In this document: piece by piece, positions 1 through 49,309 of the stretch | How positions within the stretch are numbered: position 1 is the stretch's first letter | Layout of the letters: each line of letters begins with the position of its first letter | NCBI GenBank assembly: GCA_902386385.1 | Contig: CABMIU010000048.1 | Span: forward strand, 1 to 49,309 | Source of the DNA: an uncultured archaeon | GTDB lineage: Archaea > Iainarchaeota > Iainarchaeia > Iainarchaeales > Iainarchaeaceae | Length of the DNA: 49,309 bases | Direction of reading: 5' to 3' | The notes under the pieces: model-generated | The model's database searches: none | Seen by the model: only the letters and a program-made list of their open reading frames with translations | What the model was told of the DNA's origin: nothing | Translations under genes and position numbers: made by a program

Positions 1-122
1 AGGACCCCTCGCCATTTATGGCGAGGTTTTTGCTCGGGGCCCTTTCAACGGTTTGACAAATGAAATATTGGCGTATTATTCAGTTTTGTCAAACCGTTGC
101 CGTTGACGGCTTTTTATGAGAC
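1..122. repeat. 122-bp palindrome-rich direct repeat, copy 1 (identical to 49188-49309)
   Basis: Exact match to the window end. Hairpins at 7-26 (CCTCGCCAT/ATGGCGAGG), 46-99 (15-bp stem CAACGGTTTGACAAA/TTTGTCAAACCGTTG) and 99-110. Confidence 0.95.
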
Positions 123-189
123 CCCGCCAACCCAGTTCCCTGCGGGAACCCCGTTGACGGAAATGCTTCGCAGGGCTTCAGCCCGCGGT

Positions 190-400
190 GCTCAGGCTCA
201 TGGCCTTCCTTGCTCAAGGTAAACAGGCTCGGCCTTTTCCGTTTTTTACCATGACAAACTCCGCCCCTATGAGCCCCTTCAATTTTTCAGAGAGCGCCTC
301 GGGGTCACGTTAACTTCCTTTTGCAGTGGCCGAACGGAACACCCGGGTTGTCCCTGTACAAAACCAGCATTTTCTTCAGGGAAATCAGGTCTTGGAAAAA
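190..400 (-). pseudogene. Degenerate winged-helix (HxlR/ArsR-like) regulator remnant
   Basis: Minus-strand fragments in shifted frames: MLVLYRDNPGVPFGHCKRKL / ALSEKLKGLIGAEFVMVKNGK / LFTLSKEGHE, resembling the HxlR 'LSxxLxxL...Y/FxLTxxG' pattern. Confidence 0.3.
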
Positions 401-522
401 GTCAAGGGGTTTTTTTGTTTCCATGTGTTTATTCACAGCCAGAGAAATTAAATCCTTTTTGGGCAAAGTCAAAAATAATGGCCATGCTTAAGTTTAATTG
501 CCTTTTGAACCGGTTTTCAGTC

Positions 523-1249
523 ATGGTAAAACATCCCGCTGGAAGACTCCTGCGCAGGTCTCTGAACCGCCTCAATAAGAGCCTGCCCATGCGGATTTCA
601 ACACAAAAACCCCGCGAAGGCAGGGCGGAACTGCTTTCAATTAGGGAAAGGCTAAGGGGGAAAAGTGTGCGGGAAATCCGAAGTGAAATGAGGGACGCAA
701 TGTTGCCATTGCATAAAAAGGAAGAGCGCCTGATACGATATCCGAGAATAAAGACGGAAGGTCTGCTTACTATGGAAGAAGCAAAGGATTCGATTTTGGG
801 CTATGCCTTTGGACTGCAGGAAAAATTCCCATTTGAAATGCGTTTTGCCAGGCGAACGGATAAAGACAAGGCGAATGAGCTTGTCCAGCAAAAGCTCTGC
901 ATAAAATTCATTGCCAATGCCGCGTGCGAACTCGGGGGGGGTGCCAGAAGCAGCGAGATTGAATACAATTGCTTTGGTTGATTCGCTCTCGAGATATGCT
1001 GATGAAAAATACAAGCGAGGCGCTGAGTACAAAATCCGGGTTAACCCCAATGTGGCTGAATTAAAACTCATTTTACAAATCGGGGGGCAGAACTTGGCCG
1101 TGATTTATGGCGAATTGAGAAAATTCGAGCAGGAACTTGTCGATCCGCATATTAATATAATTGCAAATGAATTATTCTCCGCCAGCCTTCGCTGCCCTTA
1201 TCATACAATTTACTGGAGTCTGCTCCTCGCGAAAACATTTTTGAGGTAA
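523..1249 (+). pseudogene. Hypothetical protein split by an apparent frameshift in a G8 tract (934-941)
   Basis: ORF from ATG 523 (MVKHPAGRLLRR, TATA-like at 493-499) overlaps ORF 911-1249. Removing one G joins them (ELGGVPEAARL). Confidence 0.5.
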
Positions 1250-1314
1250 TGGTTGGCCTTTACAAAATCCGGCCAGCCCTCGTTTTAAAACGCTTTTCCC
1301 CTGGCTTTCTATTC

Positions 1315-2433
1315 ATGGCTCCGGAGAGCAAGCAAGGCAACAATTTCGGCAGCAAGGGCAGAAATAGAATCGCAGCGAAAAATTCAGCGAAAACAAGCCC
1401 CTGCGAAGAAACGGAATTCCTCTCGCAGATGCAGGTCTCCAAGCTCCGCTCCGCTAAGTATGAGCTTGCCGGTTCCCACTCCGGCGTGCAGGTTTGCTCT
1501 TGGAGCAAGAAGGCCCTGCGCAGGGAAGGCGTGTGCTACAAGCAGAAGTTCTATGGGGTAGAATGTGAGCAGTGCTGCCAGATGTCGCCCGCGGTGCTGT
1601 GGTGCAACGAGAACTGCATTTTCTGCTGGCGGCCAATGGAATGGATGCAGAAGAGAGGCCTTTCCGGGGCAAGCATCGACAGTCCTGAAAAAATAATTTC
1701 CGGTTCAATTGCCGCGAGGAAAAAGCTCCTTTACGGCTTCAAGGGCCTCGAAGTCGTCGGCCCGGAAAGGTTTGAAAAAATCGCCTTCCCTTCGCACTGG
1801 GCTATTTCGCTTTCAGGCGAGCCAACGCTTTACCCGAAAATATGTGAACTCATCGCGGAACTGAAAAAATTGCCCGGGACAAAGAGCGTTTTCCTTGTTA
1901 CCAATGCGCAGGAAACCGGCGTGTTCAGGAAGATGGCAAAAAACTCCGGGTTCCTGCCCTCGCAGCTTTATGTTTCCCTTGACGCGCCTAATGAATCAAT
2001 GTTCAAAAAAGTGAACAGGCCATCTGCAGGGGCCTCGTGGGAAAACCTGTTACGCTCGCTTGAAATTATTTCCGGCATGAAAACACGGAAGGTCGTCAGG
2101 ATAACGCTAATAAAAAATGTCAATGACGACAATGGCCTCATTGGGCAATGGGTTGATGTTATTGGCAGGATGGCCCCTGAGTTCGTTGAAGTAAAATCCT
2201 ATATGCATCTGGGCGAGTCGCGCAAGAGGCTGGGGCGCGAAAACATGCCGTCTTTCAGCGAAGTGATGTCCTGGACAAAGGGCTTTGCAAAGGCCTCTGG
2301 ATATATTGTGAAGGATTCCTCCAGGCCAAGCCGGATTGTGCTCCTGGTGCGCCAAGATTTGGGCGGCAGAAGCACTAAGTTCAAATTCGCGAGGGAAGAA
2401 ATGGCAATAGATGGTGAAGGGATTGACTTTTGA
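1315..2433 (+). CDS. taw1: 4-demethylwyosine synthase (radical SAM, Taw1/TYW1)
   Basis: HSGVQVCSW, CYKQKFYG, CNENCIFCWR (CX3CX2C), AISLSGEPTLY, EVKSYMHLGESRKRL. Confidence 0.95.
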   Translation: MAPESKQGNNFGSKGRNRIAAKNSAKTSPCEETEFLSQMQVSKLRSAKYELAGSHSGVQVCSWSKKALRREGVCYKQKFYGVECEQCCQMSPAVLWCNENCIFCWRPMEWMQKRGLSGASIDSPEKIISGSIAARKKLLYGFKGLEVVGPERFEKIAFPSHWAISLSGEPTLYPKICELIAELKKLPGTKSVFLVTNAQETGVFRKMAKNSGFLPSQLYVSLDAPNESMFKKVNRPSAGASWENLLRSLEIISGMKTRKVVRITLIKNVNDDNGLIGQWVDVIGRMAPEFVEVKSYMHLGESRKRLGRENMPSFSEVMSWTKGFAKASGYIVKDSSRPSRIVLLVRQDLGGRSTKFKFAREEMAIDGEGIDF

Positions 2434-2491
2434 ATCATTTTCCGCTTCCTTCACATTTTTATACAATTAATGCATCTATGTTGTGGTAATC

Positions 2492-3061
2492 ATGGGTTCA
2501 GCGGTTCGCATACTTCCGAGTCGCCTATTTATGGCTTTGGCATTCGTTTCCTTGGCGCTTTCCGTTCTTGCCCCGTTTGCGGAATCTTTTGGCAGCACTG
2601 ACAACGTGCTCGGCATTTCAATAATCCCTGAAAAGACCCTTTACCTCAAAGGCAAGGACCAAAAAATAGTTCTTTCCATCGCGCCTGTGAGGTATAGCGG
2701 GGCCATTCAAGAAGTTCCTGTGACCCTGACAAAGACCGGGCCATCCGGAAGGCGGGAAACAATAGATATTCCCGCGAATCCAGTGCCGGTTGGAACGCCC
2801 GCAGCTCCTTTGTCTTTCACTGCCGAAATGGGCATTGATGGAATGACCGAGCCCGGCGTGTATGTTTTCACTGTTTCCGTTCCGGTGCAGCCCGGGGAAA
2901 CAATTGCCATTGACAATTCAGGCAGTGCCGCGGTCCAGGTTGCGGACAACAGGGGCAGCGCAGTGCCGGAAATTCCTGTTCCGCTGGCCGCAATTGCATT
3001 CACTGCAATAATTGCCATTTTGCGAAAAGCCAAGAAATCAGTGCAGGATGCTCAGCTTTAA
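2492..3061 (+). CDS. Exported Ig/CARDB-like protein with PEF-CTERM-like sorting signal
   Basis: N-terminal hydrophobic signal; GETIAIDN CARDB-like end; C-terminal VPEIP + TM + RKAKK. Confidence 0.65.
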   Translation: MGSAVRILPSRLFMALAFVSLALSVLAPFAESFGSTDNVLGISIIPEKTLYLKGKDQKIVLSIAPVRYSGAIQEVPVTLTKTGPSGRRETIDIPANPVPVGTPAAPLSFTAEMGIDGMTEPGVYVFTVSVPVQPGETIAIDNSGSAAVQVADNRGSAVPEIPVPLAAIAFTAIIAILRKAKKSVQDAQL

Positions 3062-3085
3062 ATAAATCCTGTGCGTCTTATTTGC

Positions 3086-3394
3086 ATGGCTGCTGATGAG
3101 GAAACGACTCTCGAAGGCAATGTGCGCGGCAATGGCTTCTGGACGACAGAGCGCAAGCTCTTTGCCCTGTTTTTCATACTTGGCCTTGCAATAGGGGGTT
3201 TCCTGGTGCACACTTACATTGACCCTGCCTTTTATGGCCTTCAGGCAAAAGACACCAATTCCATCATCGAGGAAAACTCTCGCCTCGATTCGAGGGCCGA
3301 GGAACTGTACAACTGCCTCCTCGAGAACAACATTCCCCCGAGCGTCTGCGGCGCCCCGGATTACAATGGCGAGTACAAGCTGGACGTTTCCTGA
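3086..3394 (+). CDS. Small single-TM hypothetical protein
   Basis: TM segment LFALFFILGLAIGGFLV, short coiled coil, two Cys; TATA-like TTTAAATA at about 3057. Confidence 0.7.
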   Translation: MAADEETTLEGNVRGNGFWTTERKLFALFFILGLAIGGFLVHTYIDPAFYGLQAKDTNSIIEENSRLDSRAEELYNCLLENNIPPSVCGAPDYNGEYKLDVS

Positions 3395-3489
3395 AGGCTC
3401 CTGAAAGTCAATGGGCAATTTGGGCAGTTTATCCACATATATTTGTTTTGTCCATGCAAGGATATGCCGAGCAAGGCCAAAATATCAAG

Positions 3490-4197
3490 CTAGTCGAGTT
3501 GTTTCCTTTTCCTTCCCTTTGCCTCGCGCTTCGGGGCAGGGTGCCTTTCCTTTGCTATTTTTTCCGGCACGTCAATCACGAATTCATCCGCGAGTTCAAG
3601 AGTCGCCCTGTCTTCTTTCTCCCGTGCCTCGACCTTTCCGAGGGTCTTTTCAAGTTCGTTCAGGATTCCGGCCTGCTTCACCTTGTCGAACGCATCCGCT
3701 TCCACTATTTTTTTCAGGGCATGCTCCATTTCGATTAGGCCTGAGTGCATTTCCCCGAACTCTGCCCTGAACTTTGAAAATGCCTTAATGCCAGTCCCCG
3801 CCTTTTTCCCTTTTGCAGGCAGGGCGGCCTTCGCCTCCGAGCCGTGCCATTGTCTGGCATTTTCAGCAAACGCGCGGGAAACCGGGGCGAACAGCTTCTG
3901 GATTTCGTTCTTTTTTGCTAGGCACCCCCCGAAGGCGCTGCGCCGCCCCAATCCGATTATGCCGCCCAGGTTCTCAGTGCAGAAATCGTCAATCTCCCAT
4001 ATTTTTTTGCCTATTGCATTGCAGAGGAAAACCGCGTCAAGGCATGTGCTTATCGCGTCCCTCGCATTTTCATAGTCCTCCTTTGCAACCTCGCCTTTGG
4101 TGTATCTCCTTTCGAGCAGGGCCATGCTGCCTGTGAGAGACTCAGAGAGCAGGGCGAAATCCCGTTCAATTGTTTTTCCCGTGTTGCCTTGGGGCAT
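3490..4197 (-). CDS. Hypothetical helical protein with SHOCT-like N-terminal motif
   Basis: 235-aa ORF; LERRYTKGEVAKEDYE; basic C-terminal tail. Confidence 0.7.
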   Translation of the reverse strand: MPQGNTGKTIERDFALLSESLTGSMALLERRYTKGEVAKEDYENARDAISTCLDAVFLCNAIGKKIWEIDDFCTENLGGIIGLGRRSAFGGCLAKKNEIQKLFAPVSRAFAENARQWHGSEAKAALPAKGKKAGTGIKAFSKFRAEFGEMHSGLIEMEHALKKIVEADAFDKVKQAGILNELEKTLGKVEAREKEDRATLELADEFVIDVPEKIAKERHPAPKREAKGRKRKQLD

Positions 4198-4348
4198 GTT
4201 ACTATTCCATCTTTGGCGGATAAAATGCTTCCCCTTCGCAGAAAATGCCCTTTACCATGGATTGCGGGGTAAGCAACAGCAGAACGCCAATTCAATTAAT
4301 TCGTCAATTGTCGAAATAATTATATTTGTTTGCCTGCCTGCTTTTGTA

Positions 4349-7300
4349 ATGCCTTTGCAAAAGAACAGGTGCATCATCATGCTGCCTGCCGGTGTTTTCC
4401 CTGCCGCTTTTGCAGCCACTGTGCTGATTTTTTTCACGGCTTCCTTCAGCGGCTGCATCGACGTTCCCACAAAGGAAGCGAGGCTAGAGTGCCTCGAGCT
4501 TTCATCCTACCCTTTCCCGAACATCCCTGAATGCTCAACCACTGAACGCTGCTTCTCTGAAGCGGAAACCGCTTTCAGGCTTAACCTGCTGCCTTTCAGC
4601 CATGAAGTTGCTTCAGAACTATTCAGCGCAAAAGGCCATGTTGCCAGTTCATGGCTTTTCATGAACCGCGCAAAGGAAACCCTTCAGGATATCCGTTCTG
4701 AATGCAATTCAGGGTCTTTTGCAAAAATCCCCCAGATGGCAAATGAACTGCGTGCAAATCTCCTGTCCGTGGCGAAAGAAACCGACCTTTTCAGCGAAAA
4801 GGCCTCTAAATCAATTCTTGTCGAGGTGGCAGTGCTAGAAGGCCAGGACATAAATCTAGTGCGCAACCAGCCTCTCTTTGACGATTTCATACTGCTGAAC
4901 CAGAACATAATCGATTTTTCACGCGGAAATTCCTCTTCAGAAACCTATGCCGCGGTTTCCCTCCGCGAGGAAAAAAAATTGAATGGGATAGCCGAAAAGC
5001 TTGGCATGGGGAAAGTGATTCCGGAAAAAAGCGTTTTCAGCCTGCTCGCGGAGAATGATTCGCGGATTGCAAAGCTTTCAGGCCTCAAGGAAAAGGACTT
5101 TCCAATATCCCTGCTGCTGCCGGTTTTCAGCGGCGCATCGCAAATGCTTGACAGTTTCATTGGCATCTCAGACTCTGTCGGGCTTCTGAAAAGGGTGCCG
5201 CCCTCGGAAGTATTTGAGGCGGTTTCAGGCATCATCGGGAAGGAATCTTCTGCCGCAGGCGAATTCTTTGCAATGTTCAGGAATGACTCCGGGCACAGGC
5301 TCGGCCTCGCTGAAAGCAACAGGGAAGAGGCAAAAAGGGCAAGAACCCTCCTTGCAAGCCTTGGGGAAAGGGCAAAAGATGTTTCAGAAAAATCCGGTGG
5401 CGCGGGCAGGTTTTCAGCTGCAGGCATTCCGCGGGATTTTATCCGGCGTTTCAATGAAAATGCTTCGCGAATAGAGGCAGGGCTCCGCTCCGCTGAAGAA
5501 GCCGATTTTTTGAAATCATCCACCCCCGGCAAAGTGTCATGGGAAATTTTCAGGCAAGGCCTCGAAGCGGATTCCCTCGCAGGCGAAGTTGCCGTTGCAG
5601 AGGAAAAGCTTGCATCGGCGTCAGGCTCCTGCGCAGTTGAGCTTGAAAGTGCGAAGGCCGCAATTTCCTCGAAAGGCTTTTCCTCCTCTGGCCCTGTTGC
5701 CGCTGCCCTGCGCGAGAAGCTCTCCTTGTCAATCGAGCGCTTTGAAAAAACAGGCGAATTCAGGCATTGCGAAGATTCATTGGAAACTTTCAGCGAGCTT
5801 TCATCCGCGATTGAAAGCGGCGCCCCGGAGGAATTTGCCTCCAAAAGAATATCTGACTGCTTCTCAAAATGCTCGGGGCTCCTGGCTTTTGATTCCTCGG
5901 GCGAGGCTACTGCCCGGCTCGGTGGCATGATGCGCATTGAAAGGCCTTACAATGACCCGCTCCTCTTGCTGGATTCCTGCAGGGGCCTGATAAGCGTGCT
6001 CGAGCAGTCAGCCAAATCAGGGCATTCTGTTGCAAGGGCGAATTCCCTGTTTTCAGAAGCAAGCCAGAAAACAGGCTTCGCAAAATACATCCTGGAAAAC
6101 TTTGAATGCCTCGCTTCCGGGAAAAAGGCCGAAAAAATTATCGGCGATTTTGCAAGTGCTTCAGAAAAATTCGAAGGCGGCCTGCTGAAACTGGACGGCG
6201 TTTCTCCAGAAAGTGCAGCGGAAACCTCAAAGCTCCTCGAGGGCATACTTTTTGGCATGGATGATGCCCTCCCCCTGCTCGCAAGGGAAGCCTTTGAATG
6301 CAAGGCATCGGTTTCGGAAGCAGCCCTCCCGGGCTTCAAGGGGAAATGCATCCGCATCGCATTGCAGAACAACGGGCTTTCATTGCCGCTGCAATTCTCC
6401 GCAAATTTGCCCATTCCCTCACAGGGCGCGTCAACGGCTTTTTCCACCGGCAACGTTTCATTTGTACAAACGCCTGATGCAAACAAAACAGAATTTAATT
6501 TCTCGTCCCTCGCCGCAGGAATTAATTCAATAATAATTTGCTTTCCCGATGAAGGCGATGCCGCCGATGCCAATGCCCCCGGAGCAAATTCCCCTGTCAT
6601 TGCAGGCGACGGAAATTCCCTGCGCCTCCAGGATAGCAATGGCAGTAATGGGTCGATTGGCGGTTTCGGCAGTTTCCCCGATGAAAACGCTTTTGGCCGG
6701 ATGCAGGCCGCAGCAGCAATAATTTCCGGAAAGGATTCCATTATCCGCGGCGCAGCCGTTCTTGAGCAGGACAGGAACGCCCTTGTGTCATATGGCCTTG
6801 ACATTGAGATGCTTGCCCTTTCAGGAAAGCTTGAACAGGCCGGAAAAGCCCTAAACACGCTCAGGGAAAAGGCAAAGGAAATGGAAGCGAGGAAAGCGGA
6901 TGCAGATTCAGTGAAAGCCGGTGCTGCTGCCGCACTTGGCGCTGCCAATGAGCTGAGCACTGTGTCAGCTGCGCTAAGCCAGAAAACAACCCTGATCGAA
7001 CGCAACTTTTCAGAACTCACAAAAGGCGAGCTGGATTCGATTTATCCTTTCCTGCCGATTTCGCAGGCAAGGCTCAAGGAACTCCGCGGAATAGCTGATG
7101 ATGCGGAAAAGCATTCAGGCCTAGCCGAGAAAATCTCCGCTTTCCTGGATTCGGGCAGGTTCGCGGATGTGTCCAAGCTCGCTGAAAAGGAAGGGCTCGC
7201 TGCAATTGTTGCGTCAGCAAAGGCCGCAAACGAAGAGGCGGGAAAGGCATTGGAGGCAATGGAAAGCTCTGCAGCGTCCTCTTATGCAGCCGCAGACGCA

Positions 7301-7618
7301 ATCCAAAAAAATACTGGTGCCGGAAAGGCTGACTCCGAGGCAGGCCTGCTGAATGCAAAGCTCGCCCTTGAAAGGAAATCCTACCTCAAGTCGATTCTCG
7401 CCTCAAATGCAGTGCAGGAATCAATAGGCTCCGGGATGGCGGCCCTGCCGAGGAATGAAATCCCCCCTGCAGTTTATTTCCTGATAGTGGCAATAGTCGG
7501 TGCAGGCATTTACATTTACCGCAAAACCGGAAAAGGGGAAAAAGGCAAAGGTGAGGGATTGGTTGCTGAACGGCCTGTAAGGGGCATTAGCAATGAAAGC
7601 TGGATGCCGCAGGGTTAA
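4349..7618 (+). CDS. Large membrane-anchored coiled-coil surface protein (possible lipoprotein)
   Basis: Signal ending FSGC (lipobox-like), long Ala-rich helices, paired Cys, C-terminal TM + basic tail. Start uncertain. Confidence 0.75.
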   Translation: MPLQKNRCIIMLPAGVFPAAFAATVLIFFTASFSGCIDVPTKEARLECLELSSYPFPNIPECSTTERCFSEAETAFRLNLLPFSHEVASELFSAKGHVASSWLFMNRAKETLQDIRSECNSGSFAKIPQMANELRANLLSVAKETDLFSEKASKSILVEVAVLEGQDINLVRNQPLFDDFILLNQNIIDFSRGNSSSETYAAVSLREEKKLNGIAEKLGMGKVIPEKSVFSLLAENDSRIAKLSGLKEKDFPISLLLPVFSGASQMLDSFIGISDSVGLLKRVPPSEVFEAVSGIIGKESSAAGEFFAMFRNDSGHRLGLAESNREEAKRARTLLASLGERAKDVSEKSGGAGRFSAAGIPRDFIRRFNENASRIEAGLRSAEEADFLKSSTPGKVSWEIFRQGLEADSLAGEVAVAEEKLASASGSCAVELESAKAAISSKGFSSSGPVAAALREKLSLSIERFEKTGEFRHCEDSLETFSELSSAIESGAPEEFASKRISDCFSKCSGLLAFDSSGEATARLGGMMRIERPYNDPLLLLDSCRGLISVLEQSAKSGHSVARANSLFSEASQKTGFAKYILENFECLASGKKAEKIIGDFASASEKFEGGLLKLDGVSPESAAETSKLLEGILFGMDDALPLLAREAFECKASVSEAALPGFKGKCIRIALQNNGLSLPLQFSANLPIPSQGASTAFSTGNVSFVQTPDANKTEFNFSSLAAGINSIIICFPDEGDAADANAPGANSPVIAGDGNSLRLQDSNGSNGSIGGFGSFPDENAFGRMQAAAAIISGKDSIIRGAAVLEQDRNALVSYGLDIEMLALSGKLEQAGKALNTLREKAKEMEARKADADSVKAGAAAALGAANELSTVSAALSQKTTLIERNFSELTKGELDSIYPFLPISQARLKELRGIADDAEKHSGLAEKISAFLDSGRFADVSKLAEKEGLAAIVASAKAANEEAGKALEAMESSAASSYAAADAIQKNTGAGKADSEAGLLNAKLALERKSYLKSILASNAVQESIGSGMAALPRNEIPPAVYFLIVAIVGAGIYIYRKTGKGEKGKGEGLVAERPVRGISNESWMPQG

Positions 7619-8862
7619 GCCGGGTAATCTTTCTTGAAATAGTAGAAATAAGCGAGCACGCCAAGGCCCGCAAGGGTAAGGAGCAGCGCACCCGCCATTT
7701 CTATTGAAAGCGCCGGCTTCTCGACAAGGATTGTGGTGCCCGGGCAGCTGTACTGTTCCCCCTCATATTCAATCAGGCAGCTTATCTCATAATTTCCGGG
7801 CTGTGTTGCGCCTGCTTCAAACCTGAGTTCCTGCGACTGGCCCTCATTGAGCACTGGGACTTCCTGTGAATCCTGCCCTGAAATCTCCATGCCTGTCCTC
7901 AATGTCACTTTTATGCCGCGCGCCTGCACCCCGGTGTTCTTGAGGACAATCTTCAAAGGCATCTTCTGCCCAGCAACAGCCTTGTCGTTCTCAAGCAGGA
8001 CCTGGCCCGAAACCCTGTTGGAGTCTATTGCCTCTATTGCAGGCCTGTTCGAAATAAACTGTTCCTCCTCGCCGAATGCATTCATGAAAACCATTACAGC
8101 GGGAAGCAGGCTCATTGGCACTGCCTTGTTTGCAACCGCCTTATAGGAAATCCTTAGTTCTCCCGGAACAGCACATTTTCCGCCAGTGGACCATTCCCGG
8201 CACTTTTCCACGACACCTGTCTTCGATGTTTCGCCTCCAAGCACGCTCGCTTCGGGCAATGCCTCCCTGAGATCAATGCGCCTGTAGCTCAGCGAAATCG
8301 GTGCGTCAACGCTGCCAAAGTTCCTTGCGACCGCAATGATGTCAAAAGGGACCTTTACACGGGGCTTTGTAGATTCAAGCTGGAACTCAAGGCCCCCTTC
8401 TTTCGGGAAATAAGGCATCTCATAAAGGCCGAAAGTTGAATCCGCGGTAATCCATATTGAATTTCCAGGGGCCGCCTTGCCGCAAACCCTTATTGTGTTG
8501 TCCCCGACTCTCAGCGTCCCGAAAGGCAGCACAATCCTTGCAACGCCATTCCTGAAATCGGCAGGCCTGTATTCCGCAAAGGCTTCTTTCTGGCTGTTTA
8601 TGAAAAGCGTTATAAGCGGGTTGCCTGCCTCGCTCGGAAGGAACTTTGCCCTGAGCGAGAAAACAGGGAAAATTTCGGCGTTGGTGTCAGCAGGCAATGA
8701 AACATCAAAATCTTTGCAGGAAAAAACATTAGAATCACTTATGTAGAAATCCTGCTTTCCCTGTGATTTGAAGTCCTGCTCGCTTATCGTGGCGGCGCTC
8801 GTTATGTAACCCGCAAGGAGCAGGGCGAAAAGTGCAATGCAATATTTCCAATTATTCCCCAT
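7615..8862 (-). CDS. Exported beta-sandwich (CARDB/BatD-like) protein with C-terminal TM anchor
   Basis: Signal peptide, LKNTG/GNYEI Ig-like motifs, C-terminal TM + KK. Confidence 0.75.
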   Translation of the reverse strand: MGNNWKYCIALFALLLAGYITSAATISEQDFKSQGKQDFYISDSNVFSCKDFDVSLPADTNAEIFPVFSLRAKFLPSEAGNPLITLFINSQKEAFAEYRPADFRNGVARIVLPFGTLRVGDNTIRVCGKAAPGNSIWITADSTFGLYEMPYFPKEGGLEFQLESTKPRVKVPFDIIAVARNFGSVDAPISLSYRRIDLREALPEASVLGGETSKTGVVEKCREWSTGGKCAVPGELRISYKAVANKAVPMSLLPAVMVFMNAFGEEEQFISNRPAIEAIDSNRVSGQVLLENDKAVAGQKMPLKIVLKNTGVQARGIKVTLRTGMEISGQDSQEVPVLNEGQSQELRFEAGATQPGNYEISCLIEYEGEQYSCPGTTILVEKPALSIEMAGALLLTLAGLGVLAYFYYFKKDYPA

Positions 8863-8931
8863 TAATTCCCCTTCCTGTTTATTTGCTATTTGAACTTCCT
8901 AATAATGAGTTCCAAACCACTTAATTAACTT

Positions 8932-9507
8932 TTATTTTTTGCTTTTTCCGGCTTTTTTCTGCATTTTTCTTCTTAATCCCCTTTTTGCGTTTTTTTTTCC
9001 TGCCCCGCTTTTTATTTTTAGCTTCATTTTAGAGCGGAGTTCCACTATTGTTTCGCATAAAGTTTCTTTAATGCTTTTGTTGTTCGCGATTTCGATTATT
9101 TTCGCCTTCGGGTAATTCCTGAGGCAGTGCTTCCTGCAGTAATCAATTCCCTCGCAGAAAACATTGTCCTGCACCTTCTCGTCGCTGTAACCCCTGAGTT
9201 CAAGGCGCGCAGCCAACCTTTCTGGCTCCACTCTCAGCAAAACAACCGAATCCGCCTTTGCCCTTATTTCACATAGCATGTGCCCCTCTATAATCACGTT
9301 GTCGTTCCTTGCAAGGAATTTATTTAGCCGCGTCCCTAGCTTTTCCAGCGGCACGACAAGCTCGTTGTTTTCAGGGTCGAATTCCCCAATCCCTTCAGCC
9401 AATGCGAACTCGCGCTCGTTCACGGCCTTGAAGCCGAGTGCTTCGCCGAGCTTCTTCGCGAGCGTTGTCTTTCCCGTTCCCGGGGTGCCGGTGATGATGA
9501 GGCGCAT
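8932..9507 (-). CDS. Adenylate kinase, AK6/Fap7 family
   Basis: ITGTPGTGKTT P-loop, IIEGH, RLELRGYSDEKVQDN; extra Lys-rich tail. Confidence 0.9.
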   Translation of the reverse strand: MRLIITGTPGTGKTTLAKKLGEALGFKAVNEREFALAEGIGEFDPENNELVVPLEKLGTRLNKFLARNDNVIIEGHMLCEIRAKADSVVLLRVEPERLAARLELRGYSDEKVQDNVFCEGIDYCRKHCLRNYPKAKIIEIANNKSIKETLCETIVELRSKMKLKIKSGAGKKNAKRGLRRKMQKKAGKSKK

Positions 9508-9848
9508 GAGTGAAATTTGCCTGGATTGTAAAATAAAACCGATTGTTGTCCGCATGTGTCCAGGATGTGGCTTATTCCTGCCCTGCAATCCATTTTTCGT
9601 ACTGCTTGTGATTGCCGAAATAAAGCCGCCAAATCTCGAACAGGCTGCAAATAGAACCGCGAAGAAAAGCCAATTTCACGGACTTTAAGCAAAAGCCCTT
9701 AGTCGGAAAACGAAGTTCAATATCTATCATAGCTATAAAGCCATCCCTTCACAGGTGCAAAGCCTGTTTTATGCGGCAAAGCGGGTTTCCAAAAACCAGT
9801 GCTTCCACTGAAGAAAAAGAGTAAGGCGGAGAGGGGAGGAAGGGGTGA

Positions 9849-10001
9849 TCAAAGCTCACTGGCTTTTGAAAAAACACTAGAAAAGGCCTTTTCGAAACCA
9901 ATCGCTTCGTCTTGAATCCTCTCACCGCCTTGTTCGAGGCACTTCACCAAGGCATCAGCCCTGGCCTGGCGGGCCTTCGAATCCTCATTTGAACGAGTCA
10001 T
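9849..10001 (-). CDS. Small hypothetical protein (50 aa, MTRSNEDSKARQARADALVKCLEQGG...)
   Basis: Below the ORF-track cutoff. SD-like GGTGGAG before ATG; BRE/TATA GAAAAGTATTTATATAAG at about 10044-10061; downstream C/T-rich tract. Confidence 0.55.
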   Translation of the reverse strand: MTRSNEDSKARQARADALVKCLEQGGERIQDEAIGFEKAFSSVFSKASEL

Positions 10002-10489
10002 CTACTCCACCAGTGCCCAAAACTGCAACCCAGTAAGCCCTTTCTTATATAAATACTTTTCGGTTGAACGGAGCACGCTGCAGCCTTTGTTTGCCAAAAA
10101 TTGTCATTTGCTCGAGTTATAGGCAAAAAAGAGGCTTTTACGGGCTTTTTTCTTATGTATATCTTGGTTTTTTTTCGTAAAATAAAAAAATTGAAAAAAG
10201 CGAAAAAAATCGGTTATGTATTAGATGCCTTTTCGCAGAGAATTTTGTGCCTAATCGCCAAAATAACATTTCTTGCTAAATGGGGTTTTTGTTAATTCAA
10301 TTTTGGCCAGTCTTCGCTTTTTGCCGGCAACATAACCATTTATTGCCGAACTTCTCAAATTTAACTTTGGAACGGGAATTCATTGCTTTGCCTTGCTTAA
10401 TAATTTCCTAATTTTTGTTGGAAAAAGAAAAAGAGTTTTGGAATAAGTCGGGCAGATTTTTTTTGGGGTGTTGAGGGAATTTTTTTGGG

Positions 10490-10654
10490 TTATTGCGCGG
10501 AGTTAGTGGAAGTTGCATGCAGCTCTATAGCTTCCCTGACATTCTTCAGCGCTTCATTCCTTGTCTTTCCTTGGCTTATGCACCCGGGTAAAGAAGGAAC
10601 GGTGGCAGTATACCAGCCATCCTCATCAATTTCAAGGGCAATTTTCCATTTCAT
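10490..10654 (-). CDS. hicB: HicB-family (UPF0150) antitoxin, 54 aa
   Basis: MKWKIALEIDEDGWYTATVPSLPGCISQGKTRNEALKNVREAIELH, a classic HicB N-domain; SD AGGTGA. Confidence 0.85.
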   Translation of the reverse strand: MKWKIALEIDEDGWYTATVPSLPGCISQGKTRNEALKNVREAIELHATSTNSAQ

Positions 10655-10812
10655 CAGTTTCACCTAAAAGAAAAGGGTGTAATCTTCCTATAAAAATTTC
10701 CTCATTTGAGCCTTACAGTGTCCAGCAACAGTTTCGTCTGAGAGCGCCTCGGAAGGGCGTATGTTTGTTGGGTGCGACGGATATCCCGCAAATAGTGGGA
10801 TAAGCCTGGCAT

Positions 10813-10882
10813 TTTTCTGCGTGAGCGGTTCTCTTTCCTTTTGATCAACTTTTACTTTCTCTTTTCAAGAGAAAGGAAAAGG
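10813..10882 (-). repeat. ~72-bp REP-like dispersed repeat, copy A
   Basis: CTTTCTCTTGAAAAGAGAAAG hairpin + AAAGAGAACCGCTCACGCA, shared with 15364 and 22111. Confidence 0.85.
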
Positions 10883-10887
10883 TTGCG

Positions 10888-12792
10888 TCACTTCAGGCGT
10901 ACCGTGTCCAAATTCCTTATGCTCTGCGAGGGCACCATGAATTTTGCAGAGAAGTACCTTGAAAGCTCAACGGTCTTTGCAGCTTCGCCGTGGTTGATGA
11001 GTGCCCTTTTCGGCTTTGGCTTTAGGTTGCGCATGTAGGCTACCAGCTCGTTCCTGTCCGAGTGACCCGAAAAGCCGTCCAGCGTTTCAATGCGCATGTT
11101 GACATTGAGCTTCCTTGTCCTGCCGTCGTTCTCCGTTATCGGCATTGTCTTGAGGCCCTGCTGCACTTTCCTTCCCATGCTCCCTTCGCCCTGGTACCCT
11201 ACAAATATTATCGTGTTTACCGGGTTCTCGGCCATCCTGTAGAAGTAACTAAGGCTCGCCCCGCCCGTGAGCATTCCGCTCGAAGCCAGTATGATTGACT
11301 TTCCCTGTTTTATTATATTGTCCCTGTCCTCCGGCTTTGCGACCTGGAACAATTCAGAAGTGAAAGGCGAATCGTTCTGCAGAACCCTCTTCTGGACAAT
11401 GGTCCTGAGGTATTCAGGGTATGCCGTGTGTATCGCGGAGCTTTCCCTCGTGAGGCCGTCAATGTACACCTTTGTTTCAGGGTCAAGGAGGCCTTTGCGG
11501 TAATAGTTCTCTATCACGAGCTGCAGCTCCTGCGCCCTTCCCACTGCAAATACCGGCAGGAGCACATTTCCGCCCTGTGAAACAGTTTCCTGCATAACCC
11601 TGAGCAGCTGTGCCTCAGTGTCCTCGCGCGATGGCTTCACGTCCTCCTTTGCGCCGTAAGTGCTTTCGAGCACAAGTGTTTCAAGGCGCGGGTAATTTAT
11701 GTCAACGTTGTTGAACAGTCTCGTGAACCCGTACTTTATGTCTGCTGAATACACGAGGTTGTGCGCCCCTTCCCCTATATGCAGGTGCACCGAGCCAGAG
11801 CCTAATATGTGCTCCGCGTTGTGGAAGGTAATCCTGATGTCATTGGCAATGTCTGTGACTTCGCGGTACTCGCGCGTTATGCAGTACTTGAGCATTTCCT
11901 TGACGTCGCGCTCGCTGAAAGGGTGCTCCTTGTTTTCCTTTGCGCTGATTTCAATCGCGTCAAAAAGCAGCAATGCAGATAAATCCCTTGTGGGTTCGGT
12001 GCAGTAAACAGGCCCCCGGTATCCCATTTTGAACAGGTAAGGGATGAAACCGCAGTGGTCCATGTGGGCATGGCTCAGTACAACCGCATCGAGTTCGGTG
12101 AGCGGGAACCTTATCGCATCGAGGTAAGGATATTCCTCCTCAGGACTCTGCGCTGCGACATTCACCCCGCAGTCGAGCAGGATTTTTGTCTTGCGGGTCT
12201 CCACCATTATGCAGCTCCTTCCGACCTGCCTGAACCCCCCCAATGGGGTGAGCCTTATCCAGCTCGGCTGGCACTTTTCAGAATAGATTTTCCTCGCGGT
12301 TTCCTGCAGGATTTTTTTCCTTTCGCCCGCATATTTCACGAGGTGTCTCCTTATTCCCACGAGTATTTCCGAAGGCTGGGTTGGCGACCTCACGATTTTC
12401 GGGGTCGATCCCGTCTGGATTATTATGTCCTTTGATGTCTGGCCCCCGTTCCCTATCACGAGGCCGGGCTTCAGGGCTTCTATCATTACTTCTGAAAAAG
12501 GCTCCATGAACTGGACATCGGAGACCTTGGCGTCCTCAGGTATAATCCTCAGGATTTTCTCCTTCGCCTCCTTTTCATCCATGAGCAGGCTCTTGTCGGC
12601 CCGTATGTTTATCTTCTTCTTGAGTTGCTGCGCCAGCGCCTTCACATATGACTCGTTGTCGTGGAAAGCTTTGGGGTTCTTTGTGTAAACCGCAATTTCG
12701 GGGCCCTCGATGTCAACGCTTGAAACGCCCGCATCTTCAGGCACAGTCGCCTGGACAATTTCCTTTACTTCCTTGAGGTACTGGAATTCCAT
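10888..12792 (-). CDS. fttA: aCPSF1/FttA, KH-domain beta-CASP ribonuclease / transcription termination factor
   Basis: N-terminal KH domains, GGFRQVGRS, SHAHMDH, GFSGHSD, NHGE. Confidence 0.96.
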   Translation of the reverse strand: MEFQYLKEVKEIVQATVPEDAGVSSVDIEGPEIAVYTKNPKAFHDNESYVKALAQQLKKKINIRADKSLLMDEKEAKEKILRIIPEDAKVSDVQFMEPFSEVMIEALKPGLVIGNGGQTSKDIIIQTGSTPKIVRSPTQPSEILVGIRRHLVKYAGERKKILQETARKIYSEKCQPSWIRLTPLGGFRQVGRSCIMVETRKTKILLDCGVNVAAQSPEEEYPYLDAIRFPLTELDAVVLSHAHMDHCGFIPYLFKMGYRGPVYCTEPTRDLSALLLFDAIEISAKENKEHPFSERDVKEMLKYCITREYREVTDIANDIRITFHNAEHILGSGSVHLHIGEGAHNLVYSADIKYGFTRLFNNVDINYPRLETLVLESTYGAKEDVKPSREDTEAQLLRVMQETVSQGGNVLLPVFAVGRAQELQLVIENYYRKGLLDPETKVYIDGLTRESSAIHTAYPEYLRTIVQKRVLQNDSPFTSELFQVAKPEDRDNIIKQGKSIILASSGMLTGGASLSYFYRMAENPVNTIIFVGYQGEGSMGRKVQQGLKTMPITENDGRTRKLNVNMRIETLDGFSGHSDRNELVAYMRNLKPKPKRALINHGEAAKTVELSRYFSAKFMVPSQSIRNLDTVRLK

Positions 12793-12936
12793 ACGTTCAA
12801 CTCCCTGGTGTCATGAAAATTTTGTGGCTATACTCCGAACTAATAAATGATAAAATAAGCAAAAATTATATGGGCAAAATTTGCCTGCCTTTTCGTCTTT
12901 TTTTGGCTGATTTTGGGTTTCCTTTATGCCAGGCAT

Positions 12937-13581
12937 TCACTGGCTGCTTTCCTTTGCCGGCCTCTCGACCGCAGACTTTGAAACTTCCCTCACGCCCTTT
13001 GCATCGACGACCCAGACCGTGACGCCTACGCCGCCTGAAAAAACATCCCTTCTCTTTCCAGATTCAACAGCCCTTATCGCTAGGTTTATGGCTTCCTTTT
13101 CGCCCATTCCCTTTTTGTAGCCAAGGTCAAGGGTCGTGAGTGCGGGCTCCGTGCCTGAACCAGAAACCGCGTAATTCGTCCTTTCCAAAACCGCCCCATA
13201 AGGGGTCACATCGAAGAGGCCCGGCTTGCCGTTGAAGCCGCCCACGAGGAACTGGACAATGAAAGGGTAATACCTGTTCGCTCCGAGGACATTCGAGAGC
13301 AAGGTTGAAGCAGCCCTCGCGGTCATTTTCTCGCCGCGCTCAAGCTCGTAAACCTTTGCCTGTGACCGTATGAACCTTATAACCGTGAGCGAATCCCCGA
13401 CATTTCCCGCATTCGTCATTGCAACAATGTCGTTGACCCTGTAAATTTTCTCGGACTCCTCCTCGTATGCGATGTGGCCCATGCTCGCGCGCTTGTCCGC
13501 TGCGAGCACAACGCCGCCATCATAAATCAGGCCGACTGTCGTTGTCCCTGTCTTTACGTCCTTAGCCTCTTGCTCTGCCAT
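12937..13581 (-). CDS. psmB: Proteasome subunit beta
   Basis: KTG-TTTVGL autocleavage site, AADKRAS, SGSG, RRDVFSG; conserved adjacency to aCPSF1. Confidence 0.96.
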   Translation of the reverse strand: MAEQEAKDVKTGTTTVGLIYDGGVVLAADKRASMGHIAYEEESEKIYRVNDIVAMTNAGNVGDSLTVIRFIRSQAKVYELERGEKMTARAASTLLSNVLGANRYYPFIVQFLVGGFNGKPGLFDVTPYGAVLERTNYAVSGSGTEPALTTLDLGYKKGMGEKEAINLAIRAVESGKRRDVFSGGVGVTVWVVDAKGVREVSKSAVERPAKESSQ

Positions 13582-13981
13582 AAGAAATAACCCGATTGAC
13601 AAAATTAGCTTGTGAATGAATAATTCCTGTTCCCAAAACTTTAAAAAGGTTGGCTGGCCGGAAAAAACAAGGGGTGCCGCCTGTTATTGGTTTACCAGTC
13701 ACTCTCTTCGCGCAATTTATCCTTATGCTTCTGGCTGTCTATTTTCCAGCCCTTCGCGGACCGAAAACTTTGGGTCCGGGAAATCCATCTGATTATGCCT
13801 TTGCCTTCCTTGGCTGATAAGCCACGGCAAGCATTTTTTCTGTCGGCTCACTTTTCCCTGTTGTCATTGGCTCAATTTCCGCCTTTGCCACCGGCCCGAT
13901 TTCTGCCATTGATTTCTGCATCAGTTTCTTGTCGAGCTCAATGTTACTGCGTTTGACGTAAAAAGGCACATTCTGGAAAAA

Positions 13982-14194
13982 ATGGTGCGACACAATTGGT
14001 GGGGCGGGAAACATACTGCTTTTGACAACCTTTGGAAGAAGGGCATTCCTCCTGAGCACTGGAATGATTACAAAAACGAGCTGAAACAACTTTGCAGGGA
14101 GGGTTTCATAATTGAGAAGCCAACCGGCTATGGCCTTCATGTTCCCCTTAACCCGAGAATGAAGGCTGAAATCGAAAGGATTATTTTCAGTTGA
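13982..14194 (+). CDS. Small archaeal hypothetical protein (winged-helix-like), possibly 5'-truncated
   Basis: WWGGKHT...ELKQLCREGFIIEKPTGYGLHVPLNP; frame is open upstream to about 13913 without an ATG. Confidence 0.6.
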   Translation: MVRHNWWGGKHTAFDNLWKKGIPPEHWNDYKNELKQLCREGFIIEKPTGYGLHVPLNPRMKAEIERIIFS

Positions 14195-14226
14195 GCAAAT
14201 TTATTTTTTTGAAGGCTTTTGCCTTT

Positions 14227-15264
14227 TCAGCTCGGCCTTGTTTTGCGCTTGGCGTGCCATATCGCGGTCGATTCAGTTGATTGCGATGGCGCAATGCCTT
14301 TCGGCTTTTCCTTCGGGGATGGCCTGACAATCATCGTGGTGTCGGTTTTCTTGACTTCGAGCTTCCTTTTCTCGGCTTTAGGTTCCGCTTTTTCCTTTGC
14401 AATGGCATTGTTTTTTGCCTCGGCAACTGATGCCGGGACAATTGTGGCGTCGGGCAATTTTTTGCTTTCCGCCTGTTCCGCAGGGCCTGCAGGTTCGCCC
14501 TGTTTTTCACTTTCATCTTTTTTTTCAGTTTCAAGCGTTTCAGCAATCTTTATTTCGGTTATCCCGGGAATGATTTCCTTCATTGTTTTCGAGAAGGCTG
14601 GCACGAGCCTGGCTAGCTGCGGGGCAAGCTCTTTGGGCAGTTCCACGGTAAGCTTTCCAGATTCGAGCCTTGCCTCTGCCTTTGTTCCCTTCAGGGGGAA
14701 GAATTTGTCCACGAGGGCCCGGCACTTTTCATCCGCGGATTCAAGTTCCTTCGCAATGCGCAGTTTGTATTCAACCTCTTTTCCCGCGAGGTCATTGTTC
14801 AGGTCAACCCTCACGCGCCCCCCGGAAACGGTCTGCACCCTCCCGAGCGAGCCGTTGAGGTCAACAATTAGCCCCGGCCGCGGCATTATTTTCCTTTCAG
14901 TGAACTGGCTAAGGTGTACGACAACAATGAGGTCAGGCCTCCTTTCGCCGAATGCCTTTTCAGCGGGAAGCCTCACAACGCGTTCCTCCCCCTCCTTCAT
15001 TGAATCGAGTTCCGCATCAATCGCGGGCAGGATGTCATTGTGGCCGATTATGATAGGGACGGCCCTGAATGCCGAGTTCTCGTTCCAAAGCCCGTTTTCC
15101 CTCGCTTCATGTTCCGATGTAGTGTCAAAAACCCTGTTGTTCATTAGTTCCTTTCCCGTGAACTCAAGCAGCACAACCCTTTTTCCGCTGCCCTTGGCAT
15201 TGGAAGAACCCTTCAATGCGTTGCTTTCATTGCCGTCTTTGCCAGCCGTGTCTGTTCCAGCCAT
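14227..15264 (-). CDS. Long-type FKBP peptidyl-prolyl isomerase (SlyD-like)
   Basis: VFDTT, PAEKAFGER, GRVRVDLNNDLAGK; charged C-terminal tail. Confidence 0.92.
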   Translation of the reverse strand: MAGTDTAGKDGNESNALKGSSNAKGSGKRVVLLEFTGKELMNNRVFDTTSEHEARENGLWNENSAFRAVPIIIGHNDILPAIDAELDSMKEGEERVVRLPAEKAFGERRPDLIVVVHLSQFTERKIMPRPGLIVDLNGSLGRVQTVSGGRVRVDLNNDLAGKEVEYKLRIAKELESADEKCRALVDKFFPLKGTKAEARLESGKLTVELPKELAPQLARLVPAFSKTMKEIIPGITEIKIAETLETEKKDESEKQGEPAGPAEQAESKKLPDATIVPASVAEAKNNAIAKEKAEPKAEKRKLEVKKTDTTMIVRPSPKEKPKGIAPSQSTESTAIWHAKRKTRPS

Positions 15265-15363
15265 TTTCCTCACCAAAAAATTTGATTTATAATCCAATCG
15301 CAGGATTAACTATCAAAGCTTAATGGCTTTTGCCCGCAATGGTTTTAAAGGCTTGTTATCAGC

Positions 15364-15435
15364 CCTTTTTCTTTCTCTTGAAAAGAGAAAGAAAAGCGCT
15401 GGCGGAAAAGAAAGAGAACGGCTCACGCATAAAAA
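15364..15435 (+). repeat. ~72-bp REP-like dispersed repeat, copy B
   Basis: TTTTCTTTCTCTTGAAAAGAGAAAGAAAA hairpin + AAAGAGAACGGCTCACGCA. Confidence 0.85.
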
Positions 15436-15463
15436 GCTTTATGTTTTGCCTTTTGGTGGTCAG

Positions 15464-16798
15464 ATGGCGTTTTCAAAAAAGCAGATTTTCAGCCTCCTTG
15501 TCTTTGTTGTAATGGCGGGTTCAATGTTCGTGCTGCTCGTGCGTGACTCATCAAATCCTAACCCCGTGCCATCCGTGCAGCCTTCCCAGGGCCCCGCTAC
15601 AAATGTTTCATATTCTGCAAAGGGCGTCCAGGCAAAAGTCCTGCAGGTTTTCCCCAATGCAACGCTCATCGGCTCGACCGATGCCCTCGACGTTTCAGAG
15701 GTTGATGCAAAGCTGGGCGGGGTGCCGGGCATACTGGCTGTTTCAGGCTCGGAATTCATCGAGACGCAGGGCAATGTGGCGAATTTCAGAACCTCGGTAA
15801 GGTTCGCGTCGCTGGAAAAGCTGCAGGAATCCCTGAAGCAGATAAAGGACACGAATGCATTCAAGATATTCGAGGTTTTCCCGCTTGCGCTGATTTCCGT
15901 GCCGAAGGACATAGAGTTCACGAATGAAACCGCGGGCCTGAGCCAGAGCTATTCCCCCCCTGGGCAGCAGGCGCAGTCAGTCGTCACCATTGACACGCAA
16001 AAAGGAGACCAGATAGAGGTTACCCTGAATGCGGGATTTCAGGGGCAGAGCATCACATCGCTTTCAGGCATAATAGAGCGCAACCTCACATCTTCTCCGC
16101 AGGTCTTCTTTGTCACGGATTCTTTCAAGGTTGCCGGAATGGAAAATGGCTTCATGGTGCAGGGCAGCGCGCCGGCATCGAAGAGGGCCGGTCTCGAAGC
16201 CGCAAAAGCAGTGCTTGAATCCAGTGCGGATTACAACGCTTCCCTCGGGGTTGCCGCAATGGGTGGTGAGGCAAAAATCCTCCTGGCAGAACCCGGAAAG
16301 GCAAACAAAGGGGACCTGAACTCGGCAATGGCCTTGGTCCCCGGCCTGAAATCTTACAATATCGACCTGAACAAGGGCATTGTTTCCATCGCGGCCCAGG
16401 ATGAAAATAATTATCCCGCCGCATTGCAGTCAGCAAAGTCAGGCATCGAGGCCCTTGGCCTTGCGGTCGTTTCCGTTGAGGAGCCAAAGTATGCGCTCAG
16501 CGGCACTGTCGAGCTGCTTTCAAGCACAAAGGAAGGCTTCTTGGCTTTGACATCAAAGGCCTCGCTTGACAGCGGCATTGAACTGTCTGTGAAACAGTCC
16601 GTACGCATAGACGCCAATTCCATTTTCGTCCCCGACCAGAACATTGCCCTTCCTCTCGAGGGCAGCTCCTTCCCGGCTTATGTGGGCACAAGCCACGCCG
16701 TGGGCGATGATGTTAACCTTTCCCTGATGATTGTGGGCAATGCCCGCACAGGCATAATGCAGCTGCAGGCAATGGAAGCGGCGGCAGGAAGCGGCTGA
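15464..16798 (+). CDS. N-terminally anchored extracellular hypothetical protein
   Basis: SD-like GGTGGT, then MAFSKKQIF + TM; 444-aa ORF. Confidence 0.75.
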   Translation: MAFSKKQIFSLLVFVVMAGSMFVLLVRDSSNPNPVPSVQPSQGPATNVSYSAKGVQAKVLQVFPNATLIGSTDALDVSEVDAKLGGVPGILAVSGSEFIETQGNVANFRTSVRFASLEKLQESLKQIKDTNAFKIFEVFPLALISVPKDIEFTNETAGLSQSYSPPGQQAQSVVTIDTQKGDQIEVTLNAGFQGQSITSLSGIIERNLTSSPQVFFVTDSFKVAGMENGFMVQGSAPASKRAGLEAAKAVLESSADYNASLGVAAMGGEAKILLAEPGKANKGDLNSAMALVPGLKSYNIDLNKGIVSIAAQDENNYPAALQSAKSGIEALGLAVVSVEEPKYALSGTVELLSSTKEGFLALTSKASLDSGIELSVKQSVRIDANSIFVPDQNIALPLEGSSFPAYVGTSHAVGDDVNLSLMIVGNARTGIMQLQAMEAAAGSG

Positions 16799-16987
16799 AA
16801 CCGGAGTGCAAAAAAATTTCCAGGCACCGCCGCCGGCAATCCGAGTGTTTTCAGTATTTTTTGACATCTGACTTATTTCTGCCCAGTGGCCGCTTTTTTT
16901 ATTTTTTCCCGAAAATCTTTTTAAGCAGAAACGCATAATATAACAACAGGATTTTTTGGTTTTGTTGAACAGCGACTGAAAATCGTA

Positions 16988-17455
16988 ATGCTTTTTTCGG
17001 AACGGAATCAGGGAATGAAAGCTTTTTCTTCTGGCGGAAAAATTTTGCTTGAGGGCACGCACCTCATGCTTGACTGCTTCGGGTGCGACAAAAATGCACT
17101 CGGCGAGAGTGAAACAATTTCACGCTTCCTTGCAGCCCTGCCCACCGCCCTTGGAATGAAGAAGCTCATCGAGCCCTATATCGTATGTTATCCCGGCGGG
17201 GATACCTGGGACAAGGGGGGCATAACCGGCTTCATGCTAATTGCCGAGAGCCACATAAGCATCCACACCTTTCCCGACGATGGCTTCTTCACCGCCGATG
17301 TCTATTCCTGCAAGCCTTTTGACGTGCAGAAAGCGGTCGCCCTATTCAAGGAAACCTTCAGGTATACACGCGAGAAAATAAAGATGGTGAAGCGCGACAT
17401 CGAAGTTGTCCGTGACAAGAACCTCGCTGAAATGGCTTTGGCTAGGGCGAAGTGA
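16988..17455 (+). CDS. speH: Pyruvoyl-dependent S-adenosylmethionine decarboxylase proenzyme (SpeD/SpeH family)
   Basis: GTHLMLD, GITGFMLIAESHISIHTFP (E/S cleavage site), DVYSC. Confidence 0.9.
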   Translation: MLFSERNQGMKAFSSGGKILLEGTHLMLDCFGCDKNALGESETISRFLAALPTALGMKKLIEPYIVCYPGGDTWDKGGITGFMLIAESHISIHTFPDDGFFTADVYSCKPFDVQKAVALFKETFRYTREKIKMVKRDIEVVRDKNLAEMALARAK

Positions 17456-17548
17456 AGCAATTCCCTGTTTTTTGTGCAGCGGCGTTCAAACAGCAAATCC
17501 CTCACAATATTGTGGCGGAAAGGCACCGCTGCGGCCTGGCTTCACAAT

Positions 17549-17890
17549 TCACTTTTTCAGTTTTTCAATCGCCTCGGCGATGTCGCCTTTTGTTTCCCCG
17601 AGCGCGGCGCTGGCATTTTCCCTTGAAACTCCTGCCTGCTCTGCAACCATCAGGATGTCGGCTTCGGGGATTTCCGGCACGCTTGCTTCCTCGCGTTCCT
17701 CGCCCATTATCGTGTAAGTTTTCCTGCCGCCCATGTTGATTGCTGTCACTTGCGGGGAATCTATTATTATTTTCCTGCCCTCGGCCTCGATTACGACCCT
17801 TTTCGCTGGAATGTCCTCGCTCTTTATCCCAAGCTGCTTCATCATCGCCTTCATCTGCCGCGGGTCCATTCCGCCCAAACCTGGAAACAT
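17549..17890 (-). CDS. nac: Nascent polypeptide-associated complex protein
   Basis: MDPRQMKAMMKQLGI; C-terminal UBA domain (DILMVAEQAGVS...GDIAEAI). Confidence 0.95.
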   Translation of the reverse strand: MFPGLGGMDPRQMKAMMKQLGIKSEDIPAKRVVIEAEGRKIIIDSPQVTAINMGGRKTYTIMGEEREEASVPEIPEADILMVAEQAGVSRENASAALGETKGDIAEAIEKLKK

Positions 17891-18206
17891 TTCAAACCAC
17901 CTTTACCCATGATTCCGAAAAAAGCTTATTATAGCAAACGGTGGAAGCCTTCGGCGACCAAAAAGGGCCTGCCATTCACCACCGCCGCTGGCAAGTCCGG
18001 CCTGCTCGCCGGAAAGTGGCGATTGCTTTGCAGCAAATCCGTTGGCGAACAGCAGAGATAATATAGTAGTTTGTTTGTTCTTTTCCTTCGATGGGCTTTG
18101 AGGTTTCTCCATGGGCCGGGTTTTGATGGGTAATTGTTGGCACGCTCCGGGTGCGTTTCGGAAACATGCCGAATCCCGTGCAGAAAGCAGGGTTTTGCAT
18201 GGCCGG

Positions 18207-21200
18207 ATGATATTGTTTTTTGCCCTGCCCCTGGCAATTTTTTTCCCCTATTTCGTGCATGCTGATGCCACTGCGGGCCTTGCTGGCTGGTGGGCTCTTG
18301 ACGATGGCAGCGGCACAGTCGCGCTGGATTCTTCGGGAAACCACGGCAATGCTTCACTTGTAAAATTTCCTGCAGATAACTCCGGGTGGACGAATGGGCA
18401 GATTGGGCAGGCATTGAATTTCAGGGGCGTCTCCGGTCAGCGGGTCGTAGTGGCGCAATCAGGCGCGTTGGATTTTGGAACAGGGGGCTTCACGGTAAGC
18501 TTTTGGATGAAGCCGGAAGGCACGCAGAATTCCATGCCGATTTCCAAAGGCACGCACGGGTACACCGCTCCCGGCTTCCGGTTTTTCCTTGGCTCAACCA
18601 ATAACCTGAACTTCTGTGTTGAGGACCAGGGGCTGAACCGTGTCGAGCCAAGAGTCACAATAACCTCTTTTCTCGGGTCATGGAATCATTATGTGGGCGT
18701 CTGGGATGCAGCATCGAAAACCGCGACAATCTATATTAACGGCATTCATGCGGCCAGCACGACTAACGCGTCCATCGGCAACATCACCAATGCGTTCGAT
18801 TTCACTATCGGCGCCCGCTCAGGGGGCGATTATGAGTTCAAGGGTATGATTGATGATGTCCGGTTATACAATCGGGCGCTTTCCCCGCAGGAAGTTGCGG
18901 ATGTGCACCGTCAAGGCGCACCGGGCGGCTTTACAGTCGAGAACCTTGGCAGCCCCCTTCAGGGAAACACACAGGAGCATCAGGTGATGTACAGGACTGC
19001 AGACGGGGATAGGCATTTGCAGTTGTATTATGATACCTTTGGGTCATCGCCGATGAATATTGTCGATATCGATGTCGATACTGGCAAGGCTTATTCCAGT
19101 GTCTTTGAAAACAATTTAGGCCGCCCCGGGCCGCAATTCCACGTGTATTATCCGGCAAATAACAAAATTTATATTGCCAGCAGCGACCCAGGGAGTTTAA
19201 GCGAATTCGACCCTGCCACCGGAAACACGAGGTACATCCGTGCCCTTCGGTACAAGGGGGCGCAATGGGGCGAAGTCGGGGATGACGGGTGGGTATACAT
19301 TGGCGAGACAACTTCTGCAGTGGCCAAAGGGGCGGGAGTGGAACGGTACAATCCCATGACTGAACAGTGGCAGGATTTGGGGATTATTGACCCTGCGTTT
19401 AATGGCTCGATTCAGTATGCGTATACGCTCGGTGCTGACCGCCGTTATGTGTATATCGGCTTGGGGCAATTGCCATGGTATCTGGCAGTGTACGATACGC
19501 AAGCAGCCTCAAATAACGTTAAACTGTATTGGGCGGACCAGGGGGACACAGCCGGCGTTGTGCTAAGGGGAATTGACGGGAACTGGTATTACAAGAGGGT
19601 CAATCCAAGTCTAACGCCTTCCACAAAATTCTACAAGTTTGAGGATGGCGTTCCTGTGGAAACGAGCGCATATCCTGAATTCCTGCCTTATTACAATCAT
19701 GGCAATACGGTCAATGATAAAACCGCTTTCAAGGCGGAGTTTAACACATCGATTAATCTTGACCAGGCATACCCCAACAGCGGCAACGGCAATGCCGCGG
19801 TTATTGGCTGGCAGACAGATTCCAATCCTTGGCAATTCACCACAATCAGGGGCATGTTCCTGATTCCGGCCATCATCAAGCGCCTGTACAATATCCCTGG
19901 CGACAGCGGAAATCTTTTGGGCTGGGCCGACGAGTATGGCCTTGTTTTTACCTACAATGTAAACGGCCGTTCCATAAGCCAGCTCGGCTACCCGCAGCGC
20001 AGCCTGTACGATGCAACCTTTGACGGAACCACTGTTTATTTGTCCGGCTATACCTCTGCCACGTTGCGTTATGACATGGCAAAGCCGTGGACTCTTTCAG
20101 GTTCCTCCAGCATTATTTCGCCGAGCGTAAACCCATATATGCTTTCATTATCCGGCAGCGATTCCGGCGGCAACTGGAATGGCAATTACCATTACTATTC
20201 TGACAAGGGCGCTGACGGCAGGATTTACCTAGGCGCCCAGCACACCCGGGATTCTGCTGGAGGGGGCCTTGGTTGGTATGACCCTGCAACCGGGGCGAGC
20301 AGCGGACTGCGGCAGAATTTTCTGAACTATGGGCCACAGGGCATATTGGCGGTAAATAACGGGGCAAAGATTGTGTATAGCAGTTCTCAGGGGCCGGACC
20401 CGGAAGGAAAGTTGTTTGTGCTGGATGTCGCTTCCAGGACTATAGAGCGCACAATCACGCCTATTCCGGGCGGAGGTTCTCTGGACAAAATCATCGAAGC
20501 CGAACCCGGAATGGTTATTGGCATCACCGCCAACAAATGTTATAAGGTCAATGCATTGACCGGCGAGATTATCTGGGTTAAAGAATTAAATGGCACGGCA
20601 TTTCCGGGCATCCCGGCATCTGACCACAGTCTTGCCAAAGGCCCGGATGGCTATGCCTGGCTTTTTATTGATAATGCCCTGAGCCGCATAAATCCTGCGA
20701 ATGGGGACATAGAGAAGATTATGGCTGCGCCGGTGTCGAGCATAATGTTTCATGGGAATGACCTGTACTTTTACGGCGGAACTTCCCTGAGCAGGGTAGT
20801 AAATATTTCCGGCGCCCTGCCCCCAGTTGTTCCTGCCGACCCTTCCGTGCCATCGGAGGATTCTGACGGCGACGGCATTCCTGATTCTGCCGACCGTTGC
20901 CCTGGAACTTTGCCGGAACTGGCAAGCTTTGTGAATGTTTACGGCTGCCCCAAGCCGATTGCGGCAAAGTTTGACATCAAGCCGGATTTCCACAATATTG
21001 ACCTGAACACCGCATCGGACTTTGACCTTGGAATGAGCTCTTATGGAAAAATCACTTACAACAAGGTGGTGCGGCTGTACAGGGTTGCAGGCGGCCAGAT
21101 TCAGCGTTTGGACCTCGATTCCGATGTCAATTTTTCACGCGCCAGGATAAGCATCAATCCCTCGGGCCAGCAGGACCTCAACACAAACGCCACGGTAACC

Positions 21201-21317
21201 CTTTATGGCCTGCAATTCAAAATCCCGAAAATACTCAAAGACGGGCAGGAATGCGAAGAATGCAGCATAATTTCGTACTCGAACGGGACAATCGTTTTTG
21301 CCGTCCCGAATTTCTGA
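18207..21317 (+). CDS. Large secreted protein: LamG/ConA-like domain + beta-propeller + TSP3-type Ca-binding repeat
   Basis: Signal peptide; GWWALDDGSG...FKGMIDDVRLYNRALS; YDPATG-type repeats; DSDGDGIPDSADRCPGT. Start uncertain. Confidence 0.85.
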   Translation: MILFFALPLAIFFPYFVHADATAGLAGWWALDDGSGTVALDSSGNHGNASLVKFPADNSGWTNGQIGQALNFRGVSGQRVVVAQSGALDFGTGGFTVSFWMKPEGTQNSMPISKGTHGYTAPGFRFFLGSTNNLNFCVEDQGLNRVEPRVTITSFLGSWNHYVGVWDAASKTATIYINGIHAASTTNASIGNITNAFDFTIGARSGGDYEFKGMIDDVRLYNRALSPQEVADVHRQGAPGGFTVENLGSPLQGNTQEHQVMYRTADGDRHLQLYYDTFGSSPMNIVDIDVDTGKAYSSVFENNLGRPGPQFHVYYPANNKIYIASSDPGSLSEFDPATGNTRYIRALRYKGAQWGEVGDDGWVYIGETTSAVAKGAGVERYNPMTEQWQDLGIIDPAFNGSIQYAYTLGADRRYVYIGLGQLPWYLAVYDTQAASNNVKLYWADQGDTAGVVLRGIDGNWYYKRVNPSLTPSTKFYKFEDGVPVETSAYPEFLPYYNHGNTVNDKTAFKAEFNTSINLDQAYPNSGNGNAAVIGWQTDSNPWQFTTIRGMFLIPAIIKRLYNIPGDSGNLLGWADEYGLVFTYNVNGRSISQLGYPQRSLYDATFDGTTVYLSGYTSATLRYDMAKPWTLSGSSSIISPSVNPYMLSLSGSDSGGNWNGNYHYYSDKGADGRIYLGAQHTRDSAGGGLGWYDPATGASSGLRQNFLNYGPQGILAVNNGAKIVYSSSQGPDPEGKLFVLDVASRTIERTITPIPGGGSLDKIIEAEPGMVIGITANKCYKVNALTGEIIWVKELNGTAFPGIPASDHSLAKGPDGYAWLFIDNALSRINPANGDIEKIMAAPVSSIMFHGNDLYFYGGTSLSRVVNISGALPPVVPADPSVPSEDSDGDGIPDSADRCPGTLPELASFVNVYGCPKPIAAKFDIKPDFHNIDLNTASDFDLGMSSYGKITYNKVVRLYRVAGGQIQRLDLDSDVNFSRARISINPSGQQDLNTNATVTLYGLQFKIPKILKDGQECEECSIISYSNGTIVFAVPNF

Positions 21318-21460
21318 TTATCCCCCCGCTGATGGCTGCCATAAAGGCAATTGGCTGCATGTTTGGCTAAACTGGTTGAAGCCAAGGCCTCTTTTTCTCC
21401 GGCCAAGCAGTTTTTCTGGCTGCTGAAAAAGCTTATTAATCCAGTTTGCGTTCCTCTTTC

Positions 21461-22105
21461 ATGTCCAGCAACATCATCAGCTCATACCGGTCTTTTTCGG
21501 AGCGCTTCCAGCTGCCGAATGACGAGAAGCGCACCGATGCCATCAAGTTTTATTTCCGGAACGGCGGCGTGATTTCTGCTTCGGGAGGCGGCAAGGGCAA
21601 GTGGCCAAAGCTTTCATATCCCTCCCCGATGCGTGTTGAAGAGCAGATAAGGGAATTCGAGAAGCTTAATGCAGAGTACGGGAAGAAGCACAAGGAATGG
21701 AAACAGAAGCTTTCGGATGCTAAAACCTACCACGCGAAGCACCATGTCCTCAAGTTCTCTGAGCCATTGTACTGGAAGCATACCGCAAAGGCCCTGTCGG
21801 ACAAATCCTACAAGGAAGATGCGGAAAAAGTCGGCCTGCCGGTGCACCTTGTCGCTGACAACAAGTGGAAGCCCATGGTGCGGATGTTCCTAGAGGACCA
21901 GGAGTACAGGCGCAATCTGGTTGAAACCGTGCAGACCAGCGTTGTCTACAAGCATGACCGCAAGGTTGCGAAGTATGCCGACACTGTACAGGAGTTCAGG
22001 AGCGGAATCTCGAACTCGAAGCTGAAAGAGCTGGAATCAAAAATAAAGGGCATCGATTCTCAGATTGCCGCGCTCGAGGAAATAAAGAAATGGGCCGGGG
22101 AGTAA
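21461..22105 (+). CDS. Hypothetical basic coiled-coil protein
   Basis: 214-aa ORF with host-like codon usage; TATA-like CTTATTAA at about 21432. Confidence 0.8.
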   Translation: MSSNIISSYRSFSERFQLPNDEKRTDAIKFYFRNGGVISASGGGKGKWPKLSYPSPMRVEEQIREFEKLNAEYGKKHKEWKQKLSDAKTYHAKHHVLKFSEPLYWKHTAKALSDKSYKEDAEKVGLPVHLVADNKWKPMVRMFLEDQEYRRNLVETVQTSVVYKHDRKVAKYADTVQEFRSGISNSKLKELESKIKGIDSQIAALEEIKKWAGE

Positions 22106-22110
22106 TACAG

Positions 22111-22182
22111 CCTTTTTCTTTCTCTTGAAAATAGAAAGAAAAAGCCTGGGGAAAAAGAAAGAGAACCGCTCACGCAAAAAAA
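22111..22182 (+). repeat. ~72-bp REP-like dispersed repeat, copy C
   Basis: CTTTTTCTTTCTCTTGAAAATAGAAAGAAAAAG + AAAGAGAACCGCTCACGCA. Confidence 0.85.
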
Positions 22183-22303
22183 CAGTTTGCTTTTGGGAAC
22201 CCTGAAAAAGAGTTTTTGGAATATCTATGTTAAATTGGCTATTTGGTTTCAGCGAATCAGTTCTTTTCCTTTTTCGCCATCATTTTGTTCTGCAAAGCCT
22301 ACA

Positions 22304-22355
22304 CTTTTCTTTTCCCTCAAGGCTTTTCTTTTCTTGTCAAAGAAAAGAAAAGGCT
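22304..22355 (-). repeat. Degenerate variant of the REP-like hairpin, copy D
   Basis: CTTTTCTTTTCTTTGACAAGAAAAGAAAAG hairpin followed by GAAAAGAAAAG, inverted relative to copy C. Confidence 0.5.
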
Positions 22356-22547
22356 TGCGGACCGGCAATGCACCCCCCTTCCGATTCTTTATAAACCGCC
22401 GGAACGCAGTTCTTTCAGGTGGTTTTGATGCCAATCTTTTCAATAGTGAAGTTCGGGGAAAAGGAATCAAGGGAGTATTCAGATTTTTTTCAGGCGAATT
22501 AATATTTGGTTGGGTTCGCAGAACCGCCATTTTTTTGGGGGGGTAAT

Positions 22548-22889
22548 ATGGCAGGAATGCAAAGGGGATACAGTCCAAAGGAAAGCAGTTCAGTGGAATA
22601 TGCCTCGAGGGATTTCGGGAAAGTGCCAGGAACTGAAGAAATAAAAGTAAAGGGCAGGCCAGTGGCGAAGTTCAGGGCCGGTGGCATACAGGTTGCGATA
22701 TGGGAGAATGAAACAAAGGAAGGGGGTTCATACAAAACCGTTTCAATTGACAGGCGCTACAAGGCCGGCGAGGAATGGAAATCCACCAAATCCTTCCGGC
22801 AAAACGACCTGCCTAAGGCAATCCTCGCGCTCCAGAAGGCGTTTGAGTACGTTTCCATGAAAGAGGATTTCGCGGAAGCTTTGGCATAG
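22548..22889 (+). CDS. Small PC4/Whirly-like putative ssDNA-binding protein
   Basis: PVAKFRAGGIQVAIWEN...SIDRRYK...WKSTKSF...DLPKAILAL; lies upstream of Hel308. Confidence 0.6.
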   Translation: MAGMQRGYSPKESSSVEYASRDFGKVPGTEEIKVKGRPVAKFRAGGIQVAIWENETKEGGSYKTVSIDRRYKAGEEWKSTKSFRQNDLPKAILALQKAFEYVSMKEDFAEALA

Positions 22890-22974
22890 GCTCGCCAATG
22901 CTTGCGGCGGCAAAAATGGCTTTTGCGCTCCAGCAATATAACGCTTTCGCCAGAAAGTATCATTGGGATTGCTT

Positions 22975-25107
22975 ATGGAACACCCGGAGCCTGAGGCAGA
23001 GCCAGAGCACAAAATCCTTGAATTGGTAAAGAAGCACAACGGATTCGATGCTTTCAATCCCATGCAGGAGAAATGCATTTCCGCAGGAGTTCTCTGGAAA
23101 AGCCTTGTGGTAAGTTCTCCAACTGCTTCCGGGAAAACCGTTGTGGCGGAGCTCGCGGCCCTTGAATCAATCCTTAACCGCCACAAGAAGGTCGTTTACA
23201 CAGCCCCGCTCCGCGCCCTCGCTTCCGAGCATGCGGAGGATTTCAGGCGAAAATATTCCAGTGCCCTTTCGATAAAAGCCGCGCTCAGCACCGGTGACCT
23301 TGATTCAAGCGGAGCAAATCTCGGCCAGAAGGACATGATATTCACTACTTATGAAAAAGCTGATAGCCTCCTGAATCATCACGCAGAGTGGCTTTCGCAG
23401 CTTGGGCTGCTCGTGATTGATGAGCTGCATTCCATTGGCACGGACAGGGGCCCTACACTGGAAATGCTCATTACCAAGCTCCGCTTCCTGAACCCTAAAA
23501 TGCGGGTTCTCGGCCTCTCGGCAACAATCCCCAATGCAAAAGAGCTCGCGAAGTGGCTTGGCGCGGATTTGGTTGAGAGCGATTACCGTCCAGTGAAGCT
23601 GCGCGAGGGCATTTTTCTGGACGGCACAATACATTTTTCCGACTCAGCTGAAGAAATCGGGCTGGAAAAGGATGAGGTTTCATCCATCTGCCTCGACACC
23701 CTCGCAAAGGGGAAACAGGCCCTTGTTTTCGTGAACACGCGGCGCACGAGCGAATCCACCGCGAAAAAGCTTGCAGAACTCACTGAGAATCTTCTCAAGC
23801 CATCTGAACAAATCGCGCTTGGGAAGGCGGCAAAGCAGGCACTCAATGTCCTGGAAACCCCTACTCAGCAGTGCGAGACAATTGCTTCGCTGATAAGGCG
23901 CGGAGCGTGCTTCCACAATGCAGGGCTATTGCAGAAGCAGAGGGAAATAATCGAGGAGATGTTCAAGAAAAATTACCTGAAGTTCATTTCAGCCACGCCG
24001 ACGCTTGCTGCGGGGGTCAATTTGCCGGCATTCCGTGTCATTGTCCAGTCCCCTTACCGCTACACCGAGGGCGGAATGGCTAGGATTCCTGTGGGTGAGT
24101 ACAAGCAGATGGCTGGCCGCGCAGGGCGGCCGAAATATGATGCAGCGGGCGAAGCAATCCTCATTGCAAAAACCGAAATCGAGAAGGACGATTATTTCGA
24201 TTACTTCATCAACGGCAAGGTGGAAGATGCGGATTCGATGCTTGGCTCGGAATCACAACTCCGCTTCCACATCCTTTCAACAATCGCGACAGGCTTCATT
24301 TTTGACCTTGATTCCGCGGAGAAGTTCTTTTTGAAAACTTTTTATGCTTTGCAGTCAAATGGGGCTTCCGGCTTGTTCAGGAAAATGACTTCAATTGTGA
24401 AGCAGCTCGAGGAAATGGGCTTTGCAAAGGCTGATGAGAACAGGATTGAAGCCACGCCGCTAGGAAAGAGGGTTGCCGAGCTTTATCTGGACCCTCTTTC
24501 GGCTTTTTCAATGATGAATTCGCTCAGGAAAAACAAGCTCAATGATTTTTCCTACCTTTTCACAATCGCCGGCAGCCTCGAGTTTTATCCGTGGCTCTCC
24601 GTGCCGCGCGGCCAGGAAGCGGAGCTCTGGGAAAAAATAGAATCCGAAAAGGCATTTTTGCCTATTGATGTGGATGCCGAAAGGTTCACTGACAATGATT
24701 TGCCTGCAAAGTACTGGACTTCTGTGATGCTGAAGGACTGGATTGAAGAGGTGCGCGAGCAGGAAATCGTTGAAACCTACAAAATCCAGCCAGGTATTTT
24801 GCGGATGAAATTGCAGAACGCGGATTGGCTAGCTTACTCCTGCTTCGAGCTCGCGAAAACCCTCGGCCTCGAGGTCCATTTCGCCCCTTTGCACAAAATG
24901 CGCAAGAGGCTTCAGGCAGGGATAAAGGAGGAGCTCATTGCATTGTGCGAGCTGCGTGGCATTGGAAGGGTGAGAGCAAGGAGATTGTTCAACGCCGGGG
25001 TAAAGGGCATTGCAGATGTCAAGCGGACCGATGTGAAGGACCTCGAAAAAGTTCTCGGGCAGAAAGTCGCGGTGAAAGTGAAGGGGCAGCTTGAAATGAA
25101 AAAATGA
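22975..25107 (+). CDS. hel308: Ski2-like DNA helicase Hel308/Hjm
   Basis: PTASGKT, DELH, SAT, TPTLAAGVNLPA, QMAGRAGRP, C-terminal HhH GIGRVRAR. Confidence 0.95.
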   Translation: MEHPEPEAEPEHKILELVKKHNGFDAFNPMQEKCISAGVLWKSLVVSSPTASGKTVVAELAALESILNRHKKVVYTAPLRALASEHAEDFRRKYSSALSIKAALSTGDLDSSGANLGQKDMIFTTYEKADSLLNHHAEWLSQLGLLVIDELHSIGTDRGPTLEMLITKLRFLNPKMRVLGLSATIPNAKELAKWLGADLVESDYRPVKLREGIFLDGTIHFSDSAEEIGLEKDEVSSICLDTLAKGKQALVFVNTRRTSESTAKKLAELTENLLKPSEQIALGKAAKQALNVLETPTQQCETIASLIRRGACFHNAGLLQKQREIIEEMFKKNYLKFISATPTLAAGVNLPAFRVIVQSPYRYTEGGMARIPVGEYKQMAGRAGRPKYDAAGEAILIAKTEIEKDDYFDYFINGKVEDADSMLGSESQLRFHILSTIATGFIFDLDSAEKFFLKTFYALQSNGASGLFRKMTSIVKQLEEMGFAKADENRIEATPLGKRVAELYLDPLSAFSMMNSLRKNKLNDFSYLFTIAGSLEFYPWLSVPRGQEAELWEKIESEKAFLPIDVDAERFTDNDLPAKYWTSVMLKDWIEEVREQEIVETYKIQPGILRMKLQNADWLAYSCFELAKTLGLEVHFAPLHKMRKRLQAGIKEELIALCELRGIGRVRARRLFNAGVKGIADVKRTDVKDLEKVLGQKVAVKVKGQLEMKK

Positions 25108-25149
25108 AGCAGGAGTGAAACCGGTTGTTATAGAACGGTTATTTTGCTT

Positions 25150-25974
25150 TTAAATGAGTCCTTTTATCAGCATCCTGCCAACTATCGTTGCCAGGATTAG
25201 GCCCAGGATGCCTGCCGTGATTAGGGTGTAGTCGATTCCTGTTGGTTGTGGTGTGTTGGTTTCAGTGCCTGTATTTGTTGGTGAGGCGCTTGCATTGGCA
25301 TTCGGGGTATTTTCGTTTCCTGGGGTGTTTTTTCCCGGTTGTTGTGTTCCGCTTCCGCCTGCATTTTCGTTTGTTCCTGCAATTTTCACGGTGATTTCTT
25401 TGGATTCGTATTTGGTTGCCTTGTTGTTGGAGTAGAGTGTGTATTTTGCCTTGTATTCGCCTTCGGTTGAGGGTGTCCATTTGTGGGAGAAATTTAAGCT
25501 GTATTTTTTCCCGCTGCCTATTAGCGAGGTAGTGAAGCTGTCTGAGAATTCAACGTGGTTTCCTTTGAGCACGTTGAGGTCGACAATGAACTTTTGTGCA
25601 GACCCCAGGCCATTGAAAACAAGGGCGCTTATCGTGGCTTCCCTGCCGGCCTGTGCCGGAAGGAAATTCAGGTCAGTTACTGTGGCTGTCGGGGCGGTGC
25701 CGCCTCCTGCTCCTCCGTTGCCCTGCCCTGAATCGCCTGTGCCACTTGTTCTCCCTGTAGTCCCGCCAGTTGCCCCGGTATCAGTTGGAGGCGTAATCGG
25801 GCATGCGCCGCAGTCACCCGCACAATTGATGCAGGTCTCGCCTGTTTGGCAGATATTGTCCCCGCACGTGGCAGGGGCTGTGCCCTCAACAACTTCGTAT
25901 GTAGTGGCGTATGCAGAAAGCAGCAGCGCTATGGAAAAGAAAATCAATTGCAGTGCCCTGAAATTTTGTGCCAT
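25150..25974 (-). CDS. Cell-surface protein with Cys-rich repeat, Ig-like domain and C-terminal TM
   Basis: Signal peptide; CGDNICQTGETCINCAGDCGAC; G/T-rich linkers; PTG + TM. Confidence 0.8.
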   Translation of the reverse strand: MAQNFRALQLIFFSIALLLSAYATTYEVVEGTAPATCGDNICQTGETCINCAGDCGACPITPPTDTGATGGTTGRTSGTGDSGQGNGGAGGGTAPTATVTDLNFLPAQAGREATISALVFNGLGSAQKFIVDLNVLKGNHVEFSDSFTTSLIGSGKKYSLNFSHKWTPSTEGEYKAKYTLYSNNKATKYESKEITVKIAGTNENAGGSGTQQPGKNTPGNENTPNANASASPTNTGTETNTPQPTGIDYTLITAGILGLILATIVGRMLIKGLI

Positions 25975-26140
25975 AATTTCATCTATTATCCGTATTTTAC
26001 TTTTTATTGATATCTTTCAGCGGGCTTTGTCCAAAAACCCGTGGTGATGGGCCTGCTTATGGCTGCCCTCCAAATGGCAACATTTAAACGGCCATGGAGA
26101 ATTCCAAAAGTCAATGTGCAATTCCTCTGGAAAACTGGTC
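25975..26140. promoter_or_regulatory. Candidate replication origin (ORB-like motifs + AT-rich tract) next to cdc6
   Basis: CTCCAAATGGCAAC (26068-26081), TTCCTCTGGAAAAC (26122-26135), AT-rich 25975-26013. Confidence 0.4.
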
Positions 26141-26184
26141 AAGGTCGCCAGTTTTTTGTGGTGCTCGCAGGTTGCGGCTTTAAT

Positions 26185-27417
26185 TCAGTTCTGCTCAATC
26201 AGTTCCCTTTCAATGAGCCCTTTTATTTTCTCCGCGTCAAAGCCGAGCTTTATCAGCGTTGTCTGCCCCTTTATTCCTTTTCCCGAAGCGGTGGTGTAAA
26301 TGAGGCCGTACATTTCCAGCTCATTTATGTACTCGCGGTACCAGCGCGAGCTCACAATCTCTTCCTTGTGCTTCTTCGCGATTTTGCAGTACTCATCATA
26401 AACCTCGCCTGAAAACAAAACTCCTTTCTCCGTTTCGCCGGTTATTTTCGGCTGGGGCTTCTTTGTGAGCGAGAGAACGGCAATCGAATAGAGCACGAAC
26501 TGCTGCTGCTCCGGAAGGGTTGAAACCATGTTGTAAACCAGTTCCTCTTCAACCTGTACCTTGGCCTTCATTACCTCGCGGTCGGTCACTTTCCCGCTTC
26601 CCCTGCGGTCCGCTATTTCGCCGGCGCGGAGCAGGAGCATTACCGCAGTCCTCGCATCTCCTGATTCCTGCGCAGCTATTGCAGCGGCGAGGCATACTGC
26701 TGATTCCTCGACAGTATCCGGCTTGAAAGCCATTCCTGTGCGCTGCCTGAGTATTTCAGTCAGTTCCTGCGCGTTGTATGGCGGGAAAACCATTTCGTTC
26801 TCGCACAGCGAGCTTTTCGTGCGCGGGTCAAGGCGGTCCTTGAACATCAGGTTGTTTGAAATCCCTATGAGGGAAATGCTTCCGCTGCTCCCAATCTCAT
26901 CGTTGCCGCGCGTGAGCCCGTAAATCAATTCATCAAGGTCTTTTACCTTGTCGATTTCATCAAGCACGAGGACAATATGCTTTCCGCCAGCTTTTTCTTT
27001 GCCCCGCGCGTGCTCCAGCAGTTTTTCGTAAACAAACGCGGCAGAGTAGCCCATGAAATCCTCTTCCGGGAAAAAGTCCTTCACTATTTTGCTAAGGATG
27101 CGGTATTTCGAGTTGTGGTTCCTGCAGTTAACGTAATTGCCCTCGACAGGGATGTTTTTCGCTGAAGCGAATTCAAGCAGTTGCTGCATCACTAGCCTTG
27201 TCACGGAGGTCTTGCCAGTGCCGCATTTCCCGTAAATGAAAAGATTGTCAGGCTTCTCCCCGTGCAGGGTTTTTGAGAGAATCCCCGATATTTCCCCGAT
27301 GTATTTGTCCCTGAAAAGGAGCTTCTGCGGCGTGAAGTGCGGCGTGATGAGGTTCCTGTCGAGGAAAATGGTTTCCCTCGCGAATTCTCGCTCAAAAATA
27401 TTAACCAGCTCAGCCAA
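26185..27417 (-). CDS. cdc6: Orc1/Cdc6 replication initiator
   Basis: YGKCGTGKT, LVLDEID, LDPRTKSSL, FPPYNAQEL, GDAR, C-terminal wHTH. TTG start inferred. Confidence 0.96.
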   Translation of the reverse strand: MAELVNIFEREFARETIFLDRNLITPHFTPQKLLFRDKYIGEISGILSKTLHGEKPDNLFIYGKCGTGKTSVTRLVMQQLLEFASAKNIPVEGNYVNCRNHNSKYRILSKIVKDFFPEEDFMGYSAAFVYEKLLEHARGKEKAGGKHIVLVLDEIDKVKDLDELIYGLTRGNDEIGSSGSISLIGISNNLMFKDRLDPRTKSSLCENEMVFPPYNAQELTEILRQRTGMAFKPDTVEESAVCLAAAIAAQESGDARTAVMLLLRAGEIADRRGSGKVTDREVMKAKVQVEEELVYNMVSTLPEQQQFVLYSIAVLSLTKKPQPKITGETEKGVLFSGEVYDEYCKIAKKHKEEIVSSRWYREYINELEMYGLIYTTASGKGIKGQTTLIKLGFDAEKIKGLIERELIEQN

Positions 27418-27577
27418 ACTGCAACCCCATTCCAATAGGCATGATTAGGTTAAAACAAAATCGGGTTATGGAAGTGAACAAACTTCCACTAATCGGGTTC
27501 GGTTTCCGAATGGGTTAATGCCGAAACATGGCACTGGCCCAAGGCACGATTTAACCATTTTCTGGCCCCATTCTCTT

Positions 27578-27910
27578 TCAAGTCTCGCCAGGCCCAAGTT
27601 CACGTTCTATTTGCTTGGCGTCCCTCGCATGGGCAGCGGCTCTACATGTCTGGTACGCTTTCGTCTTTTCAAGTATTAACCGCCACTTTTGCTCCGGTGT
27701 CAAGGCCTTGCATGTTTGATATACCGTTTCTTTGCGTGCTGGCTTTGCCTGTGCCCTTTCAATTTTTTTTCTGGGTTGCCCCGAAGCATTTATTCTTACC
27801 CGAGCCATGACAGTTTCTGCTTCGGCACGCCTTCGCTCTTTTGTGTGATTTCGCTCTTCGCTTTCTGCCCTGTAGCGCGAAAGCCTTTCCTGCAAATTAG
27901 GTCTTGGCAT
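27578..27910 (-). CDS. Basic hypothetical protein (MPRPNLQERLSRY...)
   Basis: ATG 27910 with TATA-like TTTTATA at about 27943-27949; frame is open further upstream. Confidence 0.55.
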   Translation of the reverse strand: MPRPNLQERLSRYRAESEERNHTKERRRAEAETVMARVRINASGQPRKKIERAQAKPARKETVYQTCKALTPEQKWRLILEKTKAYQTCRAAAHARDAKQIERELGPGET

Positions 27911-27986
27911 TTTTCCATCCCGGATTAATGAAGCCCGCGAACTATAAAAACATTTGCAGCCTCTGGCTGAAGTCTGTCCCATGGCC

Positions 27987-28823
27987 TTAATGATGTCTGC
28001 CATACCTTCCACTGTGAGATTTTCCCGTATCGATGTCATCCATCTCCTCCCTTGTCGGATGCCGGAGTTCATTGCCGCTCAACACGAGCGGGTTATAAGA
28101 CGGGTTTAGCACGTACTTTGTGCCATTATAGCCGGTTTGCACTTCGCGGACAAACTGCCCGTTTGGCGCATGAAATATGATTTTCGGGGGGTTATTTGGC
28201 GTTTGCAAGATTGTGTACTGCAAGCGTCCGATATTTTTGGCGTTTTGGGGGGCAACATTCCTTTGTATTGCGGATTTCGCAGGCCTCCGCTTTTCTGTTT
28301 GGCCTTGCCTTGTCTCTCCTTGGCTTTTACTGATTTGCCAGCCATATTGCCCAAGCCGTGCCTTGGCAATTTCAATTTGCGGCACTTTGGCGGGTCTGCC
28401 CGGTTTTTCCGCGGCCACACCAGCTTTCGTATGCCTTGCGGGCACAGGCTTTTGGCTTGGCTGTTCCCTTTCTTTTTCCCCTCTAAGTCCGGCGGTTTTC
28501 AGCACATGTTTCCATTTTTCCGCCATTAGTTCAAGCGGAATTTTTTTCTCTCTTAGCCTTGAAACTAGGCGCGTTATTCCGGATGCGCCGAGGTTTTCTT
28601 CCAGATATCGGAATTTTCTTTCTCCAAGTGCACTAGCAACATCCCGGAGTGAAATAGTATACTCTGGAATGGTTTCAAAAGAAAACTGCTTCCTAAGTTC
28701 TGCAGGCAGGCCATGTACTACGCGGGGTGTTGCCAATTTTCTCGTCTTTTCAATGAGCTGGTCTAACTTGTGCGGGTCATAACCTGTGCGGGTGGTTCGG
28801 CGTATAGGTTTCATCTTATCCAT
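27987..28823 (-). CDS. Basic hypothetical protein (MDKMKPIRRTTR...)
   Basis: 278-aa ORF; TATA-like TTATTATA about 20 nt upstream (leaderless). Confidence 0.65.
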   Translation of the reverse strand: MDKMKPIRRTTRTGYDPHKLDQLIEKTRKLATPRVVHGLPAELRKQFSFETIPEYTISLRDVASALGERKFRYLEENLGASGITRLVSRLREKKIPLELMAEKWKHVLKTAGLRGEKEREQPSQKPVPARHTKAGVAAEKPGRPAKVPQIEIAKARLGQYGWQISKSQGETRQGQTEKRRPAKSAIQRNVAPQNAKNIGRLQYTILQTPNNPPKIIFHAPNGQFVREVQTGYNGTKYVLNPSYNPLVLSGNELRHPTREEMDDIDTGKSHSGRYGRHH

Positions 28824-28904
28824 AATAACAAATGCACGAGGGTATAATAATTTTTAGTTATTGGGGTGTTTTTCTGATTTTTTTGCAGGGTTCTCTTTCT
28901 TGTT

Positions 28905-29140
28905 CCCCTTCAGGGTTTCGCCAGTGACATTTCCGCGTTGCGAAGCCAGAGTTTTCCCGAAGGGGATACAGGTCTGGCGGCCGCCTGCTCGCGGCGATAG
29001 AGCGGACAATCTTCGAGGGGCCTGTCCCGTCGCCAAAGGCGTTCGCCTTTCCGACGCGGTCTCGGACGGGGCAACCGTCGCACCCATTCTCCCAAGAGGG
29101 CGAAACGCCGAAACTGTTGCGGCTTGGACCTCTCCGCTGG
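28905..29140. ncRNA. Unassigned structured RNA candidate
   Basis: GC-rich intergenic island. Closing stems CCAGTG/CGCTGG and CCGCG/TGCGG enclose about 7 consecutive hairpins; G.U pairs favour the + strand. Confidence 0.6.
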
Positions 29141-29232
29141 TTTATGTAGCGTCCGGCAAAAGCTTAAAATATATGTATGGCATACTGGTATAAGCCACAC
29201 ATTTCTCGTTTTAATGAAGGGGTGATTAGTGG

Positions 29233-29586
29233 ATGGCATTCGTAGAGAAGCTTATTGGCAAGAAGGAAGAGCTCGACATGGAGGACTTCCTGAACAACCT
29301 TGACTCACAGGAGGAAGACCCGTATGAAGGGGCAGAGGCTCTTGTAAAGCCCATAAACCTTACCACGGAAGACGACGTCAAGGCGATTCTGGAGGAATCC
29401 AAGAAGGGCAACATAATGCTAGTCAACATCGCCGACCTCGGCAAGAGGAACGCGATGAAGCTCAAGGAGCTCCTTGGCGCGGTCAAGGACGGCGTTGAGA
29501 CAATTGACGGCGACATTGCAAGGGTTTCGCAGGAAAAAATAATAGTGACCCCCGCAAAGGTCAAGATAATCAAGAGAAAGGACTGA
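29233..29586 (+). CDS. sepF: Cell division protein SepF
   Basis: KKGNIMLVNI, IDGDIARV, IIVTPAKVKI; SD GGGGTGA. Confidence 0.9.
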   Translation: MAFVEKLIGKKEELDMEDFLNNLDSQEEDPYEGAEALVKPINLTTEDDVKAILEESKKGNIMLVNIADLGKRNAMKLKELLGAVKDGVETIDGDIARVSQEKIIVTPAKVKIIKRKD

Positions 29587-29625
29587 ATTTAATTAATGCG
29601 GCCGATGGCTGCAACGGCAAATAAC

Positions 29626-29652
29626 AAGCGGCCAGGTGGCCGCTTTTTTTTT
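29626..29652 (+). terminator. Hairpin + U-tract terminator after sepF
   Basis: AAGCGGCCA-GG-TGGCCGCTT followed by a T-run. Confidence 0.6.
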
Positions 29653-29681
29653 GGCCTCTTTTTTTTTGGCTAACCAACCAA

Positions 29682-30599
29682 ATGGTTTTTATGGAAAATC
29701 CGGTTTTCCTTTTCAAGGTTCAGAAAGCCGATGCAGAGGCAAAGGTTTCCTCGCTTTTTGTTTCAAAGCGATGGGAAAAGCCGGAAATTAACTCTTCGCT
29801 TTCCTGCATTCCCTGCTTCTTTTTTTCCTTTGACATCCATGACAGTTCCTCCGGCAAGACTATCGTTGTCAAGAGGGGATTCGGCGCCCTGAACGCGAAT
29901 TCGAAAGAGCTTGAGGACCGGCTTGCGTCGCTTTCGGAAAATGAGGAAGATTTTGAACGTGCCGACATAAACCAGGTGCATGAGCATGAAATGTCTTTCC
30001 TGAAACAGAGAATTTCAGGGGGCGAGGCAAAGGAGATTTTGCCTGTCCTGCTTGCCGCGAAATACGGCGCCCTTAAGGAAAACGTGATTGTTTCCGGCCT
30101 CGATTTCTGCAATGTGCCTTTCTGGAATATAACCGCGAAATATGGCGTTGGAATTTCATCCAAAATCGAAATCAATGGGCTGACTGGCGAGGTTTTCGGC
30201 TCTGGCTCGATTCCGTTGAGGCAGAAGACCGAGCGTGAGCTCGTTTCAGAGGTCCTTGATGAGCTTTCAAGGCCTTCAGCATGGCTTGATTACTCAGCGA
30301 GAATCCTGTCAAAATTCCTTGCCCCTGCCGCCCCAGAAAATGGCGGGGCTGGTCAGAAGGGAAACGGCGGAGGAAAAAGGGATGTAAAAGGGCGGGGCAA
30401 AGAAAACGAAAAATGGCACGGCAAAGGCAGTGAAAAAGGCCATTCCAAAGGGCGTGGCGTGGTGAAATCTGGCAATGGCTCAGCTTCGTTTCCGTCAGTT
30501 CTGCCCGGTGATGATTCGATTTACAGCGAGACTGCGCGGGTAATCCTGCTCGCAATAATTGCATTGCTCGCGGTAATCTGGTTTTTCCTGCTGAGATAG
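29682..30599 (+). CDS. Hypothetical protein with C-terminal TM anchor
   Basis: Two similar PxF/W...N-x2-(T/S)xE modules, a G/K-rich linker and a terminal TM. Confidence 0.7.
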   Translation: MVFMENPVFLFKVQKADAEAKVSSLFVSKRWEKPEINSSLSCIPCFFFSFDIHDSSSGKTIVVKRGFGALNANSKELEDRLASLSENEEDFERADINQVHEHEMSFLKQRISGGEAKEILPVLLAAKYGALKENVIVSGLDFCNVPFWNITAKYGVGISSKIEINGLTGEVFGSGSIPLRQKTERELVSEVLDELSRPSAWLDYSARILSKFLAPAAPENGGAGQKGNGGGKRDVKGRGKENEKWHGKGSEKGHSKGRGVVKSGNGSASFPSVLPGDDSIYSETARVILLAIIALLAVIWFFLLR

Positions 30600-30667
30600 C
30601 GTTGGAGCATCTGGCTTGTGGAGTAATCTGCACATATTTAGGCATCTTAGGGACTTTTGCCGTACAT

Positions 30668-33600
30668 TTATGCGTAATCTAACAGGCTCTTCTGCTGCAC
30701 TTTTTCGTTCGTGAAAACGGAGTCTATTTCCCTTTCAATCAGGATTATCCTCTGCCTCAGGTAGTCGCTGAGGCCGTGCTTTGCTATCATCTCCTTTGCT
30801 ATTGCAAGGTATTTTCGCACAGAGCCCTGCGCTATCGTGAGTATTATCGTGTCGCTGCCGCATTCGGTGCATTTGCCGCACAGTGGCACGCGCCTGTACT
30901 TCGTGTTGCACTTGCTGCACCTGAACACCTGCCTCGAGAATGCGCGGGTGTTGCCTATTATGTCCGGCATGAAGTGGCTAACCATTACCCTTTCGAGCGC
31001 ATCCTTCTGGTCAATCGCCCTTATACGCCCCTGCACTGCGGCCTGCGCATTCATCTTTTCCTCCATTGACTTCAGAGACACGTATGTTGATTCCTTTGGC
31101 CCCGCATCGAACTGCGAGGTCTGGTGCGTGAATCCGAACCCGGTGTACTGGCCGGGCTTGCCTATTTTCCTCTTTATAATCGGCACCTGCACTGAATCCG
31201 GCTCTGCGTATGAAAGGCTCTTGAGGTAAAGCTCAACGGGGTATTCCCTGCATGTCTCCACTTCATACACCTCGTCATCTATTTCCTGCGGGTTTATTGA
31301 AACAGTGAAAACTAGCGGGGCGTCCATCCTTCCCCCGCGCGAGCCGGGCAAATAGAGCCTTGAAAAATTCAGGAGGGCATCCATCAGGAGCATTATCGAA
31401 TCCTGGTCGCCGTCGGCGTTGCGCCGTTTCGCGAGGTGGAAATAGGGATGGGCAAAATTCAGCTTTGCCTTTGTGTAGCCGATTATCCTGCACACCACCG
31501 CTGCAGAGGTGTGCGGGGCGAGACCAAGGAAAAGCTCGCCGATGAGCTGGTCCCGCGAGTCATAATTGTAATGGCTGCCCAGGCCGTAGAATCTCTCCAG
31601 TTCCTCATCAACGAACCTTGTAACCCTGAGGAAAAAATCCCCTGCGTCCTGGTTCACTATGATGTCCTGCACGAAAATCTCGCACAACTGTTCAGGGCTC
31701 ACGAGTTCCCTTCCCTCGAAGTCCTTTGTGTAGCCGAGTTCCCTCGCCTTTTCAACGCTAAGGCCTATTTCGCTTGGCTTGAAGTGCGTGAGCGGCGCGT
31801 TCAGTAGCTCGAACCTTATTGTGCCGTCCCTGAATATGTGCAGGTTGTGCCTCGCCCTGAGAATGCCCTTTTCCAGCGGCTCAGGGATTTTTTGTATATT
31901 TATGAGCCCTTTCACCCCTTTCACGAGTGGGGGTATCGGCACCCTGAGGTTTGCGGATGCCTGCTGTAGCATTTTTGCGAGCCCTATTTTCCGCTTGATG
32001 AATGCGCTTGTTTCAGAGCCGCATTGCGGGCATTTTTCCTCTTTCGAGTACTTGCCGCACTTCTGGCATCTCCTCACAAGCTCGTTCCTTTTCCCGTCCT
32101 CCATTGAATATGGCTGTTCCTCTATCTGCCCTGTTTCAGGGTTCAGGAAATAAGCGATTTCCGATTCGACATTGTTTGTCTCCGCTGCCTTGTTCACCGA
32201 CCTGATGTTGCCCCCCATTATGCCGATTGGGAAAAGGACCATCGGGTCTCCAACCATCTTGCGCGGCCTCGCCGCCTCAGGCCTTCCCATCCTGCACCCG
32301 ATGAAGGTTCCTGCCTTGTCCATTATTTTCAATCCGGAAATTCGCGAAAGCATTTCAAAAACCGGCATCATGGGGTCCGGCTCTGCGATGCTCGTGCCAC
32401 CAAAGGTCTTGAAGAAAGAGTAGGCGTATTCCTTTCCGATGATTATCCTGCTTTGCCCCTGCTCCGAAGGTACGGCATTTCCATTGCCATGATTTTCCGT
32501 GGCGTTTCCATGTTGGCTGCCATTGGCTGGATTTGTGCCATTGCTTTCTCCGCCGTTGCCCGCATCGCCATTGGAGCTGCCCCCGCCAGGCTGGGTATGC
32601 CGTATAAAGTGCGGTACCCCTATCATGTCCAGCATTGCCTTTGCCTTTTCGCCGAAAGGGATTGAAAGCTCCATTTCCGAGCCTTCAAAGTTTTTCTCCG
32701 ATGCCCTCACTGCCGCGATGAGTTCGCAGGCTTCCCGCGAAGACAACCCCGAGTAATAATGAAGGAAATTCGGGTGCAGCGGCACGCCGAGCTGGATGGA
32801 AAGCTCAATAGCAGTGCTCTGGTCAACCATTGCGGGATTTGAAAGTATTTTTTCCATGTTGAATGCTGATGCGATTCCCCCGTTTCCGTGCAATGCCTCT
32901 TCTAGCTCAAGCTTCCACCATTCCTCGCAGTATCCCGCAGGCATCAATGGGTGTGCGGTTTTCCTGAAATCCCCGAGCGCTATCAGCATGTCCCCCAAAA
33001 AAAGTATTTGCCCGACCTTTCCCATCACCTGTTCCGCTTCCTCTGCCGTCTTTATTTTCCTTACCTCGCCGCTCTTCAGCTTCACGATTGGGCCCTCTAT
33101 CGTGTCAACGGGAAAAACCTCGGCGCTCTTTCCCTGCCTCTCAACTTTTGCCTGCGAGCCAACCGCGAGAAAGCCGTCCAGCATGACCATTGTGCCGGGA
33201 TGTATCCCTTTTGCCATCACGCAGGTGTTCCTCGCCCTTCCGTAGCGCAGCCTGAAGCCGCCGAATTTGGAAGGGTAGGAAAATATCGGCCTTCCCGCGG
33301 CGATTTTCGAGAGGTACGAGTAATTGGGCTTCAGCTCCTTCTCTTCCCCCCCTGCGGAGCTCTTGCCGATTTTTATTACCTCCTCGAGCCACGACCAGTT
33401 AAGGCCAAGCATTTTAGAGAGGCTCATTATCTTCATTGCCTTCAGCCCTATCCCCTCGGAAACAACGAGGCACATGCCGCCCCGTATCTTGTTGCTGGGT
33501 ATCCTCTCGAGGTTCTTGAATGCATTCACTTCGCGGTCCTCGGTCGGCTCGCCGTTAATGCAAACAGGGCAGCCCCTTATTATTTTCCTGACATCATCGT

Positions 33601-34273
33601 CCTTGAGCTTGAACTGCCGTGTTATTATTTCATCATAAATGTTGATTTCCTCGACATAGCGCTCCACTTCATCATCAGTCGGCTTGTACCTGTCGAGCTG
33701 CATCAGTTGCCTCGCATAATCGCCTAAAATCAGCGGGAACACCGTTGCAGTCCCCCCCGCGGCCCTTATGGGCCCGGCGAAATAAATGTCCACATATTTG
33801 CTCCCGTCAGGGTTTTTGCTTATCTTGACATGCGGCACGCCGTCAAGCGGAGCCACCACTACCCCCTCCGTTACAAGCATGAGGCTGCTTTTAACTGCCT
33901 GCTCGAGGCGCTTCTCATCATCCGGGATTTCGCATATTTTCTGCTCAAGTATCTCCCTGAAAATCTGGAATATTGTCCTGTTCCTGTCGCCTTTGTGCTC
34001 TGCATAAAGCTCCCTGTACCTCTTCGCTATTCCAGGGGGCCCTATGATGTTCTCTGTCCTGTCCGCGAGGTCCAGGGTAGGGGGACATTCAACCTCGAGG
34101 CATGCATCCTTCCCTTTTTCCCTCGCCCTGCGGGCCGCCTCGAACTGGAATGATGCTTTCTTTCTCAGGGCTGCAAAATAGGATTGCACCATCTCTTCCC
34201 CGAAGCCTCCCGCAGTTTCATTTTTTGCTTTGGCGGGCATTTCCTGTTTAGGGGTTTCATGAATTTCAGGCAT
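30668..34273 (-). CDS. polC: DNA polymerase D large subunit DP2
   Basis: AGPIRAAGGT, GGFRLRYGR, IGCRMGRPE, RRNADGDQD catalytic motif, C-terminal Zn finger; no intein. Confidence 0.97.
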   Translation of the reverse strand: MPEIHETPKQEMPAKAKNETAGGFGEEMVQSYFAALRKKASFQFEAARRAREKGKDACLEVECPPTLDLADRTENIIGPPGIAKRYRELYAEHKGDRNRTIFQIFREILEQKICEIPDDEKRLEQAVKSSLMLVTEGVVVAPLDGVPHVKISKNPDGSKYVDIYFAGPIRAAGGTATVFPLILGDYARQLMQLDRYKPTDDEVERYVEEINIYDEIITRQFKLKDDDVRKIIRGCPVCINGEPTEDREVNAFKNLERIPSNKIRGGMCLVVSEGIGLKAMKIMSLSKMLGLNWSWLEEVIKIGKSSAGGEEKELKPNYSYLSKIAAGRPIFSYPSKFGGFRLRYGRARNTCVMAKGIHPGTMVMLDGFLAVGSQAKVERQGKSAEVFPVDTIEGPIVKLKSGEVRKIKTAEEAEQVMGKVGQILFLGDMLIALGDFRKTAHPLMPAGYCEEWWKLELEEALHGNGGIASAFNMEKILSNPAMVDQSTAIELSIQLGVPLHPNFLHYYSGLSSREACELIAAVRASEKNFEGSEMELSIPFGEKAKAMLDMIGVPHFIRHTQPGGGSSNGDAGNGGESNGTNPANGSQHGNATENHGNGNAVPSEQGQSRIIIGKEYAYSFFKTFGGTSIAEPDPMMPVFEMLSRISGLKIMDKAGTFIGCRMGRPEAARPRKMVGDPMVLFPIGIMGGNIRSVNKAAETNNVESEIAYFLNPETGQIEEQPYSMEDGKRNELVRRCQKCGKYSKEEKCPQCGSETSAFIKRKIGLAKMLQQASANLRVPIPPLVKGVKGLINIQKIPEPLEKGILRARHNLHIFRDGTIRFELLNAPLTHFKPSEIGLSVEKARELGYTKDFEGRELVSPEQLCEIFVQDIIVNQDAGDFFLRVTRFVDEELERFYGLGSHYNYDSRDQLIGELFLGLAPHTSAAVVCRIIGYTKAKLNFAHPYFHLAKRRNADGDQDSIMLLMDALLNFSRLYLPGSRGGRMDAPLVFTVSINPQEIDDEVYEVETCREYPVELYLKSLSYAEPDSVQVPIIKRKIGKPGQYTGFGFTHQTSQFDAGPKESTYVSLKSMEEKMNAQAAVQGRIRAIDQKDALERVMVSHFMPDIIGNTRAFSRQVFRCSKCNTKYRRVPLCGKCTECGSDTIILTIAQGSVRKYLAIAKEMIAKHGLSDYLRQRIILIEREIDSVFTNEKVQQKSLLDYA

Positions 34274-35780
34274 TTCCGACCTCTCCCTTGAAATTATTCT
34301 CTGTTATCCTTCTGGTCTTCAGGCTGATGTCAAGCGCTATCCCGGGTGTGGGCACGTGCCCTTCCCTTATCTGGAAATTCGTGCGCTCCTGCCAGCAGCC
34401 AGCATTTGCGACCGTGCAGCCCCTGTAATGGCTATACCCCTTGTGGTGCATGTCCCCGCCAAAGTAAAAGTCCGGCTCTTCCCGTATCACCATGAAATCC
34501 CTCTTCTCGGGCACATAAGGCTGGTTAAGGCCGAATCCTGTTGAAATGTCCCTTCTCCTGAGGAGTTCAATCATCGCGTTCTGCGGCTCCTTCACGCTCA
34601 GGTGCTTTGTAGCCGCGTACATGTCATGGAAAGACCCCCCGTGGTAAATGAGGCATTTCAGGCCCTCGATTTCCACCCAGCTCGGGCTTCCCACGAAATG
34701 CACATTCCCCCTTCCTTCAAGGCCTTTCACGAATTCGCCCGGGATTGCGGGCTGAGGGTCGGCGCGCCTCACGGCATCATGCTGCCCAGGGATGATGAAA
34801 ACCTCTATGTGCTCCGGCACCTGGCCGATGAGCTCGCAGAACTTGCCGTACTGGGCATAAATATCCCTTATCGCAAGCTCGTCATACTGCTCCGGGTAAA
34901 CGCCTACGCCGTCAACATTGTCCCCCGCAACAACAAGGTACTTTATTTTTCCAAGCCTCTCGGCCTCCTTTTCGGAAGCCGTGTCGCCATTTATCCATGA
35001 AAGGAACCGCGTGAATTCCTTTTCCATGAAGAGCTTGCTTCCGACGTGCGTGTCAGAAACAAGGCACACTGAAAGGTCCCTCTCGGAAAGTTTCGGCGGC
35101 CTCTGGCTCATGTCCGGCCAGATAATGGATTGCACTATCACCATTTCATCCGTGAACTTCTTGCCCTTTATCCCAACGACATCGTCAACAAGGATTCTTT
35201 CCGCCTCCCTTGTAAGGGCGAGGTCATCCTTCGAGACAATGGCAAGGAACTTCGATTCAGGCGTTTCAAGCTCTATTGTGATGTTGCCCGCCTTGCTCAC
35301 CCATCTCTCAATTACCATTCCTGCCAGGTCGACCTGCTCGTATTTTTTCAGGCCCTTGAGCTTCTCCGGGCTTTTCGGGGAGAATCCCTGCCTGTGCTGC
35401 AGAAGTGAAGAAAGGAAATCGTACTTGTCCCTGAAATATGTGAGGAAATCCTTTACCTTGCCTTCACTCGTGCTCTGGCCCGTGATGTCATATTCCTTCA
35501 TGATGCGGTAATCCGGGTCACAGTCCTTTGCAAGGCCTTTCTGCCTTCCCTTTGTGACAACGGCTTCCCGCTCCACATTCACAAGCTTTGTCTCGCGCCC
35601 GGCAATAAGTGACGCGACCTTTTCAGGCCGCACAATCGGCTCGCTTATGCCTTCGAGAATGCTTTCCCAAGCCTCTTCCTTCTCTAGCATGCCGATGGCT
35701 TCCTGGCCTATTATCTGGCCTGCCTTCGCGCAGAATTCGATTATGGCTTTCCTCTTTTCGGCAGTGTCCTGCAAGTTCAT
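34266..35780 (-). CDS. polB: DNA polymerase D small subunit DP1 (proofreading exonuclease)
   Basis: OB fold, SDTHVGS, AGDNVDGVGVYP, PGQHDA, YHG. Confidence 0.95.
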   Translation of the reverse strand: MNLQDTAEKRKAIIEFCAKAGQIIGQEAIGMLEKEEAWESILEGISEPIVRPEKVASLIAGRETKLVNVEREAVVTKGRQKGLAKDCDPDYRIMKEYDITGQSTSEGKVKDFLTYFRDKYDFLSSLLQHRQGFSPKSPEKLKGLKKYEQVDLAGMVIERWVSKAGNITIELETPESKFLAIVSKDDLALTREAERILVDDVVGIKGKKFTDEMVIVQSIIWPDMSQRPPKLSERDLSVCLVSDTHVGSKLFMEKEFTRFLSWINGDTASEKEAERLGKIKYLVVAGDNVDGVGVYPEQYDELAIRDIYAQYGKFCELIGQVPEHIEVFIIPGQHDAVRRADPQPAIPGEFVKGLEGRGNVHFVGSPSWVEIEGLKCLIYHGGSFHDMYAATKHLSVKEPQNAMIELLRRRDISTGFGLNQPYVPEKRDFMVIREEPDFYFGGDMHHKGYSHYRGCTVANAGCWQERTNFQIREGHVPTPGIALDISLKTRRITENNFKGEVGNA

Positions 35781-36052
35781 CCCTTGTGCTTTTCCCGTAG
35801 CGATTCTAGCTCTGAAATTATTGTCCAGATCTCGGTGCGGGTGTGCGAGGGCATGTTGATGTCGTTGCTTATATCCTCGAGCATGTAAATCGCGCCTGTA
35901 ATGCCCACGCTCAGGGACTCGCTCTGTCCAATCTTGATTTTTGCATCCTCGATTGCTTTCCTTATGTTCCTCGGAACTGAGCTATCTTCGAGTATTGATT
36001 CCATGAGGTCTTTTACGTAATTCAGCTGTTCGCCTGGATTTTCATCAGCCAT
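35777..36052 (-). CDS. UPF0147 family protein
   Basis: DSSVPRNIRKA...LEDISNDINMPSHTRTEIW. Confidence 0.9.
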   Translation of the reverse strand: MADENPGEQLNYVKDLMESILEDSSVPRNIRKAIEDAKIKIGQSESLSVGITGAIYMLEDISNDINMPSHTRTEIWTIISELESLREKHKG

Positions 36053-36264
36053 GGAATCCCCCCAGAGATGCAAGAAATAGGCAATGCAAGAATGGCCTTC
36101 TATTCCTATTTTATTTAGCTATACTACCCCCGCAGGCAGTTCAGCCCGCTTGAACAGAAAATGGGCGCAAAGCAATATAAATGGAATCTTGCAAGGGCAT
36201 GGTTTGAATATGGGTAGCTGGTATTGCCGGACCGGCAAGTCGGTCTAGTAATGTTTATAATCAA

Positions 36265-37113
36265 ATGAAAGGCATTACTGTTATGCTTCCGGATGCATAT
36301 TTTAAGAATGGGGATTTTACCCTTTACAATGCGGACTGTGTTGAAACCCTTAGCAGGCTCCCTGAAGAATCAGTTGACCTGATTTTTGCTGATCCGCCAT
36401 ATTTCCTGTCCAATGGAGGGATAACTTGCAAGGCAGGAAAAATGGTCTCCGTGAATAAGGCAGAATGGGACAAATCGCAGGGTCTTGGGAAAGACTTCGA
36501 TTTTACGACAAATTGGTTGAGCGGCTGCAAGAAGGTCCTAAAGAAAAATGGCAGCATTTGGATTTCAGGCACAATGCATAATATTTACCAAGTCGGATTT
36601 GCCTTGCAATTGCTTGATTATAAGATCCTTAATGAAATTTCCTGGTATAAGCCAAATGCACCACCAAACCTTAGTTGCCGTTATTTTGCGCATTCCCATG
36701 AAACGCTTATTTGGGCAAAAAAAGGGAAAGAGGCACAGCATACTTTCAATTATCAGGAAATGAAGGAGTGGCCTGACAAACTAAGCCCACAGGGCAAGCA
36801 AATGAAAAGCGTCTGGCTGATTCCATTGACACCACCTTCAGAAAAAATATTTGGGAAGCACCCAACACAAAAACCGCTCGAACTGTTGAGGCGGATAATA
36901 ACCTCTTCTTCAAATAAAGAAAACACTGTTTTGGATCCGTTCAATGGTTCAGGTACGACAGGCGTTGTTGCAAAAGAGTTAGGCAGAAAATATATCGGGA
37001 TTGACCTTGAAAAAAAATTCTTGGATCTGGCGATTCGAAGGGCCGGTTTTAACAAGGAGAATTTATTGGCCACGCGCTTAGTGCCTGCAAATTCCCCGAA
37101 GGTGCAGGCGTGA
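36265..37113 (+). CDS. Site-specific amino-DNA methyltransferase, beta class (DpnA/MboI-like)
   Basis: ADPPYFLSNGG, GKHPTQKP, VLDPFNGSGTTG; AT-richer than the host. Confidence 0.93.
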   Translation: MKGITVMLPDAYFKNGDFTLYNADCVETLSRLPEESVDLIFADPPYFLSNGGITCKAGKMVSVNKAEWDKSQGLGKDFDFTTNWLSGCKKVLKKNGSIWISGTMHNIYQVGFALQLLDYKILNEISWYKPNAPPNLSCRYFAHSHETLIWAKKGKEAQHTFNYQEMKEWPDKLSPQGKQMKSVWLIPLTPPSEKIFGKHPTQKPLELLRRIITSSSNKENTVLDPFNGSGTTGVVAKELGRKYIGIDLEKKFLDLAIRRAGFNKENLLATRLVPANSPKVQA

Positions 37114-37739
37114 TTAAGGGTGGCATAGGCGGTGGAAACACTATTACTGGCCTGAAGTTTGAGGAAAGGATCGACTTAAAGTCAGTTATCGGAAGACTCC
37201 CTGGCTATGCACTAAGAGGATCTGAAGTTTTTTTCCAAGGAAAGAAAGTTGCAGAGCTTTACCGCAAAAATGACCTTTACAAGAATTTTCTTGCAAAAAG
37301 AGGAATAGACTATTCAAAAATTATTTCAAAAAAACTCCTCCCCGATGATGCTATTTTTGTCTTTAAGGACAACCTGCTTAACATAATTGAAATGAAGTTT
37401 CAGGAAGTGGCTGGTTCAGTTGATGAAAAACTGCAGACCTGTGATTTCAAAAATAAACAATACTGCAAGATTATGGAGCCTCTTGGAATTAAGGTCCGTT
37501 ACATCTATGTGCTAAATGACTGGTTCAGGAAGAAAGAATACCTTGATGTTTTGGCATATATACAATCGGTAAACTGCCATTATTTTTTCCATGTTGTGCC
37601 TCTTGATTTTTTGGGTTTGCCGAGTCACCTACCCAAAGTAAAGGATCTCTTTGGAAAGTTCAAGGTAAAGCTCAAAAGGCCCACCGAAGAAATTCTTGCG
37701 GAAACTGACAGAGAACTCGACTCGAAATACTTCAAATAA
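37110..37739 (+). CDS. Putative type II restriction endonuclease (PD-(D/E)xK)
   Basis: GLKFE, LLPDDA, IIEMKFQ..AGSVDEKL; 4-nt overlap with the MTase gene. Confidence 0.75.
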   Translation: MIKGGIGGGNTITGLKFEERIDLKSVIGRLPGYALRGSEVFFQGKKVAELYRKNDLYKNFLAKRGIDYSKIISKKLLPDDAIFVFKDNLLNIIEMKFQEVAGSVDEKLQTCDFKNKQYCKIMEPLGIKVRYIYVLNDWFRKKEYLDVLAYIQSVNCHYFFHVVPLDFLGLPSHLPKVKDLFGKFKVKLKRPTEEILAETDRELDSKYFK

Positions 37740-37784
37740 GAATTGGAATTATCGAAATTGCCATTTTATTTTCAGTTATTGCAA

Positions 37785-38969
37785 TCACGCTTTCGGAACC
37801 GCCTTCTCAATCCTCTTCATCAGGGCGCCCGTGCCCTCTTGACCCATGTACTCCCCGCCCTGGCCCTCGAGGACGATGTCATCCGCCCCCGCGTTTCCCT
37901 GTCCCGCTTCCAGGAATTCCTTTTTCGCCGCCTCAATTTCCTCCGGTGTTGCGAGGTCTGCCTTGTTCAGCGCAACTATGATTTTCTTTCCCGCGAACTC
38001 CTCCTTAATCTGCCTGTAAAGAGTGACCTGCTCATGCAGTTCATACCCAGAATTTATGGTGGTGTCCGCGACAAAAACAATTATGTTCGCGAGGTGGTTG
38101 AGCGCGGCGATAGACTTCCTTTCAATTTCATTCCTTTTCCTGTAAATATCCTGGCGCACTGGATTTTCATCTGCAACCTCGCCAAAAACCCCCGGTGCCT
38201 GCCGGTCGTCCGCTGTTTTGTTTGTTTGTGCCCCTTTAGATTCCTGTTCTGGCGTTATTTTCCTGTCCAGCAGCCCCGGCGTGTCAAGAACCTGCACGCG
38301 CTGGTACTTCACTTCCATGAACCCTGAATTTATCCCCTTTGTGGTGAAAGCGTAAGGCGCGACCTCCGGCTTTGCGGTCGTGAGGCGGCCGAGGATTGTG
38401 CTCTTGCCGACATTCGGGAATCCTGAGAGAACTATTGTCGGCACCCCGAATTCAATCGAAGGAACATAATCCATTTTCTTGGAATCTTCCTTGAGCTGTG
38501 CGAGGGGTTTTGTTAACTTCTTGAGTATTGAGCAGGACCTCGCAATGAATCCATTTACCGCCCTGTTCGCCCCCGCGTCATCCCCTGCCCCGTAAACCCC
38601 CTTCACTGCCTCATACCTCAGCTTTTTGATGAGCCTTGAAGATGACCTCAGGAAAGCCAGGTTCTGCTTGAGCCTCGCGATGTCCACGATTGCTCCCATT
38701 AGGTCTAGGTAAAAGGGGTTCATCGTGTCTATTTTCTGGAACTGCTTTGAAAGCAGGTTCAGCTTTGCCTCTATCGCCTCGCCGAATGCCCTCGCCCTGA
38801 GCCTGTTCAGGGCCTTGACCCTTATCCTCGCGTGCTTCTGTCTTTTGTCGAGCTGCACGGCATTCATTGCCTTGAACGAGCTTTCCCGGATTTCTTCCGA
38901 TGTCGGGAACCCTGTCCTCGAGGGCCGCTCTGTAAGGCGGGTATTTAAATGTTTTTCATCTTTTTTCAT
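37785..38969 (-). CDS. NOG1-family GTP-binding protein
   Basis: GFPNVGKS, YAFTTK, DTPGLLDR, RNEIE, NKAD. Confidence 0.92.
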   Translation of the reverse strand: MKKDEKHLNTRLTERPSRTGFPTSEEIRESSFKAMNAVQLDKRQKHARIRVKALNRLRARAFGEAIEAKLNLLSKQFQKIDTMNPFYLDLMGAIVDIARLKQNLAFLRSSSRLIKKLRYEAVKGVYGAGDDAGANRAVNGFIARSCSILKKLTKPLAQLKEDSKKMDYVPSIEFGVPTIVLSGFPNVGKSTILGRLTTAKPEVAPYAFTTKGINSGFMEVKYQRVQVLDTPGLLDRKITPEQESKGAQTNKTADDRQAPGVFGEVADENPVRQDIYRKRNEIERKSIAALNHLANIIVFVADTTINSGYELHEQVTLYRQIKEEFAGKKIIVALNKADLATPEEIEAAKKEFLEAGQGNAGADDIVLEGQGGEYMGQEGTGALMKRIEKAVPKA

Positions 38970-39114
38970 TTTAGGCCCCTGGATTTTGATGGCTTTTGCC
39001 TTCCAATTACTGGGTCGTGGAATTTATATTGGGGTTGGCGGCTTATTTTAATTTGGCCTCCGGCGATTTGTTGGCGGCATTTAAGTTTTTTTTGTTTTTG
39101 TGAAGGGTTTCTGA

Positions 39115-40224
39115 ATGCAGCTGTCAAACATTTATTCGGGGAACTATAAGCAGATGATGATTGTCCCAGCGTTGCTTTTCATTGTTTTCCTCATAGCGGT
39201 GCTTGTTTTTCCGGGGATTAAGCTCGGCACAGACCTGAAGGGCGGCACCAACATAATAGTGCGCTCCGACAAGCCACTGGACAAAACCGCCCTGGAAACC
39301 GCGCTGAACCAGAAATACCGGTTCGAGGAGCTGCAGCTTAGCTCTGTTTCCTCGCCGAGCGGCTATGGCATCAACATACAATATGCCTTGGAGCTTGACC
39401 TTGACAATGCCCAGGGGCTTTATGCAAAGGCAAAGGAGCAGCTAAAGCAGAACCCGGAAAGTGCAAGGCAACTTGCCGTTCAATCCATCTCCGCTGCCGC
39501 GAAATTCACGGAATCCCCGAAAACAGACGGTTTGAGCGCGGAGCAGCTTGTCGAGCTTGCTGGCACAACCTCCGCAAAGGCAACGGAAGCATTCAACATC
39601 GGCGTGCAGGACACGATAAAGCAGGCATTGGGCCTCGAAGACAGCTTAAGGATGCAGAAGAGCGAGGTCGGCGCAACCCTCGGCGCTTCCTTTTATACCC
39701 AGGGGATAATGGTTGCGGCAATCGCATTTGCGCTTGTTGTCCTCGTGGTTTTCCTTTTCTTCAGGGAATTCGTCCCCAGCGCCGCCATAATAGGCGCAAT
39801 GGCCTTCGACATTGTCGCGGCAATGGCGATGATGGCGGTGCTTTCCATCCCTGTTTCACTTTCCACGATTCCGGCACTGCTAATGCTGATAGGCTACAGC
39901 ATTGACACTGACATCCTGCTCACGACGCGCGTGCTCAAGAGGAAGGACGGCACTCCCGCGGAAAGGGCATTCAATTCCATGATAACGGGAATGACGATGA
40001 CCCTGACAATGCTTGCGGCGCTTGTTTCAATGCTCATACTCTCGCACTTCTGGCAGATACAGGTCGTTTTCGAGATTTCGGCAGTGCTGTTCTTCGGCCT
40101 CTTTGCGGACATCATCTCCACCTGGCTCATGAACGCGCCCATACTGCTTTGGTACGTTGATTCAAAGGCCAAGGCTTCCGGCCATGCGGGCGGCAGCAAC
40201 CATCCAAGGGGTGCTTCGCAATGA
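39115..40224 (+). CDS. secF: Protein-export membrane protein SecF
   Basis: LGTDLKGGT, VGATLG, LMLIGYSIDTDILL; multiple TMs. Confidence 0.95.
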   Translation: MQLSNIYSGNYKQMMIVPALLFIVFLIAVLVFPGIKLGTDLKGGTNIIVRSDKPLDKTALETALNQKYRFEELQLSSVSSPSGYGINIQYALELDLDNAQGLYAKAKEQLKQNPESARQLAVQSISAAAKFTESPKTDGLSAEQLVELAGTTSAKATEAFNIGVQDTIKQALGLEDSLRMQKSEVGATLGASFYTQGIMVAAIAFALVVLVVFLFFREFVPSAAIIGAMAFDIVAAMAMMAVLSIPVSLSTIPALLMLIGYSIDTDILLTTRVLKRKDGTPAERAFNSMITGMTMTLTMLAALVSMLILSHFWQIQVVFEISAVLFFGLFADIISTWLMNAPILLWYVDSKAKASGHAGGSNHPRGASQ

Positions 40225-41873
40225 GGGAGCTTTTCAAAAGGTGGCAGGTCCTGCTGCTTCTCGCAGTGCTGGCGTTTTCATTTGTCGGCCTTTTGCTGAA
40301 TGGCCTTGACTTCGGAGTGGAGTTCAACGGCGGCACAATATTCCAGATACAGCTCGATGAAAAGGTTTCGCCTGACAAGATGGGGACAATAACGAAAATC
40401 ATAGAGGCGCGACTGAATGGCATCGGATTGAAGGACACCAAGGTAGTGCCGTTCGGCGATGACCTCGTTTCCGCGCAGATTGCCGAAACCGACCCGAAGC
40501 GCATAGAGCAGCTTGAAACGCTCCTGAAAACACAGGGGAAGTTCGAGGCTACGCTAGACGGCGGCCTGCTTTTCGAGGGCAGTGACATTGTCCAGGTAAT
40601 CAAGGACCCCGGACGGGGCTACGGAGTCCACCCGTCGGAAGGGGCCAAAACCTATGGCTGGGTGATGCCATTCATCCTCAATGACAAGGCGGCATACAAT
40701 TTCTCGAAAAAGGTGTTCCACAGGTGCACAGCGACAGGGTTCGACCCGAAGAAAGGCGCGCAGTACGACTGCGACAGCACATTCTTCTTCATTGACAGGC
40801 CGGAAGGCGCGGTCATTGTAATGCCTGAAAGCGTTTACAGCGACGATGTCGCCCTCCTTCAGGCGGGCAACAGCCTCAGGAGCATACCCCGCGGCACCTC
40901 AATTGAACTGCTGCTCAGGAATGCCGACGTGAATTATGTTTTCATTGATGCAAACGGCTTCAGCACGGAGCAGCTCGCTTCGCTCTCGGGACTTTCGAAA
41001 ACCTCAAAAACCGCGGTAGTGCATGATTCAGTGCCGGAATCAGCGCGGGCAAAGCTTTCTGAGATGGGCTTCAAGGTAACCGAGGCAAAAGAGCAGGACA
41101 AGGGCACGCCCTGGATTTGGACCGCCGTAGGGGCAAGGCAGGTCATTTCAATAACTGCGGGGATAGCGAACCTCGACCCCTATGTTGAGGACCCGAAGGA
41201 TGCAAGGATTTTCTCAGACCTCCTAATACAGGGCACGGGCCAGACAGCCGATGAGGCCCGCGCCGACCTCAAGAACCTCGAGGTTCTGCTAATCACCGGT
41301 TCCCTGCCGATAGGCATAAAGAACATTTCAAAGGAAAGCGTTTCCCCGCTGCTCGGAAGGGAGTTCCTCGGCAACACCTTTGTAATAGGCATCATTGCCC
41401 TTGCCCTTGTTGCGCTGGTCATTTTCATCAGGTACCGGCACCCGAAAGTGGCTTTGCCGATAATGGTCACATGCCTCAGCGAAATCGTAATAATACTGGG
41501 CTTTGTCGCGTGGAGCAGGTTCCAACTCGACCTTGGCTCGGTTACAGGAATACTCGCTTCTGTCGGCACAGGGGTTGACCACCAGATAATAATAATGGAC
41601 GAGCTACTCAGGCGCAAATCAGGCGAGGAGGAGAACATTGCCGATGTCAGCTATTCCATGAGGATAAAGAATGCATTTTTCATAATAATGGCCGCTGCGG
41701 CCACGGCAATCGTCACAATGATGCCGGTCTTCTTCGGTTTCAGCATCGGCAAACTCAAGGGATTCGCGCTCATAACGGTGCTCGGCGTCCTCATCGGCGT
41801 CCTGATAACAAGACCCGCTTTCTCGCAGTACGCGGAATACATGCTCAGGCAGGAGCAGAAAGCCGGAAAATAA
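40221..41873 (+). CDS. secD: Protein-export membrane protein SecD
   Basis: FGVEFNGGT, GSLP, SPLLG, GTGVDHQIII, LKGFA. Confidence 0.95.
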   Translation: MRELFKRWQVLLLLAVLAFSFVGLLLNGLDFGVEFNGGTIFQIQLDEKVSPDKMGTITKIIEARLNGIGLKDTKVVPFGDDLVSAQIAETDPKRIEQLETLLKTQGKFEATLDGGLLFEGSDIVQVIKDPGRGYGVHPSEGAKTYGWVMPFILNDKAAYNFSKKVFHRCTATGFDPKKGAQYDCDSTFFFIDRPEGAVIVMPESVYSDDVALLQAGNSLRSIPRGTSIELLLRNADVNYVFIDANGFSTEQLASLSGLSKTSKTAVVHDSVPESARAKLSEMGFKVTEAKEQDKGTPWIWTAVGARQVISITAGIANLDPYVEDPKDARIFSDLLIQGTGQTADEARADLKNLEVLLITGSLPIGIKNISKESVSPLLGREFLGNTFVIGIIALALVALVIFIRYRHPKVALPIMVTCLSEIVIILGFVAWSRFQLDLGSVTGILASVGTGVDHQIIIMDELLRRKSGEEENIADVSYSMRIKNAFFIIMAAAATAIVTMMPVFFGFSIGKLKGFALITVLGVLIGVLITRPAFSQYAEYMLRQEQKAGK

Positions 41874-41909
41874 GCTTTCCCGGATTATTTTTTCGGTTCG
41901 GTGTGCTGT

Positions 41910-42407
41910 TTAGAATCTTCTTCCTTTTGGCGAAATTTTAATGTTGGGCGCTTTTGGCTCCATATCCTTGGCCTCTTTGACAAGGTTTTTCATGAAAATT
42001 GAAAGGCCCCGGTCTCCCGTCCGATGGTAAAATTCATCGAATTTTTTGGCTGCTTCGGGGCCCCTGGCCTCTTCGATTAGTTTTTCTACGTCCGCCAGTG
42101 TATGCACAGGTTTTTGCCCTAAGGACGCCATATTGACCTTGATTTGCATTATTCTGTGTGCTTGGCCCCGAATTATTTTGTCTTCCCGATTCAGTGGGTC
42201 TAAACCTGCAGCATTTAAGCCAGCTTCAACTGAAAGCCGGACCAAGTGCCCCATGAGCTTTGCACTTCTATAATAGGGTCTGTTTTTTCCCAAATCATGA
42301 AACGCGAGTTTTATTCCCCTTCTTTTTGTGCGCTTTTGCATTATTTCAGCCACGTTCCGGTTGGCTCTTCTTTGAAGTCTTCCTGACCTCCTTTCAGTTG
42401 CAGGCAT
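41910..42407 (-). CDS. Basic hypothetical protein (MPATERRSGRLQRR...)
   Basis: 165-aa ORF with its own TATA-like TTTATT at about 42437-42442. Confidence 0.65.
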   Translation of the reverse strand: MPATERRSGRLQRRANRNVAEIMQKRTKRRGIKLAFHDLGKNRPYYRSAKLMGHLVRLSVEAGLNAAGLDPLNREDKIIRGQAHRIMQIKVNMASLGQKPVHTLADVEKLIEEARGPEAAKKFDEFYHRTGDRGLSIFMKNLVKEAKDMEPKAPNIKISPKGRRF

Positions 42408-42461
42408 CCATTTCCCAAATCAATATGCGTAATGTGAATAAATACTTTTAGCCAAGTCAAT

Positions 42462-42971
42462 TCACATAAAATCCGAAAATTCCTCCGCCCCGGTGATTTT
42501 TTTCGTGAAGAAGTACCACAATGCCAGCACGAAAATGGTTGTAGTGAACCATGAAACAACGTGCACAATTCCCCCTGCTTCAATCCCGAATTCCTTTCCC
42601 GCCCAGAGCACTGCGAGAACCCTGAAATAATTCAGGATTAGGAGCAGCACGGCCCCAAAGAGGAAAATCAGGATTTTTTTACCGAAATCAGGCTTCCGCA
42701 GCGAGAAAACAACCGCGGCGAGAACGCTTGAGCTCACGAGGCCGGTGCACGAAGGGCTGATTTCGAAAGACCCGCCCCCAATGAAAACAATACTGCCTGA
42801 GCTTGCCAGCCCGAGCGCTGCTGCGGTTGATTTGGCGAGGAACTCCTGCAATGCAAGAAAACCGAAGTAATTTATCGCGGCTTCCAGAATCAGGAAAATC
42901 GAGAAAAATTTTGCAATGAAAACAACTTCATTTCCGGACAGCAATTTTGCTTTTGGCAGCTGCTTCACCAA
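42462..42971 (-). CDS. Archaeosortase/exosortase family transpeptidase
   Basis: Multi-TM; catalytic Cys/Arg/His pattern ISPSCTG...LNYFRV...VHVV. Confidence 0.85.
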   Translation of the reverse strand: MVKQLPKAKLLSGNEVVFIAKFFSIFLILEAAINYFGFLALQEFLAKSTAAALGLASSGSIVFIGGGSFEISPSCTGLVSSSVLAAVVFSLRKPDFGKKILIFLFGAVLLLILNYFRVLAVLWAGKEFGIEAGGIVHVVSWFTTTIFVLALWYFFTKKITGAEEFSDFM

Positions 42972-43480
42972 GGCACCTTTTTGAGGTTGAACTTGAACGC
43001 GATGAGATTTGAGAGCCTGTGCACGATGATTGTCAGCACCGCAATCACCAGCATTTCAGCTGCGCTTGGGGCATAAAACACCCACCCGAACAGCACCCCC
43101 CCTGCGACAAAATCCAATTGGTCCACGATGAAAAGGTCCTTTCCCTGTTCTATTCCGGCCCTGCGCTTGAAAAAGCTTTTAACCAGGTCCCCTGTGACTG
43201 CCCCCACGGAAAGCAGGAACCCAAGGCCAAGGTAGCTGCTGGTCAGAAGCATTGTTTCATTAGGAAAAGCGAGCCATATAATCACCGAGGCAGCGGTTCC
43301 GGCCGCAACGCCCGCGAGCAGTCCCCTGTATGTTTTTCCAGGGCCGAAAACAGGCCTGCCATCGGAGAATTTCGCCCCGAAATCAACCTGCCTTTTCCCC
43401 CTGCCAAAAACCATTGCGCAGCTGTTCGCGAAATACATCGGGGCGATGTAAAGGAGCAGCTTCAATGTGAAATCCAGCAA
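42965..43480 (-). CDS. carS: CDP-archaeol synthase
   Basis: PMYFAN, DGRPVFGPGKT, GDLVKSFFKRR, DQLDF, KKVPW. Confidence 0.95.
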   Translation of the reverse strand: MLDFTLKLLLYIAPMYFANSCAMVFGRGKRQVDFGAKFSDGRPVFGPGKTYRGLLAGVAAGTAASVIIWLAFPNETMLLTSSYLGLGFLLSVGAVTGDLVKSFFKRRAGIEQGKDLFIVDQLDFVAGGVLFGWVFYAPSAAEMLVIAVLTIIVHRLSNLIAFKFNLKKVPW

Positions 43481-43635
43481 TCAAACACCGCCGAAAAAGA
43501 GTGACTTTTTCCCAACCTGGAATTCAAATGCATGTGCAGACAAAGGCTGCCTGCATTTTTGCCTTTATGCATTCTGCCTCAAATCGTTTATTAATGCTTT
43601 TCAGCCCAACAATATCGTTGCCTCGGATGGTTCAT

Positions 43636-44628
43636 ATGGCCTCATTGAAAAGTCCTTCAAACCCGTTTCCCGCGCCCCCTGCCCCGGCCAAGAAAGTCGA
43701 TTTTCTCGCAAAAGCAGCGATAGTGGCTGTGGCATTGTTCGTCCTCGGCGCCCTGGCATTCGGGGCATTGCTTTTGGTTTCCGGCACATCAGGCATCAAC
43801 CCTTCTATCGGCCCACCGGGCGGCATCGCGATAATCCCCCTCAAAGGCGAGATTTCGAACGATAGTGCAGGCTCCTTTTCAGGCCAGCTAACGGCGAATG
43901 ATGTCGTAAGCCTAATTGACGAGGCTGAGAGTGATTCAGGCGTTGGCGCTATATTGCTCGACATCGATTCCCCAGGCGGGGAAGCGATTGCCTCAAAACA
44001 GATAGTTTACCGCATCAGGGATTCAAAGAAACCGGTGTATTCCTACATCAATTCAACCGGCGCTTCAGGTGCGTATTATGTCGCCGCCGCTACAAATCAC
44101 ATAATGGCAGACCCGGATTCAATCACTGGAAGCATAGGCGTCATTTCAATGGTGCCAACTTTCGAGGGCCTGATGGAAAAACTCGGCGTAAAGATGAACG
44201 TGCTGAAGGAAGGCGCTTACAAGGACATCGGCTCGCCTTACAGGGAAATGACCGATGAAGACAGGGAAATTTTCCAGGGCGTGCTCTCGCAGATTTATTC
44301 CAACTTCAAGGCTGACGTGCTTTTGTTCAGGCAGGGAAAAATTTCCGGCCAATCTCTTGAAAGCATTGCGGATGGCAGGATACTTACCGGAAAGCAGGCC
44401 CTTGACAAGGGGCTTATTGACGAGCTTGTTCCCTCGAGGAAAAAAGCTATACAGCGCGCAGCCGAGCTCGCCGGAATAAAGGGGCCGCACGAAGTGCATT
44501 ACGGCCAGCGTGAATTCTCGCTGATGGACCTTTTCTTCTCCGCGGGCCAGTCCTTCGGCTCAGGCTTCAGTGCTTCGCTCGAATCCTCGCTGCAGCAGGC
44601 AGCTGCAACAAGCGTGAAAATAAGGTGA
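43636..44628 (+). CDS. sppA: Signal peptide peptidase SppA (S49)
   Basis: DSPGG, GASGAYY, TGSIGV, YKD, DGRILTG. Confidence 0.93.
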   Translation: MASLKSPSNPFPAPPAPAKKVDFLAKAAIVAVALFVLGALAFGALLLVSGTSGINPSIGPPGGIAIIPLKGEISNDSAGSFSGQLTANDVVSLIDEAESDSGVGAILLDIDSPGGEAIASKQIVYRIRDSKKPVYSYINSTGASGAYYVAAATNHIMADPDSITGSIGVISMVPTFEGLMEKLGVKMNVLKEGAYKDIGSPYREMTDEDREIFQGVLSQIYSNFKADVLLFRQGKISGQSLESIADGRILTGKQALDKGLIDELVPSRKKAIQRAAELAGIKGPHEVHYGQREFSLMDLFFSAGQSFGSGFSASLESSLQQAAATSVKIR

Positions 44629-44672
44629 GCTGCCTAAGGTGAACCTTGATGCTAAGCCGGGGGGCAGGGCGG

Positions 44673-45332
44673 TTATTTTGAAACAAGCAGTTTCGAACTG
44701 GTTATTTCCACCCTTTTTATCGGCACAATCCTCTTTGTTTCCGGGAAAATCTTGTTCACCAGGGTTCCGAAAACCAACTCGTCAACGACCTTTTTGGAAT
44801 CAAGCTCTGCAATGCCCTTCGCGGTTATTTCCTCTGCCTTCCTGAGGATTCCGGCCTTCTGTGCATTCGACGCCTTTCTCTCCGTGACAATGACAGTCTT
44901 GACCTTGAACTGCTTGTTGTCTTTTGAAGAGTAATTCTTCACGCTCATAACCTTGCTCGCGCGCCTCCTCACGACCCTTCTCATATAGCCGTCCTTTATT
45001 TCGTGGCCCACGACCTCTGTCTGCGCCTTTCCGCCTGAAACGCTCACTACCCTGAACTTTAGGTGTATGTGGGATTTCTTCGGCTGGTTCGCGAGCTCCC
45101 TTCCTGTAATCGTAACCGTCCTCCCTACAAGGGCTTCAGGCTCTTCCGCGACTGTTTCGCCGAGAGGCCTCCTCTCGAATTCTTCAGGGGCGAGGATTGT
45201 ATGCCATATCTTCTTCTTCCACTTGTCAATGCCCTTCCTCTTCGCCTTTACACTCGGCTTGTCCGCCTTGTCCTTCTTCTGTGTCCCGCCCATGATGTCA
45301 AGGGGATTTATCACTTCGACTTTCTGCGCCAT
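44673..45332 (-). CDS. rps3ae: 30S ribosomal protein S3Ae (eS1)
   Basis: DKWKKKIW..ILAP, LVGRTV, YMRRVVRRRASK. Confidence 0.92.
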   Translation of the reverse strand: MAQKVEVINPLDIMGGTQKKDKADKPSVKAKRKGIDKWKKKIWHTILAPEEFERRPLGETVAEEPEALVGRTVTITGRELANQPKKSHIHLKFRVVSVSGGKAQTEVVGHEIKDGYMRRVVRRRASKVMSVKNYSSKDNKQFKVKTVIVTERKASNAQKAGILRKAEEITAKGIAELDSKKVVDELVFGTLVNKIFPETKRIVPIKRVEITSSKLLVSK

Positions 45333-45414
45333 AAAAAACACCGTTCACTCCAAAACAAATTCAATGCCCTGTCGGCAATGGCCTATATCGCCAATGCCTT
45401 CATGGGGCGTATAT

Positions 45415-45831
45415 TCACTTCACAAGTAACTCCGCTGCCTCTTGAGTATATCTCCAGTCCTTTGCGAGCCTCTTCTCCCTGATGTAATACTTTGCGAGTC
45501 TCCTGATTTTGCTCACTGTAAGCAGGTAACCCCTCTTGGCAGTCATGTCCTTCTTGTTTGCCTGCATGTGCCTGAAAAGCACGACAGACCTGCTTATGAG
45601 GTTCAGCAAATCCCTCGGCATGTCGCCCTGCAGGCCCTTCTTCTCAAGTATTTTCTCAAGGTTCATTCCCGTGAGCTTCTTCACGCTCGGCACGCCGTGC
45701 TGGTCGCGCAAAGCCACCCCTATCTCCGAAGGCGTCATGCCCTGGTTCGCGAGGTTTGCAACAATGCCCTCGAGCTCTTCCTGCTTCATGTCTGAAAGGG
45801 TGACCCTTGCCTTCTTCTTGCCTTTTGCCAT
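45415..45831 (-). CDS. rps15: 30S ribosomal protein S15 (uS15), short N-terminus
   Basis: PSEIGVALRDQHGVP, KKDMTAKRG, SKIRRLAKYY, WRY. Confidence 0.95.
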   Translation of the reverse strand: MAKGKKKARVTLSDMKQEELEGIVANLANQGMTPSEIGVALRDQHGVPSVKKLTGMNLEKILEKKGLQGDMPRDLLNLISRSVVLFRHMQANKKDMTAKRGYLLTVSKIRRLAKYYIREKRLAKDWRYTQEAAELLVK

Positions 45832-46030
45832 AAAAAACCCACTTTTCAAAAACCAATTCAAAATGCAAAAACCAATTTTGGCACCGCCCTATCCGACCAT
45901 GCCTTATTTCGGCTTGCCGGCATAAAGAAGCGTATTTCAAAAAACCGATACAAAAACTCCTTGGGGAAGGTTTAAATACCTTCGCGGCCGAAAAGCCAGT
46001 AATCCCTGGAGCAATTACCCCCTTTCCCGG

Positions 46031-47215
46031 TCAGAGTGAGTTGTGTGGTTTGGGCCTTGGCAAGGCATCCCGGAAGTCGTGATTTGCCTGTGCCGAAAGT
46101 TGCGCCCGGCCATTTTTTTCTTCGGCCATTTCGTGTATTTGCCTGTTTATCGTGTCTAATGCAATTCCTTTCAGGAACTTGGATACGCTGCCGTGGGCCT
46201 GCGGGTCATACATGCCTAATGCTTCCCATGCCCTCAACACCGCATCATGGGTCACATCCTGCCAGTCCCTTCCAGAATACCTGTCCCTTACAAATTGGCT
46301 GAGCGTCGCATAATTCCTTTCAATCGCTGCCATTTTCTGCTCTTCCCTGAGCGCGTTTGTAAGCCTGAGCGTTCTGTAATCAATGCCATACCTGCGGAAC
46401 CACAGGTATTCCCTTTTGGCTCTCCTCGCGAGCAGGGTTACAAAGATATGTTCGCCGGCAATTTCCGGTAAAAACAGGGCGAGCCTTTGCAGCACTGTCT
46501 TGCGGACAAATTTCCTGAAGTCTTCCGCCTCTGCCGCAGACAGGTGGTTGTTTGTAATCACTTCCTCTACCGCGCTCCTGTTGCGCCTGAATATTTCCGC
46601 CCTTTTTGCCAGCGGAAGCTCCGGCTTGAGGTCAAGCTGATATTTTTCCCTTATCCTATGCAGCATTGAAGGGCTCAGCCCGTATGAGTGATTCAGACCG
46701 TAGCTAATTTCAGGCAGCCTCGCCTTGCTTTTATTGTTTACATAGGAAACATTGAAAGACTTGCGTGGTGTTCCCAGAACATGCTGTGATATCTGTGCAT
46801 TGGTCATTGCAGTGGTTTCTAGCAAATCAATGATTTGCTGGCGCTGCTCCCCTGTAATGTATTGCCAGCCTCTCCTGATTCGCGGTATTTCCCCAGTTTC
46901 TTCCCTGCTGCGGATAAACGTGTAAACTTGGCCTATTGGGAGCTTTGCAAGCCGCGCTATTTCCGGGATTGACGCGTTCGGGTTACTGCCGCATAATTCT
47001 ATTATGTGGTTGTGCTCGTCGTGTAGTCTTTTTCTTTCCTCCTGGCCGTATCTCCCCTTCGTAAGATTTCTGATATTGTATTTTGTATAAGTAATATTAG
47101 CTCCCGTAGCTATTGCCACTTCCGATGGGGTGGCTTGAGGGTGATTTTGGAAAAATATTTTGATTAATTCCTGTTTAGGCAGTTTCCACTTAGGGGTTTT
47201 CCTTTGCGCTGGCAT
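46031..47215 (-). CDS. Multi-HTH protein with C-terminal sigma-70 region-2-like domain(s)
   Basis: HTH-like segments (TPSEVAIATG, SIPEIARLAKL, MTNAQISQHV); WQDVTHDAVLRAWEALGMYDP...FLKGIA. Confidence 0.7.
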   Translation of the reverse strand: MPAQRKTPKWKLPKQELIKIFFQNHPQATPSEVAIATGANITYTKYNIRNLTKGRYGQEERKRLHDEHNHIIELCGSNPNASIPEIARLAKLPIGQVYTFIRSREETGEIPRIRRGWQYITGEQRQQIIDLLETTAMTNAQISQHVLGTPRKSFNVSYVNNKSKARLPEISYGLNHSYGLSPSMLHRIREKYQLDLKPELPLAKRAEIFRRNRSAVEEVITNNHLSAAEAEDFRKFVRKTVLQRLALFLPEIAGEHIFVTLLARRAKREYLWFRRYGIDYRTLRLTNALREEQKMAAIERNYATLSQFVRDRYSGRDWQDVTHDAVLRAWEALGMYDPQAHGSVSKFLKGIALDTINRQIHEMAEEKNGRAQLSAQANHDFRDALPRPKPHNSL

Positions 47216-47479
47216 CGTATTATTAACAAAATTGGGCTTTATAATTCTGCTTTTCAGCTAAGCCTTGTTCAAAAATCCCCAAATGACGGGCCTATTGATG
47301 GCGGTCCAGGCCAAATGGCCATGCCCTTTCGGAAGCTCCGTCCCCAGAAAAATACTTGTTAAACAAGCCCGACAAACAGTATAAATAATTGGTCGAAGAA
47401 TACCTTATTTATGTTTTCCGCAAAAGCCGTGTTCAAGATTGGTGTAATTCCATTTAAAGCTGTTTCGCGAACTTTGAGG

Positions 47480-48304
47480 ATGCGTTCAGTTCCGCGATTG
47501 TCCCGCAGGAGAAGATCCAGTTTTTTGTCAAAAAACGCTTTTTTTATTGAACTTTGGCGCACCGTGACTCCGGCTGCAAGAATAGGAAAAAAGGAATTTC
47601 TTGTAGTTGAAGCTTTTAATGATTATGTGGTTGCAATCGATGACATCCTTGACCAATTGGTTCATCCCGACCCCCAGAAAGAGTATTTGGCATACAAGAT
47701 GAATCCTGATGCAAGAAAAAGTGTCGGAGATTTTGTCAGGGCGGTTAAGGGGACCGTACTGACAAAAGAAGAGAAAAGGCAATTGTTCAAAGTTGTGGGC
47801 GATTACCGGAGAAAAGCTTTCCATGTATTGCAAGAATTCTACGCCGATACTCCGCGCCTTGATAAAATCATTAGAATGAAGGAGGAAACTTCAGGAGAAT
47901 GGGGGTGTGCAGCAGTAAAATTGCTCGATATATTGGGGCAGGTGCCGCGAGAAAATAGGCGGTCGGTGGAAGAAGCATTCGCAAATTCATTCATGGCAAC
48001 ACAAATAGCTGATGATTTATTTGACCTCGTGGAAGATACTTCGAGAAAAACGCCCAGCATAGCCGTTGGAATATTCATGGGCCATCCAGACGAGCTGCGG
48101 AATGCACTTTCAATGGAAAAACCGTCCATGCACTTATTCAAAAAACTCTGTCCAAAATCAATTGCCAAAATAATGGATTTATACCGGGGGTATTTGGGCA
48201 AAATTCCGCTATCTGACAACCTTCAGATAATAAGGATTTTTCCCCGGTTATTCATCAATTTTTTGTCGCTTACAAAGCGCAGGCAAAGACTTGCACCGCA
48301 ATAA
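47480..48304 (+). CDS. Class I isoprenoid-synthase/polyprenyl-synthetase-fold protein
   Basis: Two Asp-rich motifs, IDDILD and QIADDLFD, with an intervening KEETS. Start uncertain (47411 or 47480). Confidence 0.7.
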   Translation: MRSVPRLSRRRRSSFLSKNAFFIELWRTVTPAARIGKKEFLVVEAFNDYVVAIDDILDQLVHPDPQKEYLAYKMNPDARKSVGDFVRAVKGTVLTKEEKRQLFKVVGDYRRKAFHVLQEFYADTPRLDKIIRMKEETSGEWGCAAVKLLDILGQVPRENRRSVEEAFANSFMATQIADDLFDLVEDTSRKTPSIAVGIFMGHPDELRNALSMEKPSMHLFKKLCPKSIAKIMDLYRGYLGKIPLSDNLQIIRIFPRLFINFLSLTKRRQRLAPQ

Positions 48305-48398
48305 GGACAAACCGCAAAAAATTCAGCAACCCATCTATGTTGAAATGCCGCTTATCTGAACATTTTTTACCACTATTACCATAAAAAACTTTTGGGGA

Positions 48399-48560
48399 GT
48401 GCCTCCAACAAAACCGTCTATCCGCAGTCTCGTTGAGCTGCACTAGGAACATTTGGTTTGGAGGAGAGCATGCGCTAATCGAAAAACGCGGGTTAAAACC
48501 CGCATGGGTTGCAGAGCGTCTCTGCTCTCTCACCCCCCAAATCCTTGTTACAGTTCCTAA
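48399..48560 (-). ncRNA. Bridge/seek RNA-like guide RNA of the IS
   Basis: Long stem with a symmetric internal loop whose strands GCAACCCAT and TTTTTCGAT match the element flanks; a second stem-loop follows. Confidence 0.7.
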
Positions 48561-49130
48561 CAAGCATCAATGAATTCTTCCCTCCTCTTGAGCATGAAAA
48601 ACATTGCAGTCAGCATTTTCCTCGCAACAGCAATGAGTGCTTTTTTCTTCCCAATCTTCCGCATCTTTTTCAAAAAAAACTTCCTGAACTTCCCCTTTTT
48701 CTTCACGGCCACCCGAGCGCATTGAGTTAAAGCCCAGCGCATTTCCTTCATTCCCTGCTTGCTAATACTGCCGAGAATTGTTTTCTCTCCAGATTGGTAA
48801 ATGCGAGGAGCCAAGCAGGTATAGGAAACAAGCTGCTCGCTAGAGCCAAACGCTCAACCCCGTCAACAAACGAAGAAATGAGCAAGCCGGAAAAATAGCT
48901 CACGCCAGGCATGCTAATCAAGAGCATCGCATCAGGATTTCCAAGAGCTTTTTCTCAATCTGCTTGTTAACCTGATAAAGCATCCGATTGAGATAATCAA
49001 TGTGCTCAAGGCATTGCTCCAAACCTTCTAGGGTGGTAGGGTAACGCTCCCTCAAAACAGGCCTCGCGTTACCATCAATCCTGTGAACCTGAACACTTTC
49101 CTTATGCGAATCAATCGCTGCATATTCCAT
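48557..49130 (-). pseudogene. IS110 transposase pseudogene (internal deletion + frameshifts)
   Basis: AAIDSHK (DEDD start), SMPGVS, APRIYQSG (catalytic Ser motif), SKQG...RWAL, ALIAVARK; most of the RuvC domain is missing. Confidence 0.9.
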
Positions 49131-49187
49131 GACATACCGCCTCCAAACATATTATGCCGAGGCGGCATTTCAAACATGTCATCAAAA

Positions 49188-49309
49188 AGGACCCCTCGCC
49201 ATTTATGGCGAGGTTTTTGCTCGGGGCCCTTTCAACGGTTTGACAAATGAAATATTGGCGTATTATTCAGTTTTGTCAAACCGTTGCCGTTGACGGCTTT
49301 TTATGAGAC
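49188..49309. repeat. 122-bp direct repeat, copy 2
   Basis: Identical to 1-122. Confidence 0.95.

Follow-up and report, generated by a model that had tools for sequence, protein, structure and literature searches.

The GC-rich island that precedes sepF in this uncultured archaeon is probably neither a housekeeping RNA nor a unique ribozyme; it is most likely a composite member of a family of mobile, structured repeats that are specific to one lineage and have multiplied in genomes of Iainarchaeia (Diapherotrites, DPANN). Modules of the island recur, the island itself is missing from the sepF loci of relatives, and the family to which its core belongs inserts with long target duplications. The whole stretch of DNA analysed here (the window, 49,309 nucleotides) is contig C48 of a 1.09-Mb genome (G000) that consists of 63 contigs, is 84% complete and has a GC content of about 50%.

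We propose the following make-up of the island. Its backbone on the minus strand would be the core, in which a 25-nt word forms a 6-bp hairpin plus GGGTGCGA and is followed by a hairpin of free sequence. Both core hairpins would have been expanded by other repeat modules. Module 2 (hairpin-GCTCTAYC-GCCGCGAGCAGGCGGC) would come next, then a hairpin with GCCAGAC and finally a third repeat in inverted orientation. The island might then be a copy of some age or of compound make-up, possibly a "long form" (core, module 2 and GCCAGAC tail) with further modules nested in it. It would have arrived by the same route as the rest of the core family and would have no function tied to sepF. What appeared to be an orphan structured RNA is in this way a mosaic of repeats, and similar GC-rich islands of Iainarchaeia need to be checked against these modules first.

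Fold of the island and the sepF locus

Positions 28905-29140 have a GC content of 0.64, compared with 0.44 on the left (28700-28880) and 0.38 on the right (29141-29232), which bears out the GC-rich island with AT-richer flanks of the original prediction. The helices listed there were all found, each in its place or a few bases off; coordinates were set by script. CCAGTG (28921-28926) pairs with CGCTGG (29135-29140), and CCGCG (28933-28937) with TGCGG (29118-29122). Further inside, GCCAGA (28945-28950) and TCTGGC (28973-28978) enclose TCCCGAAGGGGA (28955-28966), followed by GCCGC..GCGGC (28980-28995), GGACA (29004-29008) with TGTCC (29023-29027), the AAAGGCGTTCGCCTTT hairpin (29035-29050), CCGA..TCGG (29051-29065), the GACGGGGCAACCGTC hairpin (29065-29079) and the GGCGAAACGCC hairpin (29099-29109). 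The hairpins of a "densely structured" RNA are present, but on both strands dinucleotide shuffles reach the same minimum free energy: -97.6 against a shuffle mean of -97.5 kcal/mol on the plus strand (z -0.03) and -92.2 against -94.4 kcal/mol on the minus strand (z +0.44). The density of hairpins is therefore no more than a GC content of 64% yields by itself. The first two helices, taken to close the whole structure, both exist but have no counterpart in homologs. CCAGTG/CGCTGG links the 21 nt that precede the core to a piece of module (a), and CCGCG/TGCGG joins a piece near 28933 to the first bases of the core. Because they bridge pieces of different modules, the two long-range helices are probably fortuitous.

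Three ORFs (77, 110 and 109 aa) overlap with the island and none matched a Pfam family, in agreement with the view that no credible ORF is present. Known RNA families can also be set aside. Rfam 15 gave no match at gathering score in the whole window; with all 4227 models at E <= 10, the region 28750-29300 gave only two matches at chance level (E 3.5 and 6.6), and none of the known small self-cleaving ribozymes and riboswitches of Rfam 15 matched in the island. In the window ARAGORN predicted neither tRNA nor tmRNA genes and Rfam no tRNA, and the covariance models of archaeal RNase P RNA (RF00373) and archaeal SRP RNA (RF01857) did not match there either; the lack of RNase P, SRP and tRNA signatures noted earlier is confirmed. 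Other core copies, simple and full-length, gave in Rfam only neighbouring tRNAs and chance matches (E >= 0.026) far under the cut-offs.

A GC-rich, hairpin-rich region without an Rfam family could well be taken for a ribozyme that is new and unique, or for a housekeeping RNA that has diverged strongly, and both had been offered as explanations. The genome, however, carries its RNase P RNA at C60:15395-15651 (104.6 bits) and its SRP RNA at C58:7926-8197 (117.7 bits), both above the Rfam cut-offs; as they lie on other contigs, the housekeeping reading is removed. No ribozyme family was matched at E values up to 10 and no positive sign of a ribozyme was seen, the fold z is about 0, no ortholog occurs among 40 relatives, and the make-up of the island is modular and repeated. 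We consider a ribozyme or housekeeping RNA of this kind extremely improbable.

On its left the island is neighboured by a Cdc6/Orc1 gene (26185-27435, minus strand), with two minus-strand ORFs between them: one without any family (27578-28072) and an orphan of 278 aa without a Pfam family (27987-28823). On the right follow sepF (29233-29586, plus strand; Pfam SepF, E 2e-11) and a long minus-strand ORF (30668-34273) that we take to encode the large subunit of DNA polymerase D. The right edge of the island is marked by two plus-strand elements outside it, the word TTATGTAG (29142-29149) and the BRE/TATA element of sepF, AAAGCTTAAAATATATG (29159-29175). We compared 420 nt upstream of sepF at 24 loci in the family of 23 genomes, all of which (23/23) possess SepF. 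The promoter AAAGCCTTAAAATATAG (29159-29175 of the window) is conserved upstream of sepF across the family, and so in relatives is the TTATGTAG word, located about 10-20 nt 5' of it. Of the divergent promoters of the original prediction, the right-hand TATA is consequently the conserved promoter of sepF; a second, outward promoter is putative.

The island itself is carried at this place by none of the 22 other family genomes. In the closest congener (G004), whose SepF is 84% identical, an AT-rich spacer leads directly into TTATGTAGCCGCCCGGCAAAAGC, the island is absent, and the sequence rejoins the window at TTATGTAGC (from 29142), followed by the conserved promoter. We dropped a left insertion boundary drawn from the same comparison (GATTTTTTT), the T-run being also part of module (a) copies. 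A DNA search of 40 relatives with positions 28880-29160 recovered pieces of at most 64 of the 281 nt, none of them at a sepF locus. Several relatives have an AT-rich sepF spacer only. G020 and G016 contain other GC-rich inserts there (GC 0.56-0.61), and at the same spot in G013 lies a core element of opposite orientation. The sepF spacer of relatives thus seems to be a landing place for other inserts as well.

The position of the island between cdc6 and sepF suggests yet another explanation, namely that it is a cis element: a 5' leader of the ORF at 27987-28823, a sepF regulator or a piece of a replication origin near cdc6. On the minus strand it is indeed directly followed by the 278-aa ORF and a TATA-like box, and in many relatives an inverted repeat GTTGTGGAAG..AACCACTTCCG, presumably resembling an origin recognition box, adjoins the divergent cdc6 gene in the sepF spacer. 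This box-like word has, however, no match within the window. The only homolog of the 278-aa ORF among 5.8 billion proteins is the ORF itself, and its counterpart is absent from the sepF loci of relatives. Unlike the sepF promoter, the island has not been kept here in any of the 22 relatives, and the same modules are found at unrelated loci. We regard a cis-acting role as very unlikely.

Repeat modules within the island

We return to the preferred reading, a composite copy of mobile repeats. As one composite repeat element, the whole GC-rich island covers 28882-29140 with an uncertain left edge (GC 0.64); it is tentatively assigned to the minus strand, following the orientation of its core. It comprises at least four modules that recur in the genome and in related Iainarchaeia. 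All but the last of the pieces described below are read on the minus strand, from right to left.

Just 5' of the core lies a stretch of 21 nt, CCAGCGGAGAGGTCCAAGCCG (29120-29140), which holds one arm of a closing helix. With up to 4 mismatches allowed, it has no second match in the genome; in other core copies this slot is occupied by the target duplicate. The 5' part of the core (29077-29119) is recognised by nhmmer with E 0.0012. It begins with the arm and loop of hairpin 1, CAACAGTTTCG (29109-29119), and ends with the conserved word TGGGTGCGAC (29077-29086). Between them the hairpin is broken by two small hairpins (29087-29108), and this interruption, CCTCTTGGGAGG, is also found in the paralog C22:34139(-) and in the genome G019. 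Hairpin 2 (29019-29076) has arms at 29065-29076 and 29019-29031 that match those of simple copies (GGTTATCCCGTC...GACGGGATAAGCC), and its loop (29032-29064) is filled by a further module, composed of CCGAGACCGCGTCGG and AAAGGC/GCCTTT. The motif CCGAGACCGCGTCGG..GGCG recurs in the second core copy of the window, twice on C22 and in G004. For the region 29019-29099 a paralog, which the arms of hairpin 2 match as well, exists at C22:33985-34109, with 92% identity over 48 nt.

Module 2 (28980-29027) consists of the GGACA/TGTCC hairpin, the word GCTCTATC and the hairpin GCCGC-GAGCAG-GCGGC. With at most 1 mismatch, 15 of the order's 196 genomes contain its hairpin word, while a reversed control gave 0. 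There are 28 distinct instances; 20 of them are preceded by a (G/T)CT(C/T)T..C word and a hairpin, and the remaining 8 look like chance matches. Some instances abut tRNA genes (three by ARAGORN, two more by eye), and one is located in P12 of the RNase P RNA of G004, an RNA that scores 49.5 bits (E 7e-13), under the gathering score. A reading of module 2 and the core as a K-turn (L7Ae) was tried and given up, the consensus not fitting by eye.

Behind module 2 follows the GCCAGA...TCTGGC hairpin (28945-28979) with its 5' word (C)GCCAGAC. The word stands after module 2 also at two loci of G004 and on C5, where the 3' arm is not conserved. The last piece is module (a) (28877-28924, plus strand), a repeat of about 35-48 nt (GTTCTCTTTCTTGTTCCCCTTCAGGGTTTCGCCA, 28890-28923) that is inverted relative to the core. 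Its 11 other copies in the genome are 85-97% identical and usually continue with a CCTTTT...AAAAGG hairpin; one lies inside a predicted intron-bearing tRNA gene on C1.

The order of modules is repeated as well. The succession of core, module 2 and (C)GCCAGAC is common to the island and the two G004 loci, and core followed by module 2 is found also in G011. A longer paralog at C5:13140-13330 has a core-like word and a CCAGACC tail without the hairpin word of module 2. A novel ncRNA in the sense of a single conserved gene is hard to reconcile with modules that are repeated in this genome and in relatives and behave like insertions, and with a position upstream of sepF that none of the 22 family relatives shares.

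Conservation, insertion and mobilisation of the core family

In its general form, the core is composed of hairpin 1 (CAACNG-TTTCGN-CNGTTG), the word GGTGCGA(C) and a second hairpin. Seven loci of the genome carry the core word with its hairpin, and nhmmer finds more. Simple copies of 55-60 nt are situated at C10:5531, C22:8781, C47:10333 and C62:15967, expanded ones at C22:34139(-) and at 10725-10806(+) of the window. When up to 2 mismatches are allowed, 27 of the order's 196 genomes contain the 25-nt core word, among them 18 of the 23 family genomes with G000 included (reversed-pattern control, 0), and there are up to 25 copies per genome (G007; 20 in G011 and 19 in G019). It is near-invariant across six genera. 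The exact word was found at 17 loci in GTDB species genomes, of which the taxon-labelled ones read Diapherotrites/Iainarchaeum and one Woesearchaeota, and at 31 metagenome loci. An origin of the core from viruses or plasmids was considered and rejected, the word being found in 0 viral contigs.

Hairpins in related copies are kept by compensatory change. The structure set contained 69 core copies from 60 regions plus four own copies, giving 24 distinct rows. In hairpin 1, the pair 5-14 is A-T in 47 copies, C-G in 20, T-A in 1 and C-A in 1. Loop position 9 and position 25 form T-A in 59 copies, G-C in 5, C-G in 3, T-G in 1 and C-C in 1. Over the 24 distinct rows 96.8% of cells pair, a value reached by none of 500 shuffles, and slid controls are 24-49% paired. 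In two of the core pairs both partners are changed. For the pair 9-25, G-C and C-G may each stand for one subfamily, and the number of independent compensatory events is then perhaps two or three.

The part behind the word behaves differently. The 40 nt 3' of the core word are represented by 63 different sequences in 65 copies, and they nevertheless fold at -13.3 kcal/mol compared with -7.5 for shuffled sequences, 32 of the 65 beating all 30 shuffles. A hairpin is thus kept there irrespective of its sequence. The 40 nt 5' of the word have no comparable excess (-4.65 versus -4.2 kcal/mol shuffled). The strand bias of folding is mixed, the whole element favouring the forward strand in 46 of 65 copies and hairpin 2 the reverse strand in 43 of 65. 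As there is no consistent strand preference, the molecule that folds may be an RNA, one strand of DNA or either. G.U pairs gave no assignment of strand either: judged by eye, the minus strand is favoured by the long hairpin and the plus strand by the closing helices, and the folding asymmetry of the 65 copies is mixed.

Evidence for insertion comes from sequences flanking the core. We examined 63 copies with enough flank, with 40 shuffles for each, and 22 of them lie between exact direct repeats of 12-35 nt, whereas the maximum in the shuffles was 5-11. The upstream one of the two repeats stops -3 to +8 nt from where the word begins in 20 of these 22 copies; the remaining two form a single inverted doublet. 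A preliminary round with 26 copies had shown duplications of the same pattern. Among 28 metagenome copies, 5 have flanking repeats; 4 of these are known loci, and the new one (L219) has the core at the 3' end of a tRNA-Leu gene. No conserved sequence precedes the downstream repeat and no 3' end is shared among the 22 copies with defined ends, so that sequence does not define where the element stops on its 3' side.

The targets are often gene ends. At five loci (C10, tRNA-Thr; C22 and C62, tRNA-Gly; L175 and L219, tRNA-Leu) the duplicated sequence extends from the T-loop to the 3' end of a downstream tRNA gene on the opposite strand. At L184 it is the leader plus the first 14 nt of a tRNA-Pro gene. 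At L179, L152, L167 and L206 the first codons of an ORF, read from the sequence, are duplicated; the product at L179, which starts with MVRIAVVEKDRC, is presumably the Fe-S domain of ABCE1. In all ten duplication-flanked copies with a recognised target (10/10) the complete gene is on the 3' side of the element. One filled site can be compared with its empty counterpart. In G013 the start of a gene is followed by an element of 64 nt and then by the same 29 nt again, while its congener G009, and G003, have the gene start uninterrupted. Since the duplication restores the end of the interrupted gene, it explains how a compact genome tolerates such insertions. Core copies are found also inside an intron of tRNA-Gly (L094/L100), in tandem (L095, L153, L190), and as singlets and inverted doublets (L174, L163, L206). 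A-rich 3' tails occur in some copies only (L150, L195).

The island is flanked by a direct repeat of 7 nt, which is not above chance (up to 11 in shuffles), and the exact 30-nt word of its right flank was found in 0 metagenome contigs. With no flanking repeat above chance and an unclear left edge, the island itself is only presumed to have inserted.

Several of these features (the near-invariant word, the covarying long-range pair, TATA-like boxes and the repeated order of modules) would fit a functional RNA as well. The island would then be a paralog in a multi-copy family of small structured RNAs whose genes spread in the manner of SINEs or snoRNA retrogenes. Putative transcripts from own or neighbouring promoters would act on RNA, either in cis or in trans, for instance in the biology of tRNA or RNase P. 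The strongly conserved 25-nt word agrees with this, as do the compensatory pairs including the one from loop to 3' side (UA 59, GC 5 and CG 3 of 69), the TATA-like boxes just 5' of the copies on C5, C25, C22:13781 and G004:C21, the sharp 5' boundary with variable 3' end, the variable length of target duplications, and the presence of copies in tRNA leaders, trailers and introns and of module 2 in P12 of RNase P RNA. A precedent is offered by the sRNA-like MITE elements of Pyrobaculum (PMC6009581). On the other hand, the reverse transcriptase family RVT_1 was found neither in G000 nor in 5 copy-rich genomes (84-90% complete), folding of the 65 copies has no consistent strand preference, no Rfam family matches, and the whole island lacks an ortholog. 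We therefore rate a small-RNA family as rather unlikely, and continue with mobile repeats as the preferred explanation.

A candidate for mobilising enzyme would be the product of the only Y1 (HUH) transposase gene of G000 (C12:7305-7778, 157 aa). Among NCBIfam models, it scores 41.9 bits with the IS200-like one (cut-off 55) and 20.8 with the REP-associated one (cut-off 80). Just past its stop codon lies GGTGCGAC with a hairpin, a feature of 2 of the 12 copies of that IS. Y1 genes of the C12 type are distributed patchily, in 16 of 196 genomes of the order (any Y1, 55/196), and none is found in the core-rich genomes G007, G011, G013 and G015. We rejected the Y1 transposase as mobiliser of the core, given its different ends, the GGTGCGAC hairpin in only 2/12 IS copies and poor co-occurrence, and regard it as a weak lead. 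G000 further encodes two tyrosine integrases, and no match to TnpB, Cas1/casposase or RVT_1 was obtained in it. RVT_1 was matched in 0 of 6 genomes (G000 and the five copy-rich ones), which at 84-90% completeness does not prove absence. DDE_Tnp_1 matches in 4 of the 5 copy-rich genomes. The exception is G011, which has 20 core copies and no match to Y1_Tnp, RVT_1 or DDE_Tnp_1.

Neither a known type of transposase nor reverse transcription having been found, we tentatively put forward the possibility that the core is an undescribed archaeal mobile element with a new mechanism, perhaps proceeding through an RNA or a single-strand intermediate. Such an element would measure about 60 nt, lack inverted ends and a conserved 3' end, and produce target duplications of 12-35 bp. 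It would prefer the ends of tRNA and protein genes with a fixed polarity, build larger structured units like the island by nesting with other modules, and colonise tRNA introns, its companion module colonising P12 of RNase P RNA. The family appears undescribed so far. In the literature on DPANN and archaeal repeats, MITEs, tRNA introns and target duplications, mostly represented by abstracts, these elements are not described.

Very small DPANN genomes are usually regarded as streamlined. Here, a single structured element reaches 25 copies in genomes of 1 Mb, which hold several companion families as well, and the repeats occupy tRNA introns, tRNA ends, the first codons of genes and RNase P RNA. 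Their long and variable target duplications point to an insertion mechanism that is not obviously among the known ones. Filled and empty sites provide dated snapshots of the possible gain of tRNA introns and of RNA expansion segments in archaea.

Comparison with known repeats

REP and REPIN elements of bacteria are short imperfect palindromes that go with RAYT transposases (Y1, HUH). The core resembles them in its size of tens of nucleotides, in a palindrome led by a conserved word, in many and mostly extragenic copies, and in the occurrence of singlets and inverted doublets; one Y1 transposase gene is present in G000. There are differences. REPs are not known to make long target duplications, and the Y1 protein of G000 scores as IS200-like, the ends of its element differ from the core, and copy-rich genomes are without it.

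With MITEs the core shares small size, lack of coding capacity, many copies, restriction to a lineage and location in unstable regions. Target duplications, typical of MITEs, are present in the core family (22/63 and one pair of filled and empty sites) and were not found for the island. Unlike MITEs, most core copies have no terminal inverted repeats or conserved 3' end, although a few doublets end in inverted cores, and the duplications are long and variable (12-35 bp) where those of MITEs are short and fixed. The MITE-like C/D-box sRNA elements of Pyrobaculum calidifontis mix features of sRNAs and mobile elements (PMC6009581). No C/D boxes were seen in the core family, which sets it apart from those elements.

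Long target duplications of variable length are a property that the core has in common with elements of the IS1634 type. Reportedly, as Vilei et al. described in 1999, IS1634 creates long direct repeats of variable length. Elements of this type are, however, kb-sized DDE elements with inverted ends, and no such partner was found, DDE_Tnp_1 being missing in G011. Compared with a SINE-like retroposon, the core has variable duplications and a sharp 5' end, with A-rich tails in some copies and RVT_1 in 0/6 genomes.

Palindromic elements of Rickettsia are structured repeats that enter both RNA and protein genes. Like them, the repeats described here are tolerated in genes, namely in introns, leaders and trailers of tRNAs, in P12 of RNase P RNA and in the first codons of ORFs. 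The Rickettsia elements are translated in frame, whereas here the duplication restores the end of the gene; lineage and sequence differ as well. Taken together, we rate the island as belonging to a known kind, the small structured genomic repeats, and the long variable duplications with their polarity as the part that deserves notice.

Repeat modules and their host RNA genes

The second copy of the core (the hairpin-forming repeat module) in the window is an expanded one. It lies within 10725-10890 on the plus strand and contains CAACAG, the insert CTGAGAGCGCCTCGGAAGGGCG, TGTTGGGTGCGAC and the hairpin GGATATCCCGC..GTGGGATAAGCC. A repeat similar to module (a), the short repeat at the left side of the GC-rich island, follows it directly together with an AAAAGG hairpin.

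Repeats are also harbored by genes of stable RNAs. The RNase P RNA of the closest congener, G004 (L046 1313-1568, G004:C111), scores just 49.5 bits against a gathering score of 84, and its P12 region is occupied by module 2, the companion of the core, and a core-like hairpin (GATATCCCGTTTGCGAACGG). In G000, the genome to which the window belongs, P12 of the RNase P RNA is minimal. Genome-wide, ARAGORN predicts 49 tRNA genes in G000 when introns are searched for and only 29 when they are not; 21 of the 49 contain introns of up to 186 nt, many of them with polypurine/polypyrimidine hairpin repeats inside.

In module 2, the first base of the word upstream of the second hairpin is G or T (GCTCT/TCTCT), and it tends to match position 4 in the loop of the GCCGC-GAG(C/A)AG-GCGGC hairpin. 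Counted by eye and without a control, 16 of the 20 good instances (28 in the whole set) combine G with C or T with A. Because of this match, we suggest that module 2 may form a pseudoknot.

Duplicated ORF starts and the Y1 transposase gene

Some core copies are located between direct duplications of an ORF start. At two such loci (L152, G006:C35; L167, G011:C3) the repeats cover the beginning of the ORF (..IAVLEKDRC..) and, past their exact part, differ at 6 positions. As all six differences are synonymous and fall on third codon positions, it looks as if both copies were retained as coding or were derived from different alleles. At L179 (G013:C36), the duplicated start generates an upstream reading frame of 31 codons, which crosses the element and ends at TGA directly before the real ATG; the gene could thus be translated by re-initiation.

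The sole Y1 (HUH) transposase gene of G000 (157 aa; locus L103, G000:C12:7305-7778, minus strand) has conserved, strongly structured ends: ACTGCGTGGTCTGAAAGACCCGCAG and a long GC hairpin upstream, ...GGGGGTCATAGGGGG..CCCCCTATTCCAC downstream. Another 15 genomes of the order, spread across eight families, carry orthologs with 51-73% identity, and several of these orthologs are broken by stop codons.

The cdc6-sepF spacer

Between cdc6 and the island, in the stretch 27436-28823, two overlapping minus-strand ORFs of 164 and 278 aa match no family, and the longer one has no homolog among 5.8 billion proteins searched. The entire 1.8-kb spacer may be restricted to G000. A word search of the window found no ORB-like word; TTATGTAG is present once, upstream of the sepF promoter, and the two together occupy 29142-29175. 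Across the sepF loci of 23 genomes (L051-L074), TTATGTAG occurs once or twice upstream of the sepF promoter, and in some genomes (L066, L067, L072) two TTATGTA words bracket variable inserts. Many of the relatives carry in the spacer an inverted repeat, GTTGTGGAAG..AACCACTTCCG, which may represent an origin-recognition box.

Follow-up and report, generated by a model that had tools for sequence, protein, structure and literature searches.

Does an insertion sequence in an uncultured archaeal lineage carry, in an RNA encoded downstream of its transposase gene, the address of the site into which it has inserted? This question is raised by a locus close to the end of the DNA stretch analyzed here (49,309 nucleotides of contig CABMIU010000048.1 from assembly GCA_902386385.1, referred to as the window), for which an initial annotation had proposed an IS1111-type element with a loop that encodes its own target. 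Our analysis leads us to the view, held with a probability of roughly 0.85, that the locus is a dead, internally deleted IS1111-like copy encoding a predicted two-arm guide RNA that specifies its site. The class of mechanism is already published, both for the IS1111 elements ISEc11, ISPa11, ISKpn4, and ISPst6 with their seekRNAs (Siddiquee et al., 2024; PMC11187229) and for IS621 with its bridge RNA (Durrant et al., 2024; PMC11208160; Hiraizumi et al., 2024; PMC11208158). What is gained here is breadth and detail, not principle.

The bounds of the element are set by copies of its target that stayed empty. Three such copies are present in the same genome (G000; contig C16 at about position 22455, contig C32 at about positions 13958 and 133), and all of them read CAGCAACCCAAAAAGG, with CAGCAACCC followed immediately, and with no interruption, by AAAAAGGACCCC. 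Compared with these, the occupied site (Table 1) contains 851 extra nucleotides, corresponding to the 849-nt element and one copy of a 2-nt core, and only a plus-strand CA dinucleotide (48332-48333 and 49183-49184) could be counted with either flank or insert. The real target site on the plus strand is GCAACCCAAAAAG. A search with the 14-mer target retrieved three zero-mismatch matches in the genome, which are the three empty copies, and 21 matches when up to two mismatches were allowed. The CATC core proposed previously, together with the site that its removal was thought to restore, does not survive this comparison: since ATC is absent from the three empty sites, the insert must be 851 nt long with the 2-nt core CA, not CATC or AT, and the earlier core was placed 3 bases off. 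With the wrong core and the wrong ends, the preferred target GCAACCCATCGAAAAA falls as well. Judged from the junction sequences, the GAT and AT bases formerly counted toward the core are part of the element's own ends. GAT stands before GACATG (GATATG in locus L024) at nine of the nine left junctions seen, whatever flank lies outside, and the right flanks of the relatives diverge right after CATAGA or CATAGC. Close to the termini, the element carries subterminal inverted repeats (48340-48351 and 49162-49173) of 12 nt that are 100% complementary according to the repeat finder.

An orthologous empty locus, sought with the left flank (47700-48333) in four genomes of the same genus, gave no match, and the empty-site evidence consequently consists of paralogous repeat copies from the same genome. 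The flanking repeat to which these copies belong is found again at the ends of contigs (C32, C35, and the start of C48) and inside C16 and C32; its copy in the window carries a palindromic insert of 51-54 nt at about 49233-49286. When the region 47000-49309 was searched against Rfam 15 at E <=1, two sub-threshold matches were obtained, both of them within the flanking repeat, the RNA region receiving none, and an Rfam search with two copies of the flanking repeat yielded no match. Among the sequencing runs listed as containing this stretch, none is recorded as RNA. From three runs of one sample, only two contigs of 151 nt (X1) fit the window, at 48840-48990 and 49083-49233. The second of these crosses the left junction without differences; it may share its sample with the assembly.

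Table 1. Features of the element and its surroundings in the window (strand relative to the sequence as presented).
Feature	Position	Strand	Details
IS relic, 849 nt	48334..49182	-	starts ATGACATG, ends CATAGA (element orientation)
Right target half, GGTTGC in element orientation	48326..48331	-	pairs with RNA 5' loop strand
Core dinucleotide at right junction, TG (element) = CA (plus)	48332..48333	-	empty-site comparison
Core dinucleotide at left junction, TG in element orientation	49183..49184	-	empty-site comparison
Left target half, CTTTT in element orientation	49185..49189	-	
Right subterminal inverted repeat	48340..48351	.	6 nt from right terminus; repeat finder
Left subterminal inverted repeat	49162..49173	.	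9 nt from left terminus; repeat finder
Structured multi-copy repeat, 5' edge = target	49184..49309	+	last 126 nt of window
Predicted seekRNA/bridge RNA body, ~150 nt	48391..48541	-	consensus fold of 5 relatives
Right-target guide (predicted), 5' strand of target loop, GCAACCCA	48505..48512	-	
Left-target guide (predicted), 3' strand of target loop, TTTTTCG	48480..48486	-	
Second loop 5' strand, expected right-donor guide	48443..48451	-	
Left-donor guide (predicted) in second loop, ATAGACG	48415..48421	-	
C-terminal transposase fragment, 85 aa, with PRIYQSGEK motif	48557..48814	-	Pfam PF02371, E 9.7e-10
Middle transposase fragment, other frame	48748..48927	-	three-frame translation
N-terminal transposase fragment	48918..49130	-	starts MEYAAIDSHKES

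With the ends in place, the loop strands can be compared with the site that they should read. Guide names follow published usage (PMC11208160): a guide is called left if its partner is the bottom strand and right if its partner is the top strand, the core being part of either. On the minus strand, 3' of the stop at 48557, a GCGGG/CCCGC hairpin lies within a GAGAGCA..CGCT / AGCG..TGCTCTC stem, and the two strands of the loop between them, GCAACCCAT (48512-48504) and TTTTTCGAT (48486-48478), are present just as had been quoted. The right-target guide GCAACCCA (48512-48505) is the complement of the core and right half-site (48333-48326) at 8/8 positions, and the repeat finder lists the corresponding pair of loop and flank (48323-48334 with 48504-48515) as 12 nt with 92% complementarity. 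The 9/9 agreement of GCAACCCAT with plus-strand positions 48326-48334 described earlier is correct as such, but its final T (48504), the base that follows the right-target guide, faces A 48334, the last base of the element, so that the match to the true target is 8/8. This T resembles the handshake guide of IS621 (PMC11208158), a likeness drawn by analogy. On the other side, TTTTTCG runs in the sense of CTTTTTG, the left half-site plus core, and agrees with it at 5/7 positions. The 7/9 match of TTTTTCGAT to CTTTTTGAT (minus strand, 49189-49181) exists as claimed, but it shrinks to 5/7 over the true target, and the AT that follows the left-target guide (48479-48478) equals the first two bases of the element (49182-49181). 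The notion that both loop strands end at an AT core has therefore to be given up, the AT after the second strand being the element's start and the T of the first facing its end.

Both guides overlap on the 2-nt core, and together they predict, on the plus strand, GCAACCC, then A (from the 5' strand) or G (from the 3' strand), then AAAAA. Guide and half-site on the left are both T-rich, so that the 5/7 match taken alone is weak, and the core-binding C of this guide faces a T in the site. That the match between loop and site exceeds chance is indicated by sequence covariation in the relatives, not by the window copy alone.

Four relatives (G022:C7, G022:C23, G017:C60, and a metagenome contig) carry other 5' loop strands within conserved stems. 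For scoring, the 8-nt strand was compared at offsets 0-4 with the flank past the right end. The five right-target guides matched the seven right flanks of their own family at 8, 7, 7, 8, 8, 8, and 8 of 8 positions (for two of these flanks, L010 and L012, which have no loop of their own, the guide was taken from the nearest right end), in comparison with a mean of 3.3 and a maximum of 6 of 8 for the 28 non-own combinations of guide and flank. Guide/target covariation across homologs, which had been suggested as a check, is borne out, more clearly for the right-target guide than for the left one; no intact copy was found in the element's own assembly. The left-target guide matches at 7/7 positions in G116:C155 (L024) and at 5/7 both in the window and in G022:C7, these being the three copies that could be checked. 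In G022, an unoccupied paralogous repeat (L042) reads ACTTTCG across the insertion point, which matches the G022:C7 guide at 6/7 positions and explains the C that had first been counted as a mismatch; L042 has only about 80 nt in common with the occupied flanks and is a paralogue, not an allele.

Some details of this correspondence are less regular. The right-target guide occurs in two registers one base apart, one in the window, L008, and L010, the other, a base further along, in L020, L002, and L004, and the flank of G022:C7 carries an extra CG. Guides of the main group read CG at the core, yet all eight left junctions seen have TG, with TG at two and CG at five of the right junctions. These discrepancies in core and register may stem from tolerance at the first core position, for which partial tolerance has been reported in IS621 (PMC11208160), or from the resolution of a heteroduplex between unlike cores. 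By eye, we also noted that a divergent subfamily with another inverted repeat (L025, L026, L028, and L031) likewise ends in CATAGA followed by TG, and that the RNA segment of L026 repeats ATAGATGC.

The second arm of the predicted RNA provides a separate view of the element's terminus. The sequence ATAGACG, situated in the 3' strand of its loop, has the sense of the last five bases of the element (ATAGA) plus the core CG. ATAG is followed by A in the window, G022:C7 (L008), the metagenome contig (L020), and G116:C105 (L059), whose elements end in CATAGA, and by C in G022:C23 (L002) and G017:C60 (L004), whose elements end in CATAGC. In G116, AG occupies the core positions of both loops and is also found at the junctions, on the left in L024 and on the right in L059. 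Across the copies, the predicted left-donor guide is concordant with the element's end and core in 6/6, although the change from A to C may be a single evolutionary event. It also independently fixes the element's last base. These sequence relations argue for a donor-binding loop, as Durrant et al. (2024) predict for the right ends of IS1111 elements, 93% of which have a predicted bridge RNA in this position (PMC11208160). When the 5' strand of the second loop was compared by eye with both strands of both ends, with wobble pairs and a bulge allowed, no right-donor guide was found. The best candidate, a discontinuous match at 6/9 positions, was rejected; differences in this strand in G116 do not follow those of the left end.

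The idea that a downstream RNA loop specifies the insertion site had been part of the initial annotation, and covariation, compensatory pairs, and the second loop that tracks the element's end all speak in its favor. In the predicted structure, an outer stem (48541-48531 with 48401-48391) closes the two arms, and a run of T residues (48389-48384) comes after it. The stem-loop described previously is recovered as an arm of the minimum-free-energy fold of 48330-48560, which adds two more pairs to it and turns the supposed 11x11 loop into a 9x9 loop. For the whole 231 nt the z-score is -2.26, and six of 200 shuffled sequences fold at least equally well. The consensus fold of five sequences contains 52 pairs, with 95.7% of its cells paired in comparison with 35-51% when the partners are slid. 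Five of its pairs are compensatory, with both sides changed, a number reached by none of 500 shuffles, and five columns contain G-U pairs that are compatible only with the strand in transposase sense. As the consensus structure was derived from the same five sequences on which it was tested, these figures lean in its favor; the RNA comparison as a whole covers five to six sequences from four genomes and one metagenome contig. Assignment to the seekRNA/bridge RNA class, with no match in Rfam 15, is by analogy and covariation. A further pair listed by the repeat finder (I1, 22 nt, 73%) could join the RNA to the transposase leader.

The transposase gene itself has decayed beyond function and can be traced only across three reading frames. 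Its N-terminal fragment joins residues 1-39 of the family profile straight onto the coiled-coil part, its middle fragment matches profile positions 197-302 and contains five in-frame stops, and for profile positions 40-196 no match was found in the window copy. According to BLAST segments, about 410 nt are deleted near 49017-49023; a global MAFFT alignment with L008 misplaced the large gap, and the position given is that of the BLAST segments. The element measures 849 nt, in comparison with 1259 nt in the intact relative G022:C7 (L008). Three of four invariant acidic columns (E52, D89, and D92 of alignment A2) fall into the deleted part; by analogy with D11/E60/D102/D105 of IS621 (PMC11208158), a catalytic role would be ascribed to them. 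The 70-aa N-terminal fragment has no Pfam match, and the PF01548 domain is absent as such from the window copy. Ahead of PRIYQSGEK, the window copy has a C in place of the G of GL, the consensus of the relatives being AGLAPRI.QSGEK. The element occurs once in the assembly (1.09 Mb in 63 contigs, 84% complete), and a search of this assembly for an intact transposase relative found none, all three profile matches in G000 lying inside the element. Given the deletion, the frameshifts, and the lack of an intact relative in the assembly, we regard the copy as dead, and the programmable recombinase system envisaged by the initial annotation is not a working one in its own genome. From its sequence, the window copy appears to be a fossil or, at best, a non-autonomous element.

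Its ancestry can be read from its relatives. Of 43 candidates from a protein search with the C-terminal piece, 14 had E <= 0.001; 13 of these 14, 245-337 aa in length and 69-87% identical, carry PF01548 and PF02371. With the NF033542 model ("IS110 family RNA-guided transposase", cut-off 140), the relatives P0001 and P0011 reach 226 and 243 bits. This model was scored on the relatives; the window copy itself has the PF02371 fragment. By sequence, the lineage is accordingly classed as a member of the IS110 family and the window copy as a remnant of it. Within this family, several features agree with the IS1111 type named at the outset. Subterminal inverted repeats of 7-17 bp belong to the IS1111 group (PMC11208160); 223 nt of non-coding sequence follow the gene (48556-48334) and 52 nt precede it (49182-49131), a layout with downstream RNA that is also found in G022:C7; and in the loop, the match to the top strand comes 5' of that to the bottom strand, as in IS1111 members and opposite to the IS110 type (PMC11187229). 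G022:C7 is an apparently intact copy with an open frame of 337 aa.

That the host is archaeal, as had been stated, follows from the window itself, which encodes both PolD subunits, FttA, and a Hel308-like helicase with archaeal domain 4. The window also contains three ORFs of 394 aa that are mutually unrelated. A scan of one genome per species returned six loci, of which four are close relatives (three in records titled Candidatus Iainarchaeum archaeon, one in a record titled archaeon) and two are distant bacterial ones at 27-29% identity. The transposase profile matched in 10 of 196 genomes of the window's own order (E <= 1e-10), and the RNA region matched as DNA in 4 of 215 genomes of its class. 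Archaeal IS110-family elements are already on record with ISHvo10 (PMC11187229), as are 662 archaeal recombinases (bioRxiv 10.1101/2024.06.21.599552). Our literature search found no guide-target analysis in DPANN archaea; donor loops of IS1111 elements, or archaeal members, may already appear in Extended Data Fig. 10c and Supplementary Table 5 of Durrant et al. and in Supplementary Figs 2 and 6-9 of Siddiquee et al. Among named elements, the closest relatives found are IS110-family genes of haloarchaea, including the ISHvo10 family, with 36-40% identity over 97-99% of the protein.

Could the original placement of the core nevertheless be right? A CATC or AT core, a restored site CAGCAACCCATCAAAAAGG, and loop strands that both end on the AT would account for the CATC seen at either junction (48332-48335 and 49180-49183) and for the AT at the end of both strands, and two of the six distinct right flanks (those of the window and L020) do start with AT. 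The other four start with AC or CC, however, the invariant GAT at the left junctions is in keeping with this AT being element sequence, the donor guide reads the first base of the supposed core as the end of the element, and the empty sites speak against it directly, so that we consider this version highly improbable. Still more remote, to a degree that we regard as practically negligible, is the idea that the hairpin is merely a terminator or a protein-binding site and that its match to the flank arose by chance. The modest excess of the 231-nt fold over its shuffles and the T-rich match on the left would be compatible with it. Five independent guide variants fitting their own flanks in the same columns of the loop, compensatory changes in the stems, and a second loop that follows the element's end and core would not.

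There is somewhat more to be said for a copy that is still mobile, as a non-autonomous element moved by a full-length transposase acting in trans. Neither the termini, nor the inverted repeats, matching at 12/12 positions, nor any of the RNA stems are damaged; identity to the G022:C7 copy is 89% over the RNA region, in comparison with 77-78% for larger matches that include the gene; gene-less pieces consisting of the right end plus the RNA occur in G017 (L004) and G116 (L059); and the genome is only 84% complete, repeats being often left unassembled. Against mobility stand the single copy in the assembly, the failure to find an intact transposase relative there, and three perfect empty targets that are still unused, and we think it unlikely. 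We give an equally small chance to placing the element in the IS110 group proper or on an archaeal branch of its own, with an IS1111-like layout acquired by convergence. Our own placement is by layout, and the nearest named relative, the ISHvo10 family, is at 36% identity. ISHvo10 itself is called "more diverged" and has long non-coding regions on both sides, and the 328-337 aa of the relatives lie at the lower edge of the 330-350 aa of IS1111 transposases (PMC11187229). Yet agreement with IS1111 extends over the inverted repeats, an RNA located downstream, the guide order, and the GL-P----SG motif (PMC11187229; PMC11208160).

Taking the element as a dead IS1111-like copy with a site-specifying RNA, its ancestors would have worked as follows. 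An RNA of about 150 nt with two arms would be encoded between the stop of the transposase gene and the right end. The 5' strand of its target loop would pair with the element-sense strand of the core plus right target half, and the 3' strand, having the sense of left half plus core, would pair with the opposite strand, the two target guides overlapping on a 2-nt core that is TG in element orientation. The second arm would hold at least a left-donor guide, covering the element's last five bases and the core. By analogy with the seekRNAs of ISEc11 and ISPa11 and the bridge RNA of IS621, the RNA would be made and bound by an intact recombinase, which would recombine the circular junction of the element with the site CCTTTTTGGGTTGC; this site is at the 5' edge of the repeat that is present several times in the genome.

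In subterminal repeats and a long downstream non-coding region, the element resembles the IS1111 members studied by Siddiquee et al. (2024), and it shares with them a target that lies within a repeated sequence and close relatives that were redirected naturally by changed guide segments (PMC11187229). It departs from these systems in its archaeal host with a genome of about 1.1 Mb, in the copy being dead, and in being known from sequence alone. A second loop tracking the element's end is visible here, whereas a short RNA of 82 nt was sufficient in the earlier work (PMC11187229). With IS621, it has in common two loops in which left guides address the bottom strand and right guides the top strand (PMC11208160), a 2-nt core read by both guides, and a handshake-like base facing the last base of the donor (PMC11208158). 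Unlike in IS621, the RNA is encoded downstream instead of upstream, the guides follow each other in the opposite order within the loop, the cores are TG, CG, or AG where IS621 has CT, the core-binding C of the left guide faces T at several junctions, and a right-donor guide was not recognised. With the solved IS621 and ISCro4 proteins, the resemblance in sequence is confined to the C-terminal half (E about 1e-14). The haloarchaeal elements, ISHvo10 family included, are archaeal as well and are the nearest named relatives; they derive, however, from halophilic Euryarchaeota and reside on megaplasmids, ISHvo10 has its long non-coding regions on both sides (PMC11187229) where the window element has its long side downstream, and the transposases of our family, with 328-337 aa, differ from the named elements in being only 36-40% identical to the haloarchaeal ones. 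We therefore describe the family as a new archaeal addition to the published IS1111 elements with seekRNAs or bridge RNAs.

Whether these differences amount to a lineage with rules of its own, distinct from those of both published models, is a more speculative matter. Such a lineage would combine a recombinase of about 329 aa with an RNA of about 150 nt in Iainarchaeum-type DPANN archaea. It would use an NG core tolerating, at its first position, a guide C opposite a target T, two registers of the right-target guide one base apart, and a donor loop that reads the right end only; its left end would be defined by the long subterminal repeats and not by RNA, and pieces of RNA plus right end would outlast the gene. 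We offer this as a tentative proposal and rate it as doubtful.

The locus carries a methodological caution, in that the flank matches alone put the core 3 bases off and it took the empty sites of the same genome to correct the placement. For the biology of these archaea, it indicates that the insertion site of an IS1111-type element in an uncultured lineage is readable from an RNA loop. Within the family, five naturally redirected guides are available along with their sites, and the apparently intact copy in G022:C7 represents, as far as its sequence allows one to say, a candidate for a small RNA-guided recombinase.

The insertion target of the element, a decayed IS1111-like member of the IS110 family, is the 5' edge of an intergenic, structured repeat of ~110-126 nt that contains several hairpins. 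Copies of this repeat constitute both ends of the window contig and also other contig ends, and because of this position we conclude that the assembly is broken at the repeat. A search of Rfam with two of its copies yielded no match. Some copies carry a palindromic insert of ~51-54 nt, which is missing from those in contig C16 and at C32:13850-13964 of the same assembly. Within the arms of the insert lies ACGGTTTGA, a sequence similar to that of the arms in the palindromic repeat (L042, an unoccupied copy in genome G022) that a related G022 element targets.

Locations of the repeat, its insert, the adjoining ORF and relatives of the element
Feature	Location	Strand	Remark
394-aa ORF	window 46031-47215	minus	adjoins element
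Structured repeat copies	window 49184-49309 and 1-127; G000:C16:22446-22581, C32:13850-13964, C32:1-136, C35:1-151
Palindromic insert	window 49233-49286; also 46-99
L004	G017:C60:~1090-1310		RNA region, or part, and right end; transposase gene absent nearby
L059	G116:C105:23175-23321		RNA region, or part, and right end; transposase gene absent nearby
L031	G031:C18, about 1439-1870		resembles mini-element, ~420 nt

The 394-aa ORF gave weak matches to a helix-turn-helix and to sigma-70 region 2, all under the Pfam cut-offs, and its 297-aa neighbour (47411-48304) had no match in Pfam. Inside the element, a 22-nt stretch on the 5' side of the RNA's second arm (48443-48464) shows 73% complementarity with a left-end region (49140-49161) containing GGAGG ahead of the transposase start; this could reflect either an antisense contact or chance.

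The loci L031, L026, L028 and L025 form a more divergent subfamily with a different subterminal repeat, ATGAAAACCCC, and share with the main group the right junction of CATAGA followed by TG. In L002 (G022:C23), a related copy, the 5' side has been cut off by another mobile element, the end of whose product resembles an IS3-type integrase core. Judging from L004 and L059, the RNA end seems to be kept in relics of the window element's family.
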